Assembly: GCA_046292465.1 (NCBI GenBank)
Contig: JBKBRB010000002.1
Span: 22,063 to 86,062, forward strand
Direction of reading: 5' to 3'
Source: Chloroherpetonaceae bacterium
GTDB lineage: Bacteria > Bacteroidota > Chlorobiia > Chlorobiales > Thermochlorobacteraceae
Length of the DNA: 64,000 nt
The stretch's first letter is position 1, and each line of letters begins with the position of its first letter. The notes below the pieces were generated by a model, which ran no database searches, was not told where the DNA came from, and saw only the letters and a program-made list of their open reading frames with translations. This document shows positions 1-64,000 of this stretch, piece by piece. Position numbers and translations under genes: made by a program.

Positions 1-170
1 GGCGCAAGACGATTTCGGTAGGCTTGTCCGCGTGCCATGCGTTGCGAGACTTTCGGAACGGAGAGCGTGATTTTTCCTCTTAATTCTGCCGTTTGTCCAA
101 ACGCTATCGGAAGGTGTGAGAAGCATAATATCGTTAAGACGAGCGCAACCTGTAGAAAGTTCGTTTTCAT
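1..170 (-). CDS. Partial secreted protein (5' end only, runs off the window)
   Basis: Manual translation from ATG at 170 gives MKTNFLQVALVLTILCFSHLPIAFGQTAELRGKITLS..., a signal-peptide-like N-terminus. No stop before position 1. Confidence 0.6.
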   Translation of the reverse strand, partial: MKTNFLQVALVLTILCFSHLPIAFGQTAELRGKITLSVPKVSQRMARGQAYRNRLA

Positions 171-258
171 TTCTTACGTTTGCATTCTGTTATTAGGCTT
201 GTCTGCCATAGTTTGGCGATAAGTTTTGTAAGTTACGGCTTCAACAATTAAACTCACA

Positions 259-1533
259 ATGCCAGAAATCACCTCTTTTCACGGAATCACTTACAACCCT
301 GCTAAAATTTCCCGATTCGATGATGTGCTTTGCCCGCCCTACGATGTGATTTCTCCCGATATGCAAGATGAACTTTACGCCAAATCCGAGTTCAACGCTG
401 TGCGCTTGGAATTGCCGAAAGAAGAAAACAAGTATGACGCCGCCGCAGAACGGCTCAACACTTGGCTTTCCACTGGGGTGCTCGTGCAAGATTCAAAGGA
501 AGCAATTTATCCTTACCATCAAACTTTCACCACGAAAGACGGCAAAACCTACACGCGCAAAGGCTTCATCGCTCGATGCCGCTTGTATGAATTTGACAAA
601 GGCGTCGTGCTTCCGCACGAAAAAACGCTTTCAGGTCCGAAAAAAGACCGCCTGCAACTCTTCATCAAAACAGGCGCAAATATCAGTCCGATTTTCGGGC
701 TCTATGGCGATAAAGAAAAAATCGCGGACAAAGCCCTCGACGATTTCACGACGACACACGCGCCATTCATCGACGCGATGGATTACCAACACACACGCAA
801 CCTTGTTTGGCGGTGCAACGATAGCACCATCATCGAACAGGTCAAATCCGCTTTGCGCGATAAACAACTCTTCATTGCCGACGGACACCATCGCTACGAA
901 ACCGCCATCAACTACCGAAACCTGCGCATGTCCGAAAACCCCAATCACACGGGCAACGAGCCTTACAACTTCATCATGATGTTCATCACGAATATGTTTG
1001 ACGAAGGGCTTGTGGTTTTTCCGACGCATCGGCTTGTGCATCATCTTGAACGCTTCGACCTCGACAGTTTGCTCGAGAATCTCAATCCGTATTTCGGCAT
1101 TCAAGAACTTTCAGAGAAAAAGAAGTTGAAAGAGTTTCTCGCGCTCTATCCGCACGGCGCGTTTGGACTTGTGGCGAAGGATAAAATTTTCGGCATTCAT
1201 TTAGCGTCCGACCTCGATAAAGCCATTCCCGATGCTATGCCGAGAGAATTAAAATCGCTCGATGTGGTTTTGCTTCATCATCTCATCATCGGCAAAATGC
1301 TTGGCATTTCGCAAGAAGCGCAAGCCTTGCAAACGAATCTGAATTACTCCAAAGATTTTGACGAAGTGTTTGAGAAGGTTCAAAGCGGTGAGGCGCAACT
1401 TGGGTTTGTGATGAATCCGACGAGCGTTCAAGAGGTTGAAGCTGTTTCAAAAATCGGCGAAGTGATGCCGCAAAAGTCGACCTTTTTTTATCCGAAAGTG
1501 CTGACGGGCGTCGTGATTAATCGGATTGTTTGA
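259..1533 (+). CDS. DUF1015 family protein (ParB/Srx-like nucleotide-binding fold)
   Basis: PPYDVIS, PHEKTL, FIADGHHRYETA and C-terminal MPQKSTFFYPK are typical of DUF1015. Confidence 0.85.
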   Translation: MPEITSFHGITYNPAKISRFDDVLCPPYDVISPDMQDELYAKSEFNAVRLELPKEENKYDAAAERLNTWLSTGVLVQDSKEAIYPYHQTFTTKDGKTYTRKGFIARCRLYEFDKGVVLPHEKTLSGPKKDRLQLFIKTGANISPIFGLYGDKEKIADKALDDFTTTHAPFIDAMDYQHTRNLVWRCNDSTIIEQVKSALRDKQLFIADGHHRYETAINYRNLRMSENPNHTGNEPYNFIMMFITNMFDEGLVVFPTHRLVHHLERFDLDSLLENLNPYFGIQELSEKKKLKEFLALYPHGAFGLVAKDKIFGIHLASDLDKAIPDAMPRELKSLDVVLLHHLIIGKMLGISQEAQALQTNLNYSKDFDEVFEKVQSGEAQLGFVMNPTSVQEVEAVSKIGEVMPQKSTFFYPKVLTGVVINRIV

Positions 1534-1536
1534 TTT

Positions 1537-1564
1537 TTTTCACCATTCCCAAGGTGGTGAGAAA
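1537..1564. terminator. Hairpin/possible intrinsic terminator after the DUF1015 gene
   Basis: tttt-caccat-tcccaag-gtggtg-agaaa stem-loop directly after the stop at 1533. Confidence 0.4.
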
Positions 1565-1574
1565 TTCCTTTTGA

Positions 1575-1616
1575 GATGGAATACGGATAACGCCGATTCA
1601 ACAGGCTGATACAGAT
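1575..1616 (+). repeat. Solo arm of a ~9-nt periodic (..ACGGAT-like) intergenic repeat family
   Basis: gatggaatacggat-aacgccgat-tcaacaggc-tgatacagat matches the reverse complement of the right arm at 39391-39435 (gatggaacaccgat-tggacggat-tttgcagaa-aggacacagat). Confidence 0.55.
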
Positions 1617-1666
1617 GTGGCGCTTTGCTTCTCGTTACTCATTATTCAAATCTTCCTGCTCTGTTG

Positions 1667-1674
1667 TAACTTTG
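1667..1674 (+). promoter_or_regulatory. Bacteroidota-type -7 promoter box TAnnTTTG upstream of mlaE
   Basis: TAACTTTG about 27 nt before the ATG. The same motif recurs before several other genes in the window. Confidence 0.5.
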
Positions 1675-1700
1675 TGTTTTCAATTCATTAGGAACACCAA

Positions 1701-2498
1701 ATGTGGAAACTCGCTCAATCTTATTCAGCAACACTTGAAGAGAAACTCAAAGGCATTGTCTTTTCAATGCAAGATTTTCTATTCTTTTCGTTGCGCGCGT
1801 TTCGTGCGCTTGGTGCAAGTAAACGCTATTGGCGCGATGTGCTCGACCAAGCCTACATTTGCGGAACGGAGTCGCTTCCGATTTTGCTGGTGAGCGCGCT
1901 CTCGATTGGCTCGCTGATTGTGATTGAAGTCGGTCATCAACTTGCGGAGTTTGGCGCGAAAACGATGACGGGTCGGAGCGTTGCTCTTTCGGTGGTGCGT
2001 GAAATTAGCCCGTTAGTTGCGGGTTTGATGCTTGCCGCTCGCGTGGGCGCACGCAACAGTTCTGAACTTGGTGCGATGCAAATTTCCGAGCAAATCGATG
2101 CCCTTCGCGCCTTTGGCACCGACCCGATTGCTAAACTTGTTGTGCCACGCCTTGTCGCCTCGTTTTTGATGTTCGTTCCGCTTATTGCCCTTTGCGATAT
2201 TGTTGGTCTGATTAGCGGCGCATACCTTGCCGAGTGGGATTTGCATTTGGATAGAGGAATTTACTGGAACTCTGTCATAGACATTCTTCGTCCGATGGAT
2301 TGGCTGGTTGGTTTTTCAAAGCCGCCTGTTTTTGCGATTGGCATTTCGCTCATTAGTTGCTACACTGGCTTTAGCACAACAGGCGGAACGGCGGGCGTCG
2401 GCAAGAGCACCATTAAAGGAATCGTATATTCTTCCGCTTTTGTTTTAGTGATGAATTTTTATCTCTCTAAGGTCATTTTGGATTTCATGCGTGGTTAA
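1701..2498 (+). CDS. mlaE: MlaE-family ABC permease
   Basis: VVREISPLVAGLMLAARVGA..SELGAMQISEQIDAL..GTDPIAKLVVPR; GVGKST near the C-terminus. Confidence 0.9.
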   Translation: MWKLAQSYSATLEEKLKGIVFSMQDFLFFSLRAFRALGASKRYWRDVLDQAYICGTESLPILLVSALSIGSLIVIEVGHQLAEFGAKTMTGRSVALSVVREISPLVAGLMLAARVGARNSSELGAMQISEQIDALRAFGTDPIAKLVVPRLVASFLMFVPLIALCDIVGLISGAYLAEWDLHLDRGIYWNSVIDILRPMDWLVGFSKPPVFAIGISLISCYTGFSTTGGTAGVGKSTIKGIVYSSAFVLVMNFYLSKVILDFMRG

Positions 2499-2513
2499 TC
2501 GAGCGCTTTCACC

Positions 2514-3242
2514 ATGATTGAACTTCGTAATGTTTCGCTTCGCTACGGCGCACGCGAGATTTTGAACAACATATCCCTTACGATTGAAGATAAAAAGGTC
2601 AAAGCGATTTTAGGACCGTCAGGCGTAGGCAAAAGCACAATTATCAAATTGATGCTGGGCTTGATTAAACCAACATCCGGTCAAGTGCTTGTCGATGGCG
2701 TCGATATTACCCATTTCAGCGAAGTTGAGTTATTTCCGATTCGTCAGAAAATGGGCATTGTCTTTCAAGGCAACGCTCTTTTTGACTCTATGACGATTAC
2801 GGAAAATATGAGTTTCTTTTTGCGCGAGAACTTGAACTTACCTGAAGCGGAAATTGAGGCGCGCGTCAAAGAACAGATGAAGTTTGCAGGCTTGGAAGGC
2901 TTTGAAAACTACTTACCTGACAGTTTATCGGGCGGCATGAAAAAGCGCGTTGCAATTGGTCGCGCGCTCATCTTTCACCCTAAAATGATTCTTTTTGACG
3001 AACCGACGGCAGGGCTCGACCCAGTTAGTTCCAAAAAAATTCTAGATTTAATCACGCGACTTCAACGCGAAATCGGACTTGGGGCTGTGATTGTTACCCA
3101 CATTTTAAGCGATGTGTTCGCCGTTGCTGATTCAGTTGCTGTTCTCTATCAAGGCAAAATCATTTTCAATGACGTACCTCAAAAACTTTACGAGTCAACA
3201 CATTCATTCATCACATCATTTCTATCTAACCAAGAGGATTAA
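2514..3242 (+). CDS. mlaF: MlaF-family ABC ATPase
   Basis: Walker A GPSGVGKS, FQGNALFDSMT, signature LSGGMKKRV, Walker B ILFDEPTAGLDP. Confidence 0.9.
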   Translation: MIELRNVSLRYGAREILNNISLTIEDKKVKAILGPSGVGKSTIIKLMLGLIKPTSGQVLVDGVDITHFSEVELFPIRQKMGIVFQGNALFDSMTITENMSFFLRENLNLPEAEIEARVKEQMKFAGLEGFENYLPDSLSGGMKKRVAIGRALIFHPKMILFDEPTAGLDPVSSKKILDLITRLQREIGLGAVIVTHILSDVFAVADSVAVLYQGKIIFNDVPQKLYESTHSFITSFLSNQED

Positions 3243-3256
3243 CTTCACACTTATCA

Positions 3257-4198
3257 ATGTCATCTTCACGCGGGAATCTTAAATGGAGTGACCTTCGCAC
3301 AGGACTTATCTTTGTTATCGGGCTGATTACGGCTGGCGTTCTGCTTCTTATTGTTGGCAAGAACAGTCCTGTCATCAACAGGTTTATTGACCTTAAAATT
3401 TTCGTGCAGGATATTGAAGGGCTTGCCGAAAATAACTTTGTAGCAATTTCCGGCAAGAAAGTCGGAACCGTTCAAGCCATGACAATTAAGGAGCGAAACG
3501 ACACAATTGGTGTAGAAGTAGTCATGAGTGTGCGTGCCGAGTTTCAGAAGGTGATTACCAAAGATTCAAAAGCCAAAATCAAACCCCTTGGCGTTTTGGG
3601 CGATAAATACGTCGACATCACGCTCGGCAGTGGCGAGTATGTTTCTGACGGCGACTTTTTGGCTGTTGAGAAAGATTTAGGGCTTGCTGACCTTACCACC
3701 GAGGGCGTTAAACTGATTCGCAGTTTGAATGAAACGCTCGATAAAATCAATCGCGGAGAAGGCACGCTCGGCAAACTTATCACATCGTCAGAACTTGTCG
3801 ATAAACTCACGCGCACCGTCGAGAACCTAGAACGCGTTTCAGCCTCGCTTGCGTCTAAACAAGGATTAGCTGGACGCTTGATAAACGATTCTGAACTTGC
3901 CAATCGATTCACCCGAATTGTACAAGACCTAGAATTCATCACAGCGTCACTTCGCGACGGCAAAGGCTCAATGGGCAAACTTTTGGTCGATGAATCGTTT
4001 TATGACAACTTAAACACCACCACAAAGCGTCTGGACTCTTTAGTCTTTCGTCTGCAAAATCCATTGGGCACGCTTGGGAAATTGACCACCGATTCTCTGC
4101 TTTATCACAACCTCAACCGCTCTTCGGCTGCGCTTGATTCGCTCTTACGTGACTTAAAAACAAACCCAAATCGCTACATCAATGTGCGCGTGTTTTAG
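3257..4198 (+). CDS. mlaD: MlaD/MCE-domain protein with long helical C-terminus
   Basis: N-terminal TM helix, GL..V.ISGKKVGTV, GVLGDKYVDI, repeated G.GTLGKL units, end DLKTNPNRYINVRVF. Confidence 0.88.
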   Translation: MSSSRGNLKWSDLRTGLIFVIGLITAGVLLLIVGKNSPVINRFIDLKIFVQDIEGLAENNFVAISGKKVGTVQAMTIKERNDTIGVEVVMSVRAEFQKVITKDSKAKIKPLGVLGDKYVDITLGSGEYVSDGDFLAVEKDLGLADLTTEGVKLIRSLNETLDKINRGEGTLGKLITSSELVDKLTRTVENLERVSASLASKQGLAGRLINDSELANRFTRIVQDLEFITASLRDGKGSMGKLLVDESFYDNLNTTTKRLDSLVFRLQNPLGTLGKLTTDSLLYHNLNRSSAALDSLLRDLKTNPNRYINVRVF

Positions 4199-4227
4199 GT
4201 CTGCACACTCCTTACGCGTGCAGACCT
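4197..4227. terminator. Hairpin between convergent genes
   Basis: aggtctgcac ... gtgcagacct is a perfect 10-bp inverted repeat between mlaD and the 73-aa ORF. Confidence 0.55.
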
Positions 4228-4240
4228 TAACTTAGCTCAA

Positions 4241-4462
4241 TTACTTTTTGTAGACGATTTTGCGAATCGTGTCGAACTGCAAATAGGGATACTCGCGCTG
4301 CACATACTCAATAGCATCGGCGGCAGACATGCGCCGCTCGCGCGCATCTTTGAAAATTTGTCGAATGTGGTAGTCGCGAAGTTGCTTTTCGTCGAGCAAT
4401 CGGTGAGCACGCAGTTTCGAGAGGATTTCGTCAGGAACGAATTCACGGATTGGGTTTCGCAT
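4241..4462 (-). CDS. Small hypothetical protein, possibly helical DNA-binding
   Basis: 73 aa with AGGAG upstream; RDYHIRQIF and YPYLQFDTIRKIVY look like conserved helical segments. Confidence 0.7.
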   Translation of the reverse strand: MRNPIREFVPDEILSKLRAHRLLDEKQLRDYHIRQIFKDARERRMSAADAIEYVQREYPYLQFDTIRKIVYKK

Positions 4463-4674
4463 CTTTTTCTCCTGTTAGATTTCAGTTGATAATGATTGTT
4501 AAAGGAATCGGCGCATGCATAACCGCTCGCCGTAATGTTCAAAGCATTATCACTTGTTTGATGCGATGTTCTCCGTTTTAGTTGGGTTAAACTTTAGTCA
4601 GGTGAATATAGAACGACCGCTTTATATTTGCAACTACTTTAAGCAAACAAGACCGCATTTTCGGTATCACGCTC

Positions 4675-5673
4675 ATGAACAAAAAAAATCTTCAACATCT
4701 TTTCCGCAGTTTTGAACACAAGCGTATTGCTGTTATCGGTGATGTCATGTTAGATAAATACATCTTCGGCAAGGTCGAGCGGATTTCACCTGAAGCCCCT
4801 GTTCCTGTGATTGATGTTTCGTCGCAAAGTTATCGGTTAGGTGGCGCGGCAAATGTTGCTACAAACCTTCGCTCGCTTGGCGCAACGGCGTTGCTTTTCG
4901 GTGTGATTGGCGATGACGACGATGGTAAAATCCTTGCTTCGCAATTAAATCAAGAATTTCTTTCCGCTGATTTTCTTGTTACCGAACATGTGCGCCCAAC
5001 AACGGCGAAAACGCGCGTCATTGCTCAAAATCATCACATTGTTCGTATCGACTCTGAAACGCGCAAATCTATCTCGCGCACAACCGAACACACACTTCTC
5101 TCGCTTCTCTCTGAACATCTTCACACACTCGATGCAATCATTCTTGAAGATTACAACAAGGGGGTGCTCACCGCCTCGCTTATCAAAAAAGTTATTGCGT
5201 TTGCTCAACAGCATGACATTCCTATCACCGTAGACCCGAAAAAAGATAATTTTTTTGAATACAAACATGTTACCGTCTTTAAGCCCAACCTCAAAGAAAT
5301 TTCTGACGCTTTTGGACGCAAGTTCTCAAATAGCGATAGCGATGCTACACTCGCCTGCCAGATGCTTCAGAAGAAAATTAAAGCCGAAAACATCGTTCTG
5401 ACGCGTAGCGAAAAAGGCATGACCGTTTTCAATGGCACAGCAGAACATATTCCTTCGATGGCGTTAGATGTGGCAGATGTTTCAGGTGCTGGCGATACAG
5501 TCATTGCAACGCTAACGGTCGCCCTTTCAGCGGGGTTAGATGCCGTAACCGCCGCAAAAGTTGCCAACCTTGCCGCTGGTATCGTATGCGCTGAAGTCGG
5601 TGCCGTCGCTGTGGATAAACACAAATTGCTTTCGGCTTGCACAGGCTATTTTAGTTCAGAGCCTACTTCTTGA
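4675..5673 (+). CDS. rfaE1: D-glycero-beta-D-manno-heptose-7-phosphate kinase (RfaE/HldE kinase domain)
   Basis: IGDVMLDKY..GKVERISPEAPVPV, LGGAANVA, DYNKGVL, PfkB motif DVSGAGDTV. Confidence 0.9.
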   Translation: MNKKNLQHLFRSFEHKRIAVIGDVMLDKYIFGKVERISPEAPVPVIDVSSQSYRLGGAANVATNLRSLGATALLFGVIGDDDDGKILASQLNQEFLSADFLVTEHVRPTTAKTRVIAQNHHIVRIDSETRKSISRTTEHTLLSLLSEHLHTLDAIILEDYNKGVLTASLIKKVIAFAQQHDIPITVDPKKDNFFEYKHVTVFKPNLKEISDAFGRKFSNSDSDATLACQMLQKKIKAENIVLTRSEKGMTVFNGTAEHIPSMALDVADVSGAGDTVIATLTVALSAGLDAVTAAKVANLAAGIVCAEVGAVAVDKHKLLSACTGYFSSEPTS

Positions 5674-6544
5674 TTTTGAAGTTGAACGGTATCACGATAG
5701 CCCCTGCAACGGTTTTGCCGCCTGAAATTTTCGCAGGTTTGAATTCTGTATCTTCGGTCAGAACGCGCATGACTTCGGCATCGAGAATCGGATTGATGCT
5801 TTTGAGGAAGTTGACTTTCACGATATTGCCTTGCTTATCGACGAAAACCTGAGCAACGACTTTTCCCTCCACACCTGCTTTTAGGGCAAGGTCGGGATAC
5901 TTGATGTTTTTGTAAATCTGTTCAACGCCACCAACAATGCTAACATTGCTCTCAAGCGTTGCCACTTGCTCTATATCGTCGGCGTTAAGGTTTTCTTCGG
6001 TCAAACTGATTAGCTCTTCTGCTCCTTTGTCGTCTTCGTCATTGTCGCTTTTGAGTTGAGAGATAATCTCCTTTTGCATCTCTGGCGATTCCTCTACAGC
6101 CACGACTTCAACCGTCTCCTTTTTCTTGGCGACTGGCACTGTTTTCTTCACTGCTGTCGATGTAGATCTCTTTGTTTCGGCGACCGCGAGATTTTCTTCT
6201 ACTTCTCCCACGCCTAACTTCACATCAACACGTGTAATTGAATTTGCAACAACTGACAGTTCAGAGTTCCACGCGCTATACCCACGCTTGTATGTTCTAA
6301 TTTTGTAGTTTTCAGGTGGAACATTCAAGAAGGTATAGTAGCCCTGTGCATTAGAGACCGCCGCCTGCGTAACACTTGCCGATGTGATGTAGATTGTTGC
6401 GCCCGCCACTGGTTTGCCAGAACTATCTAACACTCGCCCCATCAGGCGTCCTTGCTGACCGAGCGCTTCATCGAGTACAGTGCAAAGCATCATCGCTGTT
6501 AGTGCCGCCCATAACAGCCGTGATAAAAGGTGAGCCTTTCTCAT
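5663..6544 (-). CDS. TonB C-terminal domain protein with N-terminal carboxypeptidase-regulatory-like domain
   Basis: Signal peptide; GRVLDSSGKPVAGATI..GYYTFLNVPP (CarboxypepD_reg-like); IKYPDLALKAGVEGKVVAQVFVDKQG..IVIPFNFKI (TonB_C). Confidence 0.8.
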   Translation of the reverse strand: MRKAHLLSRLLWAALTAMMLCTVLDEALGQQGRLMGRVLDSSGKPVAGATIYITSASVTQAAVSNAQGYYTFLNVPPENYKIRTYKRGYSAWNSELSVVANSITRVDVKLGVGEVEENLAVAETKRSTSTAVKKTVPVAKKKETVEVVAVEESPEMQKEIISQLKSDNDEDDKGAEELISLTEENLNADDIEQVATLESNVSIVGGVEQIYKNIKYPDLALKAGVEGKVVAQVFVDKQGNIVKVNFLKSINPILDAEVMRVLTEDTEFKPAKISGGKTVAGAIVIPFNFKIKK

Positions 6545-6634
6545 TGTCGAACAACTTTAAAATGCTGTGGTAAAGCTCCATCGACTTTGCTCTCCATCGA
6601 TCTTCGCTTTACCGTGTTCCAAATTGCAGGAAAG

Positions 6635-8281
6635 TTATCTTCCGCTTGTCAGATTTGCAAGTGTGTTTGCTTTCGGAAACAAATCAAGGGCTTCTTTGAG
6701 AACAGCATCTTCTAAGATTAGAATTGATGTTTGCGCCTTATAGCCCCAGATTTGCCTTGCTATTGTGGCTTTGACCATGTTTTTGAAATAGCGTTCGTCT
6801 TGTTTGTAGTCGCGCTCGTTGTAAGGCACGCCTTTTTGTTCTGCAAGTGCAATCAGCGCTTGCATCATAGATTCAGAGACGACAAAGTTTTTTCGGAAGT
6901 CTTCTACTTTTTCGTAGGTCTGTTTGAGCGATTTGTTTTGGTCGAGATAGGCTAAGGCAAATTCATCAAAGAGTTGCTTAGAGAGCATTTGGCGGTAGTA
7001 GCGCGTGAGCGTATCGTTCCAGCAGAAGTAATCAGGAATAATGCCGCCGCCGCCCAGCACCACACGCCCAAGCGGGGTTCGAAAGACCTCGTGAGTTGAA
7101 TCGCGCTCGACAAACGAGGCGGCTTCGATAGGCTTTCGGGTTATGCTCCATTGTTTTTTAGCTTCGCTTTCAAAGAAATGTTCGTCTTTATCGCGCTCGG
7201 AAAGTTCGTTGTAGTAATCTTCTCTGCCACGTTTTCCGCTTCCATACTTACGCTGAATCAGCCGCCCTGATGGCGTGTAATACTTTGAAATCGTTACGCG
7301 AATTGCCGATGAATCGGCCAATTCGAACTGCCGTTGCACAAGTCCTTTTCCAAACGAGGTTTCGCCGACAATAAGTGCTCGGTCGTAATCTTGCAACGCG
7401 CCAGCCACAATCTCCGATGCCGATGCACTGCCACGATTGATGAGCACCACAACCGATTCTTTCTCGAACATATCGTTCGGTTTTGAAAAGAAATCTTCGT
7501 CTTTGACATGCGCGCCACGCGTGTAGACGAGTTTTTTCATTCCGCCGATAAATTCGTCCGCAACTTTAATCGCTTGGTCTAAGTAGCCACCCGGATTGCC
7601 ACGCAAATCCAGAACCAGTTGTGTCATGCCTTGCGCTTTGAGTGATTTCATGGCGTCTATGAACTCGTCGTAGGTGGTTTGCACGAAGCGGTCGAGTTTG
7701 ATGTAACCTGTCTTCTCGTCGAGCATCATCGCTGCGCCCACGCTGTATGTCGGAATTTTATCGCGCGTAATCGTAAAGTTCAGCGGTATCGGTTCGCCTT
7801 GACGAACGACTTTCACGCTGACTTTTGTGCCTTTTGGACCGCGCAACTTTTTGATGACCTCGTCTCGCGTAATTCCGACTGCGCTTGAATCGTCAATCGT
7901 GATGATTCGGTCGCCAGATTGAAGTCCAATTTTTTCGCTCGGTCCGCCCGCAATTGGCGTTACAACAATGAGCGTATCAGCGATGACATCGAACTCTATG
8001 CCAATGCCTTCGAAATTGCCTTGAAATTCCTCTTTGGACTTGCGCACTTGTGCTGGCGTCATATAAACAGAGTGCGGGTCTAATTGCTCCAAAATCCCTT
8101 TAATTGCGCTTTCGGAAAGTTGCGCATCGTCGACCTTATCGACATAGTTTTTCTTGACAATTGAGATTACTTGTCCGATTTTCGCCACCGAATCCACACC
8201 ACTAAACTGCAACTTGCTCCCAACAATGAGACCGAAAATGATTGCTCCTGCAATTAATAAAGCCCCCACAACGACTCTCAT
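6635..8281 (-). CDS. ctpA: S41 carboxyl-terminal processing protease with PDZ domain
   Basis: LDPHSVY, FEGIGIEF (PDZ), DLRGNPGGYL, catalytic SASASEIVAGALQD, SFGKGLVQ, YYTPSGRLIQ. Confidence 0.92.
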   Translation of the reverse strand: MRVVVGALLIAGAIIFGLIVGSKLQFSGVDSVAKIGQVISIVKKNYVDKVDDAQLSESAIKGILEQLDPHSVYMTPAQVRKSKEEFQGNFEGIGIEFDVIADTLIVVTPIAGGPSEKIGLQSGDRIITIDDSSAVGITRDEVIKKLRGPKGTKVSVKVVRQGEPIPLNFTITRDKIPTYSVGAAMMLDEKTGYIKLDRFVQTTYDEFIDAMKSLKAQGMTQLVLDLRGNPGGYLDQAIKVADEFIGGMKKLVYTRGAHVKDEDFFSKPNDMFEKESVVVLINRGSASASEIVAGALQDYDRALIVGETSFGKGLVQRQFELADSSAIRVTISKYYTPSGRLIQRKYGSGKRGREDYYNELSERDKDEHFFESEAKKQWSITRKPIEAASFVERDSTHEVFRTPLGRVVLGGGGIIPDYFCWNDTLTRYYRQMLSKQLFDEFALAYLDQNKSLKQTYEKVEDFRKNFVVSESMMQALIALAEQKGVPYNERDYKQDERYFKNMVKATIARQIWGYKAQTSILILEDAVLKEALDLFPKANTLANLTSGR

Positions 8282-8425
8282 GTGTGATAAAATTGGAGTT
8301 AAAAATCTTAACAGAATCTCCCAGAACCGAATCTACACGGATTTTGCCCCAAAAAACAAAGCGTCCCGAAGAACATTTCGGAACGCCTTGCTCTAAACCA
8401 GAAACAACCATGAAAACGAAAAACT

Positions 8426-8938
8426 TTACTTCTTATCGCTCAGCGTTTTGGTCAGTTGCTCGTCAAGAAGTGCGCTGAAATTATCATCGAAGATATTGGA
8501 GAGATCGACCTCGACTTCTTCGGAGGCAATCACTTCCAAGAGTTTGGCTTTGGCTTGCTTGGAGTAGATACGAATCGTTCCAGGCGGAATTGAAGCCTTA
8601 AAAATAATTTCCAGCAAATACTTTTCGTTCAGGCTAATAAGGTAGATGCTGCGCGATTCGCCTTCGTGAAACAGCACTTCAAACGACGCCTTTTCACCAA
8701 TTTGCTTTGCCATTTCGGCAGTGGCAACGAAGTTTGACGCGGCAAGCACGCTGAAAATCTCGAGGTCTCGGTCTAACAGTCCCCCATACTTTGCCAAAAT
8801 TTGCCCCGTCATATCGCCGAGAATAACTGCGGAAGAACCTGTTTTCGCTGCAAACTCTTTCAAAATTTTTTCAGCTGCGCTGATCTGGGTTTCAGTCAAC
8901 ACAACTTTTCTAAATTCATCTCTTCCCGTAGCGCTCAT
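8426..8938 (-). CDS. Roadblock/LC7 (MglB-like) protein with acidic C-terminal tail
   Basis: AVILGDMTGQIL..LAASNFVATAEMAKQIGEKASFEVLFHEGE..SIY resembles MglB. Confidence 0.8.
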   Translation of the reverse strand: MSATGRDEFRKVVLTETQISAAEKILKEFAAKTGSSAVILGDMTGQILAKYGGLLDRDLEIFSVLAASNFVATAEMAKQIGEKASFEVLFHEGESRSIYLISLNEKYLLEIIFKASIPPGTIRIYSKQAKAKLLEVIASEEVEVDLSNIFDDNFSALLDEQLTKTLSDKK

Positions 8939-8957
8939 GTTTGTTAGGTTTTAGGAC

Positions 8958-9317
8958 TTAAAGTTGTTTTTGTATTTCGGGAACAAATTTTGACACTTGA
9001 TACCGAATGTTTCCAAGCATGACATTTTGGTCAGCAATCACAGTTAAGATAATGTTTCCATCGGGGAAAATTCTCGAGAGGATAATTCCGTTTTCATACT
9101 CGACCATGCTTTGCTCGACCTTTCCGACATTAAGTTCATTGCCGATGCTTTCGGAGCTGTGCAAACCCCCAATCACGATAGCACCGACCGTTTCCATATC
9201 CACCTTACCGTTGCGTGTTTTTTGCTCAATGATAAAGCCATCTCGTCCGATAAGTGCCACCGCCTTTACGCCATCCACTTTGACAAGATTGCCGAGCAAA
9301 TCCGATATTTCGGGCAT
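8958..9317 (-). CDS. Roadblock/LC7 domain protein
   Basis: VDGVKAVALIGRDGFIIE..IGNELNVG..QSMVEYENG..LGNIRY. Confidence 0.85.
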   Translation of the reverse strand: MPEISDLLGNLVKVDGVKAVALIGRDGFIIEQKTRNGKVDMETVGAIVIGGLHSSESIGNELNVGKVEQSMVEYENGIILSRIFPDGNIILTVIADQNVMLGNIRYQVSKFVPEIQKQL

Positions 9318-9550
9318 ATAACGTTACCGTATTGAGTGAACTTAAAATTCTTATGGTTACCGAATTAACGAGGTTGCTAATTTACTACTTGCAACTGTGT
9401 AGCTACATTTGTAATGCAATTTGGCTTCCAAAATATATCGGATTGCAGTAAATTTACAAAACTTCAAAGCATGCTTGCTTTTGTTAAGTTTCTTTTAACT
9501 GCTCATTCAATCGTTACGCTTTCACTCGAGTTTATGATGATTTTGAGTAT

Positions 9551-10810
9551 ATGAAACGATGCTTTTTCTTGCTCGTCCTTTTTTTGTTCTCGTTGCCGAC
9601 ATTTGCTCAGTCAGACTCCAGTTCGTTTTCATCGCCTCCACCTTCTGAAGCCGTTTTGCCCCTGCTTTCCAAGCCTGCAATAGCGTTTTTAGACTCAAGC
9701 GAGACGATTTGGGGCGAACTTCTGGCGAGCCTGTTTCAAGACACGACCTTACTCTCCGATACAGCACGGATTTCATTTATGAGCGCTGCACAGTCGCTTG
9801 ATAGCGTTTTCAAATCTTCTCTTCTCGCTGCACGCCAACGGCTCTCTAATCCTTTCCTAACTTCATCGACAAACCAACTTGCACTTGAACAAGCCCGTTT
9901 AGCCGATACGATGCTCACCTTTTACGACTCGCTCGCACGTGCCTTCCATGCCTTGCGCGCGACTTCGTCGGCACGCTCCTCTCCCAACATTGACTATAAA
10001 GTCTTGTTAGAAAACTTGTTGGAAAAATCAACTCCGACGCATCGTTTTTCGTTTAGCACGGCGTATCAAAGCCGCTCGGTTTGGCGTGGGATTGAGCAAA
10101 ATTCAGGCAAGGGCGTATACTCGTTTTCAGGATTGTATCAACATCGGTCGGGCATTTTCCTTTCAGCGAGCGTGCTTGGTCTTCAAGGGCAACCTCATGT
10201 GATAGACCAAGCCTCTGCCAGCATCGGAATGGATTATCAGCCCTTCGATAATTTTCTTCTTTCACTTGCTTATACGCGCTATCACTACAGCGATTCCAGC
10301 GTTCAAGTTCGCTCGACGATTAACAGCGACCTTACACTTTGGCTATCGCTTCAAACCGAATGGCTGACGCCATCTCTAACGCTTATTTGGGCAATCGGCG
10401 AGAGCACGAATGACTTTTTTTGCGCGTGGGAAATTTCTCGCGCGTTTTTTATCGGGCAATTTTCTTCGGGCAGATTGGTGCTCCTTCCCAGCATCAGCGC
10501 AGAGTATGGCACAATTTCCACCATTCGCGCCGTTACTCGACGCACCGGACGCAATTCAGAGCCACAAACTCGCATTGAGCGTTCATCGCCTTTCGTTCTC
10601 ACAAACTACACGTTTTCGCTCTCTCTGCTTTACCGCATCGGAAACATTTCCCTCGCACCTGAATTTCTCTTGGCTGTTCCTATCAATGTTTCCAGCTTCA
10701 CATTTACGGCTATCGGTTCAAGAAATTTCTCTCGTCCTATCACGCGCACCTTTGAGCAAGGCGGTAAATCGTTTGGGTATTTTTCGGTTCAGGTTTCTTA
10801 CTCGCTCTAA
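9551..10810 (+). CDS. Hypothetical outer-membrane beta-barrel protein
   Basis: Signal peptide ending TFA-Q; C-terminal half made of amphipathic strands (YQSRSVWRG), ending YFSVQVSYSL. Confidence 0.65.
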   Translation: MKRCFFLLVLFLFSLPTFAQSDSSSFSSPPPSEAVLPLLSKPAIAFLDSSETIWGELLASLFQDTTLLSDTARISFMSAAQSLDSVFKSSLLAARQRLSNPFLTSSTNQLALEQARLADTMLTFYDSLARAFHALRATSSARSSPNIDYKVLLENLLEKSTPTHRFSFSTAYQSRSVWRGIEQNSGKGVYSFSGLYQHRSGIFLSASVLGLQGQPHVIDQASASIGMDYQPFDNFLLSLAYTRYHYSDSSVQVRSTINSDLTLWLSLQTEWLTPSLTLIWAIGESTNDFFCAWEISRAFFIGQFSSGRLVLLPSISAEYGTISTIRAVTRRTGRNSEPQTRIERSSPFVLTNYTFSLSLLYRIGNISLAPEFLLAVPINVSSFTFTAIGSRNFSRPITRTFEQGGKSFGYFSVQVSYSL

Positions 10811-10865
10811 TTCCTTATCTTTGCACTGTTTTCGTCACTTATCAACCACTCAACTATATCACAAC

Positions 10866-11393
10866 ATGAAACTCACATCTTCATTCGGTTTTTATGCACT
10901 CGCTTTGGCTCTTTTACTTTCCGCCTGCGGACCGAGTGCCGAACAAACCAAACTTTTGAACGACTTCAAATCGACTGTCGAACAACTTGCTTCACAAGAC
11001 AAGGCATTCGGCGAAGAAGAAGAGAAAATGGAAAAAATGCATGCCGAAATGGAGCAAAAGCACAACGACCTTAAAGCCAAAGGCGTTGAAATGCCCGCTC
11101 ACGACTCGATTATCGCCGTCCATCAAAAACTCACCAAAGAGCATAAAGCAATGCATGAAAATCACAAGAAAGTGATTGCAGATCTTCAAGCCAAAGTTGA
11201 ATCTTTTTCCAAGCAAATGCCTTCGGTTGAAGTCTTGAAGCAAGCCTACGCTACTGCCATGAGCGAGTTGGAAAATCTTCAAAAAGACCACGACAAAATG
11301 AAAGCCGAACATGAGCAGATGCACAAAGAGCATGCACAAATGGAAGCCGAACACACTGCACTCTCGACAAAATCAGACAAGAAAAAGAAGTAG
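10866..11393 (+). CDS. His/Met-rich coiled-coil lipoprotein
   Basis: Start reassigned to ATG 10866 (MKLTSSFGFYALALALLLSAC, lipobox LSAC). 12 His, most spaced 7 residues apart. TATCTTTG box at 10816-10823. Confidence 0.8.
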   Translation: MKLTSSFGFYALALALLLSACGPSAEQTKLLNDFKSTVEQLASQDKAFGEEEEKMEKMHAEMEQKHNDLKAKGVEMPAHDSIIAVHQKLTKEHKAMHENHKKVIADLQAKVESFSKQMPSVEVLKQAYATAMSELENLQKDHDKMKAEHEQMHKEHAQMEAEHTALSTKSDKKKK

Positions 11394-11401
11394 CTTTTTC
11401 A

Positions 11402-12457
11402 ATGCCAAGAAAAGCCTCGTTCAACGATTTGGTTACTTCGATTAGCAAGGGCAAAATTGAGCCTGTGTATTTTTTTTACGGCAAAGAAGATTTCCTGATG
11501 GAGGAGTTGATTGAACTGCTCCGCGCCAAAGTCTTTCGCACCAAAGAAGAAGCGCAAGCGAATTTCACGGTGCTTTTCGGTGGCACGGGCGCGGAGAAAT
11601 CCATCTCGCTTGGCGACATTCTTTCCGCCGCCTCCGCCTACGGAATGTTCGCTGAACAAAAAATGATCGTCGTGCGTGAGTTCGACAAGGTTCAGAAGCC
11701 GAAGAAAGACCTTCAAAAATCCACTTATCAAGCCCTTGCCGAATATGTCAAACATCCGCTCGAGAACACTGTGTTAGTGCTTTGTGCAGGCGAATTGGAT
11801 AAGAAAGACCTTGCCAAGGAGCCGTTCTCCATTTTGGATTCGGTCGGATACGAGTTTCCGCCGATGCGCGACATTTCAGGCTTTGCTGACGATTACGCCA
11901 AACGTTTAGGCTGGCGACTGACGCCCGAAGCCTTGCGGCTCTTGGTGATGTATGCGGGCAGTTCCGCGCGCGATATTGGCAATGAACTTCAAAAACTCAC
12001 GCTCTATGCGGGCAATCGGGAAGATAAAACGCTGACGGAAAAAGATGTGTCGGAAGTTGTTGGCATTTCGCGCGAGTATAATGTCTTTGAACTTCAAAAG
12101 GCAATATGTAACCGCGACCTTCGGCAGTCTTCAGGCATTGCACTTAAAATTTTAGAGAAGGAAGAGCCTGTCTCTATCGTTAATGCTTTGACCGTCTTTT
12201 TCACGCGGCTATGGAAATTGCACTCCCCTGTCCTTCAGCGAATGTCAGAGCAAGATGCTGCAAAGGAACTTGGCATGTCGGGCGGACAAGTGCGTTTCTT
12301 ACCCGATTACAAACAATATGCGATGCAATTTACGCCTGCTGAACTTGAACGGGCTTTAGTCGCACTGAGCCTTGCAGACCAAACGCTTAAAGGTATACAA
12401 CCGCCGATTGAGCGGCCGCTCTTAATGCTGAAATTGATTCGCGAAATTTTGTCGTGA
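11402..12457 (+). CDS. holA: DNA polymerase III subunit delta
   Basis: PVYFFYGKEDFL, GMFAEQKMIVVRE, NELQKL, VGISREYNVFELQKAI, ADQTLKG. Confidence 0.88.
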   Translation: MPRKASFNDLVTSISKGKIEPVYFFYGKEDFLMEELIELLRAKVFRTKEEAQANFTVLFGGTGAEKSISLGDILSAASAYGMFAEQKMIVVREFDKVQKPKKDLQKSTYQALAEYVKHPLENTVLVLCAGELDKKDLAKEPFSILDSVGYEFPPMRDISGFADDYAKRLGWRLTPEALRLLVMYAGSSARDIGNELQKLTLYAGNREDKTLTEKDVSEVVGISREYNVFELQKAICNRDLRQSSGIALKILEKEEPVSIVNALTVFFTRLWKLHSPVLQRMSEQDAAKELGMSGGQVRFLPDYKQYAMQFTPAELERALVALSLADQTLKGIQPPIERPLLMLKLIREILS

Positions 12458-12498
12458 ATGTTATTTTGCTTTTTATACTAAACACTTAAAACTCACGA

Positions 12499-13371
12499 AT
12501 GTCAGCCATCCACCTCGTCAAACACATTCTTTGCCCTGTTGACTTTTCCGAAAAGTCGCTTCAAGTCATTGACCATGCCTTGCGATTAAGCGACGTTTTT
12601 GATGCAAGCATTTCGGTATTGAACGTCGTTGATGATTCTTTGCCTGAATACGCCTCGTATCGTCGCAGTGAAAAGGATATTCAGATGCTTCGTCGCACGC
12701 TCGAACAAGATTCGCAAAATCGGATGAAGTTGCATATCGAGCCGCGCTTGCGCAGTTTTCCTGACTCCAAAATGATTACACTGTTTGGAAAGCCTTCCGA
12801 TATGATTGTCAAAGTTGCCAAAGAACAGCGGGCGAATTTGATTATGATGGCAACGCGTTCGCTCGGCTTAACTGGTCAGTTCATTTTAGGAAGCACCACC
12901 TACAAGATTCTTCGCACCTCTCCCTGTCCTTTGATGGTTTTTTCAAAACCCGAAATGAAGTTTCGCGCGCTTCGCATTTTATTCCCGACCGATTTTTCAG
13001 AAATTTCTCAACTCTCGATTCCCTACGTCGTTAAGTTAGCAGTCGATTATGGTGCAGATATTCACCTTGTTCACTACCGACAATTGCATAATTCGTTCTC
13101 CAAAGACCCCGCGCGCCATCTTGAACTCATCAAGCGTAGCATTGTCTCGAATCGCATTCCTTCTACTCGCATTTTTGCGAGCGACGATATTAAAGGGAGC
13201 ACGCCCGGCGCGGCAATTCTCAAATACGCCAAAGAACATAGTGTTGATTTAATTATCCTTTCTGCACACGGCATATCAGGCTATAAGCAGTTTTTTCTCG
13301 GCACCACCGCCGTTGAAGTTTCCAGCAAAAGCGAAATACCTGTGTTGCTGATTCGCAAAATGGAGTTCTAA
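12499..13371 (+). CDS. Tandem universal stress protein
   Basis: Two USP domains: HILCPVDFS..ILGSTTYKILRTSPCP and ILFPTDFS..FLGTTAVEVSSKSEIPVL. Confidence 0.88.
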   Translation: MSAIHLVKHILCPVDFSEKSLQVIDHALRLSDVFDASISVLNVVDDSLPEYASYRRSEKDIQMLRRTLEQDSQNRMKLHIEPRLRSFPDSKMITLFGKPSDMIVKVAKEQRANLIMMATRSLGLTGQFILGSTTYKILRTSPCPLMVFSKPEMKFRALRILFPTDFSEISQLSIPYVVKLAVDYGADIHLVHYRQLHNSFSKDPARHLELIKRSIVSNRIPSTRIFASDDIKGSTPGAAILKYAKEHSVDLIILSAHGISGYKQFFLGTTAVEVSSKSEIPVLLIRKMEF

Positions 13372-13571
13372 TCCCTCTTTTCCCTGTCGCTTTCTTGCGA
13401 CAACCTTCCTCATCAGTGTTTGCTTTTTCCGACACCTCCCCAGCGCATCTCATCTTTTTTGAGCAATTCCGCAAAGAATGCCTTTGGCACGCTTTTGGAT
13501 TTTTGTCTCAACAGAGTTGTAGCACATATGCTCGCTCGTTTCTACCAACAACTTAAATTTGATAACAAACA

Positions 13572-14135
13572 ATGAAAACCATCTTCACTTCACTTGCGCT
13601 TGTTTTGCTTCTCTCGCTTTCAGCCGTCGCACAAGAAGCCTCGTCAGAACAATCATCTGCCTCGAGCAACAACCTTGTTTTCTTGAAATCTGGCGACTTG
13701 GTCTTTGGCGGTCGTGTGGCTTTGGGCGGCGTTGCGGGGGCTTCATTCGGCTTTGCCGCAAATGCTGAATACGGATTTTCGGACAACATCGGCATTGGCG
13801 GATTCTTCGGCTATTCAGGCTACAAAGAAGACTTTGGCTTCTACGAAGCCTCTTATTCAAACATCTTGATTTTAGGCTCGGTCAACTACCATCAAGACTT
13901 TTTGAAGATTCAAAATCTCGACACGTGGGCGGCTGTTAGTATCGGCTACAATGTCGCAAGTGCCGAAGCAAAAGCAAAGCAAGGCGGCGGCATTGTTCCT
14001 GCGGTGAGTGCGGGCGGCGTGGTTTGGGGCGTTACCGCCAATCTGCGCTACTACCTGACTTCAAACTTTGCGATTGCAGCAAGCGCAGGCTACGGTCTCG
14101 GATACTTACAAGTCGGATTGGATTACAAACTTTAA
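13572..14135 (+). CDS. Small outer-membrane beta-barrel protein
   Basis: Signal peptide; Gly/aromatic-rich strands; C-terminal GYGLGYLQVGLDYKL. Confidence 0.75.
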   Translation: MKTIFTSLALVLLLSLSAVAQEASSEQSSASSNNLVFLKSGDLVFGGRVALGGVAGASFGFAANAEYGFSDNIGIGGFFGYSGYKEDFGFYEASYSNILILGSVNYHQDFLKIQNLDTWAAVSIGYNVASAEAKAKQGGGIVPAVSAGGVVWGVTANLRYYLTSNFAIAASAGYGLGYLQVGLDYKL

Positions 14136-14180
14136 CCTTCCTTTGCTCTTTTCTCGCAAGATTCTTTTATCGTCATGCTG

Positions 14181-14214
14181 AGCCGTCTCTCAAAAAGGGG
14201 CGGCTTTTTGTTTT
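14181..14214 (+). terminator. Intrinsic terminator
   Basis: agccgtctct-caaaa-aggggcggct stem (with G-U pairs) followed by ttttgtttt. Confidence 0.7.
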
Positions 14215-14275
14215 GGGCGAATTGTGTCGTAACTTTCAATCAAATGAACACTTTAACATTTTCAGGAGTAATACT

Positions 14276-15673
14276 ATGATTGCACCTCAACAAAGCGACT
14301 TTGTCGCTTCCGATACACTCACCATTTCAGAGCCAACTCCTTCAAGAAAAAATCCTTCAAGGAAAAAGCGATGGCTTCTTGTTCAGCCGAAAAGCAAAAC
14401 CAACCTCATGGTCGATTCGGGCAAGGTTAGCATTCCGCTAAACTTGATGATGGTAGGCACGCTTGCGAAAACCCGCTTCGATGTGGAGTTTGTTGACGAG
14501 CGCATCGGCGATGTTGTTCCCGAAGATTTATCCAAATATGATGTCGTTGCAATTACAGCAAGAACGCTCAATGTTTCAAAGGCATATCAAATTGCCGACC
14601 GCGCAAGGGCACAAGGCGCACGCGTCATTCTGGGCGGCACGCACCCGACCATGATGTTTGAAGAAGCCAAAGCGCACGCCACGAGCGTTGTCTTCGGCGA
14701 AATTGAATCTGTATGGGATTCGCTTGCGGACGATGTAGAAAACGACACGATGAAGCCTCAATACAAAGCAGGCGCGTTCAAATCCATGACGCAAATGGGC
14801 ATGCCTGATTTCAGCATCGTTCTGAGTTCTCCAAATTCGCATCGTTATAGTTTTCGCATTCCGCTCCTTGCCACGAAAGGTTGTCCCGTCGGCTGTAACT
14901 TCTGCACCACGCCAACCATTTACGGCAAGTCGTTCCGCACACGCACCAGCGACCTTGTTGTCGAAGAAATCAAGTTTCATCAAAATCGCTTGGGCAAAAA
15001 AGACATTCATATTTCGTTTATGGACGATAACATCAGTTTTCGCCCTGCTTTTATGGAAGAATTGATGCACGCCATGATTGGTCTTGGTGCAAAGTGGAAC
15101 GCGAATATCTCAATGAACTTTCTCGAAAAGCCCGAAGTGCCGAAACTTGCCAAAGAAGCCGGCTGCGAACTTCTGAACGTCGGCTTTGAATCTGTTACGC
15201 CCGAAACAATTAAGTATGTGCATAAAGGTTCGAACCGAATCGGACGCTACGACGAAGTTGTCGCTAATGTGCATAACGCAGGCATCGGCATACAAGGCTA
15301 TTTCATTTTCGGATTTGATACTGACACGAAAAACAGTTTTCAAGGCACTTACGACTTCATCATGCGCAATCGCATCGAGTTTCCTGTTTTCACCATTGCC
15401 ACGCCTTTTCCGGGCACGCCTTGGTTTGAAGAAATGAAACCACGCATCGAGCATTTTGATTGGGATAAATACGACACCTTCCACTACATGTATAAGCCGA
15501 TGAAAATGGAGCGCGAGGAATTTTTGGAAAACTTCATCAAAATTCAACGCGAGATTTATTCGTGGAAAAACATTTGGCACCGACTTCACGGCAAGCCGTT
15601 TAATTGGATTTGGATGGTCAATGTTGCCATGCACTACTTCACTCGTCGACTCACTCCCCAAATGTTGTTGTGA
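14276..15673 (+). CDS. bchR: B12-binding radical SAM methyltransferase, BchQ/BchR-type (bacteriochlorophyllide c/d side-chain methylase; BchR best guess)
   Basis: Start at ATG 14276 (AGGAG upstream). B12-binding region (GGTHPT..GEIE), CxxxCxxC in GCPVGCNFC, MDDN, GFES. WLLVQPKS..MVDSG..PLNL recalls Chlorobi BchQ/R; the paralogue call is from memory only. Confidence 0.55.
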   Translation: MIAPQQSDFVASDTLTISEPTPSRKNPSRKKRWLLVQPKSKTNLMVDSGKVSIPLNLMMVGTLAKTRFDVEFVDERIGDVVPEDLSKYDVVAITARTLNVSKAYQIADRARAQGARVILGGTHPTMMFEEAKAHATSVVFGEIESVWDSLADDVENDTMKPQYKAGAFKSMTQMGMPDFSIVLSSPNSHRYSFRIPLLATKGCPVGCNFCTTPTIYGKSFRTRTSDLVVEEIKFHQNRLGKKDIHISFMDDNISFRPAFMEELMHAMIGLGAKWNANISMNFLEKPEVPKLAKEAGCELLNVGFESVTPETIKYVHKGSNRIGRYDEVVANVHNAGIGIQGYFIFGFDTDTKNSFQGTYDFIMRNRIEFPVFTIATPFPGTPWFEEMKPRIEHFDWDKYDTFHYMYKPMKMEREEFLENFIKIQREIYSWKNIWHRLHGKPFNWIWMVNVAMHYFTRRLTPQMLL

Positions 15674-15674
15674 G

Positions 15675-15989
15675 TTACGGCTCGACAAGAATCGTTACAT
15701 CGCTTGTTGGAGCGCATTGGCATGCTAATCGTTCATTTTCTTTGAGGAGGTTTTGGGCGCGGAAGTTTTTTTCTTCACGAGTCAGATGGGAAAGATTTTC
15801 CGCGCCTTCTATGACGGTAACGCGGCACGTTGTGCAAAGCCCTATTCCGCCACACGCACCACCAATTTTTATTCCTTCGTTGAACGCAAGGCTTTGCAGG
15901 CTTTCACCTTCAAGTTGGTTTTCGCTCGCAATGACAATTCTTTCGCTCTTGCCGTCAGGCTTTTGCAGGAGAATGGTAATGCTTGGCAT
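15675..15989 (-). CDS. [2Fe-2S] ferredoxin (adrenodoxin-type)
   Basis: CGGIGLCTTCRV...ERLACQ. Confidence 0.88.
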   Translation of the reverse strand: MPSITILLQKPDGKSERIVIASENQLEGESLQSLAFNEGIKIGGACGGIGLCTTCRVTVIEGAENLSHLTREEKNFRAQNLLKENERLACQCAPTSDVTILVEP

Positions 15990-16016
15990 GTGGCGTCTTT
16001 ACGCTAAAACTTTACA

Positions 16017-16973
16017 CTAAAACGAAAGCGTTCGGTTGAATATCACATCGAAACGAAACGACTTTGCTTTGAGGCGGCGTTCAAAGTGCTGAATGACTTT
16101 TTCCAATCGTGAGGGAATCGCCATGATTTTTTCTTGCGCTTTACTTCCAATGTCGTTCAATCCCGTCAAGGCGTCTACTTTCCACTGCGCAATGAGTTGC
16201 TCGACGATGATTTTGTAATCGTTCATCGAGTAGCCGCCCGAGCGCGTAATCACTTCTGCATATTCGGCGAAATTCTTGATGGAAACGCCCGGCATATCAA
16301 TCGATGGAAGCACTTCGCTTGCCGCTTCAAGAGCGGCGTTGGCGTCGCGCTTTAAGATTTCTTTGAAGACCGTCATGTAAAAGACGAAATGACGCGCCTC
16401 TTCGGTTGCAATGCGTTTCAGAATCGTAGAGATGGTCGGCTCGTTTTCGCCGATAAGTTTTGCAGTGTCTTCGTGCGAGATTTGGGTGGCGCGCTCTTGC
16501 GCGGAAGTATAGACAAAAGTTTTGTATGGATTGCCTGTCCAACTTGGCATGAAGCCTCTTTGAATGTAATCAAATTGTGCTTGCTCAAGGGCTTTGAAGT
16601 CAAAGATGTTTGCGTCGCGGCAGTAGTCGCGAATGACATTTCCGTGTCGGTCTTCTTCCGCCGTCCAAAGGAAATTCCACTTTGTCCAAAAACTATCCGT
16701 CCCAAATGCTTGCGCCAAAAGGCGATGGAAGTGAGGCAATCCTTCTTCGGTCATTAAGTTCAGCGCGAGCGAGACGCGGGCGTTGTCAGGAATTGATTTT
16801 GCTCTTTCGCGCAAGGCTTGCAGTTGAGTTGTGTCTTCGCTGTTGCTATATGGCAAGAGGTCAGAGGAAAACCAAAGCACACGTTTTTCTTCGTGCGAGG
16901 CAATTAACGATTCAACGATGGGTTCTAATTCAGAGAGGACTTCAATTTGAGAAGCAACAGAGACAGTCGGCAT
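16017..16973 (-). CDS. Soluble diiron acyl-ACP desaturase (FA_desaturase_2/DesA-like)
   Basis: TEEGLP, WTAEEDRHG, QERATQISH and IATEEARH supply the diiron ExxH ligands; DMPG. Confidence 0.88.
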   Translation of the reverse strand: MPTVSVASQIEVLSELEPIVESLIASHEEKRVLWFSSDLLPYSNSEDTTQLQALRERAKSIPDNARVSLALNLMTEEGLPHFHRLLAQAFGTDSFWTKWNFLWTAEEDRHGNVIRDYCRDANIFDFKALEQAQFDYIQRGFMPSWTGNPYKTFVYTSAQERATQISHEDTAKLIGENEPTISTILKRIATEEARHFVFYMTVFKEILKRDANAALEAASEVLPSIDMPGVSIKNFAEYAEVITRSGGYSMNDYKIIVEQLIAQWKVDALTGLNDIGSKAQEKIMAIPSRLEKVIQHFERRLKAKSFRFDVIFNRTLSF

Positions 16974-17069
16974 ATTTTTACTTGAAAATTAGTTAAGTCT
17001 GCCAATATAGCACTTAATTTCCGCTTTCTCTCTTTCTTTTCAGAAGCCCTCTTTTTTTCATTTGAAACT

Positions 17070-17849
17070 TTACGCGCCCGAAGATTGCACGAAGTGCACC
17101 ATGTTGAGAAACTTGAAAATCATTTTCGTAACATCTTCGCGATACATCACCACATAGTCTCCCCTATCAACCACCGAAAAGCCTTCGTGTTTTCGCTGTT
17201 CGTATTCGGCTTTGCTAATACAGGTTTTGAAAACGGTGGCTTTGCCTGTAAAGATAAGCCATTTGAGGTAGCCGTGCGTTTTGAGATAATACTCGCTGAT
17301 GCGCACTTTTTGAACTTCGGGCGATGTATCGCGCTCGTGTCCGACACGACTCACAGCGGCTTCGCTCATTCGTCTTCGCGCTTCGGCGGCATTGATTTCA
17401 ATAACGACAATGATGGCGTAGATATTATTGCGCTTCAAAAACTTTTGGAAATGCTTTACGTGCTCCACCGTGCGCGGATAGCCAACGACGATAAACGGGC
17501 GAGTGTAATAATCGTCGTGTACAACGAACTGATGATAAAATTCTTCCAATGCCCAGTCAGCAATTTTGACGCGCAAGTCGTCAGGCAGATACACTGCATG
17601 TTTCAAGCAGTATTGAATGGTCGCCGCTTCAATTTCATTTTCAGGCTTGTATTTGGCTACCCATTCCGAAAAAGAAAATCGTGGTAGATTTAATTCTTCA
17701 CTCATGGCTTTGGCTTGCGTATGGCGACCTGCATAAGTCATGCCTTCAACCACAATGCATGTGTTCGCATCGGGCGGAAGATTTTTGAACTCCTCTGCCG
17801 TGAGAATGTTTGGCAGGTCTAATTCGGTGAGCACATTGCTGTAAATCAT
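17070..17849 (-). CDS. Adenylate-kinase-like protein with degenerate motifs
   Basis: IVVEGMTYAGRHTQA (cf. GxPGAGKGTQA), FIVVGYPRT (cf. DGFPRT), ERDTSPEVQKVRISEYY (cf. RxDD..E....Rl..Y). Confidence 0.6.
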   Translation of the reverse strand: MIYSNVLTELDLPNILTAEEFKNLPPDANTCIVVEGMTYAGRHTQAKAMSEELNLPRFSFSEWVAKYKPENEIEAATIQYCLKHAVYLPDDLRVKIADWALEEFYHQFVVHDDYYTRPFIVVGYPRTVEHVKHFQKFLKRNNIYAIIVVIEINAAEARRRMSEAAVSRVGHERDTSPEVQKVRISEYYLKTHGYLKWLIFTGKATVFKTCISKAEYEQRKHEGFSVVDRGDYVVMYREDVTKMIFKFLNMVHFVQSSGA

Positions 17850-17999
17850 TTTTAGATTGTCTAATGGTTAATGGAAACCTATATTGCTGGTGTGTGCATT
17901 GAAAATACGCACGGTTCTGACTTATCGCCAATTCACTGCTGGCACAAAGTTTTTATTTTCACTATAACTTTCAACATCAACTCAACACCATCATCAGTT

Positions 18000-18380
18000 A
18001 TGACACGCATTCTGTTTTTGCTCTTTGTTGCTTTTTCACTTTCAGCGTGCAATGCGCAAGAAAAAAAATCTGCGCTTCCGCCGTTAGATGAAGTTACCAA
18101 AAGTGCGATTGCACAAGATTCAAAAGCGAAGGAACTTTACGAGAAAGTCGAGCAAGCCGCTTCGTCAGGCGATAAGGTGAGCCTGATTGCGGCATATTTG
18201 AATTTTGGAAATTACATGATGTTTGAATCATCTGTGCCGCCGCGCCAGAAGTATCGCCCTGCGCTCAAAGCCTACAATGCAGTGTTGGCACTGCAACCCG
18301 ATAACCCCGAAGCGGCAAAGAACAAAAAAACGATTGAGGACATCTACACACAAATGGGCTTGCCGATTCCGAAAGATTGA
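18000..18380 (+). CDS. Small TPR-containing lipoprotein
   Basis: Start at ATG 18000; lipobox LSAC; TPR-like ALKAYNAVLALQPDNPEA. Confidence 0.7.
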   Translation: MTRILFLLFVAFSLSACNAQEKKSALPPLDEVTKSAIAQDSKAKELYEKVEQAASSGDKVSLIAAYLNFGNYMMFESSVPPRQKYRPALKAYNAVLALQPDNPEAAKNKKTIEDIYTQMGLPIPKD

Positions 18381-18407
18381 CCATCTGCATATCGACCAAC
18401 ATGCACA

Positions 18408-19535
18408 TCAACGCGATGCAAAGTCTTTGACAATCTCATCGGTCAAAGTTTTCCCCCACAATCGCTCTAAAATGTTTTCAGCCTGCCTGCGACACTGCTT
18501 GGCTCGATGCACATCGCCTAATTGCTCATATGCCTCGACAAGTTTTAGAATGGCAGGCACATAAAACGGGTCGATTTGCAAACACTCCTCCAGTTCCTTG
18601 ATTGCTTCTTTTGGCTTCTGCACGCTAAGCAACGTTGCCGCTGCCTTCATGTGAAACTCGATTTGCGATATTTCTTCTTCAAGCCTTTCGGGAAGAAGCG
18701 TTTGCGCATGCGTTGTAACAAACGAACATGTCGCATTGCTAATGACCGATTCGGTTACGCTTCCCATCACAAACCGACTAATTCCCGTTCTGCGTGTTGT
18801 TCCCATCACCAACAAATCATAGTCCGCAAGAGCCTCGAGAATTTTTGCTTTGGCTTCACCTTGCAGTAACTCATACGAAAGGGTCTTTGAATCAAAGACT
18901 TGTAGGAATGTCGCAAACTGTTGCTCGGCATACGCATACCCTTCACGATTGACTTCTTCGAGATTGACTTTTACAAGCGTCGGCACATGCGTAATCGGTT
19001 CATAGACCAGCAACGTATGAACCTGTGCATCGTAGAGGCGCGCAATATCCAAGGCAACCTTCAACGCTTCTTTTGAGGCAGGCGAACAATCTACGGGACA
19101 AAGAATTTTTTTTATCGCTTTTTTAGAACCTTTGAGCACCGTCCAAACCGGAATCGGCGACCGCCGAATGACCTTTTTTACAAGTGAACTTACAAGATGT
19201 TTTGTTTCCGCATGCTTTTCAAATAGCACGATAACATCTGCATCGGTGCTCTTGGCGATTTGGATTAGCGATTGGACAATATCGCCGCGTTGTAGATGAA
19301 CCGAAACTTTTTCAATGCCGCGCTTTGAGAGTTTCGCACGATGTTTTTCGAGCAATTCTGTTGCTTGCTCTGTGATGGCTGTGTCGAGGTCATGTTGAAG
19401 GTCTTTATTTGGCAAGATATACGCCAGCGAGAGAGAGGCTTGTGTGCGTTGCGCCAGTTCTGCGGCAACCTCGAGATGCTCTGTTTCGCCGCTGTTGAGG
19501 TCGAGCGCGACGAGAATGTTTTCGAATCTGTTCAT
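18408..19535 (-). CDS. Tandem USP protein with C-terminal TPR
   Basis: NILVALD, KILCPVDCS, VMGSVTESVI; TPR EAIKELEECLQIDPFYVPAILKLVEAYEQLG. Confidence 0.8.
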   Translation of the reverse strand: MNRFENILVALDLNSGETEHLEVAAELAQRTQASLSLAYILPNKDLQHDLDTAITEQATELLEKHRAKLSKRGIEKVSVHLQRGDIVQSLIQIAKSTDADVIVLFEKHAETKHLVSSLVKKVIRRSPIPVWTVLKGSKKAIKKILCPVDCSPASKEALKVALDIARLYDAQVHTLLVYEPITHVPTLVKVNLEEVNREGYAYAEQQFATFLQVFDSKTLSYELLQGEAKAKILEALADYDLLVMGTTRRTGISRFVMGSVTESVISNATCSFVTTHAQTLLPERLEEEISQIEFHMKAAATLLSVQKPKEAIKELEECLQIDPFYVPAILKLVEAYEQLGDVHRAKQCRRQAENILERLWGKTLTDEIVKDFASR

Positions 19536-22256
19536 TTAATGTGCTTGTTTTATATGTCTGCCATATTGCCAATACTTTTTCAAGCCGATGATGATGTAAA
19601 TGGCAAGTCCGGGCAAAAGTGAAAGTCCCCAGTCGGTCAGTGAAAGCGGCGCGCTTTGAAATGCCACGTTGAACGCAGGCAAGTAAGTGTAAAGCACTTG
19701 AAACACAATCATCAAAAATACGCCGAGCCAGAGAATCGGGTTGCTGAAAACTCCCAATCGGAACATTGAGTAGCGCATTGAGCGGCAGTTGAAGAGATAC
19801 ATCATTTCGCCGAAGACGAACACATTGACCGCCAATGTTCGCGCCTCTTCATTTGAACGCCCTTCTCCTAAGCACCATTCGAAAACCCAAAGCGCGCCAA
19901 TGCACAAAATTACTCCGACGATGAAGAGACGAACCACAAGTTCAGTTGTCAGTATCGGCTCATTTGCGGCGCGTGGCGGTCGGTTCATAATGTCAGGCTC
20001 TTTAGGCTCGAAGGCAAGCATTAAGCCAAGCAGAATTGCCGTCGTCATGTTTATCCATAAAACTTGAACGGGAAGAATCGGAAGCGTTAAGCCTGCAAAC
20101 ACAGAGACCATGATGATTAAACCTTCGCCGAAGTTTGTTGGCAAGGTCCAAGCGATAAACTTGACGAGGTTATCATAAACGCCGCGTCCTTCTTCGACGG
20201 CGGCTTCAATAGTGGCAAAGTTATCGTCTGTTAAAATCATGTCGGCAGTTTCTTTGGCGACGTCGGTGCCGGTAATGCCCATCGCAATTCCGATGTTGGC
20301 TTGTCGGAGCGAAGGCGCATCATTAACGCCGTCGCCCGTCATTGCGACAACATCGCCATTTTGTTGAACGGCTTTCACAAGGCGGAGCTTATCTTCTGGC
20401 GCAACACGCGCAAACACCGATGTGCTTTTAACGGCTTGACGAAGTTCTTCTTCTGAAAGCGTTGCAAGTGTTTTGCCATTTATCACCCCTTCGTCTTTCG
20501 GATTTTTGATAATGCCGATGCGTTCTGCAATCGCTTTTGCGGTGAGTTCGTGGTCGCCTGTAATCATTTTCACCTTAATACCTGCTTGATGACACTTTGC
20601 AATCGCTTCAATGACTTCGGGGCGTGGCGGGTCAATCATCGCTTGCAAGCCAAGAAAGACAAGTCCTTCCGACACATCGTCGTGCGTGATAGTTTGTTTT
20701 GTTGTTGGAAATAGTTTGTAAGCAAAGGCGAGGACGCGCAGTCCTTGCTTGGCTAAGGCATCGGCTTCGTGTTTAACGGTTTTGGCGTTGAAGTCGGAAA
20801 GTTCGCCGTTGTCGGTGTAGCGTTTCGCGCATCGCTCTGACACTCGCTCGACTGAGCCTTTGATATAGGCGATGTTTCCGCCAAGTTCACGGCTTTCGTG
20901 AAGGGTAGCCATGTATTGGTAATCCGACTCAAACGGAATGGCATCAATGCGTGGCATCTCGGCAAGCAGGGCTTCTCGATTCAAATTGGCTTTGAGTGCA
21001 GAGACAATTAGCGCGCCTTCGGTTGGGTCGCCTTCAATGCGCCATTGATTCTCACTTGAAACAAGATTAGCATCGTTGCACAGCAAGCCGCATTTGAGCG
21101 TCTCGACAAGGGCTTTTGAGTTGTTCGGCTCAATTGTTTGACCGTCTTGTAAAAACACACCTTTCGGCTCATAGCCAACGCCTGTTGCTTCGTAGTGTTT
21201 CTCGTTGGCATAGATGGCTTGCACGGTCATTTGATTTTGGGTGAGCGTGCCGGTTTTGTCGGAGCAAATTACAGACGCGCTTCCAAGCGTTTCAACCGCA
21301 GGAAGTTTGCGAATGATGGCGTTTCGTGCCGCCATTTTGGCAACGCCGAGCGCGAGCGTAATGGTTATTGCCGCAGGCAATCCTTCGGGAATTGCGCCGA
21401 CGGCGAGCGCGACCGCCGCCATAAACATCTCTACCCAACTTTCACCGCGCATCAATCCAACCCAAAATGTCATTGCCGCAAACGCTAAAATCACATAGAG
21501 CAATACCTTGCTGAACTGTGCGATAGATTTCGTCAGAGGCGTTTCCAACACATCGGCTTCGGCAATCATTTGATTGATTTTGCCAATTTCGGTTTGACTG
21601 CCAATCGCCACCACAACACCGACGCCTGTGCCGTAGGTTACCAGCATTGACGAATACGCCATATTGGTTCTATCTGCCAAAACGGTTTCCGACTCAATCG
21701 GCTTGGCTTGTTTCATCACGGGCACGGATTCACCTGTGAGGGCGGATTCGTCGATTTGCAGTTCGCGCACCTGAACGAGACGCAAATCGGCAGGCACTTT
21801 ATCGCCCGATTGCAAATACACAACGTCGCCAATCGTCAGTTCTGAGGCAGGAATGCGTTGTTTCTTTCCGTCGCGCAAAACGGTGGCATCGCTCGCAACG
21901 GCTTTGGCAAGTGCATCAATCGCCTTCAAGGCTTTGGATTCTTGCAAGTATCCAACAATCGCATTGATGAACACCACGCCGAAAATGACCGACGCATCAA
22001 CCCACTCGTTCAACAGTGCCGTAATGACCGAAGCAACAAGGAGAATATAGACCAATGGTTGATTGAATTGTTGGAGAAAGAGTTCGAGCGGAGTTTTGCG
22101 TTTTCGCTTTGGAATGACGTTCGCACCGTATTTGGCTTTGCGCTTTCGCGCCTCTTCCGCCGTCAATCCTGATTGAAGGTTCGCGCCTGTTTTTTCTAAC
22201 ACTTCTCTTTCTTCAAGCGCAAACCAATTTCTTTTTTCCGAAACCGCTACTTCCAT
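19536..22256 (-). CDS. P2A-type cation-transporting P-type ATPase
   Basis: DESALTGES, IPEGLP, phosphorylation site DKTGTLT, MITGD, MTGDGVNDAP. Confidence 0.93.
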   Translation of the reverse strand: MEVAVSEKRNWFALEEREVLEKTGANLQSGLTAEEARKRKAKYGANVIPKRKRKTPLELFLQQFNQPLVYILLVASVITALLNEWVDASVIFGVVFINAIVGYLQESKALKAIDALAKAVASDATVLRDGKKQRIPASELTIGDVVYLQSGDKVPADLRLVQVRELQIDESALTGESVPVMKQAKPIESETVLADRTNMAYSSMLVTYGTGVGVVVAIGSQTEIGKINQMIAEADVLETPLTKSIAQFSKVLLYVILAFAAMTFWVGLMRGESWVEMFMAAVALAVGAIPEGLPAAITITLALGVAKMAARNAIIRKLPAVETLGSASVICSDKTGTLTQNQMTVQAIYANEKHYEATGVGYEPKGVFLQDGQTIEPNNSKALVETLKCGLLCNDANLVSSENQWRIEGDPTEGALIVSALKANLNREALLAEMPRIDAIPFESDYQYMATLHESRELGGNIAYIKGSVERVSERCAKRYTDNGELSDFNAKTVKHEADALAKQGLRVLAFAYKLFPTTKQTITHDDVSEGLVFLGLQAMIDPPRPEVIEAIAKCHQAGIKVKMITGDHELTAKAIAERIGIIKNPKDEGVINGKTLATLSEEELRQAVKSTSVFARVAPEDKLRLVKAVQQNGDVVAMTGDGVNDAPSLRQANIGIAMGITGTDVAKETADMILTDDNFATIEAAVEEGRGVYDNLVKFIAWTLPTNFGEGLIIMVSVFAGLTLPILPVQVLWINMTTAILLGLMLAFEPKEPDIMNRPPRAANEPILTTELVVRLFIVGVILCIGALWVFEWCLGEGRSNEEARTLAVNVFVFGEMMYLFNCRSMRYSMFRLGVFSNPILWLGVFLMIVFQVLYTYLPAFNVAFQSAPLSLTDWGLSLLPGLAIYIIIGLKKYWQYGRHIKQAH

Positions 22257-22342
22257 ACTGCACAGTTGCTTAATGTTGAAAATTCAGGGAGTGTTTTTAG
22301 GTAGGAAAGATTTTCGTGAAAAGCAAACTTTTTTCGCTTTTA

Positions 22343-22633
22343 TCAAGAAGTGTGATAGGAAAAAAGTCCGTGCTTTGTGGCTAAAAAGTGCAAGCCGCGT
22401 AATTCGTCGGGGATTGTATCGAGTGCGATGAAGTCGTTTTTTTCGGAGTTCCATTTGAGGGCTTGCACGAGTTCATCGCGCATTAAAGCGCGTAACGATT
22501 TATCCAGAATCTGCTCATTGATGTTTGTCTCTTGCAGAAGGTCATCAAACGAGAGCATAAAATGCAAGGCTTCAAGAATATCTTCTTCGTGTTTTGAGAG
22601 CGGGCGAATTTTGTTTTTTTCTTGCTCGGTCAT
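22343..22633 (-). CDS. Hypothetical protein (winged-helix-like)
   Basis: ATG 22633: MTEQEKNKIRPLSKHEEDILEALHFMLSFDDLL..HFLATKHGL. Overlaps the 3' end of the Rpn gene by 62 bp. Confidence 0.6.
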   Translation of the reverse strand: MTEQEKNKIRPLSKHEEDILEALHFMLSFDDLLQETNINEQILDKSLRALMRDELVQALKWNSEKNDFIALDTIPDELRGLHFLATKHGLFSYHTS

Positions 22634-23486
22634 TCGTTTCGGACGATTTGCTTGTGTGCAGTTGTTGAACTTTTCGCTTGGAAAGCCCTGTTGTTTTGGC
22701 GACGAGTTCAATGGGTAAATTTTCTTCCAACATTCTTTTTGCAATCTCTTCGGTCATTTGACGCTTTCCTTCATTCAAGCCTTGCTCTAAGCCTTCCTGC
22801 AAACCTTGGCGTAAGCCTTCCTGCAAGCCCTGCTCTAAGCCTTCCTTTCGCCCTTCTTTAATGGCTTCTTCGCGCGCTTGGCGATAGTAGCGCGTCTTCA
22901 TCAAATTCGTTTCCAGTTTGAGCATTTTTTCTATCTCCTCTCGAGTTAGGTTTGAAAACTTCGACGCGAGAATCTTTTCCAAAATCTCCCAAAATTTCGA
23001 GCCTGTTTCAGACAAAATGGCTTTAACTGTTTTAAGCGTTTCTTGTTCATCGGCAATCATCACTCTAAAAATTTCGAGCTGCGGAAAGAGTGGCTCTGTT
23101 TTCGGCAGTTGGTCTAAATAAATTCGCCTCACTCTGCCGCTCTCGATGAACTCTTCGTAGTTCTTGAACGACGGCTCAATTTTTTGATTTGGGAAAATAA
23201 CCACGCCACGCCAATCGTGAACTTCATACTGATGCAGATATAAAACTGTTTCTGCAAAAAAGCGTCGATAAAATTTCTCGTCGCGCTGAAACTGCACTTC
23301 AACGAAATACATCGGGCGCGCCTCGTCTTTCGGCTGAAAGGTAGCATCAATCCGAAACGCCGCTTGTTTTAGTTCAACGGACTTAAACACATAGCCACGC
23401 GCTTCGCTTTCAGGCAAACCGATTAAGGCAAAAAACGCTTCGGGCAAATCGTTGAAGATGTGATAGAAGAGATTATCGGTCTTCAC
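22572..23486 (-). CDS. Rpn family PD-(D/E)XK recombination-promoting nuclease (DUF2887-like)
   Basis: MKTDNLFY..FKSVELKQAAFRIDATF..YFVEVQFQRD; C-terminal EG/QG tetrapeptide repeats and an IAKRML..VAKTTGLS helix-turn-helix tail. Confidence 0.85.
   Translation of the reverse strand: MKTDNLFYHIFNDLPEAFFALIGLPESEARGYVFKSVELKQAAFRIDATFQPKDEARPMYFVEVQFQRDEKFYRRFFAETVLYLHQYEVHDWRGVVIFPNQKIEPSFKNYEEFIESGRVRRIYLDQLPKTEPLFPQLEIFRVMIADEQETLKTVKAILSETGSKFWEILEKILASKFSNLTREEIEKMLKLETNLMKTRYYRQAREEAIKEGRKEGLEQGLQEGLRQGLQEGLEQGLNEGKRQMTEEIAKRMLEENLPIELVAKTTGLSKRKVQQLHTSKSSETNDRARKKQNSPALKTRRRYS
22765..22862 (-). repeat. 12-nt tandem repeats encoding EGLEQG/EGLRQG in the Rpn C-terminus
   Basis: KEGRKEGLEQGLQEGLRQGLQEGLEQGLNEGK. 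Confidence 0.8.
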
Positions 23487-23489
23487 GCC

Positions 23490-25010
23490 TTATCGGTATG
23501 TTTTTCTACGCTCCCAGTTAGTTGTTGGATAGTTCAAAACAGGTTGAGGCGTAGATTGCGGCACATGGTTCGAGGTTGAAGCTTTCTTTTGCTTCTCGGA
23601 AAGCAACGCCGCCAGTACCGATGCTACTTCTTTAACTTCGGTCGATGGTTCTTTTTTGGTTCTATTGTTGTAGAAGTTTTGAACGAAGTGCGTATCGAAC
23701 TGTCCGCTTCGGAATGCTTCGTGCTCGAGCGTGAAAATGCAGAACGGAATTGTGGTTTCAACGCCGACAATTTCATACTCGCGCAACGCTCGCAACATTT
23801 TGTTGATGGCTTTTTCGCGGTCAGTGTCGTGCGTAACGAGTTTGGCAATCATCGGGTCGAAATACATCGAAATCTCGCCACCTTGTGAAACGCCTGAATC
23901 GACGCGTACGCCCAAGCCTTGCGGCTCGACATAGTGTTGCAGTTTTCCGATTGACGGTAAAAAGTTGTTCTCTGAATCTTCGGCATAAATGCGGCATTCA
24001 ATCGCATGTCCATTGATTTTAACGTCGCTCTGCGAAAACGATAACGGTTTGCCTTCCGCAATGTGGATTTGTTCGCGAACAAGGTCGAGCCCTGTGGTCA
24101 TTTCCGTAACGGGGTGCTCGACTTGCAATCGAGTATTGACCTCGAGGAAATAAAACTTCATGTGTTTATCGACCAAGAACTCACAAGTGCCTGCATTCGT
24201 GTAGCCGACTTCTTTGGCAAGACGAATGGCACACTCGCCCATTTCGCGACGCATTTCAGGTGTAACCACTGCCGACGGTGCTTCTTCAATCACTTTTTGA
24301 TTGCGACGCTGAATTGAGCATTCACGCTCGTTGAGCCACACGCCGTTGCCGTGTTCGTCCAAGAGCATTTGAATTTCAATGTGCCTTGGATTTTCGAGAT
24401 ACTTTTCAATGAACACTCGTCCATCGCCAAATGCAGAAATGGCTTCGGCTTGCGCAAGTTGAAACATTGATTCAAATTCTTCGGCGCGCTCGACTTTCTT
24501 CATGCCTTTTCCGCCGCCGCCTGCTGAGGCTTTCACGAGCACAGGATATCCAATTTTATCGGCAAACGCTTTGGCTTCTTTGACATCGTCAATTGAATCG
24601 GGGGTGCTGGGTGCAACCGGCACGCCGGCTTTTATGGCAAGTTTCTTCGCTTCAATTTTATCGCCCAATGCATGAATCACGTGCGACTTCGGTCCGATGA
24701 AAATAATGCCGTTCTCTTCGCAACGCTTGGCGAACTCTGCATTTTCAGACACGAAGCCATATCCGGGATGCACAGCGTCCGCACCGCTTTTTTTGATTAC
24801 TTCGATGAGCAACTCCTGACGCAGGTAGCTTTCGCGCGAAGTCGTTCCGCCTAAGCAGTAGGCTTCATCGGCAAGACGATGAAAGCGCGCATCTTTATCG
24901 GATTCAGAATAGACGGCAACCGATTGAATCCCCATTTCGCGCAACGTGCGAAAAACTCGAATCGCAATCTCGCCACGATTCGCTACTAAAACTTTCTTGA
25001 TGGTTTTCAT
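23490..25010 (-). CDS. accC: Biotin carboxylase subunit of acetyl/propionyl-CoA carboxylase
   Basis: KVLVANRGEIA, HPGYGFVSEN, GGGGKGM, RECSIQRRNQK, EVNTRLQVEHPVTE. No MKM biotinyl domain. Confidence 0.9.
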   Translation of the reverse strand: MKTIKKVLVANRGEIAIRVFRTLREMGIQSVAVYSESDKDARFHRLADEAYCLGGTTSRESYLRQELLIEVIKKSGADAVHPGYGFVSENAEFAKRCEENGIIFIGPKSHVIHALGDKIEAKKLAIKAGVPVAPSTPDSIDDVKEAKAFADKIGYPVLVKASAGGGGKGMKKVERAEEFESMFQLAQAEAISAFGDGRVFIEKYLENPRHIEIQMLLDEHGNGVWLNERECSIQRRNQKVIEEAPSAVVTPEMRREMGECAIRLAKEVGYTNAGTCEFLVDKHMKFYFLEVNTRLQVEHPVTEMTTGLDLVREQIHIAEGKPLSFSQSDVKINGHAIECRIYAEDSENNFLPSIGKLQHYVEPQGLGVRVDSGVSQGGEISMYFDPMIAKLVTHDTDREKAINKMLRALREYEIVGVETTIPFCIFTLEHEAFRSGQFDTHFVQNFYNNRTKKEPSTEVKEVASVLAALLSEKQKKASTSNHVPQSTPQPVLNYPTTNWERRKTYR

Positions 25011-25345
25011 AAAATAACTGGAATGGAAAGGTTAAGGTTCGTTTGAACGCAAATGCGTTTAGACTGCCAAAGATACTGAAATTGCGCGGAGAGAACGCAT
25101 TGAAACACCTTTGTTGTTACAAACCTCTCGCGCTCTTGCTTCGGATTGGCAACTTTGTAACTTCCGACGTTTTAAGAATTTATCATTGCTTTTTTGATGA
25201 AAATTGTTTTATCTTCTTTCACCGATTTATTGTTATCACACGCAACCGCAACTACGATTAACAACGATTTGCCCGAATGATTCCAAACTTGACACACTGC
25301 TCAAAAAGGAGTTTCAACAAAACAACTTTTGAACTCTGAACACAC

Positions 25346-26770
25346 ATGCACTGCTTGCTTCGCCTGAACACCAACAAACTTTTCTTACTTTCTTTTCTCA
25401 TTTCACTTCTCGCTTATTCGTTACTCTTTGATTCATCGCTCTTTGCTTTTGCCGAGAAGAAACGCAAATCTGAATCTATCGCGCTCTCTGGCGCAACAGA
25501 AGCCGAACGCTTAAACGAATGTGCTGAAAAAATTGCACGCGAGTTGCGCTCCAAACAAAACGTGTTCGGCGTCTTGATTCAAACCTCTTCGGGTGAAGAC
25601 CTTTACGCGCTCAACTCGAATCGACTTTTCAAGCCGGCCTCAAATCTTAAACTCATTACTTCTGCTGCCGCGATTGAAAAACTCAAACCTGACTTTCGCT
25701 ACCGCACCGAATTTTACATTGATGGCGATGTTACGCCCGACGGCATTCTGCATGGAAATCTCATCGTCAGTGGCTCGCCCGACCCAATTCTTTCAGGCTT
25801 CTTCGACCAACGCATCAACGAGATTGTTCACTCTTGGATTGATTCGCTCAATGCGCGTGGAATTTACTCGATTCTCGGCGATTTAATTTTGGATAACAGC
25901 TACTACTTCGGAAATAACGTTGCGCTTGCCGACCAAGACACCTACAAGCCGCTCGAGTTTTTCACCGTTGCCAGTTTCAGAAATGCTGACGCCACACAAC
26001 TTTCAAAGGCTAAAATTCGTCGCTACCGAACGGTTAGACTCAAAAACGGCAAGACGAAAAAAGTTGCTTATCGCTATCGCAAAAGAACGCGCCTTCGCAA
26101 AGTTACCGTTGAGCCAAACGCTTACATGATGGAAGTGATGATGAAGGAACTCCAAAAACGCCAAATGATTGTAAGCGACGATGTGAAGAAAATTGCTTAC
26201 TCGACTTCGCTCGACCGAACCCGTTGGCGACACCTTTACACACATTTCTCTCCGCCGTTGTCCGAACTGCTTAAAATCATCAACAAACATTCTGATAACT
26301 TTTATGCCGACCAACTTCTGCGCACGCTTGGCGGTGAGTTTCGTGGCGAAGGCTCAATTGAAAAAGGGATTGATGTTGTTCGAGAGTTTCTCATCTATAA
26401 TGTTTATGCGCGTCCCGACGAATTTCAACTTGTTGATGGGTCAGGACTTTCGCACGCCAATCTTGTTACACCTGAACTGCTCGTCAAGGTCATGCGCTAT
26501 ATGCGCTCGCGCGGCGAAAACTTCGATGCGTATTATGAATCGCTCTCGATTCCGACTGTTGACGGCACGCTCGGCGGCAGAATCCACCACGAACTTGCCA
26601 AAAACATTCGCGCTAAAACAGGCTCAATCAGCGGCGTCATTTCGCTTTCAGGCTATCTGACAAGCCGAAGCGGACAGCAAATTTATTTCTCCATCATCGG
26701 GAACAACGTCGGCAAGCGGCGCGCCAAAGCAACGGAAGATAAAATCTGTAAGTATCTGCTCGAGATATAA
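25346..26770 (+). CDS. dacB: D-Ala-D-Ala carboxypeptidase/endopeptidase (PBP4, S13)
   Basis: SxxK PASNLKL, SxN HSDNFYA, DGSGLS, KTGS. Confidence 0.88.
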   Translation: MHCLLRLNTNKLFLLSFLISLLAYSLLFDSSLFAFAEKKRKSESIALSGATEAERLNECAEKIARELRSKQNVFGVLIQTSSGEDLYALNSNRLFKPASNLKLITSAAAIEKLKPDFRYRTEFYIDGDVTPDGILHGNLIVSGSPDPILSGFFDQRINEIVHSWIDSLNARGIYSILGDLILDNSYYFGNNVALADQDTYKPLEFFTVASFRNADATQLSKAKIRRYRTVRLKNGKTKKVAYRYRKRTRLRKVTVEPNAYMMEVMMKELQKRQMIVSDDVKKIAYSTSLDRTRWRHLYTHFSPPLSELLKIINKHSDNFYADQLLRTLGGEFRGEGSIEKGIDVVREFLIYNVYARPDEFQLVDGSGLSHANLVTPELLVKVMRYMRSRGENFDAYYESLSIPTVDGTLGGRIHHELAKNIRAKTGSISGVISLSGYLTSRSGQQIYFSIIGNNVGKRRAKATEDKICKYLLEI

Positions 26771-26923
26771 CGGCATCTCAACTGATATTTCCCCCTTCAC
26801 TTCTGTTTCGCTTAAGTCTTACATCGAAAATTTCTCGATACACTTTTTATCAATATATTCCTTCATCGTAGCCTACTCATTGGCGCATTCTAACCCGCAA
26901 AAGAACTTTATTCATCATCAACT

Positions 26924-29900
26924 ATGACGACAGAAACGCTTGCTTCGCCAACCTTGAACGGCACATCACTTCACGACGGCACTGCGCAAACCAATCCACT
27001 TCGCACCAAGCGCGACTTCGACGAAATGCGCAAAGCCTGCGAAAAAGATTTAGGCAAATTTCATGGCGATATTGCCAAACGCGAAATTCACTGGTTCGAC
27101 CCAAAACTCAACGCTTGGATTATTTACTCCGACACCGAAAAAAAATGGCTCGGCATTGATGCAAAAACCGGCAAGCCTGTCGACGTCAATTACCCCGAAT
27201 CGCACACGCCTTGGAAAATTGCTTTCGATGACTCACGCGCCCCGTTCTATCAATGGTTCAAAGGTGGCTTGACGAACGCCTGCTTCAACGAAATTGACCG
27301 ACACGTCGCTAACGGCTTCGGCGATGAAATTGCCTTCCACTTCGAAGGCGACCGCTGGGACGCCACCAAAAACAATGGCAAAGGCGGACCCGTCACGGCT
27401 TTCAGCATCACACGCAAAGCCCTCATGCTGGAAGTTGCAAAATGCGCCCTTGCACTTCAATCGCTCGGCTTGAAAAAAGGCGACCGCGTTTGCCTCAATA
27501 TGCCCAACATCATGGAGCAGATTTATTACACCGAAGCCTGCAAACGCCTTGGCATTATTTACACCGCAGTCTTTGGCGGCTTTTCCGATAAAACGCTCTC
27601 CGACCGAATCCACAACGCCGGCGCAAGCGTGGTCATTACCAGCGACGGCTCTTACCGCAATGCGCAAGTCGTCGCATTCAAAGAAGAATACACCGATAAA
27701 GCCCTCGATAACTACATTCCGCTTGATGTTGCACTCAATATCACAACAGCAAAACTCAAAGCGTTGAAAGTCGCGCCGAAAGTTGCCAGCGCGATTGTTG
27801 AAAAAATTCAGTCCAATCTCAAAGACGAAATCACCACTGAACGCGCTGATGTGATGCGCGCGGTCGGACAAGCCCTCTCGCACTTGCGCGGACTTTCGAT
27901 TCAAGAGAAATCCAAAATTCGCGTCGAACTTGCCAAAGCCCTCGTCGATTCACCGCCGCGTGTCAAAGCCGTTATCGTCGTCAAACACACTGGACAAGAC
28001 ATCAACTGGCGAAAAGAACGCGATAAGTGGTCGCATGAACTCTTGGCGCAAGCCACAAAAACCTTGATTGCTAACGCCAAAAAAGCCGGCATTTCCGTCT
28101 CCTCTGAAAAAGAGTTGCTTGCGCTCGATACTGAAAAATTCATCAAAGCCATTTATGCCTCTGTGCCGTGCGAACCTGTTGATGCCGAGTATCCGCTCTT
28201 CTTCATTTACACATCAGGCTCAACGGGCAAGCCCAAAGGTGTGGTGCATGTTCACGGCGGCTATGCGTCAGGCGTGGCTTACACGATGAAAGTTTCCTTT
28301 GATGCGCGTCCGGGCAAAGACACCATGTATGTGATTGCCGACCCGGGCTGGATTACAGGACAGTCTTACATGATTGCCGCTTCACTCTTAGCGCGCGTAA
28401 CCGGCGTTGTCTGCGAAGGCTCACCGCTCTTTCCAAGCGCAGGTCGATATGCCTCAACCATTGAGCGTTATGGCGTTACGATTTTCAAAGCCGGCGTTAC
28501 CTTTCTCAAATCTGTGATGACCAACCCGCTCAATGTTGCCGAAGTCAAGCAATACTCGATGAACACGCTTCGTGTGGCAACCTTCTGCGCTGAGCCGTGC
28601 AGTCCCGCTGTTCAAGAGTTTGGGATGAACATCATGACGCGCCAATACATCAACTCGTATTGGGCAACCGAACATGGCGGCATTGTGTGGACGCACTTCT
28701 ACGGCAATCCTGATTTTCCGCTCAACCCTGACACGCACACTTACCCACTTCCTTGGGTTTTCGGCGACGTGTGGGTTTCGCAAGGCACCGATAAGCAAGG
28801 TCGACAAATCTACCGCTCCGCCGACTATGAAGAGAAAGGCGAAATCGTTATCACGAAACCCTACCCTTACCTTGCGCGCACTATCTGGGGCGATGCTGAC
28901 AACTTCCTCAAAAAATTCGAGCAAGGCAAATGGATGGGCGATTTTGAGCGATATAAAAAAACCTATTGGGATAGATGGAGCGATGGTAAAAAACAAGTCT
29001 GGGCTTACACACAAGGCGACTTTGCAATGAAGTATCCCGATGGCTCCTTCACCTTGCACGGACGCAGCGACGATGTGATTAACGTCTCTGGGCACCGCAT
29101 GGGCACGGAAGAAATCGAGGGCGCAATTTTGAAAGATAAATCGCTCAATCCTGATTCGCCTGTGGGCAATGTGATTGTGGTTGGCGCGCCGCATCGTGAA
29201 AAAGGTCTCACGCCTGTGGCATTTCTCTTGCCTGCACCCGGACGGCACATCACGCAAGACGATATGCGTCGGCTTTCGGAACTTGTGCGCAAAGAAAAAG
29301 GCGCAGTGAGCGTGCCAAGCGATTACATCGTGGTCTCGGCTTTTCCCGAAACGCGAAGTGGCAAGTATATGCGCCGTTTTCTCAAAAATATGATTAACGA
29401 TGAACCGCTCGGCGACACGACCACGCTTCGCAATCCTGAATCGCTTGTCGAAATCCGCAAAAAAATCGAGGAGTGGAAGCAAAAGCAAGCGACGGAAGAA
29501 TCGCAAGTGATGTTTGAAAATTTCCGTTACTTCCGCATTCAGTATGCGCCCGTCAAAGAAGGCGAAATGCTTGCGGTGGTAACGATTTCCAATCCGCCCG
29601 TCAATGCGCTCAATGAACGATGCTTGGATGAACTGAACACGGTGGTCGACCGGCTCTCGCGCAACGATGCGGTCAAAGCCGTGATTTTCACCGGCGCAGG
29701 CACAAAGTCGTTTGTGGCAGGCGCGGACATTAAGCAGTTCTACGAAGAAATTCAAACCGAAGAAGATGCGCTCACGCTTCCGAACAATGCGCACCTTGCT
29801 TTCCGCAAAATTGAGCAGATGAACAAACCTGTCATTGCGGCAATTAACGGCGTTGCGCTTGGCGGCGGCAATGAATTTGCGCTGGCGTGCCATTATCGCA

Positions 29901-30010
29901 TTGCCGATGCAACGGCAACCTTCGGTCAACCTGAAATCAACCTGCGTCTTATTCCGGGCTATGGTGGCACACAACGCTTGCCGAGAATTTTGGGAGAGAA
30001 AAAATTGTAA
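26924..30010 (+). CDS. pcs: Propionyl-CoA synthase N-terminal part: acyl-CoA synthetase domain plus most of the enoyl-CoA hydratase domain
   Basis: YTSGSTGKPKG, YWATEHGG, GRSDDVINVSGHR, ETRSGKYMRR, then crotonase PPVNAL, FVAGADI, GGGNE, QPEINL, GYGGTQRLPRIL followed by a stop. Confidence 0.85.
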   Translation: MTTETLASPTLNGTSLHDGTAQTNPLRTKRDFDEMRKACEKDLGKFHGDIAKREIHWFDPKLNAWIIYSDTEKKWLGIDAKTGKPVDVNYPESHTPWKIAFDDSRAPFYQWFKGGLTNACFNEIDRHVANGFGDEIAFHFEGDRWDATKNNGKGGPVTAFSITRKALMLEVAKCALALQSLGLKKGDRVCLNMPNIMEQIYYTEACKRLGIIYTAVFGGFSDKTLSDRIHNAGASVVITSDGSYRNAQVVAFKEEYTDKALDNYIPLDVALNITTAKLKALKVAPKVASAIVEKIQSNLKDEITTERADVMRAVGQALSHLRGLSIQEKSKIRVELAKALVDSPPRVKAVIVVKHTGQDINWRKERDKWSHELLAQATKTLIANAKKAGISVSSEKELLALDTEKFIKAIYASVPCEPVDAEYPLFFIYTSGSTGKPKGVVHVHGGYASGVAYTMKVSFDARPGKDTMYVIADPGWITGQSYMIAASLLARVTGVVCEGSPLFPSAGRYASTIERYGVTIFKAGVTFLKSVMTNPLNVAEVKQYSMNTLRVATFCAEPCSPAVQEFGMNIMTRQYINSYWATEHGGIVWTHFYGNPDFPLNPDTHTYPLPWVFGDVWVSQGTDKQGRQIYRSADYEEKGEIVITKPYPYLARTIWGDADNFLKKFEQGKWMGDFERYKKTYWDRWSDGKKQVWAYTQGDFAMKYPDGSFTLHGRSDDVINVSGHRMGTEEIEGAILKDKSLNPDSPVGNVIVVGAPHREKGLTPVAFLLPAPGRHITQDDMRRLSELVRKEKGAVSVPSDYIVVSAFPETRSGKYMRRFLKNMINDEPLGDTTTLRNPESLVEIRKKIEEWKQKQATEESQVMFENFRYFRIQYAPVKEGEMLAVVTISNPPVNALNERCLDELNTVVDRLSRNDAVKAVIFTGAGTKSFVAGADIKQFYEEIQTEEDALTLPNNAHLAFRKIEQMNKPVIAAINGVALGGGNEFALACHYRIADATATFGQPEINLRLIPGYGGTQRLPRILGEKKL
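29967..29993 (+). repeat. 27-bp direct repeat, copy 1 (3' end of the pcs N-part)
   Basis: gcacacaacgcttgccgagaattttgg, identical to 31628-31654. Confidence 0.95.
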
Positions 30011-31590
30011 TGGGCTCGCTAACTAAAACTTACGATAATCAAAAGTTATTAGGGCAGGTTTACACGCCGCGTTTTGTGGTAGAAAAAATCCTGACCGATA
30101 TTGGTTTTGATAATCGAAGTGTATTAGAAAAAACTATTTTAGACCCTGCTTGTGGCGACGGACGCTTTCTGACCGTAGTAGCCGAAAAAATTATAGAACT
30201 TTCACCAAAAGAAAAGTTACAGGAAAATTTAGAAAAAATTCATGGTTGGGATATTGATGAAAAAGCCATTGCCTACTGCGTTGATAATCTGAATGAATTG
30301 ATAAAGCCGTTTGATATACAAGTAAATTGGAATCTTCAAATTTGCAATTCACTAAAAAAAATTACTGAGTTTGATTCGCCAAAATTTGATTTTATTGTTG
30401 GCAATCCTCCTTACATTCGCATACAGCATTTGGAAGAAGCCGAGCGAAAATTTATTCAGAAATTCTATAAATTTTGCAAGAGTGGCTCTACCGATACTTA
30501 CATTGCGTTTTATGAATTATGTAATTTCTTGCTCAAAGAAGATGGCAAGTGCGGATTAATTACACCAAATACATTTTTTTACAGTGAAACGGCAAAATTT
30601 ATGCGTGCCTATTTTTCCAGAAAGCAAACGCTCATCAAAATTGTTAATTATGCTGACATTCAACTGTTTGGTAATGCTACGACATATAGTGCTATTACAA
30701 TTTTTGGAAAAGCATTCAATAAGACTTTCACTTATGAACAAGCGAAAACGCCAACGACTTTTGAACAGCGCATCATCAATTTCAGCGAAATTAAGAACAG
30801 GAAAATTTGGCAGTTAAGTGTTAATCCGAACCCAGAGCAAGAAGGCGTAAAACTGAAAGAGATTTGCCACATTCACGTCGGCATTACAACCCTTTGCGAT
30901 AAGGCTTATATTTTTCCAATTCAAGAGATAGAAAATGAACCTGATTATGTCTTCGCCAGAACATACTTCAAAGGCTTAGTAAAATTAGAAAAGTCTATTT
31001 TGAAACCGATTATCAAAGCCTCAAAACTCAAAAGTAGTGCCGATAAAATTAAAGAATATATTTTGTTTCCTTACCAAAAAATAAATGGTAGACATAAAAT
31101 TATTCCTGAAGATGTGCTAAAAGCCAAGTTTCCATTAGCCTACCAATACCTTTTGAGTGTAAAAAGCGAATTGGATAAACGAGATAACGGTAAACCGAAT
31201 CCCGTTGCGTGGTATGCTTTCGGCAGAAGTCAGGGATTGGATACAAGTTTTGGTAAGAAAATTTTGTTTTCGCCGATGAACAATAAGCCTAATTTTATTT
31301 TGTCAGAAAACGAAGAAAGCACCTTTTATTCAGGCTACTGCATTAAATATGATGGCGACTATGAGTTTTTATTAGAGCAATTAAATTCACAGCGATTAGC
31401 CGATTTTATTGCGGTTTCAAGCCGTGATTTTCGTGGTGGTTGGAAAGCATACAATAAAAAAGCCTTAGAAGAATTTACGATAATCATACCGCACGATAAA
31501 CTCGTGAAAACCCAAAAAGTAAACTTGCACTATGCGAAATGGGCTGAAAGCGAGACAAATGTGCTCACTTTGGACTTTGATGCTTGCTAA
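30010..31590 (+). CDS. Orphan N6-adenine DNA methyltransferase (gamma class, Eco57I/TaqI-like) with TRD
   Basis: GQVYTP (motif X), LDPACGDGRF (motif I), VGNPPY (motif IV), WYAFGRSQ. ATG overlaps the pcs stop (TAATG). Visibly more AT-rich than the flanks. Confidence 0.88.
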   Translation: MGSLTKTYDNQKLLGQVYTPRFVVEKILTDIGFDNRSVLEKTILDPACGDGRFLTVVAEKIIELSPKEKLQENLEKIHGWDIDEKAIAYCVDNLNELIKPFDIQVNWNLQICNSLKKITEFDSPKFDFIVGNPPYIRIQHLEEAERKFIQKFYKFCKSGSTDTYIAFYELCNFLLKEDGKCGLITPNTFFYSETAKFMRAYFSRKQTLIKIVNYADIQLFGNATTYSAITIFGKAFNKTFTYEQAKTPTTFEQRIINFSEIKNRKIWQLSVNPNPEQEGVKLKEICHIHVGITTLCDKAYIFPIQEIENEPDYVFARTYFKGLVKLEKSILKPIIKASKLKSSADKIKEYILFPYQKINGRHKIIPEDVLKAKFPLAYQYLLSVKSELDKRDNGKPNPVAWYAFGRSQGLDTSFGKKILFSPMNNKPNFILSENEESTFYSGYCIKYDGDYEFLLEQLNSQRLADFIAVSSRDFRGGWKAYNKKALEEFTIIIPHDKLVKTQKVNLHYAKWAESETNVLTLDFDAC

Positions 31591-31627
31591 ACACAACTGT
31601 AGAATTTGACAACAACTCGCTACAGTA

Positions 31628-31654
31628 GCACACAACGCTTGCCGAGAATTTTGG
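31628..31654 (+). repeat. 27-bp direct repeat, copy 2
   Basis: Identical to 29967-29993; in the pcs frame it reads YSSTQRLPRILEQNAKQ*. Confidence 0.95.
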
Positions 31655-31747
31655 AGCAAAACGCAAAACAGTAGCCAACAGGAAAATCATTTTTTTACAG
31701 TCGTTTGTTTGATAATGCTATGACTCATCACAGTTAAACTACAAACT

Positions 31748-31963
31748 ATGAAAACCTTAAAAGTTCAGAAAAAAGGCTTATTGATTCCGAAACGGTTGCT
31801 TAAAAATGCTAACAAGGTTCATGTTTTGGAGGAAAATGGGAAAATTATCATCATGCCAATTTTGCACGATGACCCGATATTCAATCTCGGAAAACACCCA
31901 ATCCATTTAGGGATTCAAGACGCTTCTGTAAACTTGGACAATTATTTGTATGAAGGCAAATAA
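31748..31963 (+). CDS. Putative antitoxin (AbrB-like) of a PIN TA pair
   Basis: 71 aa, GLLIPKRLL..ENGKIIIMP..DASVNLDNYLY; overlaps the PIN gene start. Confidence 0.7.
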   Translation: MKTLKVQKKGLLIPKRLLKNANKVHVLEENGKIIIMPILHDDPIFNLGKHPIHLGIQDASVNLDNYLYEGK

Positions 31964-32375
31964 TCACTACTTTATTGATACAAGTTACATCATCGCATTA
32001 GAGATTTCAGACGACCAACACCACTTGCAAGCCCTGTCGCATTGGAATCGTCTCATTTCAAAACCGATTTATTTATCAACTACCTCATATGTGTTTGATG
32101 AAGTCGTAACTTTCTTCAATACACGCAAGTATCATTCAAAAGCATTAGAAGTCGGTAGATATTTATTAGATAGTCCTTCTGTGAATGTAGTTTTCGTTAG
32201 TGAAGCTCTCTTCTACGAAGGCTGGCAATACTTTCAAAAGCATGCGGATAAAACTTTTTCGTTAACAGATTGTCTTTCTTTTCTTGTGATGAAGAAGTTT
32301 CAAATCAATACAGCCTTGACTTTTGACAAGCATTTTTCCCAAGCCGGATTTACAGTTCAACCAACAAAACGTTAA
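31950..32375 (+). CDS. vapC: PIN-domain (VapC-like) toxin
   Basis: FIDTSYIIAL, TTSYVFDEV, SLTDCLSF, TFDKHF carry the conserved acidic residues. Confidence 0.85.
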   Translation: MKANNHYFIDTSYIIALEISDDQHHLQALSHWNRLISKPIYLSTTSYVFDEVVTFFNTRKYHSKALEVGRYLLDSPSVNVVFVSEALFYEGWQYFQKHADKTFSLTDCLSFLVMKKFQINTALTFDKHFSQAGFTVQPTKR

Positions 32376-32502
32376 GTTTTTCACTTGTATACACCGTTAC
32401 GGTCTTAACTTACGGATTTGAGTTCTACAAGTGCTCTCTCAAGTTAGACACAAAGTTTAGCCAATACAGATTCAAGTTCTTAACCTTTTCAATACTACGA
32501 CC

Positions 32503-34878
32503 ATGACACAACAGGAAGCCTTCAAAATTGCCCTTCAACTTCTTCTTTCAGGTCGCTCGATTGATGCCAATACTGCCAAAGAAATCGGACTTGTTGACGA
32601 ACTCGCCGACAGCGACGCTGTTATTCGCGCCACAGAACTTGCACGCGAATTTATTGCAGGCACAAACGGTCAATCGTTGAAATCAGCCTTTGAAGCACGT
32701 CGCGCCGCCACTCAATCGTGGGAGTTGCCCACTCAATTTCCTGAATCGCTCTTGCAAGACCCCGATATTCAAACGTTGATTGGCTCGCTCAAACACTCCG
32801 GGCGAGAAAAAGCCGTTGAGAAAATTTTGCACGCTTTGCGCGTTGGCTTTGAACAAGGCTTTTCAAAAGGGATTGAAACTGAAGCCAAACTTTTTGCTCA
32901 AGCCGTTGTAGCACGCGATGAAGGCAAAGCCGGCATCGAAGCGTTTTTGAATAAGCAAGCCAAGCCACTTCCACCACGTCCGCTGCGCATTAAAATCACT
33001 CCTGAACAAGAACAAGAACTCCTTGCAAAGGGCGATTTGCTTCCTGTTGATGCACCGTTCTTTCCAGGCATAACGAAAATTCCGAAGTATCAATACGCAC
33101 TTGCGGTCGTGCGCGATGAAAAAACCGGCGCGATTCCACACGGCGACCCGATTAAAGCCGAACAAAAAGTCATTACCACCGTTCCCGAACCTTCGCCGAA
33201 TGAAGTGCTACTTTATATGCTCACCAGCGAAATTAACTTCAACGACATTTGGGGCATTCAAGGCATTCCCGTCTCGCAAATGGAGGCGAACGACCAAGAT
33301 GTTTATATCACAGGAAGCGGCGGACTTGCGCTCATTGTTGCCGTCGGCTCGGAAGTCTTGCGCGAAGGACGCTTGAAAGTGGGCGACTTGGTTACGGTTT
33401 ATTCAGGGCAATCGGATTTGCTTTCACCACAAGCCGCCTTAGACCCCATGTTCTGCGACTTCAGAATTCAAGGCTACGAAACCGGCGATGGCTCGCATCA
33501 ACAATTTATGGTCTCGCAAGCCCCGCAATGCCACAAAAAGCCACAAGACCTCACACTTGAAGCGGCAGGCAGTTATGTGCTCAACGTTGGCACGGTTTTT
33601 CGCGCACTTTTCACGACACTTCAAATCGAGAGCAACAAATCCATTTTCATTGAAGGCGCGGCAACTGGCACTGGCAACGAAGCCTTGAAAATCGCCGTCA
33701 AATCAGGCTTGAATGTGATTGGGCTTGTCTCAAGCGATGAGCGCGGCAAAAGTATCGAGGCACAAGGCGCAAAGTATATCAACCGTAAAGACAAATCGCT
33801 TGAGAAGATTTTCACCAAGATTCCTGAAAAGCCAAGCGACATCAAAAAGTGGGCGAAAGATGGTGAAGTTTTCCTAAAAAAAATCAAATCGCACAACGGC
33901 GGCAAACTTGTCGATTATGCAGTCTCGCATGCAGGCGAGCAATCCTTTCCGCGCACGTTTCAAGCCTTAGCGCAAGGCGGCACGCTCACCTTCTACGGCG
34001 CATCGAGCGGCTATCACTTTACTTTTCTCGGCAAGAAAGGCACATCCACACCTGACGCCATGCTCTCCAAAATTCGCTTCCGCGCTAATGACTCTGCGCT
34101 GTGTTATTACGGCACAAGCGTCGATAAGTCGGGCATTGTTGACGAAGTCGGATTGGAAATCATTGAGACTTTGCGTGAGCGTAAGGCTCGCATTGTGGTT
34201 GCGTGTTACACCGATGCACAAAAGGAATTTATCGAGTCGCTCGGTTTTGGCGATTCCATCAAAAGTGTGATTTCACTTGAAGCAATGAAACGGCGTTACC
34301 AAGATGATTTTGAGTGGCAAGCACCAATGAAATCTCTACCTGACGCCCGCAAGGAAACAGCGAAGTTCAAACAAGCGGTGCAGGAGTTTAACGACAAAAC
34401 GCTCAAACCCTTTGGTGGTGAAGTTGGCAAAGCCTTGCGTTCGCCTGATAATCCGCGCGGCAATCCTGATGTGGTTTTTGAGCGTGCAGGTCATGATGCA
34501 CTTGCCGTGTCGACAGCGGTCGTTAAGCCTTTCACAGGCAAAGTGATTTATTCAGAGGAAATGAACGGCAAGCGATATAGTTTTTATGCGCCACAAGTGT
34601 GGATGCGTCAGCGCCGAATTTACATGCCTTCCGCCAACATCTTCGGCACGCACCTTTGCAACGCTTATGAAGTTTCCGTCATGAACGATATGGTTGACGC
34701 TGGCCTGATTGAAATCTCGGAACCTTATGTCGTTAGTTTCGATGAAATTCCGCAAGCGCATCAAGATATGTGGGAAAATAAGCACAAAGCAGGCAATTAT
34801 GTCGGCAATCATTGCTTACCGCAAACAGGCTTGAAGACAAAGGAAGAACTTTTCAATGCGTGGAGTTTGAAGAAGTAG
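32503..34878 (+). CDS. pcs: Propionyl-CoA synthase C-terminal part: end of the crotonase domain plus acrylyl-CoA reductase (MDR/Ccr-like) domain
   Basis: Starts ALQLLLSGRSIDANTAKEIGLVD (the crotonase continuation); SEINFNDIW, IQGYET, nucleotide-binding IEGAATGTG, YAPQVWMRQRRI. Confidence 0.85.
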   Translation: MTQQEAFKIALQLLLSGRSIDANTAKEIGLVDELADSDAVIRATELAREFIAGTNGQSLKSAFEARRAATQSWELPTQFPESLLQDPDIQTLIGSLKHSGREKAVEKILHALRVGFEQGFSKGIETEAKLFAQAVVARDEGKAGIEAFLNKQAKPLPPRPLRIKITPEQEQELLAKGDLLPVDAPFFPGITKIPKYQYALAVVRDEKTGAIPHGDPIKAEQKVITTVPEPSPNEVLLYMLTSEINFNDIWGIQGIPVSQMEANDQDVYITGSGGLALIVAVGSEVLREGRLKVGDLVTVYSGQSDLLSPQAALDPMFCDFRIQGYETGDGSHQQFMVSQAPQCHKKPQDLTLEAAGSYVLNVGTVFRALFTTLQIESNKSIFIEGAATGTGNEALKIAVKSGLNVIGLVSSDERGKSIEAQGAKYINRKDKSLEKIFTKIPEKPSDIKKWAKDGEVFLKKIKSHNGGKLVDYAVSHAGEQSFPRTFQALAQGGTLTFYGASSGYHFTFLGKKGTSTPDAMLSKIRFRANDSALCYYGTSVDKSGIVDEVGLEIIETLRERKARIVVACYTDAQKEFIESLGFGDSIKSVISLEAMKRRYQDDFEWQAPMKSLPDARKETAKFKQAVQEFNDKTLKPFGGEVGKALRSPDNPRGNPDVVFERAGHDALAVSTAVVKPFTGKVIYSEEMNGKRYSFYAPQVWMRQRRIYMPSANIFGTHLCNAYEVSVMNDMVDAGLIEISEPYVVSFDEIPQAHQDMWENKHKAGNYVGNHCLPQTGLKTKEELFNAWSLKK

Positions 34879-34988
34879 GCTGTTCTTGTCTCAATAGCTA
34901 CGAAGCATTGTCTCTTATTGCGATTAGAGAAGGTTTTTATTTGCAAGCCCTTCTCTCTACATTCGCGCATAACTTAACTGAACAACTG

Positions 34989-35272
34989 ATGACGAAAACT
35001 CTTGAAGCAATTTATGACGGCGAAGACTTGAAACTTACCGAACCGCTTAACTTGCCACCAAATACCAAAGTAAAAATCACCATTGATGTTCTAAGCGATA
35101 TTGAGGTGAATGAAAAAAGAAAAGCACTGTTTGACGCATTAGAAAAAACACAGGGCATTTGAGCAAATCGCTCTGATAACGATAAAGTCTATCGAGAATT
35201 AGAGGAAAATTGGGAAAAATGGAACAACGAACTCAAATCCTTGTCGACACGACCATCTTAATTCCACGCTAA
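34989..35272 (+). pseudogene. Decayed TA pair: DUF104/AF2212-like antitoxin with premature TGA plus 17-aa PIN stub
   Basis: MTKTLEAIYDGEDLKLTEPLNLPPNTKV..QGI* and the frame continues ANRSD..WEKWNNELKS. Overlapping ATG at 35219 gives MEQRTQILVDTTILIPR*. Confidence 0.7.
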
Positions 35273-35403
35273 TCGCTCAAAACAGAGTCCCAGACCTGTC
35301 TTTAATTCACTTGTAACTCTCTTCTTGCTTTACCAATCGATAAGCGTTTCTCGCGCTTCTTTTTTACATTTGCACGCCACAACAACTGACGCACGTATCT
35401 ATC

Positions 35404-36012
35404 ATGGACGACATACAAGCACTGAACCTCGACCTCTTTTTTGCGATTAACAACGGGCTTAAAAGTCCGCTCGGCGATGTGTTTTTAGGCTACACGACTT
35501 ATTTGGGTGACGGCATGGTGATGTATCCGCTTGCAATTCTCGGACTGTTTTTGATAGACCGTAAGCGATTTTGGACGCACTTCGGATTTGTCGCCATAGC
35601 GGCGGTTCTTGGCGGTGTAGTTGCGCAAGTTTTGAAGTCTTATTTCAACGCGCCGCGTCCGCTTGCGTTTTTTGCCGAAGCGATTCAACATGGCGAGGTG
35701 GTGGTAAATGTGATGTTTGAGCCACTTCGTGCTCGTTCATTTCCGTCAGGGCACTCGCAGACGGCGTTCACATTTGCGCACATGTTTTCGTTTCTTCTTT
35801 CGCGCACTTCCCTTAACAAAAATCAAGTGCGTATGTTGCAAGTTGTGCTTTATAGTTTAGCCACATTGACCTCTCTTTCGCGCGTTTATGTCGGCGTGCA
35901 TTTTCCAATTGATATTTTGGCGGGAGCGGCGATTGGCATTTTCTTTTCTCAACTTGTGATTTGGGGCGTTCGCTTTTATGAAACTTCAAACATTCTGAAA
36001 CCTTCTTCCTGA
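35404..36012 (+). CDS. PAP2 family phosphatase
   Basis: K......RP, SFPSGH, SRVYVGVHFPID. Confidence 0.9.
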   Translation: MDDIQALNLDLFFAINNGLKSPLGDVFLGYTTYLGDGMVMYPLAILGLFLIDRKRFWTHFGFVAIAAVLGGVVAQVLKSYFNAPRPLAFFAEAIQHGEVVVNVMFEPLRARSFPSGHSQTAFTFAHMFSFLLSRTSLNKNQVRMLQVVLYSLATLTSLSRVYVGVHFPIDILAGAAIGIFFSQLVIWGVRFYETSNILKPSS

Positions 36013-36019
36013 ATTAGCG

Positions 36020-36502
36020 ATGTTTTTTCGTCTTCAAAGTCTTTACCTTTTGCTTGCGCTTTTGTGCGCGCTCTTCAACATGAATTTCTATCCATTTTGG
36101 CGATACGATTTTCTCGCGCCTGACGGCTCGGCAATCTCCGAACCGATGTGGCTGTATGGACTTTCAATTTTTGGTCGGAGTGGCGAAGTTAGCCTTGTTT
36201 TTTATGCGTTTAACATTGCACTGTGTTTGAGCGGTGTGCTTGCACTTGTTTCGCTTTTTCTTTTCAAGAATCGCAAGCGTCAAGCCTTGCTGTGTTATGT
36301 CGGGACGTTAGTTTCGTTTATCGCCGTTGCGTGCGCACTTCTTGCTTCGTTTGCGTTGAAGTCAAAACTTGGCAACGACGCCGTTGAAAGCACGCCTGAA
36401 CTTGGCTTTTATGCGCTTGCGTTTATGCCGATTCTCTTTTTCGTTGCCGCACGCGCGATTTCAAAAGATGAAGAAATTGCAACCGCTTATCAACGGCTTT
36501 AA
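36020..36502 (+). CDS. DUF4293-like membrane protein
   Basis: RLQSLYLL, FLFKNRKRQ, AISKDEEI..RL. Confidence 0.75.
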   Translation: MFFRLQSLYLLLALLCALFNMNFYPFWRYDFLAPDGSAISEPMWLYGLSIFGRSGEVSLVFYAFNIALCLSGVLALVSLFLFKNRKRQALLCYVGTLVSFIAVACALLASFALKSKLGNDAVESTPELGFYALAFMPILFFVAARAISKDEEIATAYQRL

Positions 36503-36508
36503 CACACG

Positions 36509-37540
36509 ATGCACACAAAGCCGATTATTTTACTCACGCAGGGCGATATTAACGGAATTGGGACAGAGCTCATTTTGAAATCCTTTCCGAAACTTCGCCG
36601 CTTGAACACTCAACTTTGTGCGGTTGGCTCATTGCGCGAATTTGAGTTTCATCGTCAGCATCTTGGCTTGTCCATTACGCTTTCTGAAATCGATTCTCTC
36701 GATAAACTTTCCTCACTGCCGCGCACAGCCCTTCCAATTTTGAATCTGGAACACAAGGCAAAAACGCATTTCGGTAAAATTCGCGCCGATGCGGGCGACC
36801 TTTCGATGAAAGCCGTCGAGCATGCCGCCATTCTTTGTCTCGAGCGCAAAGCCGACGCGATGGTAACTGCGCCGATTCACAAAGAAGCAATTTCAAAAGC
36901 AGGCTGGAAGTTTGAAGGACACACGGATTATCTTGCCGCGCTTTCAAGCCGACAAGTTCAAATGCTTCTTGTGGACGAGCGTTCAAAATTGCGCGTCGCA
37001 CTTGCAACCGTTCATGTTCCAATCTCCAAAGTCTCGGAACGCTTGATTTCACAAGGGATTTCGGACAAGGTTGCGATGCTTGACGAAGCGTTGAAGCGCG
37101 ATTTCGGCATTGCAAAGCCGCGCATTGCCGTTTTAGGACTCAATCCGCATGCCTCGGACGGTGGCGTGATTGGCAAAGAGGAAGAAGAGGTCTTGAAGCC
37201 GATGTTGAAAACATTGAAGCGCAAATATGCACTCGATGGCGTCTTTGCGGCTGATGGATTTTTCGGCGCGAAACACTATCGTAACTACGATGCGGTGCTG
37301 GCAATGTATCACGACCAAGCCTTGATTCCGTTTAAGATGTTGGCTTTTGAAACCGGCGTTAATCTCACGCTCGGCTTGCCGTTTGTGCGCACCTCGCCCG
37401 ACCATGGAACTGCTTTTGACATTGCAGGCAAAGGCGTTGCGAATGCTTCAAGTTTCATTTGCGCCGTTGAACTTGCGCTCAAATTATCTTTTTCGCGCAA
37501 GGCACATGCTATGCCATTTCCAACCGACCAAGCGCATTGA
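36509..37540 (+). CDS. pdxA: 4-hydroxythreonine-4-phosphate dehydrogenase
   Basis: GDINGIGTE, TAPIHK, GHTDY, LNPHA, MYHDQ, RTSPDHGTAFDIAG. Confidence 0.93.
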   Translation: MHTKPIILLTQGDINGIGTELILKSFPKLRRLNTQLCAVGSLREFEFHRQHLGLSITLSEIDSLDKLSSLPRTALPILNLEHKAKTHFGKIRADAGDLSMKAVEHAAILCLERKADAMVTAPIHKEAISKAGWKFEGHTDYLAALSSRQVQMLLVDERSKLRVALATVHVPISKVSERLISQGISDKVAMLDEALKRDFGIAKPRIAVLGLNPHASDGGVIGKEEEEVLKPMLKTLKRKYALDGVFAADGFFGAKHYRNYDAVLAMYHDQALIPFKMLAFETGVNLTLGLPFVRTSPDHGTAFDIAGKGVANASSFICAVELALKLSFSRKAHAMPFPTDQAH

Positions 37541-38030
37541 CGGTGTTCTGCAAAAATTCCGTCGCAATCGTCTGCATTTTGTTTTTCATCTGCGCCGACA
37601 TAAACGCCTCGCCCATCAACATTCCAAGCGGATGCAGTTCCGTTCCTGAATTTCGATGCAGTTCAATCGAGAGGTTCATTGTAACCAGCGTCTGCTCAGG
37701 CGCAACATACTCAAAGGCAAGCGTGCAATCCATCAAATTCCTTTGTCCGTTGCGCAAGGCGTGATGATGAAATGTATCGTTTTCGTGATGATATTCGGTC
37801 AAAATCCGAAGGTTAATCGGCGCGGCGAGCGGCATTGGAATTTCATACTCCCACTCATAGAGCGGCTTTGCGTCAGGACTTTCACCGACAGGACGAACCG
37901 CTTTGACATTCGGCATATATTGCTCAAAGGTTTTGGGGCTTGCAAGAAATTCCATTAAGCGGGATTTTTCAATCGGGACATCATACACGGTGCAAATTTG
38001 CGCACCGACTTGAAACATGTTCGTTTGCAT
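37509..38030 (-). CDS. SRPBCC/START-like hypothetical protein
   Basis: FLASPKTFEQYMPNVKAV followed by a strand-rich core and a C-terminal helix. Confidence 0.55.
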   Translation of the reverse strand: MQTNMFQVGAQICTVYDVPIEKSRLMEFLASPKTFEQYMPNVKAVRPVGESPDAKPLYEWEYEIPMPLAAPINLRILTEYHHENDTFHHHALRNGQRNLMDCTLAFEYVAPEQTLVTMNLSIELHRNSGTELHPLGMLMGEAFMSAQMKNKMQTIATEFLQNTVNALGRLEMA

Positions 38031-38157
38031 TGTCCGAAGTAAAATAAGTGTTGTCGGCGTAACCGTTCTTCGAACTTCTTCTTTGATTACGATTAAATTA
38101 ACAAACTCTTTTCAATCTTGTATTCGTTTCAACCGTTTCGTTTTCAACCATCTCGAC

Positions 38158-39333
38158 ATGCACAAACTCACCTTGCGCAAAAACGAAGAACGCCGACTCC
38201 GCGCGGGGCATCAATGGATTTTCAGCAATGAACTCCTTGATGTTCCAAAGCATATTCCTGCAGGCGAAGTCGTCGCGCTTTATTCACACGCCAATCATTT
38301 TCTCGGCATTGGATTTTTTAATCCGCACTCGCTTATTTCGTTTCGCTTGCTTTCAGAAGTCCAACAAGAAATTTCACAAACCTTTTTTGAAGCGCGATTC
38401 CAACAAGCCTACGACCTGCGCAAAAAACTTTATCCCGAAAGCCATACCAACGCCTTCCGCCTTGTTCATGCCGAAAGCGACCGCCTTTCAGGCTTGATTA
38501 TCGATAAGTTTGATTCCGTTTTTTCAGTACAAACTTTTTCGGCAGGCATGGAAAAACACTTGCCCGACATTTGCAATGCCTTGAACTCTCTTTTTTCGCC
38601 GAAGGCAATCGTCATTCGCAACGAATCCGAACTGCGCTTGCTCGAAGGCTTATCGCCATACAAGCGCGTTGAATACGGCTCTCTTGAAGGCAACATTGAG
38701 ATTTACGACGGCGATATTTTTTATTTGGTTGATGTGTTAAACGGACACAAGACGGGATTTTTTTTAGACCAGCGCGAAAACCGAAAAGCCATTCGTCCGT
38801 TCGCTCATAACGCCGACGTGCTCGATGTTTTCACCAGCGACGGCGGATTCGCGCTCAATGCGTGTAAAGCCCAAGCCAAAAGCGTTCTAGCCATTGATGC
38901 CTCTGACGATGCACTCGCTCGCACCACACGCAACGCCGAGCGCAATGGCTTTTCACAACTGCAAACCCTTAAAGCCGATGCCTTCAATGTTTTGGAAGAA
39001 TTTGTGAAAGAAAAGCGTCAATACGACCTTGTGATGCTCGACCCGCCAAGCCTGACAAAATCAAAGAAAACTGTTGCAACCGCTCTTCAAGCCTATCGCA
39101 AACTCAATCGATTAGGAATTTCTCTTGTGAAGCCAAACGGATTTTTTGCAACGTCCTCTTGCTCTCACCACATTGGCGAATCAGAGTTTTTCGAGACCGT
39201 TCAGAAAGCCAGTCGTGATGCCAAGCGCGAAATCGTGTTGCTTCAAAAAGCCTCACAAGCCCCTGACCACCCCGTCTTGCTTGCTATGCCTGAAACAAGG
39301 TATTTGAAGTTTGGTTTGTTTTTCGTTCGCTAA
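38158..39333 (+). CDS. RlmI/RlmK-family SAM-dependent rRNA methyltransferase
   Basis: Start at ATG 38158; PUA-like GHQWIFSNE, GHKTGFFLDQRENR, LDPP, SSCSHH, ETRYLK. Confidence 0.88.
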   Translation: MHKLTLRKNEERRLRAGHQWIFSNELLDVPKHIPAGEVVALYSHANHFLGIGFFNPHSLISFRLLSEVQQEISQTFFEARFQQAYDLRKKLYPESHTNAFRLVHAESDRLSGLIIDKFDSVFSVQTFSAGMEKHLPDICNALNSLFSPKAIVIRNESELRLLEGLSPYKRVEYGSLEGNIEIYDGDIFYLVDVLNGHKTGFFLDQRENRKAIRPFAHNADVLDVFTSDGGFALNACKAQAKSVLAIDASDDALARTTRNAERNGFSQLQTLKADAFNVLEEFVKEKRQYDLVMLDPPSLTKSKKTVATALQAYRKLNRLGISLVKPNGFFATSSCSHHIGESEFFETVQKASRDAKREIVLLQKASQAPDHPVLLAMPETRYLKFGLFFVR

Positions 39334-39339
39334 AACCGA

Positions 39340-39435
39340 GAACACCGATGAAACGGATTAGACGGACTTTCACGGATTTCTTTCTCAAAAAAATCTGTGT
39401 CCTTTCTGCAAAATCCGTCCAATCGGTGTTCCATC
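39340..39435. repeat. Palindromic intergenic element built of ~9-nt ACGGAT/ATCCGT-like units
   Basis: gaacaccgat-gaaacggat-tagacggac-tttcacggat ... aaatctgtgt-cctttctgca-aaatccgtcc-aatcggtgttc; the outer 10 bp (39340-39349/39422-39431) are perfectly complementary. Confidence 0.8.
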
Positions 39436-39439
39436 AGAC

Positions 39440-40594
39440 TTATGCGCGGAGCAAATCGCGTGCAATCACAATGCGTTGGACTTCGGAAGTGCCTTCGTAA
39501 ATCTCGGTGATTTTCGCGTCGCGCAAGTATCGCTCGACTTCATACTCTTGCACGTAGCCGTATCCGCCGTGAATTTGAATTGCTTCTAAGGCGGCTTTAA
39601 CGGCAAGGCGAGACGCAAAAAGTTTGGCAATGCCTGCCTGACGCGAATACTTGACGTGGCGGTCTTTCATCCACGCGGCTTGAAGCGTTAAGAGGCGCGC
39701 GGCGTCGAGTTCGGTTGCCATATCGGCGAGTTTCATTTGAATGGCTTGATGCTCGATAATCATTTTGCCGAAGGAGTGCCGCTCTTTGGCATATTTGAGT
39801 GCGCGTTCAAGCGAAGCGGCGGCAATGCCGAGTGCTTGTGCAGCAATGCCGATTCGTCCGCCGTCTAAACTGCGCATCGCGATTTTGAATCCCTCGCCTT
39901 CCGGTCCGAGCATATTAGCGGCGGGAACGCGGCAGTCTGTAAATCCAAGCGAACAAGTATCGCTCGAGCGAATACCAAGTTTTTTTTCTTTCTTCAAAAT
40001 TTCAAAGCCGGGCGTGCCGCGTTCGACGATGAAGCAAGAAATGCCGTGCGCTTTTTTCTCTTTGTTCGTCATGGCAAACACGAGATAGACCTCGCTTGTT
40101 GTGCCGTTGGTAATCCAATTTTTCGTGCCGTTGAGAATGTAGTGGTCGCCATCGCGCACCGCAGTTGTGGTTTGAGCGGTGGCGTCGCTTCCGGCATTCG
40201 GTTCAGAAAGGCAGAACGCGCCGATATACATTTTCCCATCTTTTAAGCCTTTGGCAAGCGGACGCAAGTATTTCTCTTTTTGTTCAGGCGTGCCGTATTC
40301 TTCAATGCCCCAACAGACAAGCGAATTATTGACCGACATAATCACGCCGACGCTTGCATCGGCTTTTGAAATTTCCTCCATTGCCAGCACGTAGCTAATT
40401 GTATCCATGCCTGCGCCGTCGTATTCAGGCGAAACCATCATTCCCAGAAAGCCGAGTTCGCCAAGTTTTCTGACAATCTCGTAAGGGAATTCTTCTTTTT
40501 CGTCGCGCTCGATGGCGTCTTTGATTTCGTTTTGAGCAAAGTCGCGCGCGGCTTGTTGAATCATTAAGTGCTCTTCGGTGAGTGTGAAATTCAT
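39440..40594 (-). CDS. Acyl-CoA dehydrogenase (short-chain/butyryl-CoA type)
   Basis: Start MNFTLTEEH; FCLSEPNAGSDA, GTKNWIT, GRIGIAAQALG, IHGGYGY, IYEGTSEVQ. Confidence 0.92.
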   Translation of the reverse strand: MNFTLTEEHLMIQQAARDFAQNEIKDAIERDEKEEFPYEIVRKLGELGFLGMMVSPEYDGAGMDTISYVLAMEEISKADASVGVIMSVNNSLVCWGIEEYGTPEQKEKYLRPLAKGLKDGKMYIGAFCLSEPNAGSDATAQTTTAVRDGDHYILNGTKNWITNGTTSEVYLVFAMTNKEKKAHGISCFIVERGTPGFEILKKEKKLGIRSSDTCSLGFTDCRVPAANMLGPEGEGFKIAMRSLDGGRIGIAAQALGIAAASLERALKYAKERHSFGKMIIEHQAIQMKLADMATELDAARLLTLQAAWMKDRHVKYSRQAGIAKLFASRLAVKAALEAIQIHGGYGYVQEYEVERYLRDAKITEIYEGTSEVQRIVIARDLLRA

Positions 40595-40678
40595 TGTCGT
40601 AGAAAATTGAACGGTGATTGAAAACTTCAAATTGATTGAAGTGGAAAATAGAAGTTCGGCGGGGAAATGCGAAATGGT

Positions 40679-42514
40679 TTATTGCATGGCTTGAACTGGC
40701 AACTCGACAATGAAGGTTGCGCCTTTATCTTTGCCTTCCGATTCTGCCCAGATTTTTCCGCCGTGCAGTTCGACAAGTTTCTTGACGATAGAAAGCCCAA
40801 GCCCGGTTGAACTTTCGCCGCCGGTGGGTCGTGCAGAAAGTCGCTGAAATTTTCCGAACAGTTTTTTCATGTCTTCTTCGGTCAAGCCTTGCCCTTCATC
40901 TTGCACCGATAATCGCACGACGCCATTTGTGCCTCGTGCGACGGTTACTCGAACTGTTTTTTCAGGCGGGGAGTATTTAATCGCATTGCTAATCAAGTTT
41001 TCAACCACTTCCTTCATTCGCTCGACATCAATGCTCACGATGCAATTTTCTTCGATGCTTACTTCAAGTTTTTGGCGTTTGGCTTCTGCCATCAAATAAA
41101 AGTTTTCGCTAATGACTTGAACCATCAAGCCTAAATCGCTATTGGTTCGCTTTAACTCCAATTTACCTGCATCGATTGCCGCGGTTTGCAAAAGGTCTTC
41201 AATCAAGCCGAGCATTTTTTGTGAAGCGCGTCGAATAGATGAGGCTTTTTTGTTGATTGAGGCGAGTTGCTTGGATTCTTCGCTAATGAGTTCAGCAAAG
41301 CCCATAATGATTTGAAGCGGATTTTTGAGGTCGTGCGCCGCAATGGCTAAGAGTTCGTTTTTGAGTTGATTGGCTTGTTGCAGTTCTTCGTTCAGACGCA
41401 CAAGGTCTTCGTTTTTGAGGCGATAGAGTTCGGCTTCGCGTTGCGATTTGTCCAATTCATATTTGAGCGTGAGTTTCTTCGTTTTTTCTTCGGATTGCTC
41501 GAGCAAGAGTGCTTTTTCAAGTTCATGAAATTTGACGAAATGCTCATATGCTTTTTGGTAGTCGCCCAGTTCGCGATAGGCTTCGGCGAGCAACTGTCGG
41601 GCTTGTTTTTCAATGATTTTTGTTCCGATTTCTTGCGAGAGCGTTACACTTTCCATCAAATATGTTATGGAGGCTTGATACTGTTTGCTGGTCAGCAAAG
41701 CGTGTCCAATAGCTTGAATCGTATGCGCCTCGCCGCTTTTGTCGCCCATTGCTCTGCGTCGCTCCAAACTTTTTTTCATCATCTCCAAGCCTTTCTCGAC
41801 CTCACCTAAATCAAAGTAAGCCGCGCCCGCATTCAGTAGTGAGACGCTGATTTCGCGTTCTTGATGGGTTTTTGTTCTTATTTCAAGGGATTCTAAGAAG
41901 TAATCGAGGGCTTTTTGCTTGTCGTTGTTGTAGTAATGAATCGTGCCGATGTTGCTTAGCACTGTGCCCCACTCCAGATAAAGTTCGCAAGCTTTGGCAA
42001 GTTCTAAGGCTTCTTCATAGAACTCTTGCGCTTTTTCCAAATTCCCCATGGTTTGATAAAGCCCCCCGATATTGATGAGCGTGCCACACTGCTGAACTTT
42101 ATCGTTCATTTGCATATTGATTTGCAATGCAAACATATAGCACTCCATCGCTTTGCTATGCTCTCCCAATTTCCAATACACCAAGCCTTTATTTGTAAGC
42201 ACACTTGCCTGACTACGCACATCTTGCAAGTTTTGAAACTCGTCCAACGATTTATTCAAGTGATTGAGTGCTTCTTGGTAGTTGCCACGATTGTAGGCAA
42301 AGACGCCTTTGTTTCGGAACGACGAGGCAATTCCAAATCGATGTCGCAATTGTAAGGCAAGCGACAAGGCTTCGTCAGAGAGGATTTCCGCTCGCGCCAT
42401 GTCGTTTGAGCGCAGTTGATAGGCAAGTTCATTCATCAGGTCGATTCTCTCCCGCTCATCACTCGCCTTCGAAAGACGCACTTCAAGCGAATGAATTTTC
42501 TCGTCAGGGCTCAT
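40679..42514 (-). CDS. Soluble TPR-repeat sensor histidine kinase
   Basis: Multiple TPRs; H-box AAHDLKNPL, N-box NLISNAIKY, DEGQG, STGLGL. No TM segment. Confidence 0.9.
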   Translation of the reverse strand: MSPDEKIHSLEVRLSKASDERERIDLMNELAYQLRSNDMARAEILSDEALSLALQLRHRFGIASSFRNKGVFAYNRGNYQEALNHLNKSLDEFQNLQDVRSQASVLTNKGLVYWKLGEHSKAMECYMFALQINMQMNDKVQQCGTLINIGGLYQTMGNLEKAQEFYEEALELAKACELYLEWGTVLSNIGTIHYYNNDKQKALDYFLESLEIRTKTHQEREISVSLLNAGAAYFDLGEVEKGLEMMKKSLERRRAMGDKSGEAHTIQAIGHALLTSKQYQASITYLMESVTLSQEIGTKIIEKQARQLLAEAYRELGDYQKAYEHFVKFHELEKALLLEQSEEKTKKLTLKYELDKSQREAELYRLKNEDLVRLNEELQQANQLKNELLAIAAHDLKNPLQIIMGFAELISEESKQLASINKKASSIRRASQKMLGLIEDLLQTAAIDAGKLELKRTNSDLGLMVQVISENFYLMAEAKRQKLEVSIEENCIVSIDVERMKEVVENLISNAIKYSPPEKTVRVTVARGTNGVVRLSVQDEGQGLTEEDMKKLFGKFQRLSARPTGGESSTGLGLSIVKKLVELHGGKIWAESEGKDKGATFIVELPVQAMQ

Positions 42515-42527
42515 GTTTGCATGTGCG

Positions 42528-43328
42528 CTAAAAATTCGGCGTGTATCGGTTTTCAGGATAAAATTGCTTGATAATATCCATTGCTTCTTCAGGCGAATCG
42601 ACGAGGAAAATAAAGTCCATGTCGTTTTCGCCGATGTAATGATGTTTTTCCATCAGCGTTTTTTTTATCCACTTCCATAAATCGCCCCAAAATTCTTTGC
42701 CTATCAAGATGACAGGAAACATGGTGATTTTCTGCGTTTGAATGAGCGTAATGGCTTCGAAAAATTCGTCCATTGTACCGTATCCGCCGGGCATGACGAT
42801 AAAGGCTTGCGAATACTTAACGAACATGACTTTTCGGACGAAGAAGTAGTCAAACCAGATGAGCCGCTCTTTGTCGATGTAAGGATTGGCTTCTTGCTCG
42901 AAGGGCAGAACGATGTTCAAGCCGACCGAAACGCCGCCTGCTTTTTTCGCGCCTTTGTTGCCTGCTTCCATAATTCCTGGTCCGCCGCCCGTAATGACGC
43001 CAAGCCCGTGCTCTGCCAAGAGTTCCGCCATTCGCTCTGCCATTTTGTAATACTTGTCCGTTGGCTTCACGCGCGCTGAGCCGAAGATGGCAACCGATGG
43101 TCCAGCTTCCGCCATTTTCTCAAAGCCCGTAACGAACTCCGCCATGATGCGAAAGATGCGCCAGCCGTCGTGGCTTAAATCTGCCCACTTTTCCATCTTG
43201 CTTCGGAACGCTTCAGAGACTTGCTCTGCGGCATTGACAACTTTTGGCGGCGCACCGTTGCTTTTTTTAAGCACGATGTTCCCTGTTCGAGAAAACTTCG
43301 TTACTGATTTTTTCTTTGTGCTTTTCAT
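42528..43328 (-). CDS. LOG family protein (TIGR00730)
   Basis: Start MKSTKKK at 43328; FGSAR, TGGGPGIMEA, FFVRKVMF, PGGYGTMDE. Confidence 0.88.
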   Translation of the reverse strand: MKSTKKKSVTKFSRTGNIVLKKSNGAPPKVVNAAEQVSEAFRSKMEKWADLSHDGWRIFRIMAEFVTGFEKMAEAGPSVAIFGSARVKPTDKYYKMAERMAELLAEHGLGVITGGGPGIMEAGNKGAKKAGGVSVGLNIVLPFEQEANPYIDKERLIWFDYFFVRKVMFVKYSQAFIVMPGGYGTMDEFFEAITLIQTQKITMFPVILIGKEFWGDLWKWIKKTLMEKHHYIGENDMDFIFLVDSPEEAMDIIKQFYPENRYTPNF

Positions 43329-43333
43329 TTGTG

Positions 43334-43900
43334 CTACTGAAGCGTTAAAAAGTTTTTGAGAATTTTTTTGCCTTCGGCGGTCATAATCGATTCGGGGTGA
43401 AACTGCACGCCGTAAAGTTTTTTCTCTTTCGATTCTAATCCCATAATAGTGCCATCGTCTGTCCAAGCCGTCACGGCGAGGCTTTCGGGCAAGGTCTCTC
43501 TTTCGACGACGAGCGAATGATAACGCGTTGCCTCAAACGGATTTTCAACATCTTGGAAAATTCCCTCACGGTTGTGATGCACTTTTGACACTTTGCCATG
43601 CATGGGCTTCGGCGCGCGAATCACCTTTCCACCTAAGGCTTGCCCAATCGATTGATGCCCCAAGCAAACCCCGAGAATCGGAATCCGTGATTGAAACCGC
43701 TCAATCACACCCAGCGAAATGCCCGCTTCATTCGGCGTGCATGGACCGGGCGAAATGACGATTTTTTCAGGTTGCTTTTTCTCGATGTCGTCCAGCGTCA
43801 GTTCATCGTTGCGATAAACTTCCATCTCTGCCCCAAGTTCGCCGAAGTATTGAACTAAGTTGTAGGTGAATGAATCGTAGTTATCAATGACGAGCAACAT
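43334..43900 (-). CDS. trpG: Anthranilate/aminodeoxychorismate synthase component II
   Basis: [28 protein letters not shown]. TrpG and PabA cannot be told apart by eye. Confidence 0.88.
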
Positions 43901-44080
43901 AGGCTGGTTTATAGTTTTGAAGATACTCTGAATTTACGCAACATTTCCGCCGTTTAGAATATCTCCAATTCTTGATACCAAATTTTTCAAACTTCCCTTG
44001 AAATCATTTCTTGCGGCACGCAGGGCGTGTTTTTCGTTGCTATATTCGCACAACTTTTTTCAATTAAATTGCCTTTTGAA

Positions 44081-45517
44081 TTGAACCGCATTATCGTTTG
44101 GCATCGACGCGATTTGCGCACGCACGATAACACTGCCCTTTACAACGCGCTCCAAGAAACCAGCGATATCGTTCCACTCTTTATTTTCGCCGATGACATT
44201 TTGAAACAGAGAAGCGACTTCTCGCCCGCATGCGTGAAGTTCATGACCGAATCGCTCAAAGATTTAGCCTTGCAATATGAACGTCTTGGCGGCAAACTCA
44301 TTCTCCGACGCGGATTGTTTCTCGAAGTTTTGCACGAGGTCGTTCGAGAGTCCGAAGCGCGTGCGATTTATTTCAACGAAGATTACGAACCCGCCGCCAA
44401 AGCCCGCGACAACGACGTGATTCAAACTTTCACCAAACTCGGTTTGCAAGTTAAAGCCTTCAAAGACCAAGCCCTTTTCGCCAAACAAGAAATTTTAACT
44501 AAGCAAGGAAAGCCTTATACCATTTTCACGCCATACAAAAAAGCATGGCTTTCGCAAGCGCATCTTATTCCGACGCCCGTCCCTGCGCCGAAACATCTCA
44601 CCACCCTTGCGATTCACTCCCTTCCGCCACTTTCACACGACGAACTCGGATTTCCATGCACACAGCAGTTGCTCGTTAAAGGCGGCTCAACCGAAGGCGA
44701 ACGCCAACTCGAGCAGTTCCTTTCCAACAAAATTCGCCGTTACAAAGAACAGCGCGATTTTCCCGCTCTCGATGGCACGAGTTTGCTTTCGGCACATTTG
44801 CGCTTTGGCACCGTCAGCGTTAGGGAAATTGTTCGCCGCGCGTTTTCACTTTTGGAAGAAATCAGAAATGAGACGGAAAAAATCGGAATTGAAACCTTTG
44901 TGAGCGAACTGATTTGGCGCGATTTTTACTTTCAGATTTTAGAGAATTTCCCCATCGTCGAGCAAGAAAGTTTCCAGCCGTTGTTTCGGAATTTGCGTTG
45001 GGAAAATCGTGATGATTACTTTGAAGCGTGGAAATCGGGCAGAACAGGTTTTCCGATTGTCGATGCCGCCATGCGCCAACTGAACACAACAGGCTGGATG
45101 CACAACCGCTTGCGGATGATTGTTGCCAGCTTTCTCACCAAAGATTTGCTCATCGATTGGCGGTGGGGCGAACGATATTTTATGCAAAGGCTCGTCGACG
45201 GCGATATGGCGGCAAACAACGGCGGTTGGCAATGGAGTGCGAGCACCGGCACGGACGCACAACCTTATTTTAGAATTTTTAATCCTGTGTCGCAGTCGCA
45301 AAAGTTTGACCCGAGTGGAAAATTCATTAAAACTTTTGTTCCTGAACTTCGCGCCGTTCCCGAAAAATATATTCACGCGCCGCATGAACTTTTGCAAAAA
45401 TCGCCACTTTTGGCAAAAGAACTTGGCGTTGAACTCGGAAAGGATTATCCGCTTCCGATTATTGACCACGCCGTTCAACGCGAGAAAGCCCTTGCGATGT
45501 TTAAATCAGCAAAGTAA
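44081..45517 (+). CDS. phrB: Deoxyribodipyrimidine photolyase (class I CPD)
   Basis: Probable TTG start at 44081; WHRRDLRTHDN, TSLLSAHLRFG, GWMHNRLRM, NNGGWQW, YFRIFNP. Confidence 0.9.
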   Translation: MNRIIVWHRRDLRTHDNTALYNALQETSDIVPLFIFADDILKQRSDFSPACVKFMTESLKDLALQYERLGGKLILRRGLFLEVLHEVVRESEARAIYFNEDYEPAAKARDNDVIQTFTKLGLQVKAFKDQALFAKQEILTKQGKPYTIFTPYKKAWLSQAHLIPTPVPAPKHLTTLAIHSLPPLSHDELGFPCTQQLLVKGGSTEGERQLEQFLSNKIRRYKEQRDFPALDGTSLLSAHLRFGTVSVREIVRRAFSLLEEIRNETEKIGIETFVSELIWRDFYFQILENFPIVEQESFQPLFRNLRWENRDDYFEAWKSGRTGFPIVDAAMRQLNTTGWMHNRLRMIVASFLTKDLLIDWRWGERYFMQRLVDGDMAANNGGWQWSASTGTDAQPYFRIFNPVSQSQKFDPSGKFIKTFVPELRAVPEKYIHAPHELLQKSPLLAKELGVELGKDYPLPIIDHAVQREKALAMFKSAK

Positions 45518-45529
45518 CCTTTTTGCACG

Positions 45530-46399
45530 ATGAACTTTCGATACATTCTTTCAGAAAGCGTTTCAGGATTTCGGCGCGCAAAACTTGCCAGTGCGATTTC
45601 CATTTTCACCATCAGCATTTCGCTGGTGTTGCTTGGTATTTTTGCGACGCTTTCGCTCAACGCCTCGCGCGTTTTGTCGGAAATTCGCTCTCGCGTAGAA
45701 GTAGAGTTCTTTTTGAGCCAATCGCTTAAAGAAAAAGACGCTAAACGCCTTGCCACATCGTTGCAAAACGAAACTTCTGTTCAAATGGCATTGTATATTT
45801 CGCCTGATAGCGCGGCACAAATTTTCAAGTCAGAATTTGGCGAAGATATTGTCGCGATTCTCGGCACAAATCCGTTGCCTGCCTCGATTAAAGTGAGGTT
45901 GAAATCTGATTATGCGACGCTCGACAGTTTGGAGCAGTTCGTCGCCGAAGTCAAAACGCGAAACGGCATTTTAGAAGCGCGATACAACAAGGAGTTTTTG
46001 GCGGGGCTTGACCGCAATGCGCGCATTTTGTTCTATGTTACTTGCGGCATTGGGATATTGATTTCCGTTGCCGCGATTGCTTTAATTTCTAACACAATTC
46101 GGCTGATTATCTTAAACAAGCAAGAAATTATTCGCACGATGCTTCTTGTTGGGGCTACAAATGGCTTTATTCGCTCTCCGTTTTTGATTGAAGGCGCGTT
46201 ACAAGGATTTTTAGGAGGGGTTTTTGCGATTGGCTTGCTTGCCCTCGTCAATGTTGCACTTTATCAAACTTATCCCGACCTCTACGCGGCAATCGCTTTG
46301 CCCGACTATCGCGTTTATGGGATTCTCGCCGTGTTGGGCTTGCTTCTGGGGCTGTTTGGAAGTTCGCTTGCCGTGCGAAAGTTTTTAAGCGGGAATTGA
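45530..46399 (+). CDS. ftsX: Cell division permease FtsX
   Basis: TM1, NPLPASI, ISNTIRL, MLLVGAT..FIRSPFLIEG. Confidence 0.88.
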   Translation: MNFRYILSESVSGFRRAKLASAISIFTISISLVLLGIFATLSLNASRVLSEIRSRVEVEFFLSQSLKEKDAKRLATSLQNETSVQMALYISPDSAAQIFKSEFGEDIVAILGTNPLPASIKVRLKSDYATLDSLEQFVAEVKTRNGILEARYNKEFLAGLDRNARILFYVTCGIGILISVAAIALISNTIRLIILNKQEIIRTMLLVGATNGFIRSPFLIEGALQGFLGGVFAIGLLALVNVALYQTYPDLYAAIALPDYRVYGILAVLGLLLGLFGSSLAVRKFLSGN

Positions 46400-46463
46400 T
46401 TTTTCAAAGTCGCTAAACCCTTGTATTTTCAGTCGCTTTTGCGGCGTGATATTGATCGGGCGT

Positions 46464-46479
46464 TGTGATAACTATCACA
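46464..46479. promoter_or_regulatory. CRP/FNR-family binding site (TGTGA-N6-TCACA)
   Basis: TGTGA taacta TCACA is an exact CRP consensus core, about 90 nt upstream of ATG 46571. Confidence 0.6.
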
Positions 46480-46529
46480 TTCAACCACTTTGAATCGGCG
46501 TAATATCGGCTTGTAACTTTCAGAACCAT

Positions 46530-46554
46530 TTATTCAACTAACTTATTCAACTAA
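46530..46554 (+). repeat. 12-bp tandem direct repeat in the leader
   Basis: ttattcaactaa-c-ttattcaactaa just before the AGGA RBS. Confidence 0.7.
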
Positions 46555-46570
46555 ACTGAGAGGATTAACG

Positions 46571-47614
46571 ATGCGCTTCCTAAAACTTACCTTGCTTCTG
46601 CTGACGATGACGGTGCCGCTCTCCGCACAGGTTCAATTTGACCGTGCTCAAAGTCGCCTTTTAGTCGACCCTGCTCAAATGACGGTAGCGGCATTTGCTT
46701 CAATCGTTCTTGATGGGAACATTCCAACTGGTGCGCCGAACGTGTTTTTGGTTGCATACCAAAACAACGGACAGCCTGTCCCGACTCGCCTTTCTTTGAA
46801 ATTCTCACGAAACGGACAACTCATTGGCTCAGGTCTTAGCCCTTGGGTTCCAAACTTTAGCGGCTCTGTGCGTCATACCAACAACACGCTTGCCAGTGGT
46901 CCATGGCGTCTGAGCGGCAAAACCGAAGATGCCTCACGCGATTTGCTTCGCGATATTATCACAAAAGCGGGCGGGCGGTTTCCATCAGGCACTTATACCA
47001 TACTCTTTGAGTTGTTTACCAACAACAACGATTTGACGCCGGTTGATGCAATTCCGCTAACCTTCGTGATTCAAAATCAACAAGAAGCGTATATCGATTT
47101 AATTTATCCGACGGCAGGCATTGAGCCAACGGAAATCAGCAATCCTTATCCAACGATTCGTTGGCAAGGCAATGCGACCTCCTATCGCGTGCGGATTTTC
47201 CAAGATCCGACGTTTTCTGCCAACATCGCGCTCGTGCGCAACACCGTGCCGATGGTTGATGAAAACGTTGCTTCGCCAAGCTACCAATATCCAACAGGTG
47301 GCGTGCGTCAGTTGCAAGCCGGTCAGCAATATGTGCTCTTGATTGAAGGCGAAATTGGGGGAGGCAGACGCGCGGAAGCCATTGCAGTGTTCCGTATGTC
47401 GGAAAACCTTTCGGGCACGAGTGCATCAGCAACCAATAGCCCTGCTGTTTCCGACGAAATTCGTCGCCTCTTGCTCGAGAAATATGGTTCAGGCGCGCCC
47501 GATTGGCTTCGCGACCCGCGCACGCGCTTCGTCTCATTTGACGGTCCAATTGAAGGCGTTCAATACACCAACAGCACCGACGGCGAAGCACTCGCTCGAG
47601 CCCTAAGCAAGTAA
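46571..47614 (+). CDS. Secreted hypothetical protein with Ig/Fn3-like beta-sandwich regions
   Basis: Signal peptide ending LSA-Q; PSGTYTILFEL; IDLIYP..PTIRWQG..YRVRIF..LQAGQQY. Confidence 0.7.
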   Translation: MRFLKLTLLLLTMTVPLSAQVQFDRAQSRLLVDPAQMTVAAFASIVLDGNIPTGAPNVFLVAYQNNGQPVPTRLSLKFSRNGQLIGSGLSPWVPNFSGSVRHTNNTLASGPWRLSGKTEDASRDLLRDIITKAGGRFPSGTYTILFELFTNNNDLTPVDAIPLTFVIQNQQEAYIDLIYPTAGIEPTEISNPYPTIRWQGNATSYRVRIFQDPTFSANIALVRNTVPMVDENVASPSYQYPTGGVRQLQAGQQYVLLIEGEIGGGRRAEAIAVFRMSENLSGTSASATNSPAVSDEIRRLLLEKYGSGAPDWLRDPRTRFVSFDGPIEGVQYTNSTDGEALARALSK

Positions 47615-47630
47615 TGAGGAGGAACCAACA

Positions 47631-48359
47631 ATGAAACCCTTAAACGCACTATCTATGAACCGAATTATTTTAAGCACGCTCGCCCTGCTCTTTTCTGCGA
47701 GCCTTGCAACCGCAAACACGAACAAGACAAAATCGTCTGAACCCAATCGCACACCTGTTGCCGATGTCGCGATTGTGATTAAAACGGTCAAAGATGTTCA
47801 AGCCAAGATTGGAAATATGCCGTTCAAGCCCGCGCAACGCGGTCAGAACTTGAACTCTGGCGATGCCGTCAAAACTGGCGATAAATCATTCTCGATTCTG
47901 CGCTTCGTTGACGGCTCAGTGATTCGCATTCAAGAAAATTCAGAAATCAAAGTGCGCGGCGAAAAAGCCGACGGCAAAATGGAAAAGACCGTCGACATCA
48001 ACTTTGGCAAACTTGGTTTCAACATCAAGCAAAAGCCGGGCGAACAGTTCCGCTTCACTTCCCCAACTTCGGTTGCGTCTATCAAAGGCACAAATGGCGC
48101 ATACACCAGCGACAGCGAAGGTTCTTCGCTCACGATTGTTGAAGGCAAAGGTGAATTCGAAACCAAAGACGGAAAAAAGTTCGAAGTCAATTCAGGAGAA
48201 ACCGCTTTCGTTGATAACAAAGGTCAATCAGGAAAGCGCAAAGCCACACAAAACGAACTTAACAGCGCAACCACCAGCACCAAAACTGGTCCGTTCAAGG
48301 TTCGCTTCTTTGACGCCGACGGCAACGAGCGCATTATTGAAATCCCCGAGCAAAACTAA
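47631..48359 (+). CDS. Secreted FecR-domain protein
   Basis: Signal peptide; LNSGDAVKTG..FVDGSVIRIQENS..SPTSVASIKGT; GGAGG RBS. Confidence 0.78.
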   Translation: MKPLNALSMNRIILSTLALLFSASLATANTNKTKSSEPNRTPVADVAIVIKTVKDVQAKIGNMPFKPAQRGQNLNSGDAVKTGDKSFSILRFVDGSVIRIQENSEIKVRGEKADGKMEKTVDINFGKLGFNIKQKPGEQFRFTSPTSVASIKGTNGAYTSDSEGSSLTIVEGKGEFETKDGKKFEVNSGETAFVDNKGQSGKRKATQNELNSATTSTKTGPFKVRFFDADGNERIIEIPEQN

Positions 48360-48387
48360 CAGCGGCTTTTCACGCCGATAGTTCTCA

Positions 48388-48418
48388 CAAAAGCGTCTGC
48401 CACAAACAGACGCTTTTG
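48388..48418. terminator. Intrinsic (possibly bidirectional) terminator
   Basis: caaaagcgtctg-ccacaaa-cagacgcttttg, perfect 12-bp stem. Confidence 0.8.
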
Positions 48419-48440
48419 TATTTTAGGCAAATGATTTTCT

Positions 48441-49412
48441 ATGACGCTTTCAACGCGAAACTGTTCTCATCGAATAAAAGCGCGCGCGCTTGAATTGGGA
48501 TTTTCCGCCGTAGGCATTTCACGCGCCGAAGCCCTTTCCGATGAAGCGCGAAAGTTAGAGCAATGGCTTGCAAAAGGCATGCACGGCGAAATGCGCTATA
48601 TGGAAGAAAATTTTGAAAAGCGCGTGAACCCCAAAGTTCTCATGCCCGAAGCCAAATCCGTTGTTTCTGTGCTTGCCAATTACTTCCCTTCCGACCTTTC
48701 TCCTTCCACCAATGGCAAAATTTCCATCTACGCACAAAGCAAAGACTATCACATCGTTGTCAAATCAAAATTGCAAACCCTCTTCTCGTTTGTCTGCGAC
48801 TTGGTCGGAAATGTGAATGGACGCGCTTTTGTCGACTCTGCTCCGACAATGGATAAAGTCCTTGCACAGCGTTCAGGCTTGGGCTGGATTGGCAAACACA
48901 CGAACCTCATTTCTCGACGGCTCGGCTCGTTTTTTTTCATCGGAAACTTACTGCTCGACTGCGAACTCGATTATGACGCCCCCTACCTTCAAAACTACTG
49001 CGGCACTTGCACTGCTTGCATTGACCTCTGCCCAACACACGCCATCACGCACGACGGTCAAGTCGACGCTCGCAAGTGCATTTCCTACCTGACCATCGAA
49101 CTTAAACGCAACTTCACCGACGAAGAAAAATCCATGCTCGGCGAATGGCTTTTTGGGTGCGACATTTGTCAAGACGTCTGCCCTTGGAATCGCTTTTCAA
49201 AGCCAACCGCCATTTCTGAATTTCAGCCCAAACCCGAAGTTCAACGCCTTTCCGCCGACGATATTTTAGACCTCACCAAATCTTCTTTTCAGCGCATCTT
49301 TGGCGAAACGCCTGTGTTCAGAACAGGACTGCGCCGCTTGAAGCGCAATGCCGAAGCCGTCAAAGAAAATTTGCGTTCTGAAACGTTGCGTTCAAATGGT
49401 GAAGCACCTTAA
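48441..49412 (+). CDS. queG: tRNA epoxyqueuosine reductase
   Basis: GMHGEMRYM, DYH, VDSAP, CGTCTACIDLCPT, CISYLTIE, GCDICQDVCPWN. Confidence 0.93.
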   Translation: MTLSTRNCSHRIKARALELGFSAVGISRAEALSDEARKLEQWLAKGMHGEMRYMEENFEKRVNPKVLMPEAKSVVSVLANYFPSDLSPSTNGKISIYAQSKDYHIVVKSKLQTLFSFVCDLVGNVNGRAFVDSAPTMDKVLAQRSGLGWIGKHTNLISRRLGSFFFIGNLLLDCELDYDAPYLQNYCGTCTACIDLCPTHAITHDGQVDARKCISYLTIELKRNFTDEEKSMLGEWLFGCDICQDVCPWNRFSKPTAISEFQPKPEVQRLSADDILDLTKSSFQRIFGETPVFRTGLRRLKRNAEAVKENLRSETLRSNGEAP

Positions 49413-51392
49413 CGAAGGTATTGCTTGAATCGCTGTGGCGGGTCAATGTTGAGTTCTTTGTTGAAAGCGGTTTTGCACTCGTCGTAAAGTTTTTTGAGTT
49501 CGGCTGTTTGATTTGTTTTGACGAAGAGCTGAAAGAGTTGTTCATAAACAGGCTCATAGATTCTATCCATTTCCAATATCCGCCGCCCGATTGAAATCGC
49601 CTCTTGATACCTTTCTTCTTTTTGATAAATCGCTCCCAACTCTATTGCGGCAGAGAAAAATTTTTCATTTAGCGATTCGCGCTCAAATGCCGCCCAATCT
49701 TCGAATGCGTCTTCACTAAGAAAATAGCCTTGATACATCTGAACGGCTTGCTCTAACTTTTTTTCTTTTGCTTTGCCACTTTCTTTTTTCGCCGCGTTTA
49801 GGAGCGACTTAAACTCAATGAAATCAATGTTCGCTTCTTCTGCGAAGTCGAGCATGTAGGCATGGTCTCGGTTGGTGAGGTATCGCGAGGGTTGATAGGC
49901 AGAAAGCGTTGGCTCTAAGGCTTTTCGAAGATGAGAGATAGTTGTTTTGAGTGCAGTTGCAATTTCTCGTGGATTGCTTTGCCAGAGTTGTTCAGCGAGT
50001 TCTTCCGTTGTTACGATTTTTGTTCAACGCTTGCGCGAATTGCTTCTTGAAAAGAAGTGAGTTCGCTTGTTGGAATTCCGTATTTTTCCGCGTCGCGCCG
50101 GGCTTTTTCAAGTTCATACTTTTCAATCACGGCTTTGGTTTTTTGCTTTTCGTCTTCGCCGAAGATTTCTTCTTTGAGTTTTTGCTCCTGCTCTTTGAAC
50201 ACATTGCTTTTCTCGGTTTCTCCCAACCGTTCATAAATGCGTTTGAATTCCGTTAAGATTGCGAGTTGATTTTTCTTTGAGCCTAATTCTTCGGCAAGTG
50301 CATTGGCTTTTTCAAGCACGATTAAAGCGTTGGTTAATTCACCTTTGGACGCCAGAATGTTTGCAAGTCCCGTTTGAATCTCGACGGTGAGAATTTTATT
50401 TCCGATTTGCTCGGCAATCGCAAGCGCGGTTTGAAAATAAGGTTCAGCGGAAGCAAAATCTTTCATTGAGGCATAGTCAATGCCTAAGTTCCATGCGGCT
50501 TGCGAATGTTCTTTTTGATAGCCAATCGTTTCTGCAACAGATAAGCTTTTTCGGTGATAGCGAATCGCGTTTGCGTAATCGCCAAGCGCACGATAACGAT
50601 TTCGACGTTGTTCAGACAAACGGAAATGTTGCGCTTATCGCCAATAGTTTCGTAAATGGAAAGCCCTTCGAGTTCGTAAGCCAATGCGGTTGCGTGCTCG
50701 CCCATTGCGCCGTAGACCGTTCCGATATTTGCTAGCGAAGCGGCTTGGCTGTGTCTGATTCCTAAATCTTCCGATGCGTTTAGACTTTCAAAGAGGTATT
50801 CAAGCGCGTTGCGATACTCACCGATGTTGAAGTAAATCGCGGCAAGATTATTGGCAACGCGAGCATATCCGCGCTTATCGCGCAGTTTTTCATAAATCGC
50901 AAAACATTTGAAGTATGCCGCCGCCGCCTCGTCTTTCTTGCCCAAGTTTTCTTGCACAATCGCAAGGTGCATCATTGCATCAGCAATACTTTTTGAGTGA
51001 TTGATCGATTGCGCGATTTGAATACTTTGTGAGAGTTTCTCGATAGCCTGTGCATAACGCCCTTGATTACAAAGCGTCATGCCTTCGAGGCGAAGTGCGG
51101 CGCACAATCCTAATTTATTGTTGATGGCTTCAAACTGCTGTTGGGTTAGGCGAGCGGCATTGAGCGTTACCGAGTAGTCGGCGCGGAAATAGGAGGCAAA
51201 GCCTTCAATCCAATCGCACCATATCAGAGTGGGTTCATCGTTTTCGGCAAGTGCTTGCTTGCGTGCTTCTTGCATCAGGTTCAGCGCGATTTGCATGTCT
51301 TCCTGCATTCGCGCGATTGCCTGCGCAACTCTCGCATTCAGTTCAGCAGTCGGTTTTTCGTTGATTCTCGCTCTCGGCTTTTGCTTCGCCAT
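49409..51392 (-). pseudogene. Disrupted TPR + winged-helix + BTAD (SARP-like) regulator
   Basis: 1-nt frameshift near 50604 (CLNNV/NRYRALGDY). A second frame change near 50020 leads into KIVTTEELAEQLW..ISHLRKALEP, contiguous with the BTAD ORF 49409-49855 (YQGYFL..EDWA..ERE). Confidence 0.75.
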
Positions 51393-51435
51393 TTCCCTTG
51401 ATTACGGGTTTTGCATTGCTTTTTGAGCAACCTAT

Positions 51436-51816
51436 TTAAGCGTCTTTATTTCGCATAAAATCTGCGGTTCTGAAAAAGGCTTGCTCGAGCGTTTGGCAGA
51501 GTTCTTCCGACAGATTGATTTTTTTCATGGCTTCTTTCATGCAGAGCATCCATTGGTCGCGCTCTTCTTCACCGATAGGGAACGGCAAGTGTCGCGCTCG
51601 CAAACGCGGGTGTCCGTATTTCTTGATGTAGAGCGGCTCTCCGCCAAGCCAGCCTGAAAGAAACATAAAGAGTTTTTCTCGAGAAACACGTAAATCTTTG
51701 GGGTGAAGGTTTCGGATTTTCTTGGCGCGTGGGTCGGTGTCCATGATGTCGTAGAATGTGTCGACGAGCTGACGCACTTTTGCTTCGCCGCCGAGTTGTT
51801 CATAAAGCGTTGTCAT
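51436..51816 (-). CDS. Group II truncated hemoglobin (GlbO-like)
   Basis: LYEQLGG..LVDTFY, WLGG, GHPRLRARHLPFPIG..RDQW. Confidence 0.9.
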   Translation of the reverse strand: MTTLYEQLGGEAKVRQLVDTFYDIMDTDPRAKKIRNLHPKDLRVSREKLFMFLSGWLGGEPLYIKKYGHPRLRARHLPFPIGEEERDQWMLCMKEAMKKINLSEELCQTLEQAFFRTADFMRNKDA

Positions 51817-51884
51817 GTCTTGAAAAGACTTTATTTTGCGTTTTAACCGATTCAATCAACATTTTTCCAATTTCTACTCGAGCA

Positions 51885-53318
51885 ATGCCATCTCGCCGTG
51901 ATGTTCTCAAAACCACTTCGTTTGCCTTGACAGGATTTGCACTTGGAATTAACGATTTCAAATTTTCAGATACGTTCAAAAGCAATCGCCCCGAACGAAA
52001 TCGGCGCAAATTTACGAGCGATTCCGTTGATGCCACCATTGAACGCATGAAAAAAACAATCGCCGATAAAGAACTGGCTTGGCTTTTTGAAAACTGTTTT
52101 CCCAACACGCTCGACACCACGATTGCGCATCATGGTAAGTTAAACGGCAAACTCGATACCTTTGTCATCACAGGCGATATTCCTGCCATGTGGCTTCGCG
52201 ACTCGACCGCACAAGTAACGCCCTACATTCCGCTTTGCAAAGACGACCGTGCCTTGCAGAGCCTAATTCTCGGCGTCATCAATCGCCAAACCAACTGCAT
52301 CTTGATTGACCCTTACGCAAATGCTTTCAATTACGACAACAAAGAACAATCGCGCTGGCATCAAGATAAAACTGCCATGCGCAACGAACTGCACGAGCGC
52401 AAATGGGAAATCGATTCGCTTTGCTACGCCATTCGCCTCGCTTATCTCTATTGGAAAGCCACAGGCGACTCATCGTTTATGGATAAAGATTGGCAGGCGG
52501 CAATGAAACGCATTTACGATGTCTTTCGCGAACAGCAACGCTTGCACGACGACGGCTCGTATCGATTCAAACGCGAATTTGCCGCTTGGTATGGCGACTT
52601 CATCGCCAATGACGGACTTGGACTTCCCACAAAAAAAGTCGGCTTAATTCACTCCGCTTTCCGCCCTTCCGACGACGCTTGTTTGTTTCCGTTTCTGATT
52701 CCTTCCAACTTCTTTGCAGTTGTCTCGCTTCGCCAACTTGCCGAAATGGTCTCTGTGGAATTGCGCGATAAAACCTTCGCAACTTCGTGCCGCGCGTTCG
52801 CCGATGAACTCGAGCAACTTCTTTACGAACACGGTAGAGCCTTTCATTTGAAGTATGGCTACTGCTACGCGTTTGAAACTGACGGATTCGGTAACCGCTA
52901 TTTTATGGACGATGGCAATTTGCCCTCGCTCATTTCGCTTCCGTATCTCGGTTGTGTTCCGATTGACGACGAAGTGTATCAAAACACGCGCAAGTTTATT
53001 TTATCTGACGACCACATGTATTACTTCAAAGGCGAAGCAGGTGAAGGCTACGGCGGACCGCACGCCGGTTGGGAAATGATTTGGCACTTGGGCGTCATTG
53101 CTGTTGCGCTTACCTCAACACGCGACGAGGAAATTTTGAAGCAACTGTGCATTCTCAAAACCACACACGCGGGCACAGGCTTCATGCACGAAGCCTTTCA
53201 CAAAGACGACGCCAAACGCTTCACACGCGCTTGGTTTGCATGGGCAAATACGCTCTTCGGCGAACTGCTCTTGAAACTCGAAAAAGAACGCCCGCACTTA
53301 CTGCGCCAATCTATGTGA
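51885..53318 (+). CDS. Glycoside hydrolase family 125 (exo-alpha-1,6-mannosidase-like), Tat signal
   Basis: Start MPSRRDVLK; FPNTLDTT, TGDIPAMWLRDS, ERKWEIDSL, FRPSDD, TRAWFAWAN. Confidence 0.88.
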   Translation: MPSRRDVLKTTSFALTGFALGINDFKFSDTFKSNRPERNRRKFTSDSVDATIERMKKTIADKELAWLFENCFPNTLDTTIAHHGKLNGKLDTFVITGDIPAMWLRDSTAQVTPYIPLCKDDRALQSLILGVINRQTNCILIDPYANAFNYDNKEQSRWHQDKTAMRNELHERKWEIDSLCYAIRLAYLYWKATGDSSFMDKDWQAAMKRIYDVFREQQRLHDDGSYRFKREFAAWYGDFIANDGLGLPTKKVGLIHSAFRPSDDACLFPFLIPSNFFAVVSLRQLAEMVSVELRDKTFATSCRAFADELEQLLYEHGRAFHLKYGYCYAFETDGFGNRYFMDDGNLPSLISLPYLGCVPIDDEVYQNTRKFILSDDHMYYFKGEAGEGYGGPHAGWEMIWHLGVIAVALTSTRDEEILKQLCILKTTHAGTGFMHEAFHKDDAKRFTRAWFAWANTLFGELLLKLEKERPHLLRQSM

Positions 53319-53385
53319 AAATTTGGTGTTTTAGTTCTTGACTTTCCACTTTGCGCAAAGTCTCTATTCTCGCTGTAAGCGTCTG

Positions 53386-53775
53386 CTACAGTTGTCTGAC
53401 GAGTGAAATGCCAAAATAGGTCGCAAGAAAACAGACAACGAGGGAGCCTGCAATGTTTAGGAAAGCGGCGAAGTATTTTCCGTTCAGAAGCAGTTCAACA
53501 GTTTCAAAACTGAATGTGGAAAATGTGGTCAATCCGCCTAAGAAGCCTGTTGTGAGTGCGATTCGCAATGTTGGAGAAATCACACTGCCGCGCAAGGCAA
53601 CTTCAAAAATAATTCCGATGATAAACGAGCCAATGATATTGACGGCGAGCGTGCCATATGGGAAGGCTTTTCCGAGCCATGCGTTTAGCCCGCTTGAAAT
53701 CAAGTAGCGTGAAATACACCCTGCTCCACCGAACAAACCAATCAAAAGAAGTGTGAACGCTTTACTTTGCTCCAT
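53386..53775 (-). CDS. crcB: Fluoride efflux channel Fluc
   Basis: GG.G..SRY, PYGTLAVNIIG, TGFLGGLTTFSTFSFE. Confidence 0.92.
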   Translation of the reverse strand: MEQSKAFTLLLIGLFGGAGCISRYLISSGLNAWLGKAFPYGTLAVNIIGSFIIGIIFEVALRGSVISPTLRIALTTGFLGGLTTFSTFSFETVELLLNGKYFAAFLNIAGSLVVCFLATYFGISLVRQL

Positions 53776-53778
53776 CTC

Positions 53779-53991
53779 TCAATCTTTACTTTCTCGCTGC
53801 TTGCGCTGATAAACGATTTCTTCGTAAATACTGATGAGTTCGTTGTAAATCCCAATGCCGATAATGGTTGGTGCCCAAAGTCCAACGAAAATGCCAGCAA
53901 GTTCATGGTTAGGGCTTGTTGCAAAGACAAAAAGGTAAATTGAAAGTGCGATTGAAATTCCTGCACCTAAGAAATAGTAAATCGGCTTCAT
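53779..53991 (-). CDS. Small two-TM membrane protein
   Basis: 70 aa; GIFVGLWAPTIIGIG; ends 3 bp before the crcB start. Confidence 0.65.
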   Translation of the reverse strand: MKPIYYFLGAGISIALSIYLFVFATSPNHELAGIFVGLWAPTIIGIGIYNELISIYEEIVYQRKQRESKD

Positions 53992-54091
53992 GAGTTTTGC
54001 TTGGATTGATACAGTTTAAGAATTTAAGCAAGATTCGGTTCAGTTTTGTAACTTCGTTCAAGGCTTTTTACAACTCAAACATATTCCACAC

Positions 54092-54397
54092 ATGAAGGTT
54101 TTATTTTTTGTTCTCGCGCTTTTCGTCTTTATCGGTTGTGGCTCTGAAAAAAAAGAAGCCCCAAAAGCCAATGTCGTGAAAGTTTCTTTTAAGATTGACG
54201 GAATGGTCTGTTCGAGCTGCGAAAAATCGATTGAATCGAAACTGACCAAAATTGACGGCGTAAAGTCTGTGAATGTGAGCCAAGAAGTTGGCAGTGCTGA
54301 TGTTGAGTTTGACGCATCCAAAATCAGCGCCGAAAAATTGATTGCAGATATCAGCGAATTAGGCTACAAAGCCTCTATCAAATCATCACAACAATAA
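54092..54397 (+). CDS. Heavy-metal-associated (HMA) domain lipoprotein
   Basis: Lipobox FIGC; GMVCSSC; LGY. Confidence 0.85.
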   Translation: MKVLFFVLALFVFIGCGSEKKEAPKANVVKVSFKIDGMVCSSCEKSIESKLTKIDGVKSVNVSQEVGSADVEFDASKISAEKLIADISELGYKASIKSSQQ

Positions 54398-54409
54398 TTA
54401 GTAGTTAGT

Positions 54410-54772
54410 ATGCAGAAAAACGAGTTTTACAAGGGGTTATTTTGGGGAACGCTTCTTGGGGCTGGAATCGGCACGGTAATGGGCATTTTGTTTGCACCGC
54501 GCAAAGGTGAAGACACACGTCGCGCCTTGTTCGAGAGCCTGAACGCAGGCTTAAACCCTGAACCTGATTTTCCGCTCGGCGATATGCCCGTTCCAAATGC
54601 TATTCCGCCCAAAGAAGGTGCAATGCCTGCTGATATAGAAAATGAAGCTAAACGCCGCGCCGACGACATCATCGACGAAGCACGCATCGAAGCACAACGC
54701 CTTATCCGTGAAGCCAATGCTCTGCTACGCGAAGCCGAAAAAGCAGGCAAAGGCAAAACAAACGGCTTGTAA
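54410..54772 (+). CDS. YtxH-domain protein
   Basis: GLFWGTLLGAGIG..GILFAPRKGEDTR. Confidence 0.8.
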   Translation: MQKNEFYKGLFWGTLLGAGIGTVMGILFAPRKGEDTRRALFESLNAGLNPEPDFPLGDMPVPNAIPPKEGAMPADIENEAKRRADDIIDEARIEAQRLIREANALLREAEKAGKGKTNGL

Positions 54773-54808
54773 TTTTTTGATTGAATCTCTTCAAAGGTTC
54801 ATTGGTAT

Positions 54809-55233
54809 ATGATTACGCTCGAAGAAGTCAAGGAAATGCAAATCAACGCACCAATGGAGCACCAAAGAGTGATTGCTAAACTCTTGACGCGCCTTGGCAG
54901 AATGTACTACGACCTCAAAACAATCTCCTCGAGCCGCTTCCTGAAACCATGCTTGATGAAACGAAAACAAGCCCCGTTCCCGATGTTATGCTCTGCGACC
55001 ATGTTCATGATACCGTTCCCGTAATTATCGAGGTTACACGAACTCGCACGGTGCAAGCCGACATGAGAAAAATCATTTCGCTTATCACAGCAGAGGAATA
55101 CGGCATTGTTGAAGGATTCGTTTATGATTACAAGAAAAACGAATGGCACAAGTATAAAAAGGAGACTGGAGAAGTAACGACCAACCCGTCGTTCTGCGAT
55201 ACGCTCAACTTAGGCTTAGCAACGCTTGTATGA
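54809..55233 (+). pseudogene. Frameshifted Uma2-like (PD-(D/E)XK) putative endonuclease
   Basis: APMEHQRVI..YYDLKTIS, then after a 1-nt shift near 54927, LEPLPETMLDE..PVPDV..VIIEVT..EGFVYDY. Confidence 0.65.
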
Positions 55234-55295
55234 CACCGATTACAACAGCACTCGCCCATTCTTCTATCAATCCTTAACCAACTGCTTCGCCGTTC

Positions 55296-56069
55296 ATGCT
55301 CACTTACGCCGCAAGAAATTTAGATAAGCGCGAAAAGGCTGTTATCCTTCTTCACGCCTTCCCGCTTTCTGCCGAAATGTGGTCGCGCCAACTTGATGCG
55401 CTTGCCGATAACGGCTACGCCGCGCTCGCACCAAATGCTTTCGGTTTCAACGATTCGCCACCCAAAGAAAATTGGACTTTTAACGACTACGCCGACGCGC
55501 TCAACGATTTGATGCACGCGCTCGAGATTTCACAAGCCACACTGGTTGGAATTTCAATGGGCGGATATAAAGCCTTCGCTTTTTGGAGAAAGTATCCCGA
55601 AAAAGTCCGCTCGCTCGTGCTTTGTGCTACACGTGCCGAAGCCGATTCACCCGAAGCCAAAGCGGCACGATACGAGTTTATCGATGCCGTTTTGAAAAAT
55701 GGCAAAGAAGAAGCCGTTACACGAATGATTCCTAAACTTCTTGGCGAAACGTCTCATCGCACGCGCCCTGAACTTGTCAAGCGCGTTGAATCTATTATTC
55801 GCCAGCAATCACCTGCTTCGATTGCTGAAACCCTTAAAGCCCTTGCTATGCGCGAAGATTCAACCTCGCTTCTTGCATCTATCACCGTGCCGACACTCGT
55901 TGTTGCAGGCGCGGAAGACGCCTTGATGAACGCCGCTGTTATGAAAGTCATTCACGATGACATTCCAAACAGCCAAATGAAAATCATCGACGGCGCAGGC
56001 CACTTACCGAACCTCGAGCAACCCGACATTTTTAACTTCTACCTTTTAGAACACCTGCACAAACTTTAA
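55296..56069 (+). CDS. Alpha/beta hydrolase
   Basis: LHAFPL, nucleophile GISMGG, GAED, AGHLPNLEQP. Confidence 0.9.
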   Translation: MLTYAARNLDKREKAVILLHAFPLSAEMWSRQLDALADNGYAALAPNAFGFNDSPPKENWTFNDYADALNDLMHALEISQATLVGISMGGYKAFAFWRKYPEKVRSLVLCATRAEADSPEAKAARYEFIDAVLKNGKEEAVTRMIPKLLGETSHRTRPELVKRVESIIRQQSPASIAETLKALAMREDSTSLLASITVPTLVVAGAEDALMNAAVMKVIHDDIPNSQMKIIDGAGHLPNLEQPDIFNFYLLEHLHKL

Positions 56070-56072
56070 CGC

Positions 56073-56705
56073 ATGTTTCTTTTCATTGAAGGCGCAACGC
56101 CTGCATTGAGCTTTGAAAATTTCTTGCTCACCTTTATTCCGCTCTTTGTTGCCATTGACGCGCCTGGCGCATTACCCATTTTCATTAGCCTTACCCAATC
56201 TTTTCCTGACAACAAACGTCGACGCCTCACGACACAAGCCGTGCTCACTGCCTTTGCGATTGCGATTGTGATTATGATTGGCGGACAGCAGATTTTTGGT
56301 TTTCTCGGCATTAGCATTTCTGACTTCCGAATTGCAGGCGGCTTAATTTTGCTCTTAATTGCCATTCGCGACTTGGTGCAATCGGGTGCCGATGAATCCA
56401 AACAGCCCGCTGACCCCGAAAATGTTAGCATCGTTCCGCTTGGCATTCCATTGATTGCTGGTCCTGCCGTACTGACCACATTGCTCATTCTCAACGACAC
56501 ATATGGCTTTTTGATGACGACGCTCTCGCTCATCTTGAACCTCGTGATTGTGTTTTTGCTCTTCTACTTTTCGGAGTATGCGCGAAACCTGATGGGACCA
56601 AACGGCGCGAAAGCCGTTGCCAAAGTTGCGTCGCTCTTCATGGCGGCAATCGCCGTGATGATGATTCGCGTCGGCATTTTAGATGTGATTGCGCAAATCA
56701 AGTAA
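56073..56705 (+). CDS. MarC family membrane protein
   Basis: PLFVAIDAPG, FRIAGG, IVPLGIPLIAGP. Confidence 0.88.
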   Translation: MFLFIEGATPALSFENFLLTFIPLFVAIDAPGALPIFISLTQSFPDNKRRRLTTQAVLTAFAIAIVIMIGGQQIFGFLGISISDFRIAGGLILLLIAIRDLVQSGADESKQPADPENVSIVPLGIPLIAGPAVLTTLLILNDTYGFLMTTLSLILNLVIVFLLFYFSEYARNLMGPNGAKAVAKVASLFMAAIAVMMIRVGILDVIAQIK

Positions 56706-57863
56706 TCACAGCAAGCGTTTGAGCACGTCGGCAAAGCGTGCCGCCGCCTCTCGCACTTCCTCTATCGTGTTGAACTTTGAAAACGATACTCGCACGCTTG
56801 CGCGCGCTTCGTGTTCGGTTTTTCCAAGTGCCAAGAGCACATGCGACGGCTTCGCTGTTCCGCTGGTGCACGCGCTTCCGCTTGAAACAGCAATCCCCGC
56901 CGCATCTAAGGCGAGCAAAAGCACATCGCCCGCAAGTTTTTGTTTGTTTGGAATTGGAAACGAAAGGTTAATGATGTGCGGCAGTTTATTGGCTTCATCG
57001 CCGTTCAAAGAAAACGGCACATTCAGTTGAGAAAGCGAATCAAGAAATGCTTTTTGAAGCGACTGTACATGTAAGTTGGTTTGTTGGAGATTTTGTTGAG
57101 ACTGTTTGAACGCTTTGGCAAGTGCAACGCTGAACGCGACATTTTCTGTGCTGGCGCGACGATTGCGCTCGTGCGTTCCGCCGTGCAAGAGCGATTCGAG
57201 TTGAACGCCCGTGCGAATGTAAATCGCCCCAATGCCTTTTGGCGCGTAAAATTTATGCCCTGAAATCGCCATTACATCTACGCCAAGTTCATCGACGTTG
57301 AGCTTCAACTTGCCCGCACTTTGAACAGCGTCTGTGTGGAAAATTGCGTTGTAAGATTTAGCAATTTCAGCGATTTCTCTGATGGGGTTGATATTGCCAA
57401 GTTCGTTATTGGCGTGCATGATGGAAATGAGGTTCAGGCAATTTGGACGGATTTTCTGTTTAAGGTCGTCCAAGTCCAACCGTCCGTACGCATCGTGCGC
57501 GACATATTCCACCGCTACGCCGAACTTCTTTTGAAGCCACTCGATCGTTTCCAAAACTGCTTTGTGCTCCAACTTTGACGTGATGATTTGAATCGGCTCG
57601 CCAAGCCTTGCTAGGACAACGCCTTTGAGCGCAAAGTTATCGGCTTCTGTTCCGCTCGATGTAAAAAAAACTTCCGACGGCTTCGCGCCGATTTCTTTCG
57701 CCAATTCTTCGCGCGCTAATTCGAGCGCGTTTCGTGTTTGCTGTCCGAATGCATGAATGGAAGAGGCATTTCCAAATTGCGTTTCAAGAAATGGCAAAAG
57801 TTCTTTGACGATGTCGGGCGCGACAGGCGTAGTTGAGGCGTTATCGAGGTAAATCCGTGTCAT
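56706..57863 (-). CDS. iscS: Cysteine desulfurase (IscS/NifS group I)
   Basis: YLDNASTT, HTDAVQ, PLP-lysine SGHKFY, SSGSACTSG. Confidence 0.88.
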   Translation of the reverse strand: MTRIYLDNASTTPVAPDIVKELLPFLETQFGNASSIHAFGQQTRNALELAREELAKEIGAKPSEVFFTSSGTEADNFALKGVVLARLGEPIQIITSKLEHKAVLETIEWLQKKFGVAVEYVAHDAYGRLDLDDLKQKIRPNCLNLISIMHANNELGNINPIREIAEIAKSYNAIFHTDAVQSAGKLKLNVDELGVDVMAISGHKFYAPKGIGAIYIRTGVQLESLLHGGTHERNRRASTENVAFSVALAKAFKQSQQNLQQTNLHVQSLQKAFLDSLSQLNVPFSLNGDEANKLPHIINLSFPIPNKQKLAGDVLLLALDAAGIAVSSGSACTSGTAKPSHVLLALGKTEHEARASVRVSFSKFNTIEEVREAAARFADVLKRLL

Positions 57864-57904
57864 TCAAGTTTTCAATCTCTTTTGAGAAGTTTCAAACGGC
57901 TTTT

Positions 57905-58594
57905 TCATGTAGCAATAACAACGACTTTTTCTTTGAACTTTTCGCCGAGAAAATCAATCGAGTGTTGCTCGATGTGTTCAGGAAACGCGAGTTGCTCTGC
58001 GCCTTGAACTAAGGCTTGTCCGATTTCCTCTTCTAAATCGCCGCCTTTAAGGCAAAGCAGTTTGCCACCTTTTTTGAGAAGCGGTCGGCACCATGCGCAG
58101 AGTTCAGGCATTGCCGCCACTTGCCTGCTGACCACCACATCAAACTTGACATGCTTTAATTCATCAGAGCGCGATTTTTGAGCGAGCACATTTCTGAGTT
58201 CAAGTTTTTGAATCATATCTGAACATGCCGTAATCTTTTTTCCGATAGAATCAATGAGCAAAAAGTAGGTGCCGGGAAAGGCTATGGCGAGGGGGATTCC
58301 GGGCAAGCCGCCGCCCGTTCCTAAATCCAAAACGCGCTCTTTGGGCTTGAAGGTGTGAAAGAGTGCAAGCGAAAGCGCGTGAAGCACATGCTTTGTGAGC
58401 ACAGCGTCTTGATCTTTTCGTGAAACAAGATTGACTTTTTTATTCCAGTCCAAGAGCAATTCCGCGTATTTCCATAGTTGCGCTTGTTGATGTTCGGTTA
58501 GTGAAAGTCCTCTTTCGCTTAGGAGTTTGACAAGATTTGTCAGTTCTGTGCGGTTCAAATCACATTGCGGTTTTGTTTCTGAAAGTTCGTTCAA
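57905..58594 (-). CDS. rsmG: 16S rRNA m7G527 methyltransferase
   Basis: WNKKVNLVS, LDLGTGGGLPGIPLAI, CLKG. Start position uncertain. Confidence 0.9.
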   Translation of the reverse strand: MNELSETKPQCDLNRTELTNLVKLLSERGLSLTEHQQAQLWKYAELLLDWNKKVNLVSRKDQDAVLTKHVLHALSLALFHTFKPKERVLDLGTGGGLPGIPLAIAFPGTYFLLIDSIGKKITACSDMIQKLELRNVLAQKSRSDELKHVKFDVVVSRQVAAMPELCAWCRPLLKKGGKLLCLKGGDLEEEIGQALVQGAEQLAFPEHIEQHSIDFLGEKFKEKVVVIAT

Positions 58595-58652
58595 AGATAT
58601 GTATTTTTATCGTCTTATATTTTTACGCCAACGCATCTTGTTTATGCTGGAT

Positions 58653-59639
58653 ATGCCAAACAGATTTCTTCTTCTGCTCATTTTCGGAACGCTCCTGTTG
58701 CTGAATGCTTGTCGGAGCACCAAAGAAACGACGACGCTTGACGCCGAGTCCATCACTCGAGATAGCCTTGCGAGCGTGAGCGGCAAAGCCTTTTTCATCA
58801 AAGGAATTGACGCATACAACCAAAAGTCATTTTCAGAAGCACTGGCGGCGTTCAAATCGGCAGAGCCGTTCATTTTCACAGGCACGAAGTTCAACGCCAA
58901 CGATAAAGCCTTGCTCTACAACGCGATTGGCAAATGCTTTTTCTTTTTAGGCAGTGCCGATTCCGCCTCTTACTACTTTACCGCCGCACAAATCCTCGAG
59001 CCACAGAACTACGAAGCCTATAACAACTCGGGCTACATCAAATTTATTCAACGCGAATACGATTTAGCCATTTCCGATTTCAAAAAATCTCTCTTGATTA
59101 AACCCGATTACGGCGAAGCCATCGAGAACCTAAAACTTGCCGAAGAGTTTAAGTCAGGCAAACTCACTTGGGACGCCGAAGCACTTTTTGAGAAAGCCGA
59201 ACAAGCACAAGATGTTGAAGAGAAAATTTTACTTTACTCGCGCCTCTCACAGTTACAGCCTAACTTTGCCGATGCCAAAAATAATCTTGGCGTTTCGCTC
59301 TTTCGCGCCGGTCGCATTGACGATGCTTTGAAGGTTTTTACCGAACTTACGGCGCAACATCCTGATTACGCAATGGGCTATAACAACTTGGGCTTTGTTA
59401 GCGAAGCCAAAGGCTTAAAAGAGGAAGCCACTCGGTATTATCGCAAAGCCATCGAACTTGATTCGCAGTTTGTTTTAGCGTTGGAAAACTTATCGTCCGT
59501 CCTTTACGACCAAGCCGATTACGACGGTGCAATCAAAGCCGCCAAGGAAGTTCTGCTTTATGAGCCGAATAACACCGACGCCAAAGCGCGCATTGCTTTA
59601 TGCGAAAAGCAACTCAAAAACAAACGAAAGAAAAAGTAA
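58653..59639 (+). CDS. TPR-repeat lipoprotein
   Basis: Lipobox LNAC; repeated TPRs (YNNSG, NNLG). Start at 58644 or 58653. Confidence 0.8.
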   Translation: MPNRFLLLLIFGTLLLLNACRSTKETTTLDAESITRDSLASVSGKAFFIKGIDAYNQKSFSEALAAFKSAEPFIFTGTKFNANDKALLYNAIGKCFFFLGSADSASYYFTAAQILEPQNYEAYNNSGYIKFIQREYDLAISDFKKSLLIKPDYGEAIENLKLAEEFKSGKLTWDAEALFEKAEQAQDVEEKILLYSRLSQLQPNFADAKNNLGVSLFRAGRIDDALKVFTELTAQHPDYAMGYNNLGFVSEAKGLKEEATRYYRKAIELDSQFVLALENLSSVLYDQADYDGAIKAAKEVLLYEPNNTDAKARIALCEKQLKNKRKKK

Positions 59640-59658
59640 CCTTATTTGCTGTATCATC

Positions 59659-60819
59659 ATGGAACACGAACATGCTCTACCGATTGCTGCTGCGATTGAA
59701 CGCACCTACGCCGACGCGCACCCAAACCTTTTCGCGGTGATTATGGCAGGCGGTTCAGGGACAAGGCTATGGCCACTTTCGCGTCGACACTTGCCCAAAC
59801 AGTTTTTAGATTTCTTCGGCGATGGCACGATGATTTGCAAAACCGTTGAGCGACTTAAAGGTCTTGTGCGCGATGAACATATCATTATTGTTACCAATGC
59901 TTCTGGACGCAAACTTGTGCGCAAACAGTTGCCGAACATTCCGAGAAAAAACATCATCGTTGAGCCAACAGGCAGAAACACTGCGCCGTGTATTGCGCTT
60001 GCGACTGCCTTCATCAAAAAGCGCAATCCCAATGCGGTGATGTGCGTGCTTCCTTCTGACCATGTGATTCAAAATGTCGCGCGCTTTCAAGAAACCTTGC
60101 GCGCCGCCGTTGAAGTTGCGGAACGAACCGACGCGCTCGTTACCATCGGCATGAAGCCTACACGCCCCGAAACAGGCTACGGCTACATTCAAGCCGAAGA
60201 TACTAACCCTGAAATTACAACTTCCATCAAAGTGCGCTTCGGCGTGAATGCGCACAAGGTTAAAACCTTCGCCGAAAAGCCCGATATTGAAACCGCTCAA
60301 CGCTTTTTGGAAAGCGGCGATTTTCTTTGGAACAGCGGTGTGTTTATTTGGCACGTCAATGCCATTAGCCGTGAGTTCGAACGCTCTATGCCACAACTTT
60401 ATCTCGATATGCAAACCATTCAGAACGCTGTCGGCACGCGCGCCGAAAAGAAAACAATTGAAAATGTTTATAGTTGGACACACCCGATTTCTATTGATTA
60501 CGGCGTGATGGAAAAAGCCGATTCCGTCTATGTGCTGGAAGGCGACTTTGATTGGTCAGACGCAGGCAGTTGGGACGAAATCATGAAGTTTCGCGACCAT
60601 AACTTAGAGCGCGAGGAAAATCGTAACCTCTTGCTTCAAGATTCTTCCAATACCGTTGTCTTCAAACCGAAACATAAAACCGTTGCAATTATCGGCATTG
60701 AAGACGCGATTGTGGTAGAAACCTCAGACGCCCTGCTTATCTGCAAACGCGGTCGCTCACAAGACGTCAAAAACATCGTCGACGCCTTAAAACGCAAAGA
60801 AATGGAACAATACATCTAA
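59659..60819 (+). CDS. manC: Mannose-1-phosphate guanylyltransferase
   Basis: IMAGGSGTRLWPLSR..PKQF, EP.GRNTAP, GYGYI, WNSG, SIDYGVMEK. Confidence 0.9.
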   Translation: MEHEHALPIAAAIERTYADAHPNLFAVIMAGGSGTRLWPLSRRHLPKQFLDFFGDGTMICKTVERLKGLVRDEHIIIVTNASGRKLVRKQLPNIPRKNIIVEPTGRNTAPCIALATAFIKKRNPNAVMCVLPSDHVIQNVARFQETLRAAVEVAERTDALVTIGMKPTRPETGYGYIQAEDTNPEITTSIKVRFGVNAHKVKTFAEKPDIETAQRFLESGDFLWNSGVFIWHVNAISREFERSMPQLYLDMQTIQNAVGTRAEKKTIENVYSWTHPISIDYGVMEKADSVYVLEGDFDWSDAGSWDEIMKFRDHNLEREENRNLLLQDSSNTVVFKPKHKTVAIIGIEDAIVVETSDALLICKRGRSQDVKNIVDALKRKEMEQYI

Positions 60820-60832
60820 CGCGATTACAACT

Positions 60833-62557
60833 ATGAGAAAATTTGCTTTCGTCGTCGTGTTTCTCTTTGCTTGCGCTGGTCAAGGTTTTGGACAGTCGTC
60901 AAAAGTTACGCCTGCGCTTGCCACTCGGTTGAACACACTTGCAGAACAGGCTGATGTGAAGGTGCTTGTAACACTTTCGCGCAAATCGTCGGCAACTTTT
61001 CGCCCTGAAGACTTGCTCTCGGCGCGCGCCATTAAGCGGCGTCAAAAAATGGTTTCGGCAGGTGTTCTGCCAAGCATCATTACAAGCGAAGATTTGCCCT
61101 TTGAACCTGCGGATATACAAGCCCTCGAGCAAGCGGGTCTTCGCATCAAACATCACTTGAAAGGATTATCCAAAGTCAGCGGCACAATTCGCAAATCTGA
61201 TTTAATTCAACTCGAGTCCATTCCATCGGTCGTTGAGATTGACGCGGTCAAAGCCTTTCGCCGTCCGCCCGAAATTGAAGAGCCTTCGTCGCCTTCTCCG
61301 ATTCAACCACCAACAACACTCTCAACGCATGTGCTGAACTATGGCGCATCGTTTGGGCAACTTAGCCAAATCAATGTGCCTGCGGTGCATGACTTGGGTT
61401 ACACAGGTCAAGGCGTCTTGATTGCAAATTTTGATGCAGGATTCAGCAACCTGACGCACGAAGCATTTAGCACGATGACGATTGTAGCGCGCAAGGATTT
61501 TGTTACAGGTCAAAACAATACTGTAGCACCACATTCGCACGGCACGCTGACTCTTTCAGCCATTGGCGGTTTCAAAGAGGGGCAACTTATCGGACCTGCA
61601 TTCAATTCGCATTACGCGCTGGCTCGCACCGAAGACGCCGGCTCTGAAACACCTGTTGAAGAAGATAATTGGGCGGCGGCTGTTGATTGGGCAGATAGTT
61701 TAGGCGCGGATATTATCACCAGTTCGCTCGGCTACCTTGAGTTCGACCCGCCTTTTCCGTCATACACTTGGCAACAGATGAACGGACAAACTGCTATTAG
61801 CACGCTTGCCGCTCGCCGTGCGGCGCGTCTTGGCATTGTGGTTTGCAACAGTGCGGGCAACAGTGGCATGGTCGCGCTCCCTGCTAATACGCTCGGCGCA
61901 CCTGCCGATGCCGATAGCATTTTAGCCGTTGCCGCTGTTACGAGTTCAGGTGTTAGAGCCAGTTTCAGTTCCGTTGGTCCAGCAGCAGATGGCAGAATGA
62001 AGCCCGACATTGCGGCGCAAGGCGTCGGTGTTCGCTCTGCCGCATCAAGCGGAAACAACTACACGCACGCGAGCGGCACGTCGCTTTCTTGTCCGCTCAT
62101 TGCGGGCGTTGCTGCACTTGTGCTTTCGGCGCACCCGCACTTAACGCCAATGCAAGTTATCACCGCCATTAAATCTACGGCTTCAAACGCCGCCACGCCC
62201 AATCGTGAAATTGGTTGGGGAATCGCCAACGCGCTTGCGGCGATTAACTTCTTTCCGCTCTCTCATCACCAAACGCCGCTAGTGCCGAAGGACTTTGCGC
62301 TTCATCAAAACTATCCGAATCCGTTTAATCCAACGACTGTTATCAGTTACAATTTGCCGAGTGATCATGTTGTCAAGTTGGAAGTATTCGACGTGATGGG
62401 CAAAAAAATCGCAACGCTCTTTGAAGCACAACAGCCTGCAGGCGTTCATCAATTCGTGTTTGATGCACAACGCTTTGGGCTTTCGTCAGGTATGTATTTC
62501 TACCGCTTGCAAGCAGGCGCATTTGTGCAAACTAGGAAGATGATATTCGCAAAGTAG
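60833..62557 (+). CDS. S8 subtilisin-like peptidase with T9SS-type C-terminal sorting domain
   Basis: Triad FDAGF/HGT/GTSLS; SAGN; CTD LHQNYPNPFNPTT..SSGMYFYRL..TRKMIFAK. Confidence 0.88.
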   Translation: MRKFAFVVVFLFACAGQGFGQSSKVTPALATRLNTLAEQADVKVLVTLSRKSSATFRPEDLLSARAIKRRQKMVSAGVLPSIITSEDLPFEPADIQALEQAGLRIKHHLKGLSKVSGTIRKSDLIQLESIPSVVEIDAVKAFRRPPEIEEPSSPSPIQPPTTLSTHVLNYGASFGQLSQINVPAVHDLGYTGQGVLIANFDAGFSNLTHEAFSTMTIVARKDFVTGQNNTVAPHSHGTLTLSAIGGFKEGQLIGPAFNSHYALARTEDAGSETPVEEDNWAAAVDWADSLGADIITSSLGYLEFDPPFPSYTWQQMNGQTAISTLAARRAARLGIVVCNSAGNSGMVALPANTLGAPADADSILAVAAVTSSGVRASFSSVGPAADGRMKPDIAAQGVGVRSAASSGNNYTHASGTSLSCPLIAGVAALVLSAHPHLTPMQVITAIKSTASNAATPNREIGWGIANALAAINFFPLSHHQTPLVPKDFALHQNYPNPFNPTTVISYNLPSDHVVKLEVFDVMGKKIATLFEAQQPAGVHQFVFDAQRFGLSSGMYFYRLQAGAFVQTRKMIFAK

Positions 62558-62595
62558 GCGCGTTCGTTGTGATTCTTCGCTTTGTTCCGTTCAGA

Positions 62596-62626
62596 ACGCT
62601 ACGCTCTGCCGTTCCGAGTGTAGCGT
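62596..62626. other. Intergenic hairpin after the S8 peptidase gene
   Basis: acgctacgctc-tgccgttcc-gagtgtagcgt stem with one G-U pair; no U-tract. Confidence 0.4.
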
Positions 62627-62736
62627 GGAATCGATCGCATTCTCTTTGAAAGAGATTGATGCGATTTGGAAAATTGGTTTTCGCGCAACTATATTCGCAT
62701 TCAACAATTTGTTCATTCACAAGTTTTTATTTGAGT

Positions 62737-62876
62737 TGTCATCAAGAAAGGCAGAGGGTTCGCGCCCAATGAAGCCTTAGCAACCGTTCAAAGCAAGTCT
62801 CAAATCACAAGTTCGAAGTCTTGTTTGAAAATGGTGCTAATTCGCGCCCGTTCAACAAACGATGGGAAAGATGACA
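62737..62876 (+). ncRNA. SAM-I (S-box) riboswitch
   Basis: P1 tgtcatc/gatgaca; ATCAAGA..GCAGAGGG..GCCC.ATGAAGCC..GCAACC..GGTGCTAATTC..GAAAGATGA; lies upstream of metY. Confidence 0.9.
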
Positions 62877-62905
62877 GAAAGAACACGCTCAACACCAAAG
62901 TTTTG

Positions 62906-62946
62906 AAGCCTCTTTCTGCACCCGTCGGAAAGAGGCTTTTTCGTTT
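62906..62946 (+). terminator. Riboswitch expression-platform terminator
   Basis: aagcctctttctg-cacccgt-cggaaagaggctt followed by tttcgttt. Confidence 0.85.
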
Positions 62947-63035
62947 CTCTCATTTTCGTCAATCGTAAAGCCGCTTTCCGATTGACGCACCCCAATGCCA
63001 CTCTTGCTGACTTGCTCGTTTTTTCTAACAACTAA

Positions 63036-64000
<965 letters not shown>

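Follow-up and report, generated by a model that had tools for sequence, protein, structure and literature searches.

A probable two-gene propionyl-CoA synthase divided inside its crotonase domain in a Thermochlorobacter-like member of the Chlorobiales

Propionyl-CoA synthase (Pcs) is the classic example of a fused enzyme in which a toxic intermediate is kept enclosed. In the window analyzed here, a 64,000-nt stretch of contig JBKBRB010000002.1 from a Chloroherpetonaceae bacterium (assembly GCA_046292465.1), the parts of this enzyme are distributed over two open reading frames with other genes between them (Table 1). Does the locus encode a natural two-chain Pcs, as the original prediction proposed, or the remains of an interrupted gene? 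The evidence assembled below makes it quite probable that this is a two-gene Pcs of a Candidatus Thermochlorobacter-like member of the Chlorobiales, the chains of which would associate by completing the crotonase fold.

Table 1. Features of the divided pcs locus, in window coordinates
Feature	Position	Strand	Size	Remarks
pcsN (ORF1)	26924..30010	+	1028 aa	Ligase domain and N-terminal two-thirds of the crotonase core
Crotonase N-half in ORF1	29519..29992	+		Residues 866-1023
Direct repeat, copy 1	29958..29993	+		3' end of ORF1, codes GYGGTQRLPRIL
New ORF1 tail	29994..30010	+		(G)EKKL*, from inserted DNA
N6-adenine DNA methyltransferase, Eco57I-like type II	30010..31590	+	526 aa	NPPY motif; G+C about 0.35
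Direct repeat, copy 2, and older ORF1 tail remnant	31619..31674	+		Reads (Y)SSTQRLPRILEQNAKQ*
vapB-like antitoxin candidate	31748..31963	+	71 aa	Overlaps the start of the PIN gene by 14 nt
vapC, PIN-domain toxin	31950..32375	+	141 aa	Pfam PF01850, E = 3.7e-12
pcsC (ORF2)	32503..34878	+	791 aa	Crotonase C-terminal helices (about residues 1-165) and acrylyl-CoA reductase (MDR/Ccr-like)
Crotonase C-half in ORF2	32503..32997	+		Residues 1-165

Colinearity with the fused enzyme and position of the break

Both ORFs are intact, as predicted, with no internal stops. Residues 29-1025 of ORF1 were aligned with residues 25-1048 of the fused Pcs in PDB entry 6EQO (1850 aa, E = 0), and residues 7-788 of ORF2 with residues 1055-1840 (E = 1e-271). 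The two ORFs are colinear end to end with the fused protein, with about six residues unaccounted for, and the claim that together they make up Pcs holds. Instead of the single polypeptide of about 1800-1850 aa, the locus has two ORFs of 1028 and 791 aa lying 2492 nt apart; the open frames in fused relatives span 1786-1873 aa. ORF1 terminates with GYGGTQRLPRILGEKKL* and ORF2 begins with MTQQEAFKIALQLLLSGRSIDA, its ATG at 32503 being the first start codon downstream of an in-frame stop and kept in relatives.

Pfam matches of ORF1 are ACAS_N, AMP-binding, AMP-binding_C and ECH_1, and those of ORF2 are MDR-type reductase domains; with the 6EQO alignment and NCBIfam they give the Pcs order of ligase, crotonase-type dehydratase and MDR-type enoyl reductase. 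The ligase domain is of the acyl-CoA (3-hydroxypropionyl-CoA) ligase type. The motifs of all three sites were found as anticipated. The adenylation P-loop TSGSTGKPKG (T430-G439) is invariant in alignment A1, as are E984 (GGGNE) and E1004 (GQPE) of pcsN in all 19 aligned sequences, and the dinucleotide-binding glycine motif of GAATGTG type (G385, A386, T388, G389 and G391) is invariant in alignment A2. We take E984 and E1004 to be the catalytic glutamate pair familiar from the crotonase literature, and the other conserved motif residues are presumably catalytic as well.

The break lies within the crotonase domain and not at its boundary, again in agreement with the original prediction. ECH_1 covers residues 881-1027 of ORF1 with profile positions 4-148 of 251, and NCBIfam enoyl-CoA hydratase profiles cover residues 4-153 of ORF2 with positions of about 150-258, the rest of the fold. 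A complete crotonase fold (PF00378) is found in neither chain; the two cover it jointly. The junction falls in a crotonase loop whose length varies among fused homologues.

Structure prediction, suggested as a check at the outset, was performed on ORF1 residues 855-1028 with ORF2 residues 1-165, using self-made alignments for which benchmark counts are only rough. The predicted complex reached an ipSAE of 0.91, versus 0.00 for the best of three controls; the ipSAE mark is reached by 58 of 80 solved complexes versus 2 of 110 mismatched pairs, counts that are approximate here. The runs share at least 95% of their contacts with a partner pLDDT of at least 88, and the ORF2 crotonase half is predicted to contact ORF1 residues 875-1027. 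The prediction supports reassembly of the fold from two chains and beats its controls, but the pass may reflect likeness to solved structures instead of binding, because many structures with the fold of these halves (6EQO and crotonases among them) have been solved.

Age and spread of the split

The source is a metagenome-assembled genome in 56 contigs and no single Logan contig spans the whole stretch. Even so, an artefact of assembly or binning that joined unrelated pieces is scarcely credible, since contigs of sample X2 reproduce 26924-29993 with 15 differing letters and both 29964-31657 and 31628-34877 with none, these three contigs overlap by 30 nt, and the same split is present in independent assemblies from other samples.

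A census of 41 genomes at the order level gave an ORF1 match in 11. Five of these are split (G000, G001, G005, G011 and G013), four are fused (G006, G012, G015 and G017), and two are cut by contig ends. Among genome contigs, 4 of 23 loci are split and 19 are continuous through the junction; the 17 metagenome loci comprise 6 split, 8 fused and 3 uninformative ones. All informative Thermochlorobacter-type contigs examined, from the five genomes, L026 and six metagenome contigs, are split at the crotonase loop. The remaining lineages looked at have the junction in one frame, apart from Chloracidobacterium, which is described below. Records of Ca. T. aerophilum OS (L028, L054 and L052) contain frameshifts within the halves. 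The fission is older than the divergence of the Thermochlorobacter-type genomes, and the synteny comparison proposed earlier bears this out, with relatives split at the same loop around differing gap content. The fused G006 is placed among split forms in both half-trees, so the history needs re-fusion or repeated fission. Re-fusion may have occurred, given that in the trees G006 and the fused forms of Chloroherpetonaceae type are interspersed with split ones or adjacent to them.

Selection was evaluated on both halves. Among G000, G001, G005 and YM, dN/dS is 0.060-0.068 for both at a dS of 0.74-0.93, and against G013 it is 0.11-0.19. The crotonase part of ORF1 alone gives 0.05-0.06 (against G001, G005 and L053). 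The crotonase part of ORF2 gives 0.13-0.19 versus 0.044-0.050 in the rest of that ORF, and fused pairs, too, show their lowest conservation in this segment. Both halves have been under strong purifying selection since the fission.

Chloracidobacterium also shows a fission at the same loop that is phylogenetically separate, and there the two genes are unlinked; the original prediction did not include it. Both halves (for example the ORF1-type P0032, from C. validum by its NCBI name, and the ORF2-type P0289) are intact in all three genomes, 112, 422 and 582 kb apart, with dN/dS of 0.03-0.07. As in the window, the break comes after GGTQRLPRLL and before the helix ...LDAIEI(I/L)VGGR, and the halves are under purifying selection; these genomes have an Mcr-like gene as well. 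In contrast to the neighbouring genes of the window, the Chloracidobacterium genes are far apart, their ORF2 has a longer Ala/Ser-rich N-terminal extension, and their proteins form a separate clade (SH-aLRT 100) outside the clade of Chlorobiales and Chloroflexia (98), with which the C-half tree agrees. The same loop was possibly cut in an alphaproteobacterial lineage as well (P0038 and P0117). A search of the searchable literature found no report of a split Pcs.

The gap between the halves

The gap has a G+C content of 0.33-0.37 versus about 0.50 in its flanks. Its methyltransferase matches Pfam PF07669 and PF02384 and PADLOC MTase_II (E = 2.6e-143). The gap contains no restriction endonuclease ORF and hence no type II restriction-modification system, so this methyltransferase stands alone; a BsaWI-like endonuclease does lie next to a different methyltransferase in L028, L049, L051 and L052. 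The PIN toxin gene follows a small overlapping gene, the arrangement of VapBC. The small 71-aa ORF matches no family in Pfam or PADLOC, and its assignment as the antitoxin is therefore drawn from its position; homologous ORFs precede PIN genes in L026, L050 and L051. The VapBC region is 83% identical in DNA to that of L026.

The end of ORF1 records the order of events. A direct repeat of 36 nt (29958-29993 and 31619-31654, 92% identical) marks a duplicated ORF1 end, and the TAA stop of ORF1 overlaps the ATG of the methyltransferase gene (TAATG). The tail (G)EKKL* is unlike the ORF1 tails of G001, G005 and L053; the remnant at 31655-31674 resembles these and can be aligned with those of G005 and L053. 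The Eco57I-like methyltransferase, absent from the gaps of other split loci, is a secondary and lineage-specific insertion that was added last; it duplicated the 36 nt and swapped the final residues of PcsN. Because the remnant is an older ORF1 tail with its own stop, ORF1 ended here before the methyltransferase arrived. The split is older than the cargo of this window, a point that, like the repeat, had not been part of the original prediction.

These observations bear on the reading in which a mobile methyltransferase and VapBC cassette recently entered an intact pcs and left decaying pseudogene halves. Such a knock-out is very unlikely: the insert does have low G+C and selfish gene content and its methyltransferase is flanked by the repeat, but the split is common to five genomes, L026 and L049-L054 with differing cargo, dN/dS is about 0.06 at a dS of 0.74-0.93, and the duplicated remnant keeps a tail and stop that predate the methyltransferase. 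The recent knock-out is contradicted by these findings, and the expectation of a natural split, at the same loop in every informative Thermochlorobacter-type contig, is upheld.

Across relatives, the cargo of the gap comprises VapBC, a cytochrome P460-like gene, two distinct methyltransferases, a restriction enzyme and small uncharacterized ORFs. The ancestral gap gene, a further point not previously raised, was probably the cytochrome P460-like one on the opposite strand. Cargo is exchanged freely in the gap that arose through the fission, and since the sets differ among relatives, defence or selfish genes use it as a landing site, as had been proposed. Defence islands likewise show varied restriction-modification and toxin-antitoxin cargo at one fixed site between conserved genes in close relatives; here, however, the site separates halves of what elsewhere is one gene. 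At the gap itself, neither an integrase nor a tRNA or long repeat is found.

The gap gene is antisense in G001 and G013, so the halves do not form an obvious operon. Upstream of ORF2 no promoter signal exceeds chance (8 sites versus 7.7 +/- 3.2 expected). Contigs from RNA libraries of a relative cover both halves and link them with 127 letters between, which is not proof of transcription or of a single transcript. It is extremely improbable that the halves are joined at the RNA or protein level, whether through an intron, through ribosomal bypass or through a split intein. Only their exact colinearity speaks for this. Against it, gap content varies among relatives, with antisense genes in some; intein halves would be longer than the tails (4-12 aa) and heads (4-25 aa) seen here; and the Chloracidobacterium genes lie 112-582 kb apart. 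An Rfam search of 29800-32700 (E <= 1) returned no family, group I and II introns included.

A putative two-chain enzyme and its place in metabolism

Given the age of the cut, its conservation and the selection acting on it, two chains most likely come together to rebuild the enzyme. PcsN carries the ligase together with the crotonase beta-alpha core, in which both conserved glutamates lie, and PcsC supplies the other helices of that domain plus the NADPH-dependent enoyl reductase. The two would associate non-covalently, complete one crotonase fold and rebuild the three-site architecture of the fused enzyme, presumably converting 3-hydroxypropionate through 3-hydroxypropionyl-CoA and acrylyl-CoA to propionyl-CoA.

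Alternatively, PcsN and PcsC might act as a stand-alone ligase and reductase with vestigial crotonase pieces, and another enoyl-CoA hydratase would perform the hydration/dehydration. Other crotonase genes are present in the genome (frames of 279 aa in G000:C14 and 264 aa in G000:C5), the Chloracidobacterium halves are unlinked, the crotonase part of ORF2 has a higher dN/dS than the reductase, and archaea have separate enzymes for the three steps according to the accessible text of PMC10176485. We nevertheless regard this arrangement as unlikely. The crotonase pieces are kept at full length in every split lineage, the ORF1 piece evolves at a dN/dS of 0.05-0.06 with both glutamates invariant, the faster evolution of the other piece is also seen in fused forms, and the predicted complex scores above its controls; we would also expect half a beta-alpha core, left exposed, to be unstable or lost.

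The two-chain reading places the locus among known systems. Fused Pcs from Erythrobacter sp. NAP1 (6EQO) and Chloroflexus aurantiacus matches the pair in its three domains, their order and the conserved motif residues, and the pair would share its three-step reaction in an enclosed chamber, as that is described in the accessible text of PMC10176485. The locus here differs in that it encodes two polypeptides, the chain is interrupted within the crotonase fold, and 2.5 kb of unrelated genes separate the two ORFs. Fused and stand-alone arrangements of the three steps both exist, by the same text. The archaeal 3-hydroxypropionate/4-hydroxybutyrate cycle also spreads the three reactions over more than one polypeptide, but its 3-hydroxypropionyl-CoA synthetase, dehydratase and acryloyl-CoA reductase are complete domains, whereas here one domain is divided; the archaeal dehydratase 5ZAI is a weak match to the crotonase part of ORF1. 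P0131 and P0335 (about 969 aa, crotonase and reductase) are Pcs relatives with a likewise divided polypeptide; since their N-terminus coincides with that of the crotonase domain, the cut falls between ligase and dehydratase and spares the fold. Judged by sequence, the locus is a real and new two-chain variant of a known enzyme, and we infer its assembly and activity.

The halves are currently annotated as 'AMP-binding protein', 'acetate--CoA ligase' and 'zinc-binding dehydrogenase', and surveys that use marker genes of the 3-hydroxypropionate bi-cycle may consequently score such organisms wrongly. An Mcr-like gene is kept in both split lineages, and the source genome has methylmalonyl-CoA mutase and carboxyltransferase genes; no convincing malyl-CoA lyase gene was found in it. 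Because of this combination, the gene pattern suggests bicarbonate co-assimilation from acetyl-CoA to succinyl-CoA in aerobic photoheterotrophs, and not full autotrophy.

More broadly, we lean slightly towards a view in which two or more photoheterotroph lineages have a heteromeric Pcs, with one catalytic domain made from two chains and a permissive loop cut repeatedly and maybe re-fused. Fusion would then be unneeded for the chamber, and the cut would have made the interior of an essential pathway gene a neutral docking site for defence and addiction genes, some of them start-stop coupled to PcsN. The idea is directly testable, since cultured Chloracidobacterium has a two-chain version. Pcs serves as a model of how substrates are sequestered and as a component of synthetic CO2-fixation pathways (accessible text of PMC10176485). 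A natural two-chain Pcs, if true, would mean that its reaction chamber can be built from separately made pieces, and would point to a tolerated split site for engineering.

Two genes for one propionyl-CoA synthase

The two open reading frames, pcsN (ORF1, the ligase and the N-terminal part of the crotonase domain) and pcsC (ORF2, the C-terminal part of the crotonase domain and the reductase), were recovered exactly as the original prediction described them in coordinates, lengths, the end of ORF1 and the start of ORF2. Among all solved structures, the best match of each is the fused propionyl-CoA synthase (Pcs) of Erythrobacter sp. NAP1 (6EQO, 1850 aa). In the structure-database search, its residues 25-1048 correspond to ORF1 29-1025 (E = 0) and its residues 1055-1840 to ORF2 7-788 (E = 1e-271), which leaves about six residues, in a loop, unaccounted for between the two ORFs. 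The end of ORF1 covers positions 4-148 of the 251 in the Pfam profile ECH_1, and the start of ORF2 covers positions about 150-258 of NCBIfam hydratase profiles. The halves of these profiles thus fall on separate ORFs and the cut lies inside the crotonase fold, as had been proposed. Both conserved glutamates, those of GGGNE and GQPE, are located on ORF1, and the subsequent helices lie on ORF2 together with the reductase. At each of the three sites, the motif residues, which we take to be the catalytic ones, are invariant in our own alignments of 19 and 20 sequences. The genome carrying the window (G000; assembly 2.7-Mb, 98%-complete) possesses one pcs locus.

Features of the pcs locus, gap contents of its split relatives, and contigs of sequencing run X2 (G, genome; L, locus or contig)
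Feature	Location	Strand	Description
ORF1	26924-30010	+	1028 aa; C-terminal end GYGGTQRLPRILGEKKL*
ORF2	32503-34878	+	791 aa; N-terminal start MTQQEAFKIALQLLLSGRSIDA
Eco57I-like N6-adenine methyltransferase	window gap		526 aa; ATG overlaps ORF1 stop (TAATG)
71-aa ORF	window gap		lies upstream of the PIN gene and overlaps it
PIN (VapC) protein	window gap		141 aa; overlaps 71-aa ORF
Biotin carboxylase gene	23490-25010	-	divergently upstream of pcs
DUF2887 protein	22572-23486	-	just upstream of the pcs locus
Gap cargo	window		VapBC toxin-antitoxin pair and Eco57I-like methyltransferase, unrelated to that of other loci
Gap cargo	G001, G013	opposite	179-190-aa cytochrome P460-like lipoprotein gene (PF16694) only
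Gap cargo	L026		VapBC and P460-like gene
Gap cargo	L050		VapB-like ORF and P460-like gene
Gap cargo	L053 (and start of G005)		93-aa ORF, 69-aa ORF and P460-like gene
Gap cargo	L028/L054, L049, L052		BsaWI-like endonuclease and N4/N6 methyltransferase
Gap cargo	L051		BsaWI-like endonuclease, N4/N6 methyltransferase and VapBC
X2 contig	26924-29993		15 differing letters
X2 contig	29964-31657		0 differing letters
X2 contig	31628-34877		0 differing letters

In fused homologues, the stretch from ...GGTQRLPR(I/L)L to the helix ...L(E/Q)I(I/M)L(S/G)GR is variable in length and sequence, with ERKWKRGEAIKK and AAKGALTVFEAVKK among its variants and a far longer insert in one Chloroflexia record. ORF1 of the split forms stops 4-12 residues beyond RIL, and ORF2 starts 4-7 residues ahead of the helix. 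The break point is this variable loop. An intron, a bypass or an intein that would join the halves was rejected, as no Rfam match was found and the ORF1 tails and ORF2 heads comprise only a few residues.

A complex prediction was performed for ORF1 855-1028 with ORF2 1-165, each with an alignment of our own, and reached an ipSAE of 0.91, against 0.00 for the best of three controls. Among solved complexes 58 of 80 attain this ipSAE mark, and among mismatched pairs 2 of 110 do; these counts are rough owing to the use of our own alignments. At least 95% of contacts are shared between the runs, with a pLDDT of the partner of at least 88. Because crotonases and 6EQO are solved, such a pass speaks for likeness to one crotonase fold rather than for binding. 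This check, suggested with the original prediction, thus shows that the two modelled pieces resemble one crotonase fold, and the part concerning their binding does not follow from the pass.

Both halves display dN/dS values of about 0.06 among split genomes, which is against neutral decay: 0.060-0.067 for ORF1 (dS 0.74-0.93; G000, G001 and G005) and 0.063-0.068 for ORF2 (dS 0.74-0.92; G000, G001 and YM). Comparison of either half with G013, a genome of another family, gives 0.11-0.19 at dS of 1.4-2.4. The crotonase piece on ORF1 has values of 0.05-0.06, the piece on ORF2 0.13-0.19 and the remainder of ORF2 0.044-0.050; four fused pairs likewise show their lowest conservation in the ORF2-side crotonase segment. 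The observed dN/dS pattern is unlike that of a knocked-out gene whose halves decay, the reading that this check was to decide. A conserved Pcs encoded by two genes and cut inside its crotonase domain is real. The comparative evidence supports the interpretation of a naturally split enzyme, whose two chains would assemble and be active.

Distribution and history of split and fused forms

The order-level census comprised 41 genomes, eleven of them with an ORF1 match at E <= 1e-100. Five of these are split (G000, G001, G005, G011 and G013) and four fused (G006, G012, G015 and G017); in the remaining two (G004 and G007) contig ends cut pcs, and these are uninformative. From the genome_contigs collection, 23 of the 24 loci found were analysed, leaving out a 594-nt piece (L048); four are split and 19 continuous across the junction. 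Metagenomes yielded 19 loci, of which 17 were analysed after leaving out two 71-residue end pieces: six split, eight fused and three uninformative ones without the junction. The split contigs are all of the Candidatus Thermochlorobacter-like type, and their ORF2 shares 89% identity or more with that of the window, except G013 (68%). The junction is in one frame in Chloroherpetonaceae-type Chlorobiales, Chloroflexia, Polyangia, Bdellovibrionota, Alpha- and Gammaproteobacteria, Parachlamydiales and an Acidobacteriota MAG, as well as in haloarchaeal megaplasmids. The proposed comparison of relatives therefore reveals a split in the same loop that recurs in Thermochlorobacter-type contigs and G013, with the other lineages looked at in one frame, bar Chloracidobacterium.

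Two Pcs relatives, P0131 and P0335 (969 aa), begin at the start of the crotonase domain and possess the reductase without the ligase; this division lies at a domain boundary, unlike the cut inside the crotonase fold described here. A search of protein representatives with ORF2 yielded only such 969-aa crotonase-plus-reductase forms, as clusters at 50% identity mask the difference between split and fused.

Several records deserve mention on their own. A contig end of G007, which belongs to another genus (C5:73142-73801, L018), encodes 220 residues 100% identical to the start of ORF1, and this contig may have been binned into the wrong genome. The 594-nt contig L048, titled Gloeomargarita sp. 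(a cyanobacterial MAG), encodes residues 315-512 of ORF2 (91% identity) and probably represents a Thermochlorobacter fragment that strayed into a cyanobacterial bin. The Ca. Thermochlorobacter aerophilum OS records L028/L054, and also L052, have frameshifts in both halves, near residue 809 of ORF1 and near residues 217-282 of ORF2. L049 has a gap 99.3-99.5% identical and an intact ORF2, and sequencing errors in older assemblies, rather than decay, probably account for the frameshifts. The haloarchaeal megaplasmids, a Natribaculum luteum plasmid (L072, 87560-98601) and four others, carry a fused pcs of 5.4 kb annotated as AMP-binding protein, adjoining genes for a methylmalonyl-CoA mutase family protein and an acyl-CoA carboxylase beta subunit.

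A second split was found in Chloracidobacterium. Length-restricted searches returned ORF1-type proteins of 1040-1045 aa, named in their sources as from Chloracidobacterium sp. CP2_5A and C. validum, which end a few residues past GGTQRLPRLL, and ORF2-type counterparts about 818 aa long. Four of 401 Acidobacteriota genomes have a match, one fused (1860-aa frame) and three split (frames of 1051-1076 aa), and the protein of one split genome matches the C. validum entry at 100% identity. All three split genomes possess an intact ORF2-type gene, on the same contig as the ORF1-type gene and 112, 422 and 582 kb from it; both halves have dN/dS of 0.03-0.07. In both half-trees the Chloracidobacterium sequences group in a separate clade (SH-aLRT 100) outside the Chlorobiales clade, and therefore the same loop was cut at least twice; Chloroflexia groups with Chlorobiales in the N-half tree (98). 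The ORF1-type proteins P0038 and P0117 sit in an alphaproteobacterial clade beside a fused form and are candidate splits, either real or produced by sequencing errors.

Within Chlorobiales, a single clade uniting the split forms is compatible with the AU tests (p 0.31 and 0.42). In larger trees, which like the others come from quick searches supported by SH-aLRT alone, the fused G006 is placed beside the split clade of the window (g1) with values of 95 and 85 (C-half tree), and in the C-half tree the fused Chloroherpetonaceae-type clade is nested among split forms that make up a grade (83). The history was either one of repeated cuts in the loop or one of a single cut with later re-fusion of the halves.

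Content of the gap between the two genes

The G+C content of the gap is 0.33-0.37, lower than the value of about 0.50 in both flanks. Its cargo differs among split relatives, which bears out the view of the gap as a landing site for defence or selfish genes. The P460-like gene would be the best candidate for the original content, because it is common to the distant G013 and the genus of the window. Looked for outside the gap, the P460-like query P0006 had no match in the five genomes G000, G006, G011, G012 and G015, in a search with no positive-control genome, so that this negative carries no weight.

The methyltransferase gene of the window is flanked by a 36-nt repeat (29958-29993 and 31619-31654), whose second copy runs on as ...TQRLPRILEQNAKQ*. 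The ORF1 tails of both G005 and L053 align with this continuation, and therefore ORF1 already ended here before the insertion. The methyltransferase was inserted last, duplicating the end of ORF1 and supplying its present final residues EKKL. Its DNA had no match in the plasmid collection. The overlap of cargo start and ORF1 stop, also present as ATGA in G005 and L053, suggests that cargo genes may ride on pcsN expression. A scan of 29800-32700, based on a consensus that Chlorobiales promoters may not fit, found 8 promoter-like sites versus 7.7 +/- 3.2 expected, a number no higher than chance, and no terminators. The 93-aa ORF is conserved with its start overlapping the ORF1 stop (ATGA) in L053 (3880-4377) and L010 (3078-3359), and is followed by the 69-aa ORF in L053; neither has a family match above threshold, and the two may constitute a two-gene module for addiction or defence that has gone unrecognised.

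The three contigs from X2, a second sample of the same study, overlap by 30 nt and cover the locus, with none spanning all of it. Their breaks coincide exactly with the repeat copies. Contig depth, which gives no copy number, is 29.6 for the methyltransferase contig versus 62.8 and 58.7 for the flanking pcs contigs in X2, and 9.6/8.3 versus 13.4/10.9 in X3. These values hint at a part of the population without the insert; there is no insert-free contig among those listed. Runs X4-X15 contain small shares, from which no habitat is deduced.

Two RNA libraries of another study (X16 and X17) contain contigs of a relative that differs at about 118 of 1756 letters (about 93% DNA identity); the contigs cover both halves (28236-29991 and 32529-34878). 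One contig per library joins 29991 to 32529 with just 127 letters, which separate the end of ORF1 from codon 9 of ORF2, and therefore a short-gap form without cargo exists. By this join, the relative is a split form that either has no cargo or has a very short spacer. Contigs from RNA libraries prove neither transcription nor a single transcript. Since the contig joining 29991 to 32529 comes from this cargo-less relative, these libraries lack cover over 30116-32509, and this bears nothing on cargo expression in the window.

Metabolic context

Split Pcs, or Pcs in Thermochlorobacter or Chloracidobacterium, had no mention in the literature searches or in passages of PMC5459899 (including section 16), 10.64898/2026.09.02.748891, PMC4400912, PMC3669762, PMC10176485 and PMC3150298; supplementary tables, e.g. 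Table S6 of PMC5459899, might list the genes. A gene similar to malonyl-CoA reductase (Mcr) is intact in G000 (C3:158947-162558, L068). Its 1237-aa frame is 51% identical to a 1219-aa gene adjoining pcs in a Chloroflexia record. Mcr-like genes are also present in G001, G006, G013 and three Chloracidobacterium genomes, and none was found in G012. Moreover, G000 (C16, C7, C9 and C5) has three methylmalonyl-CoA mutase matches and two strong carboxyltransferase matches, and weak, partial matches alone to HpcH/HpaI. This gene content suggests that a partial 3-hydroxypropionate route from acetyl-CoA to succinyl-CoA, and not the full bi-cycle, may operate in this photoheterotroph.
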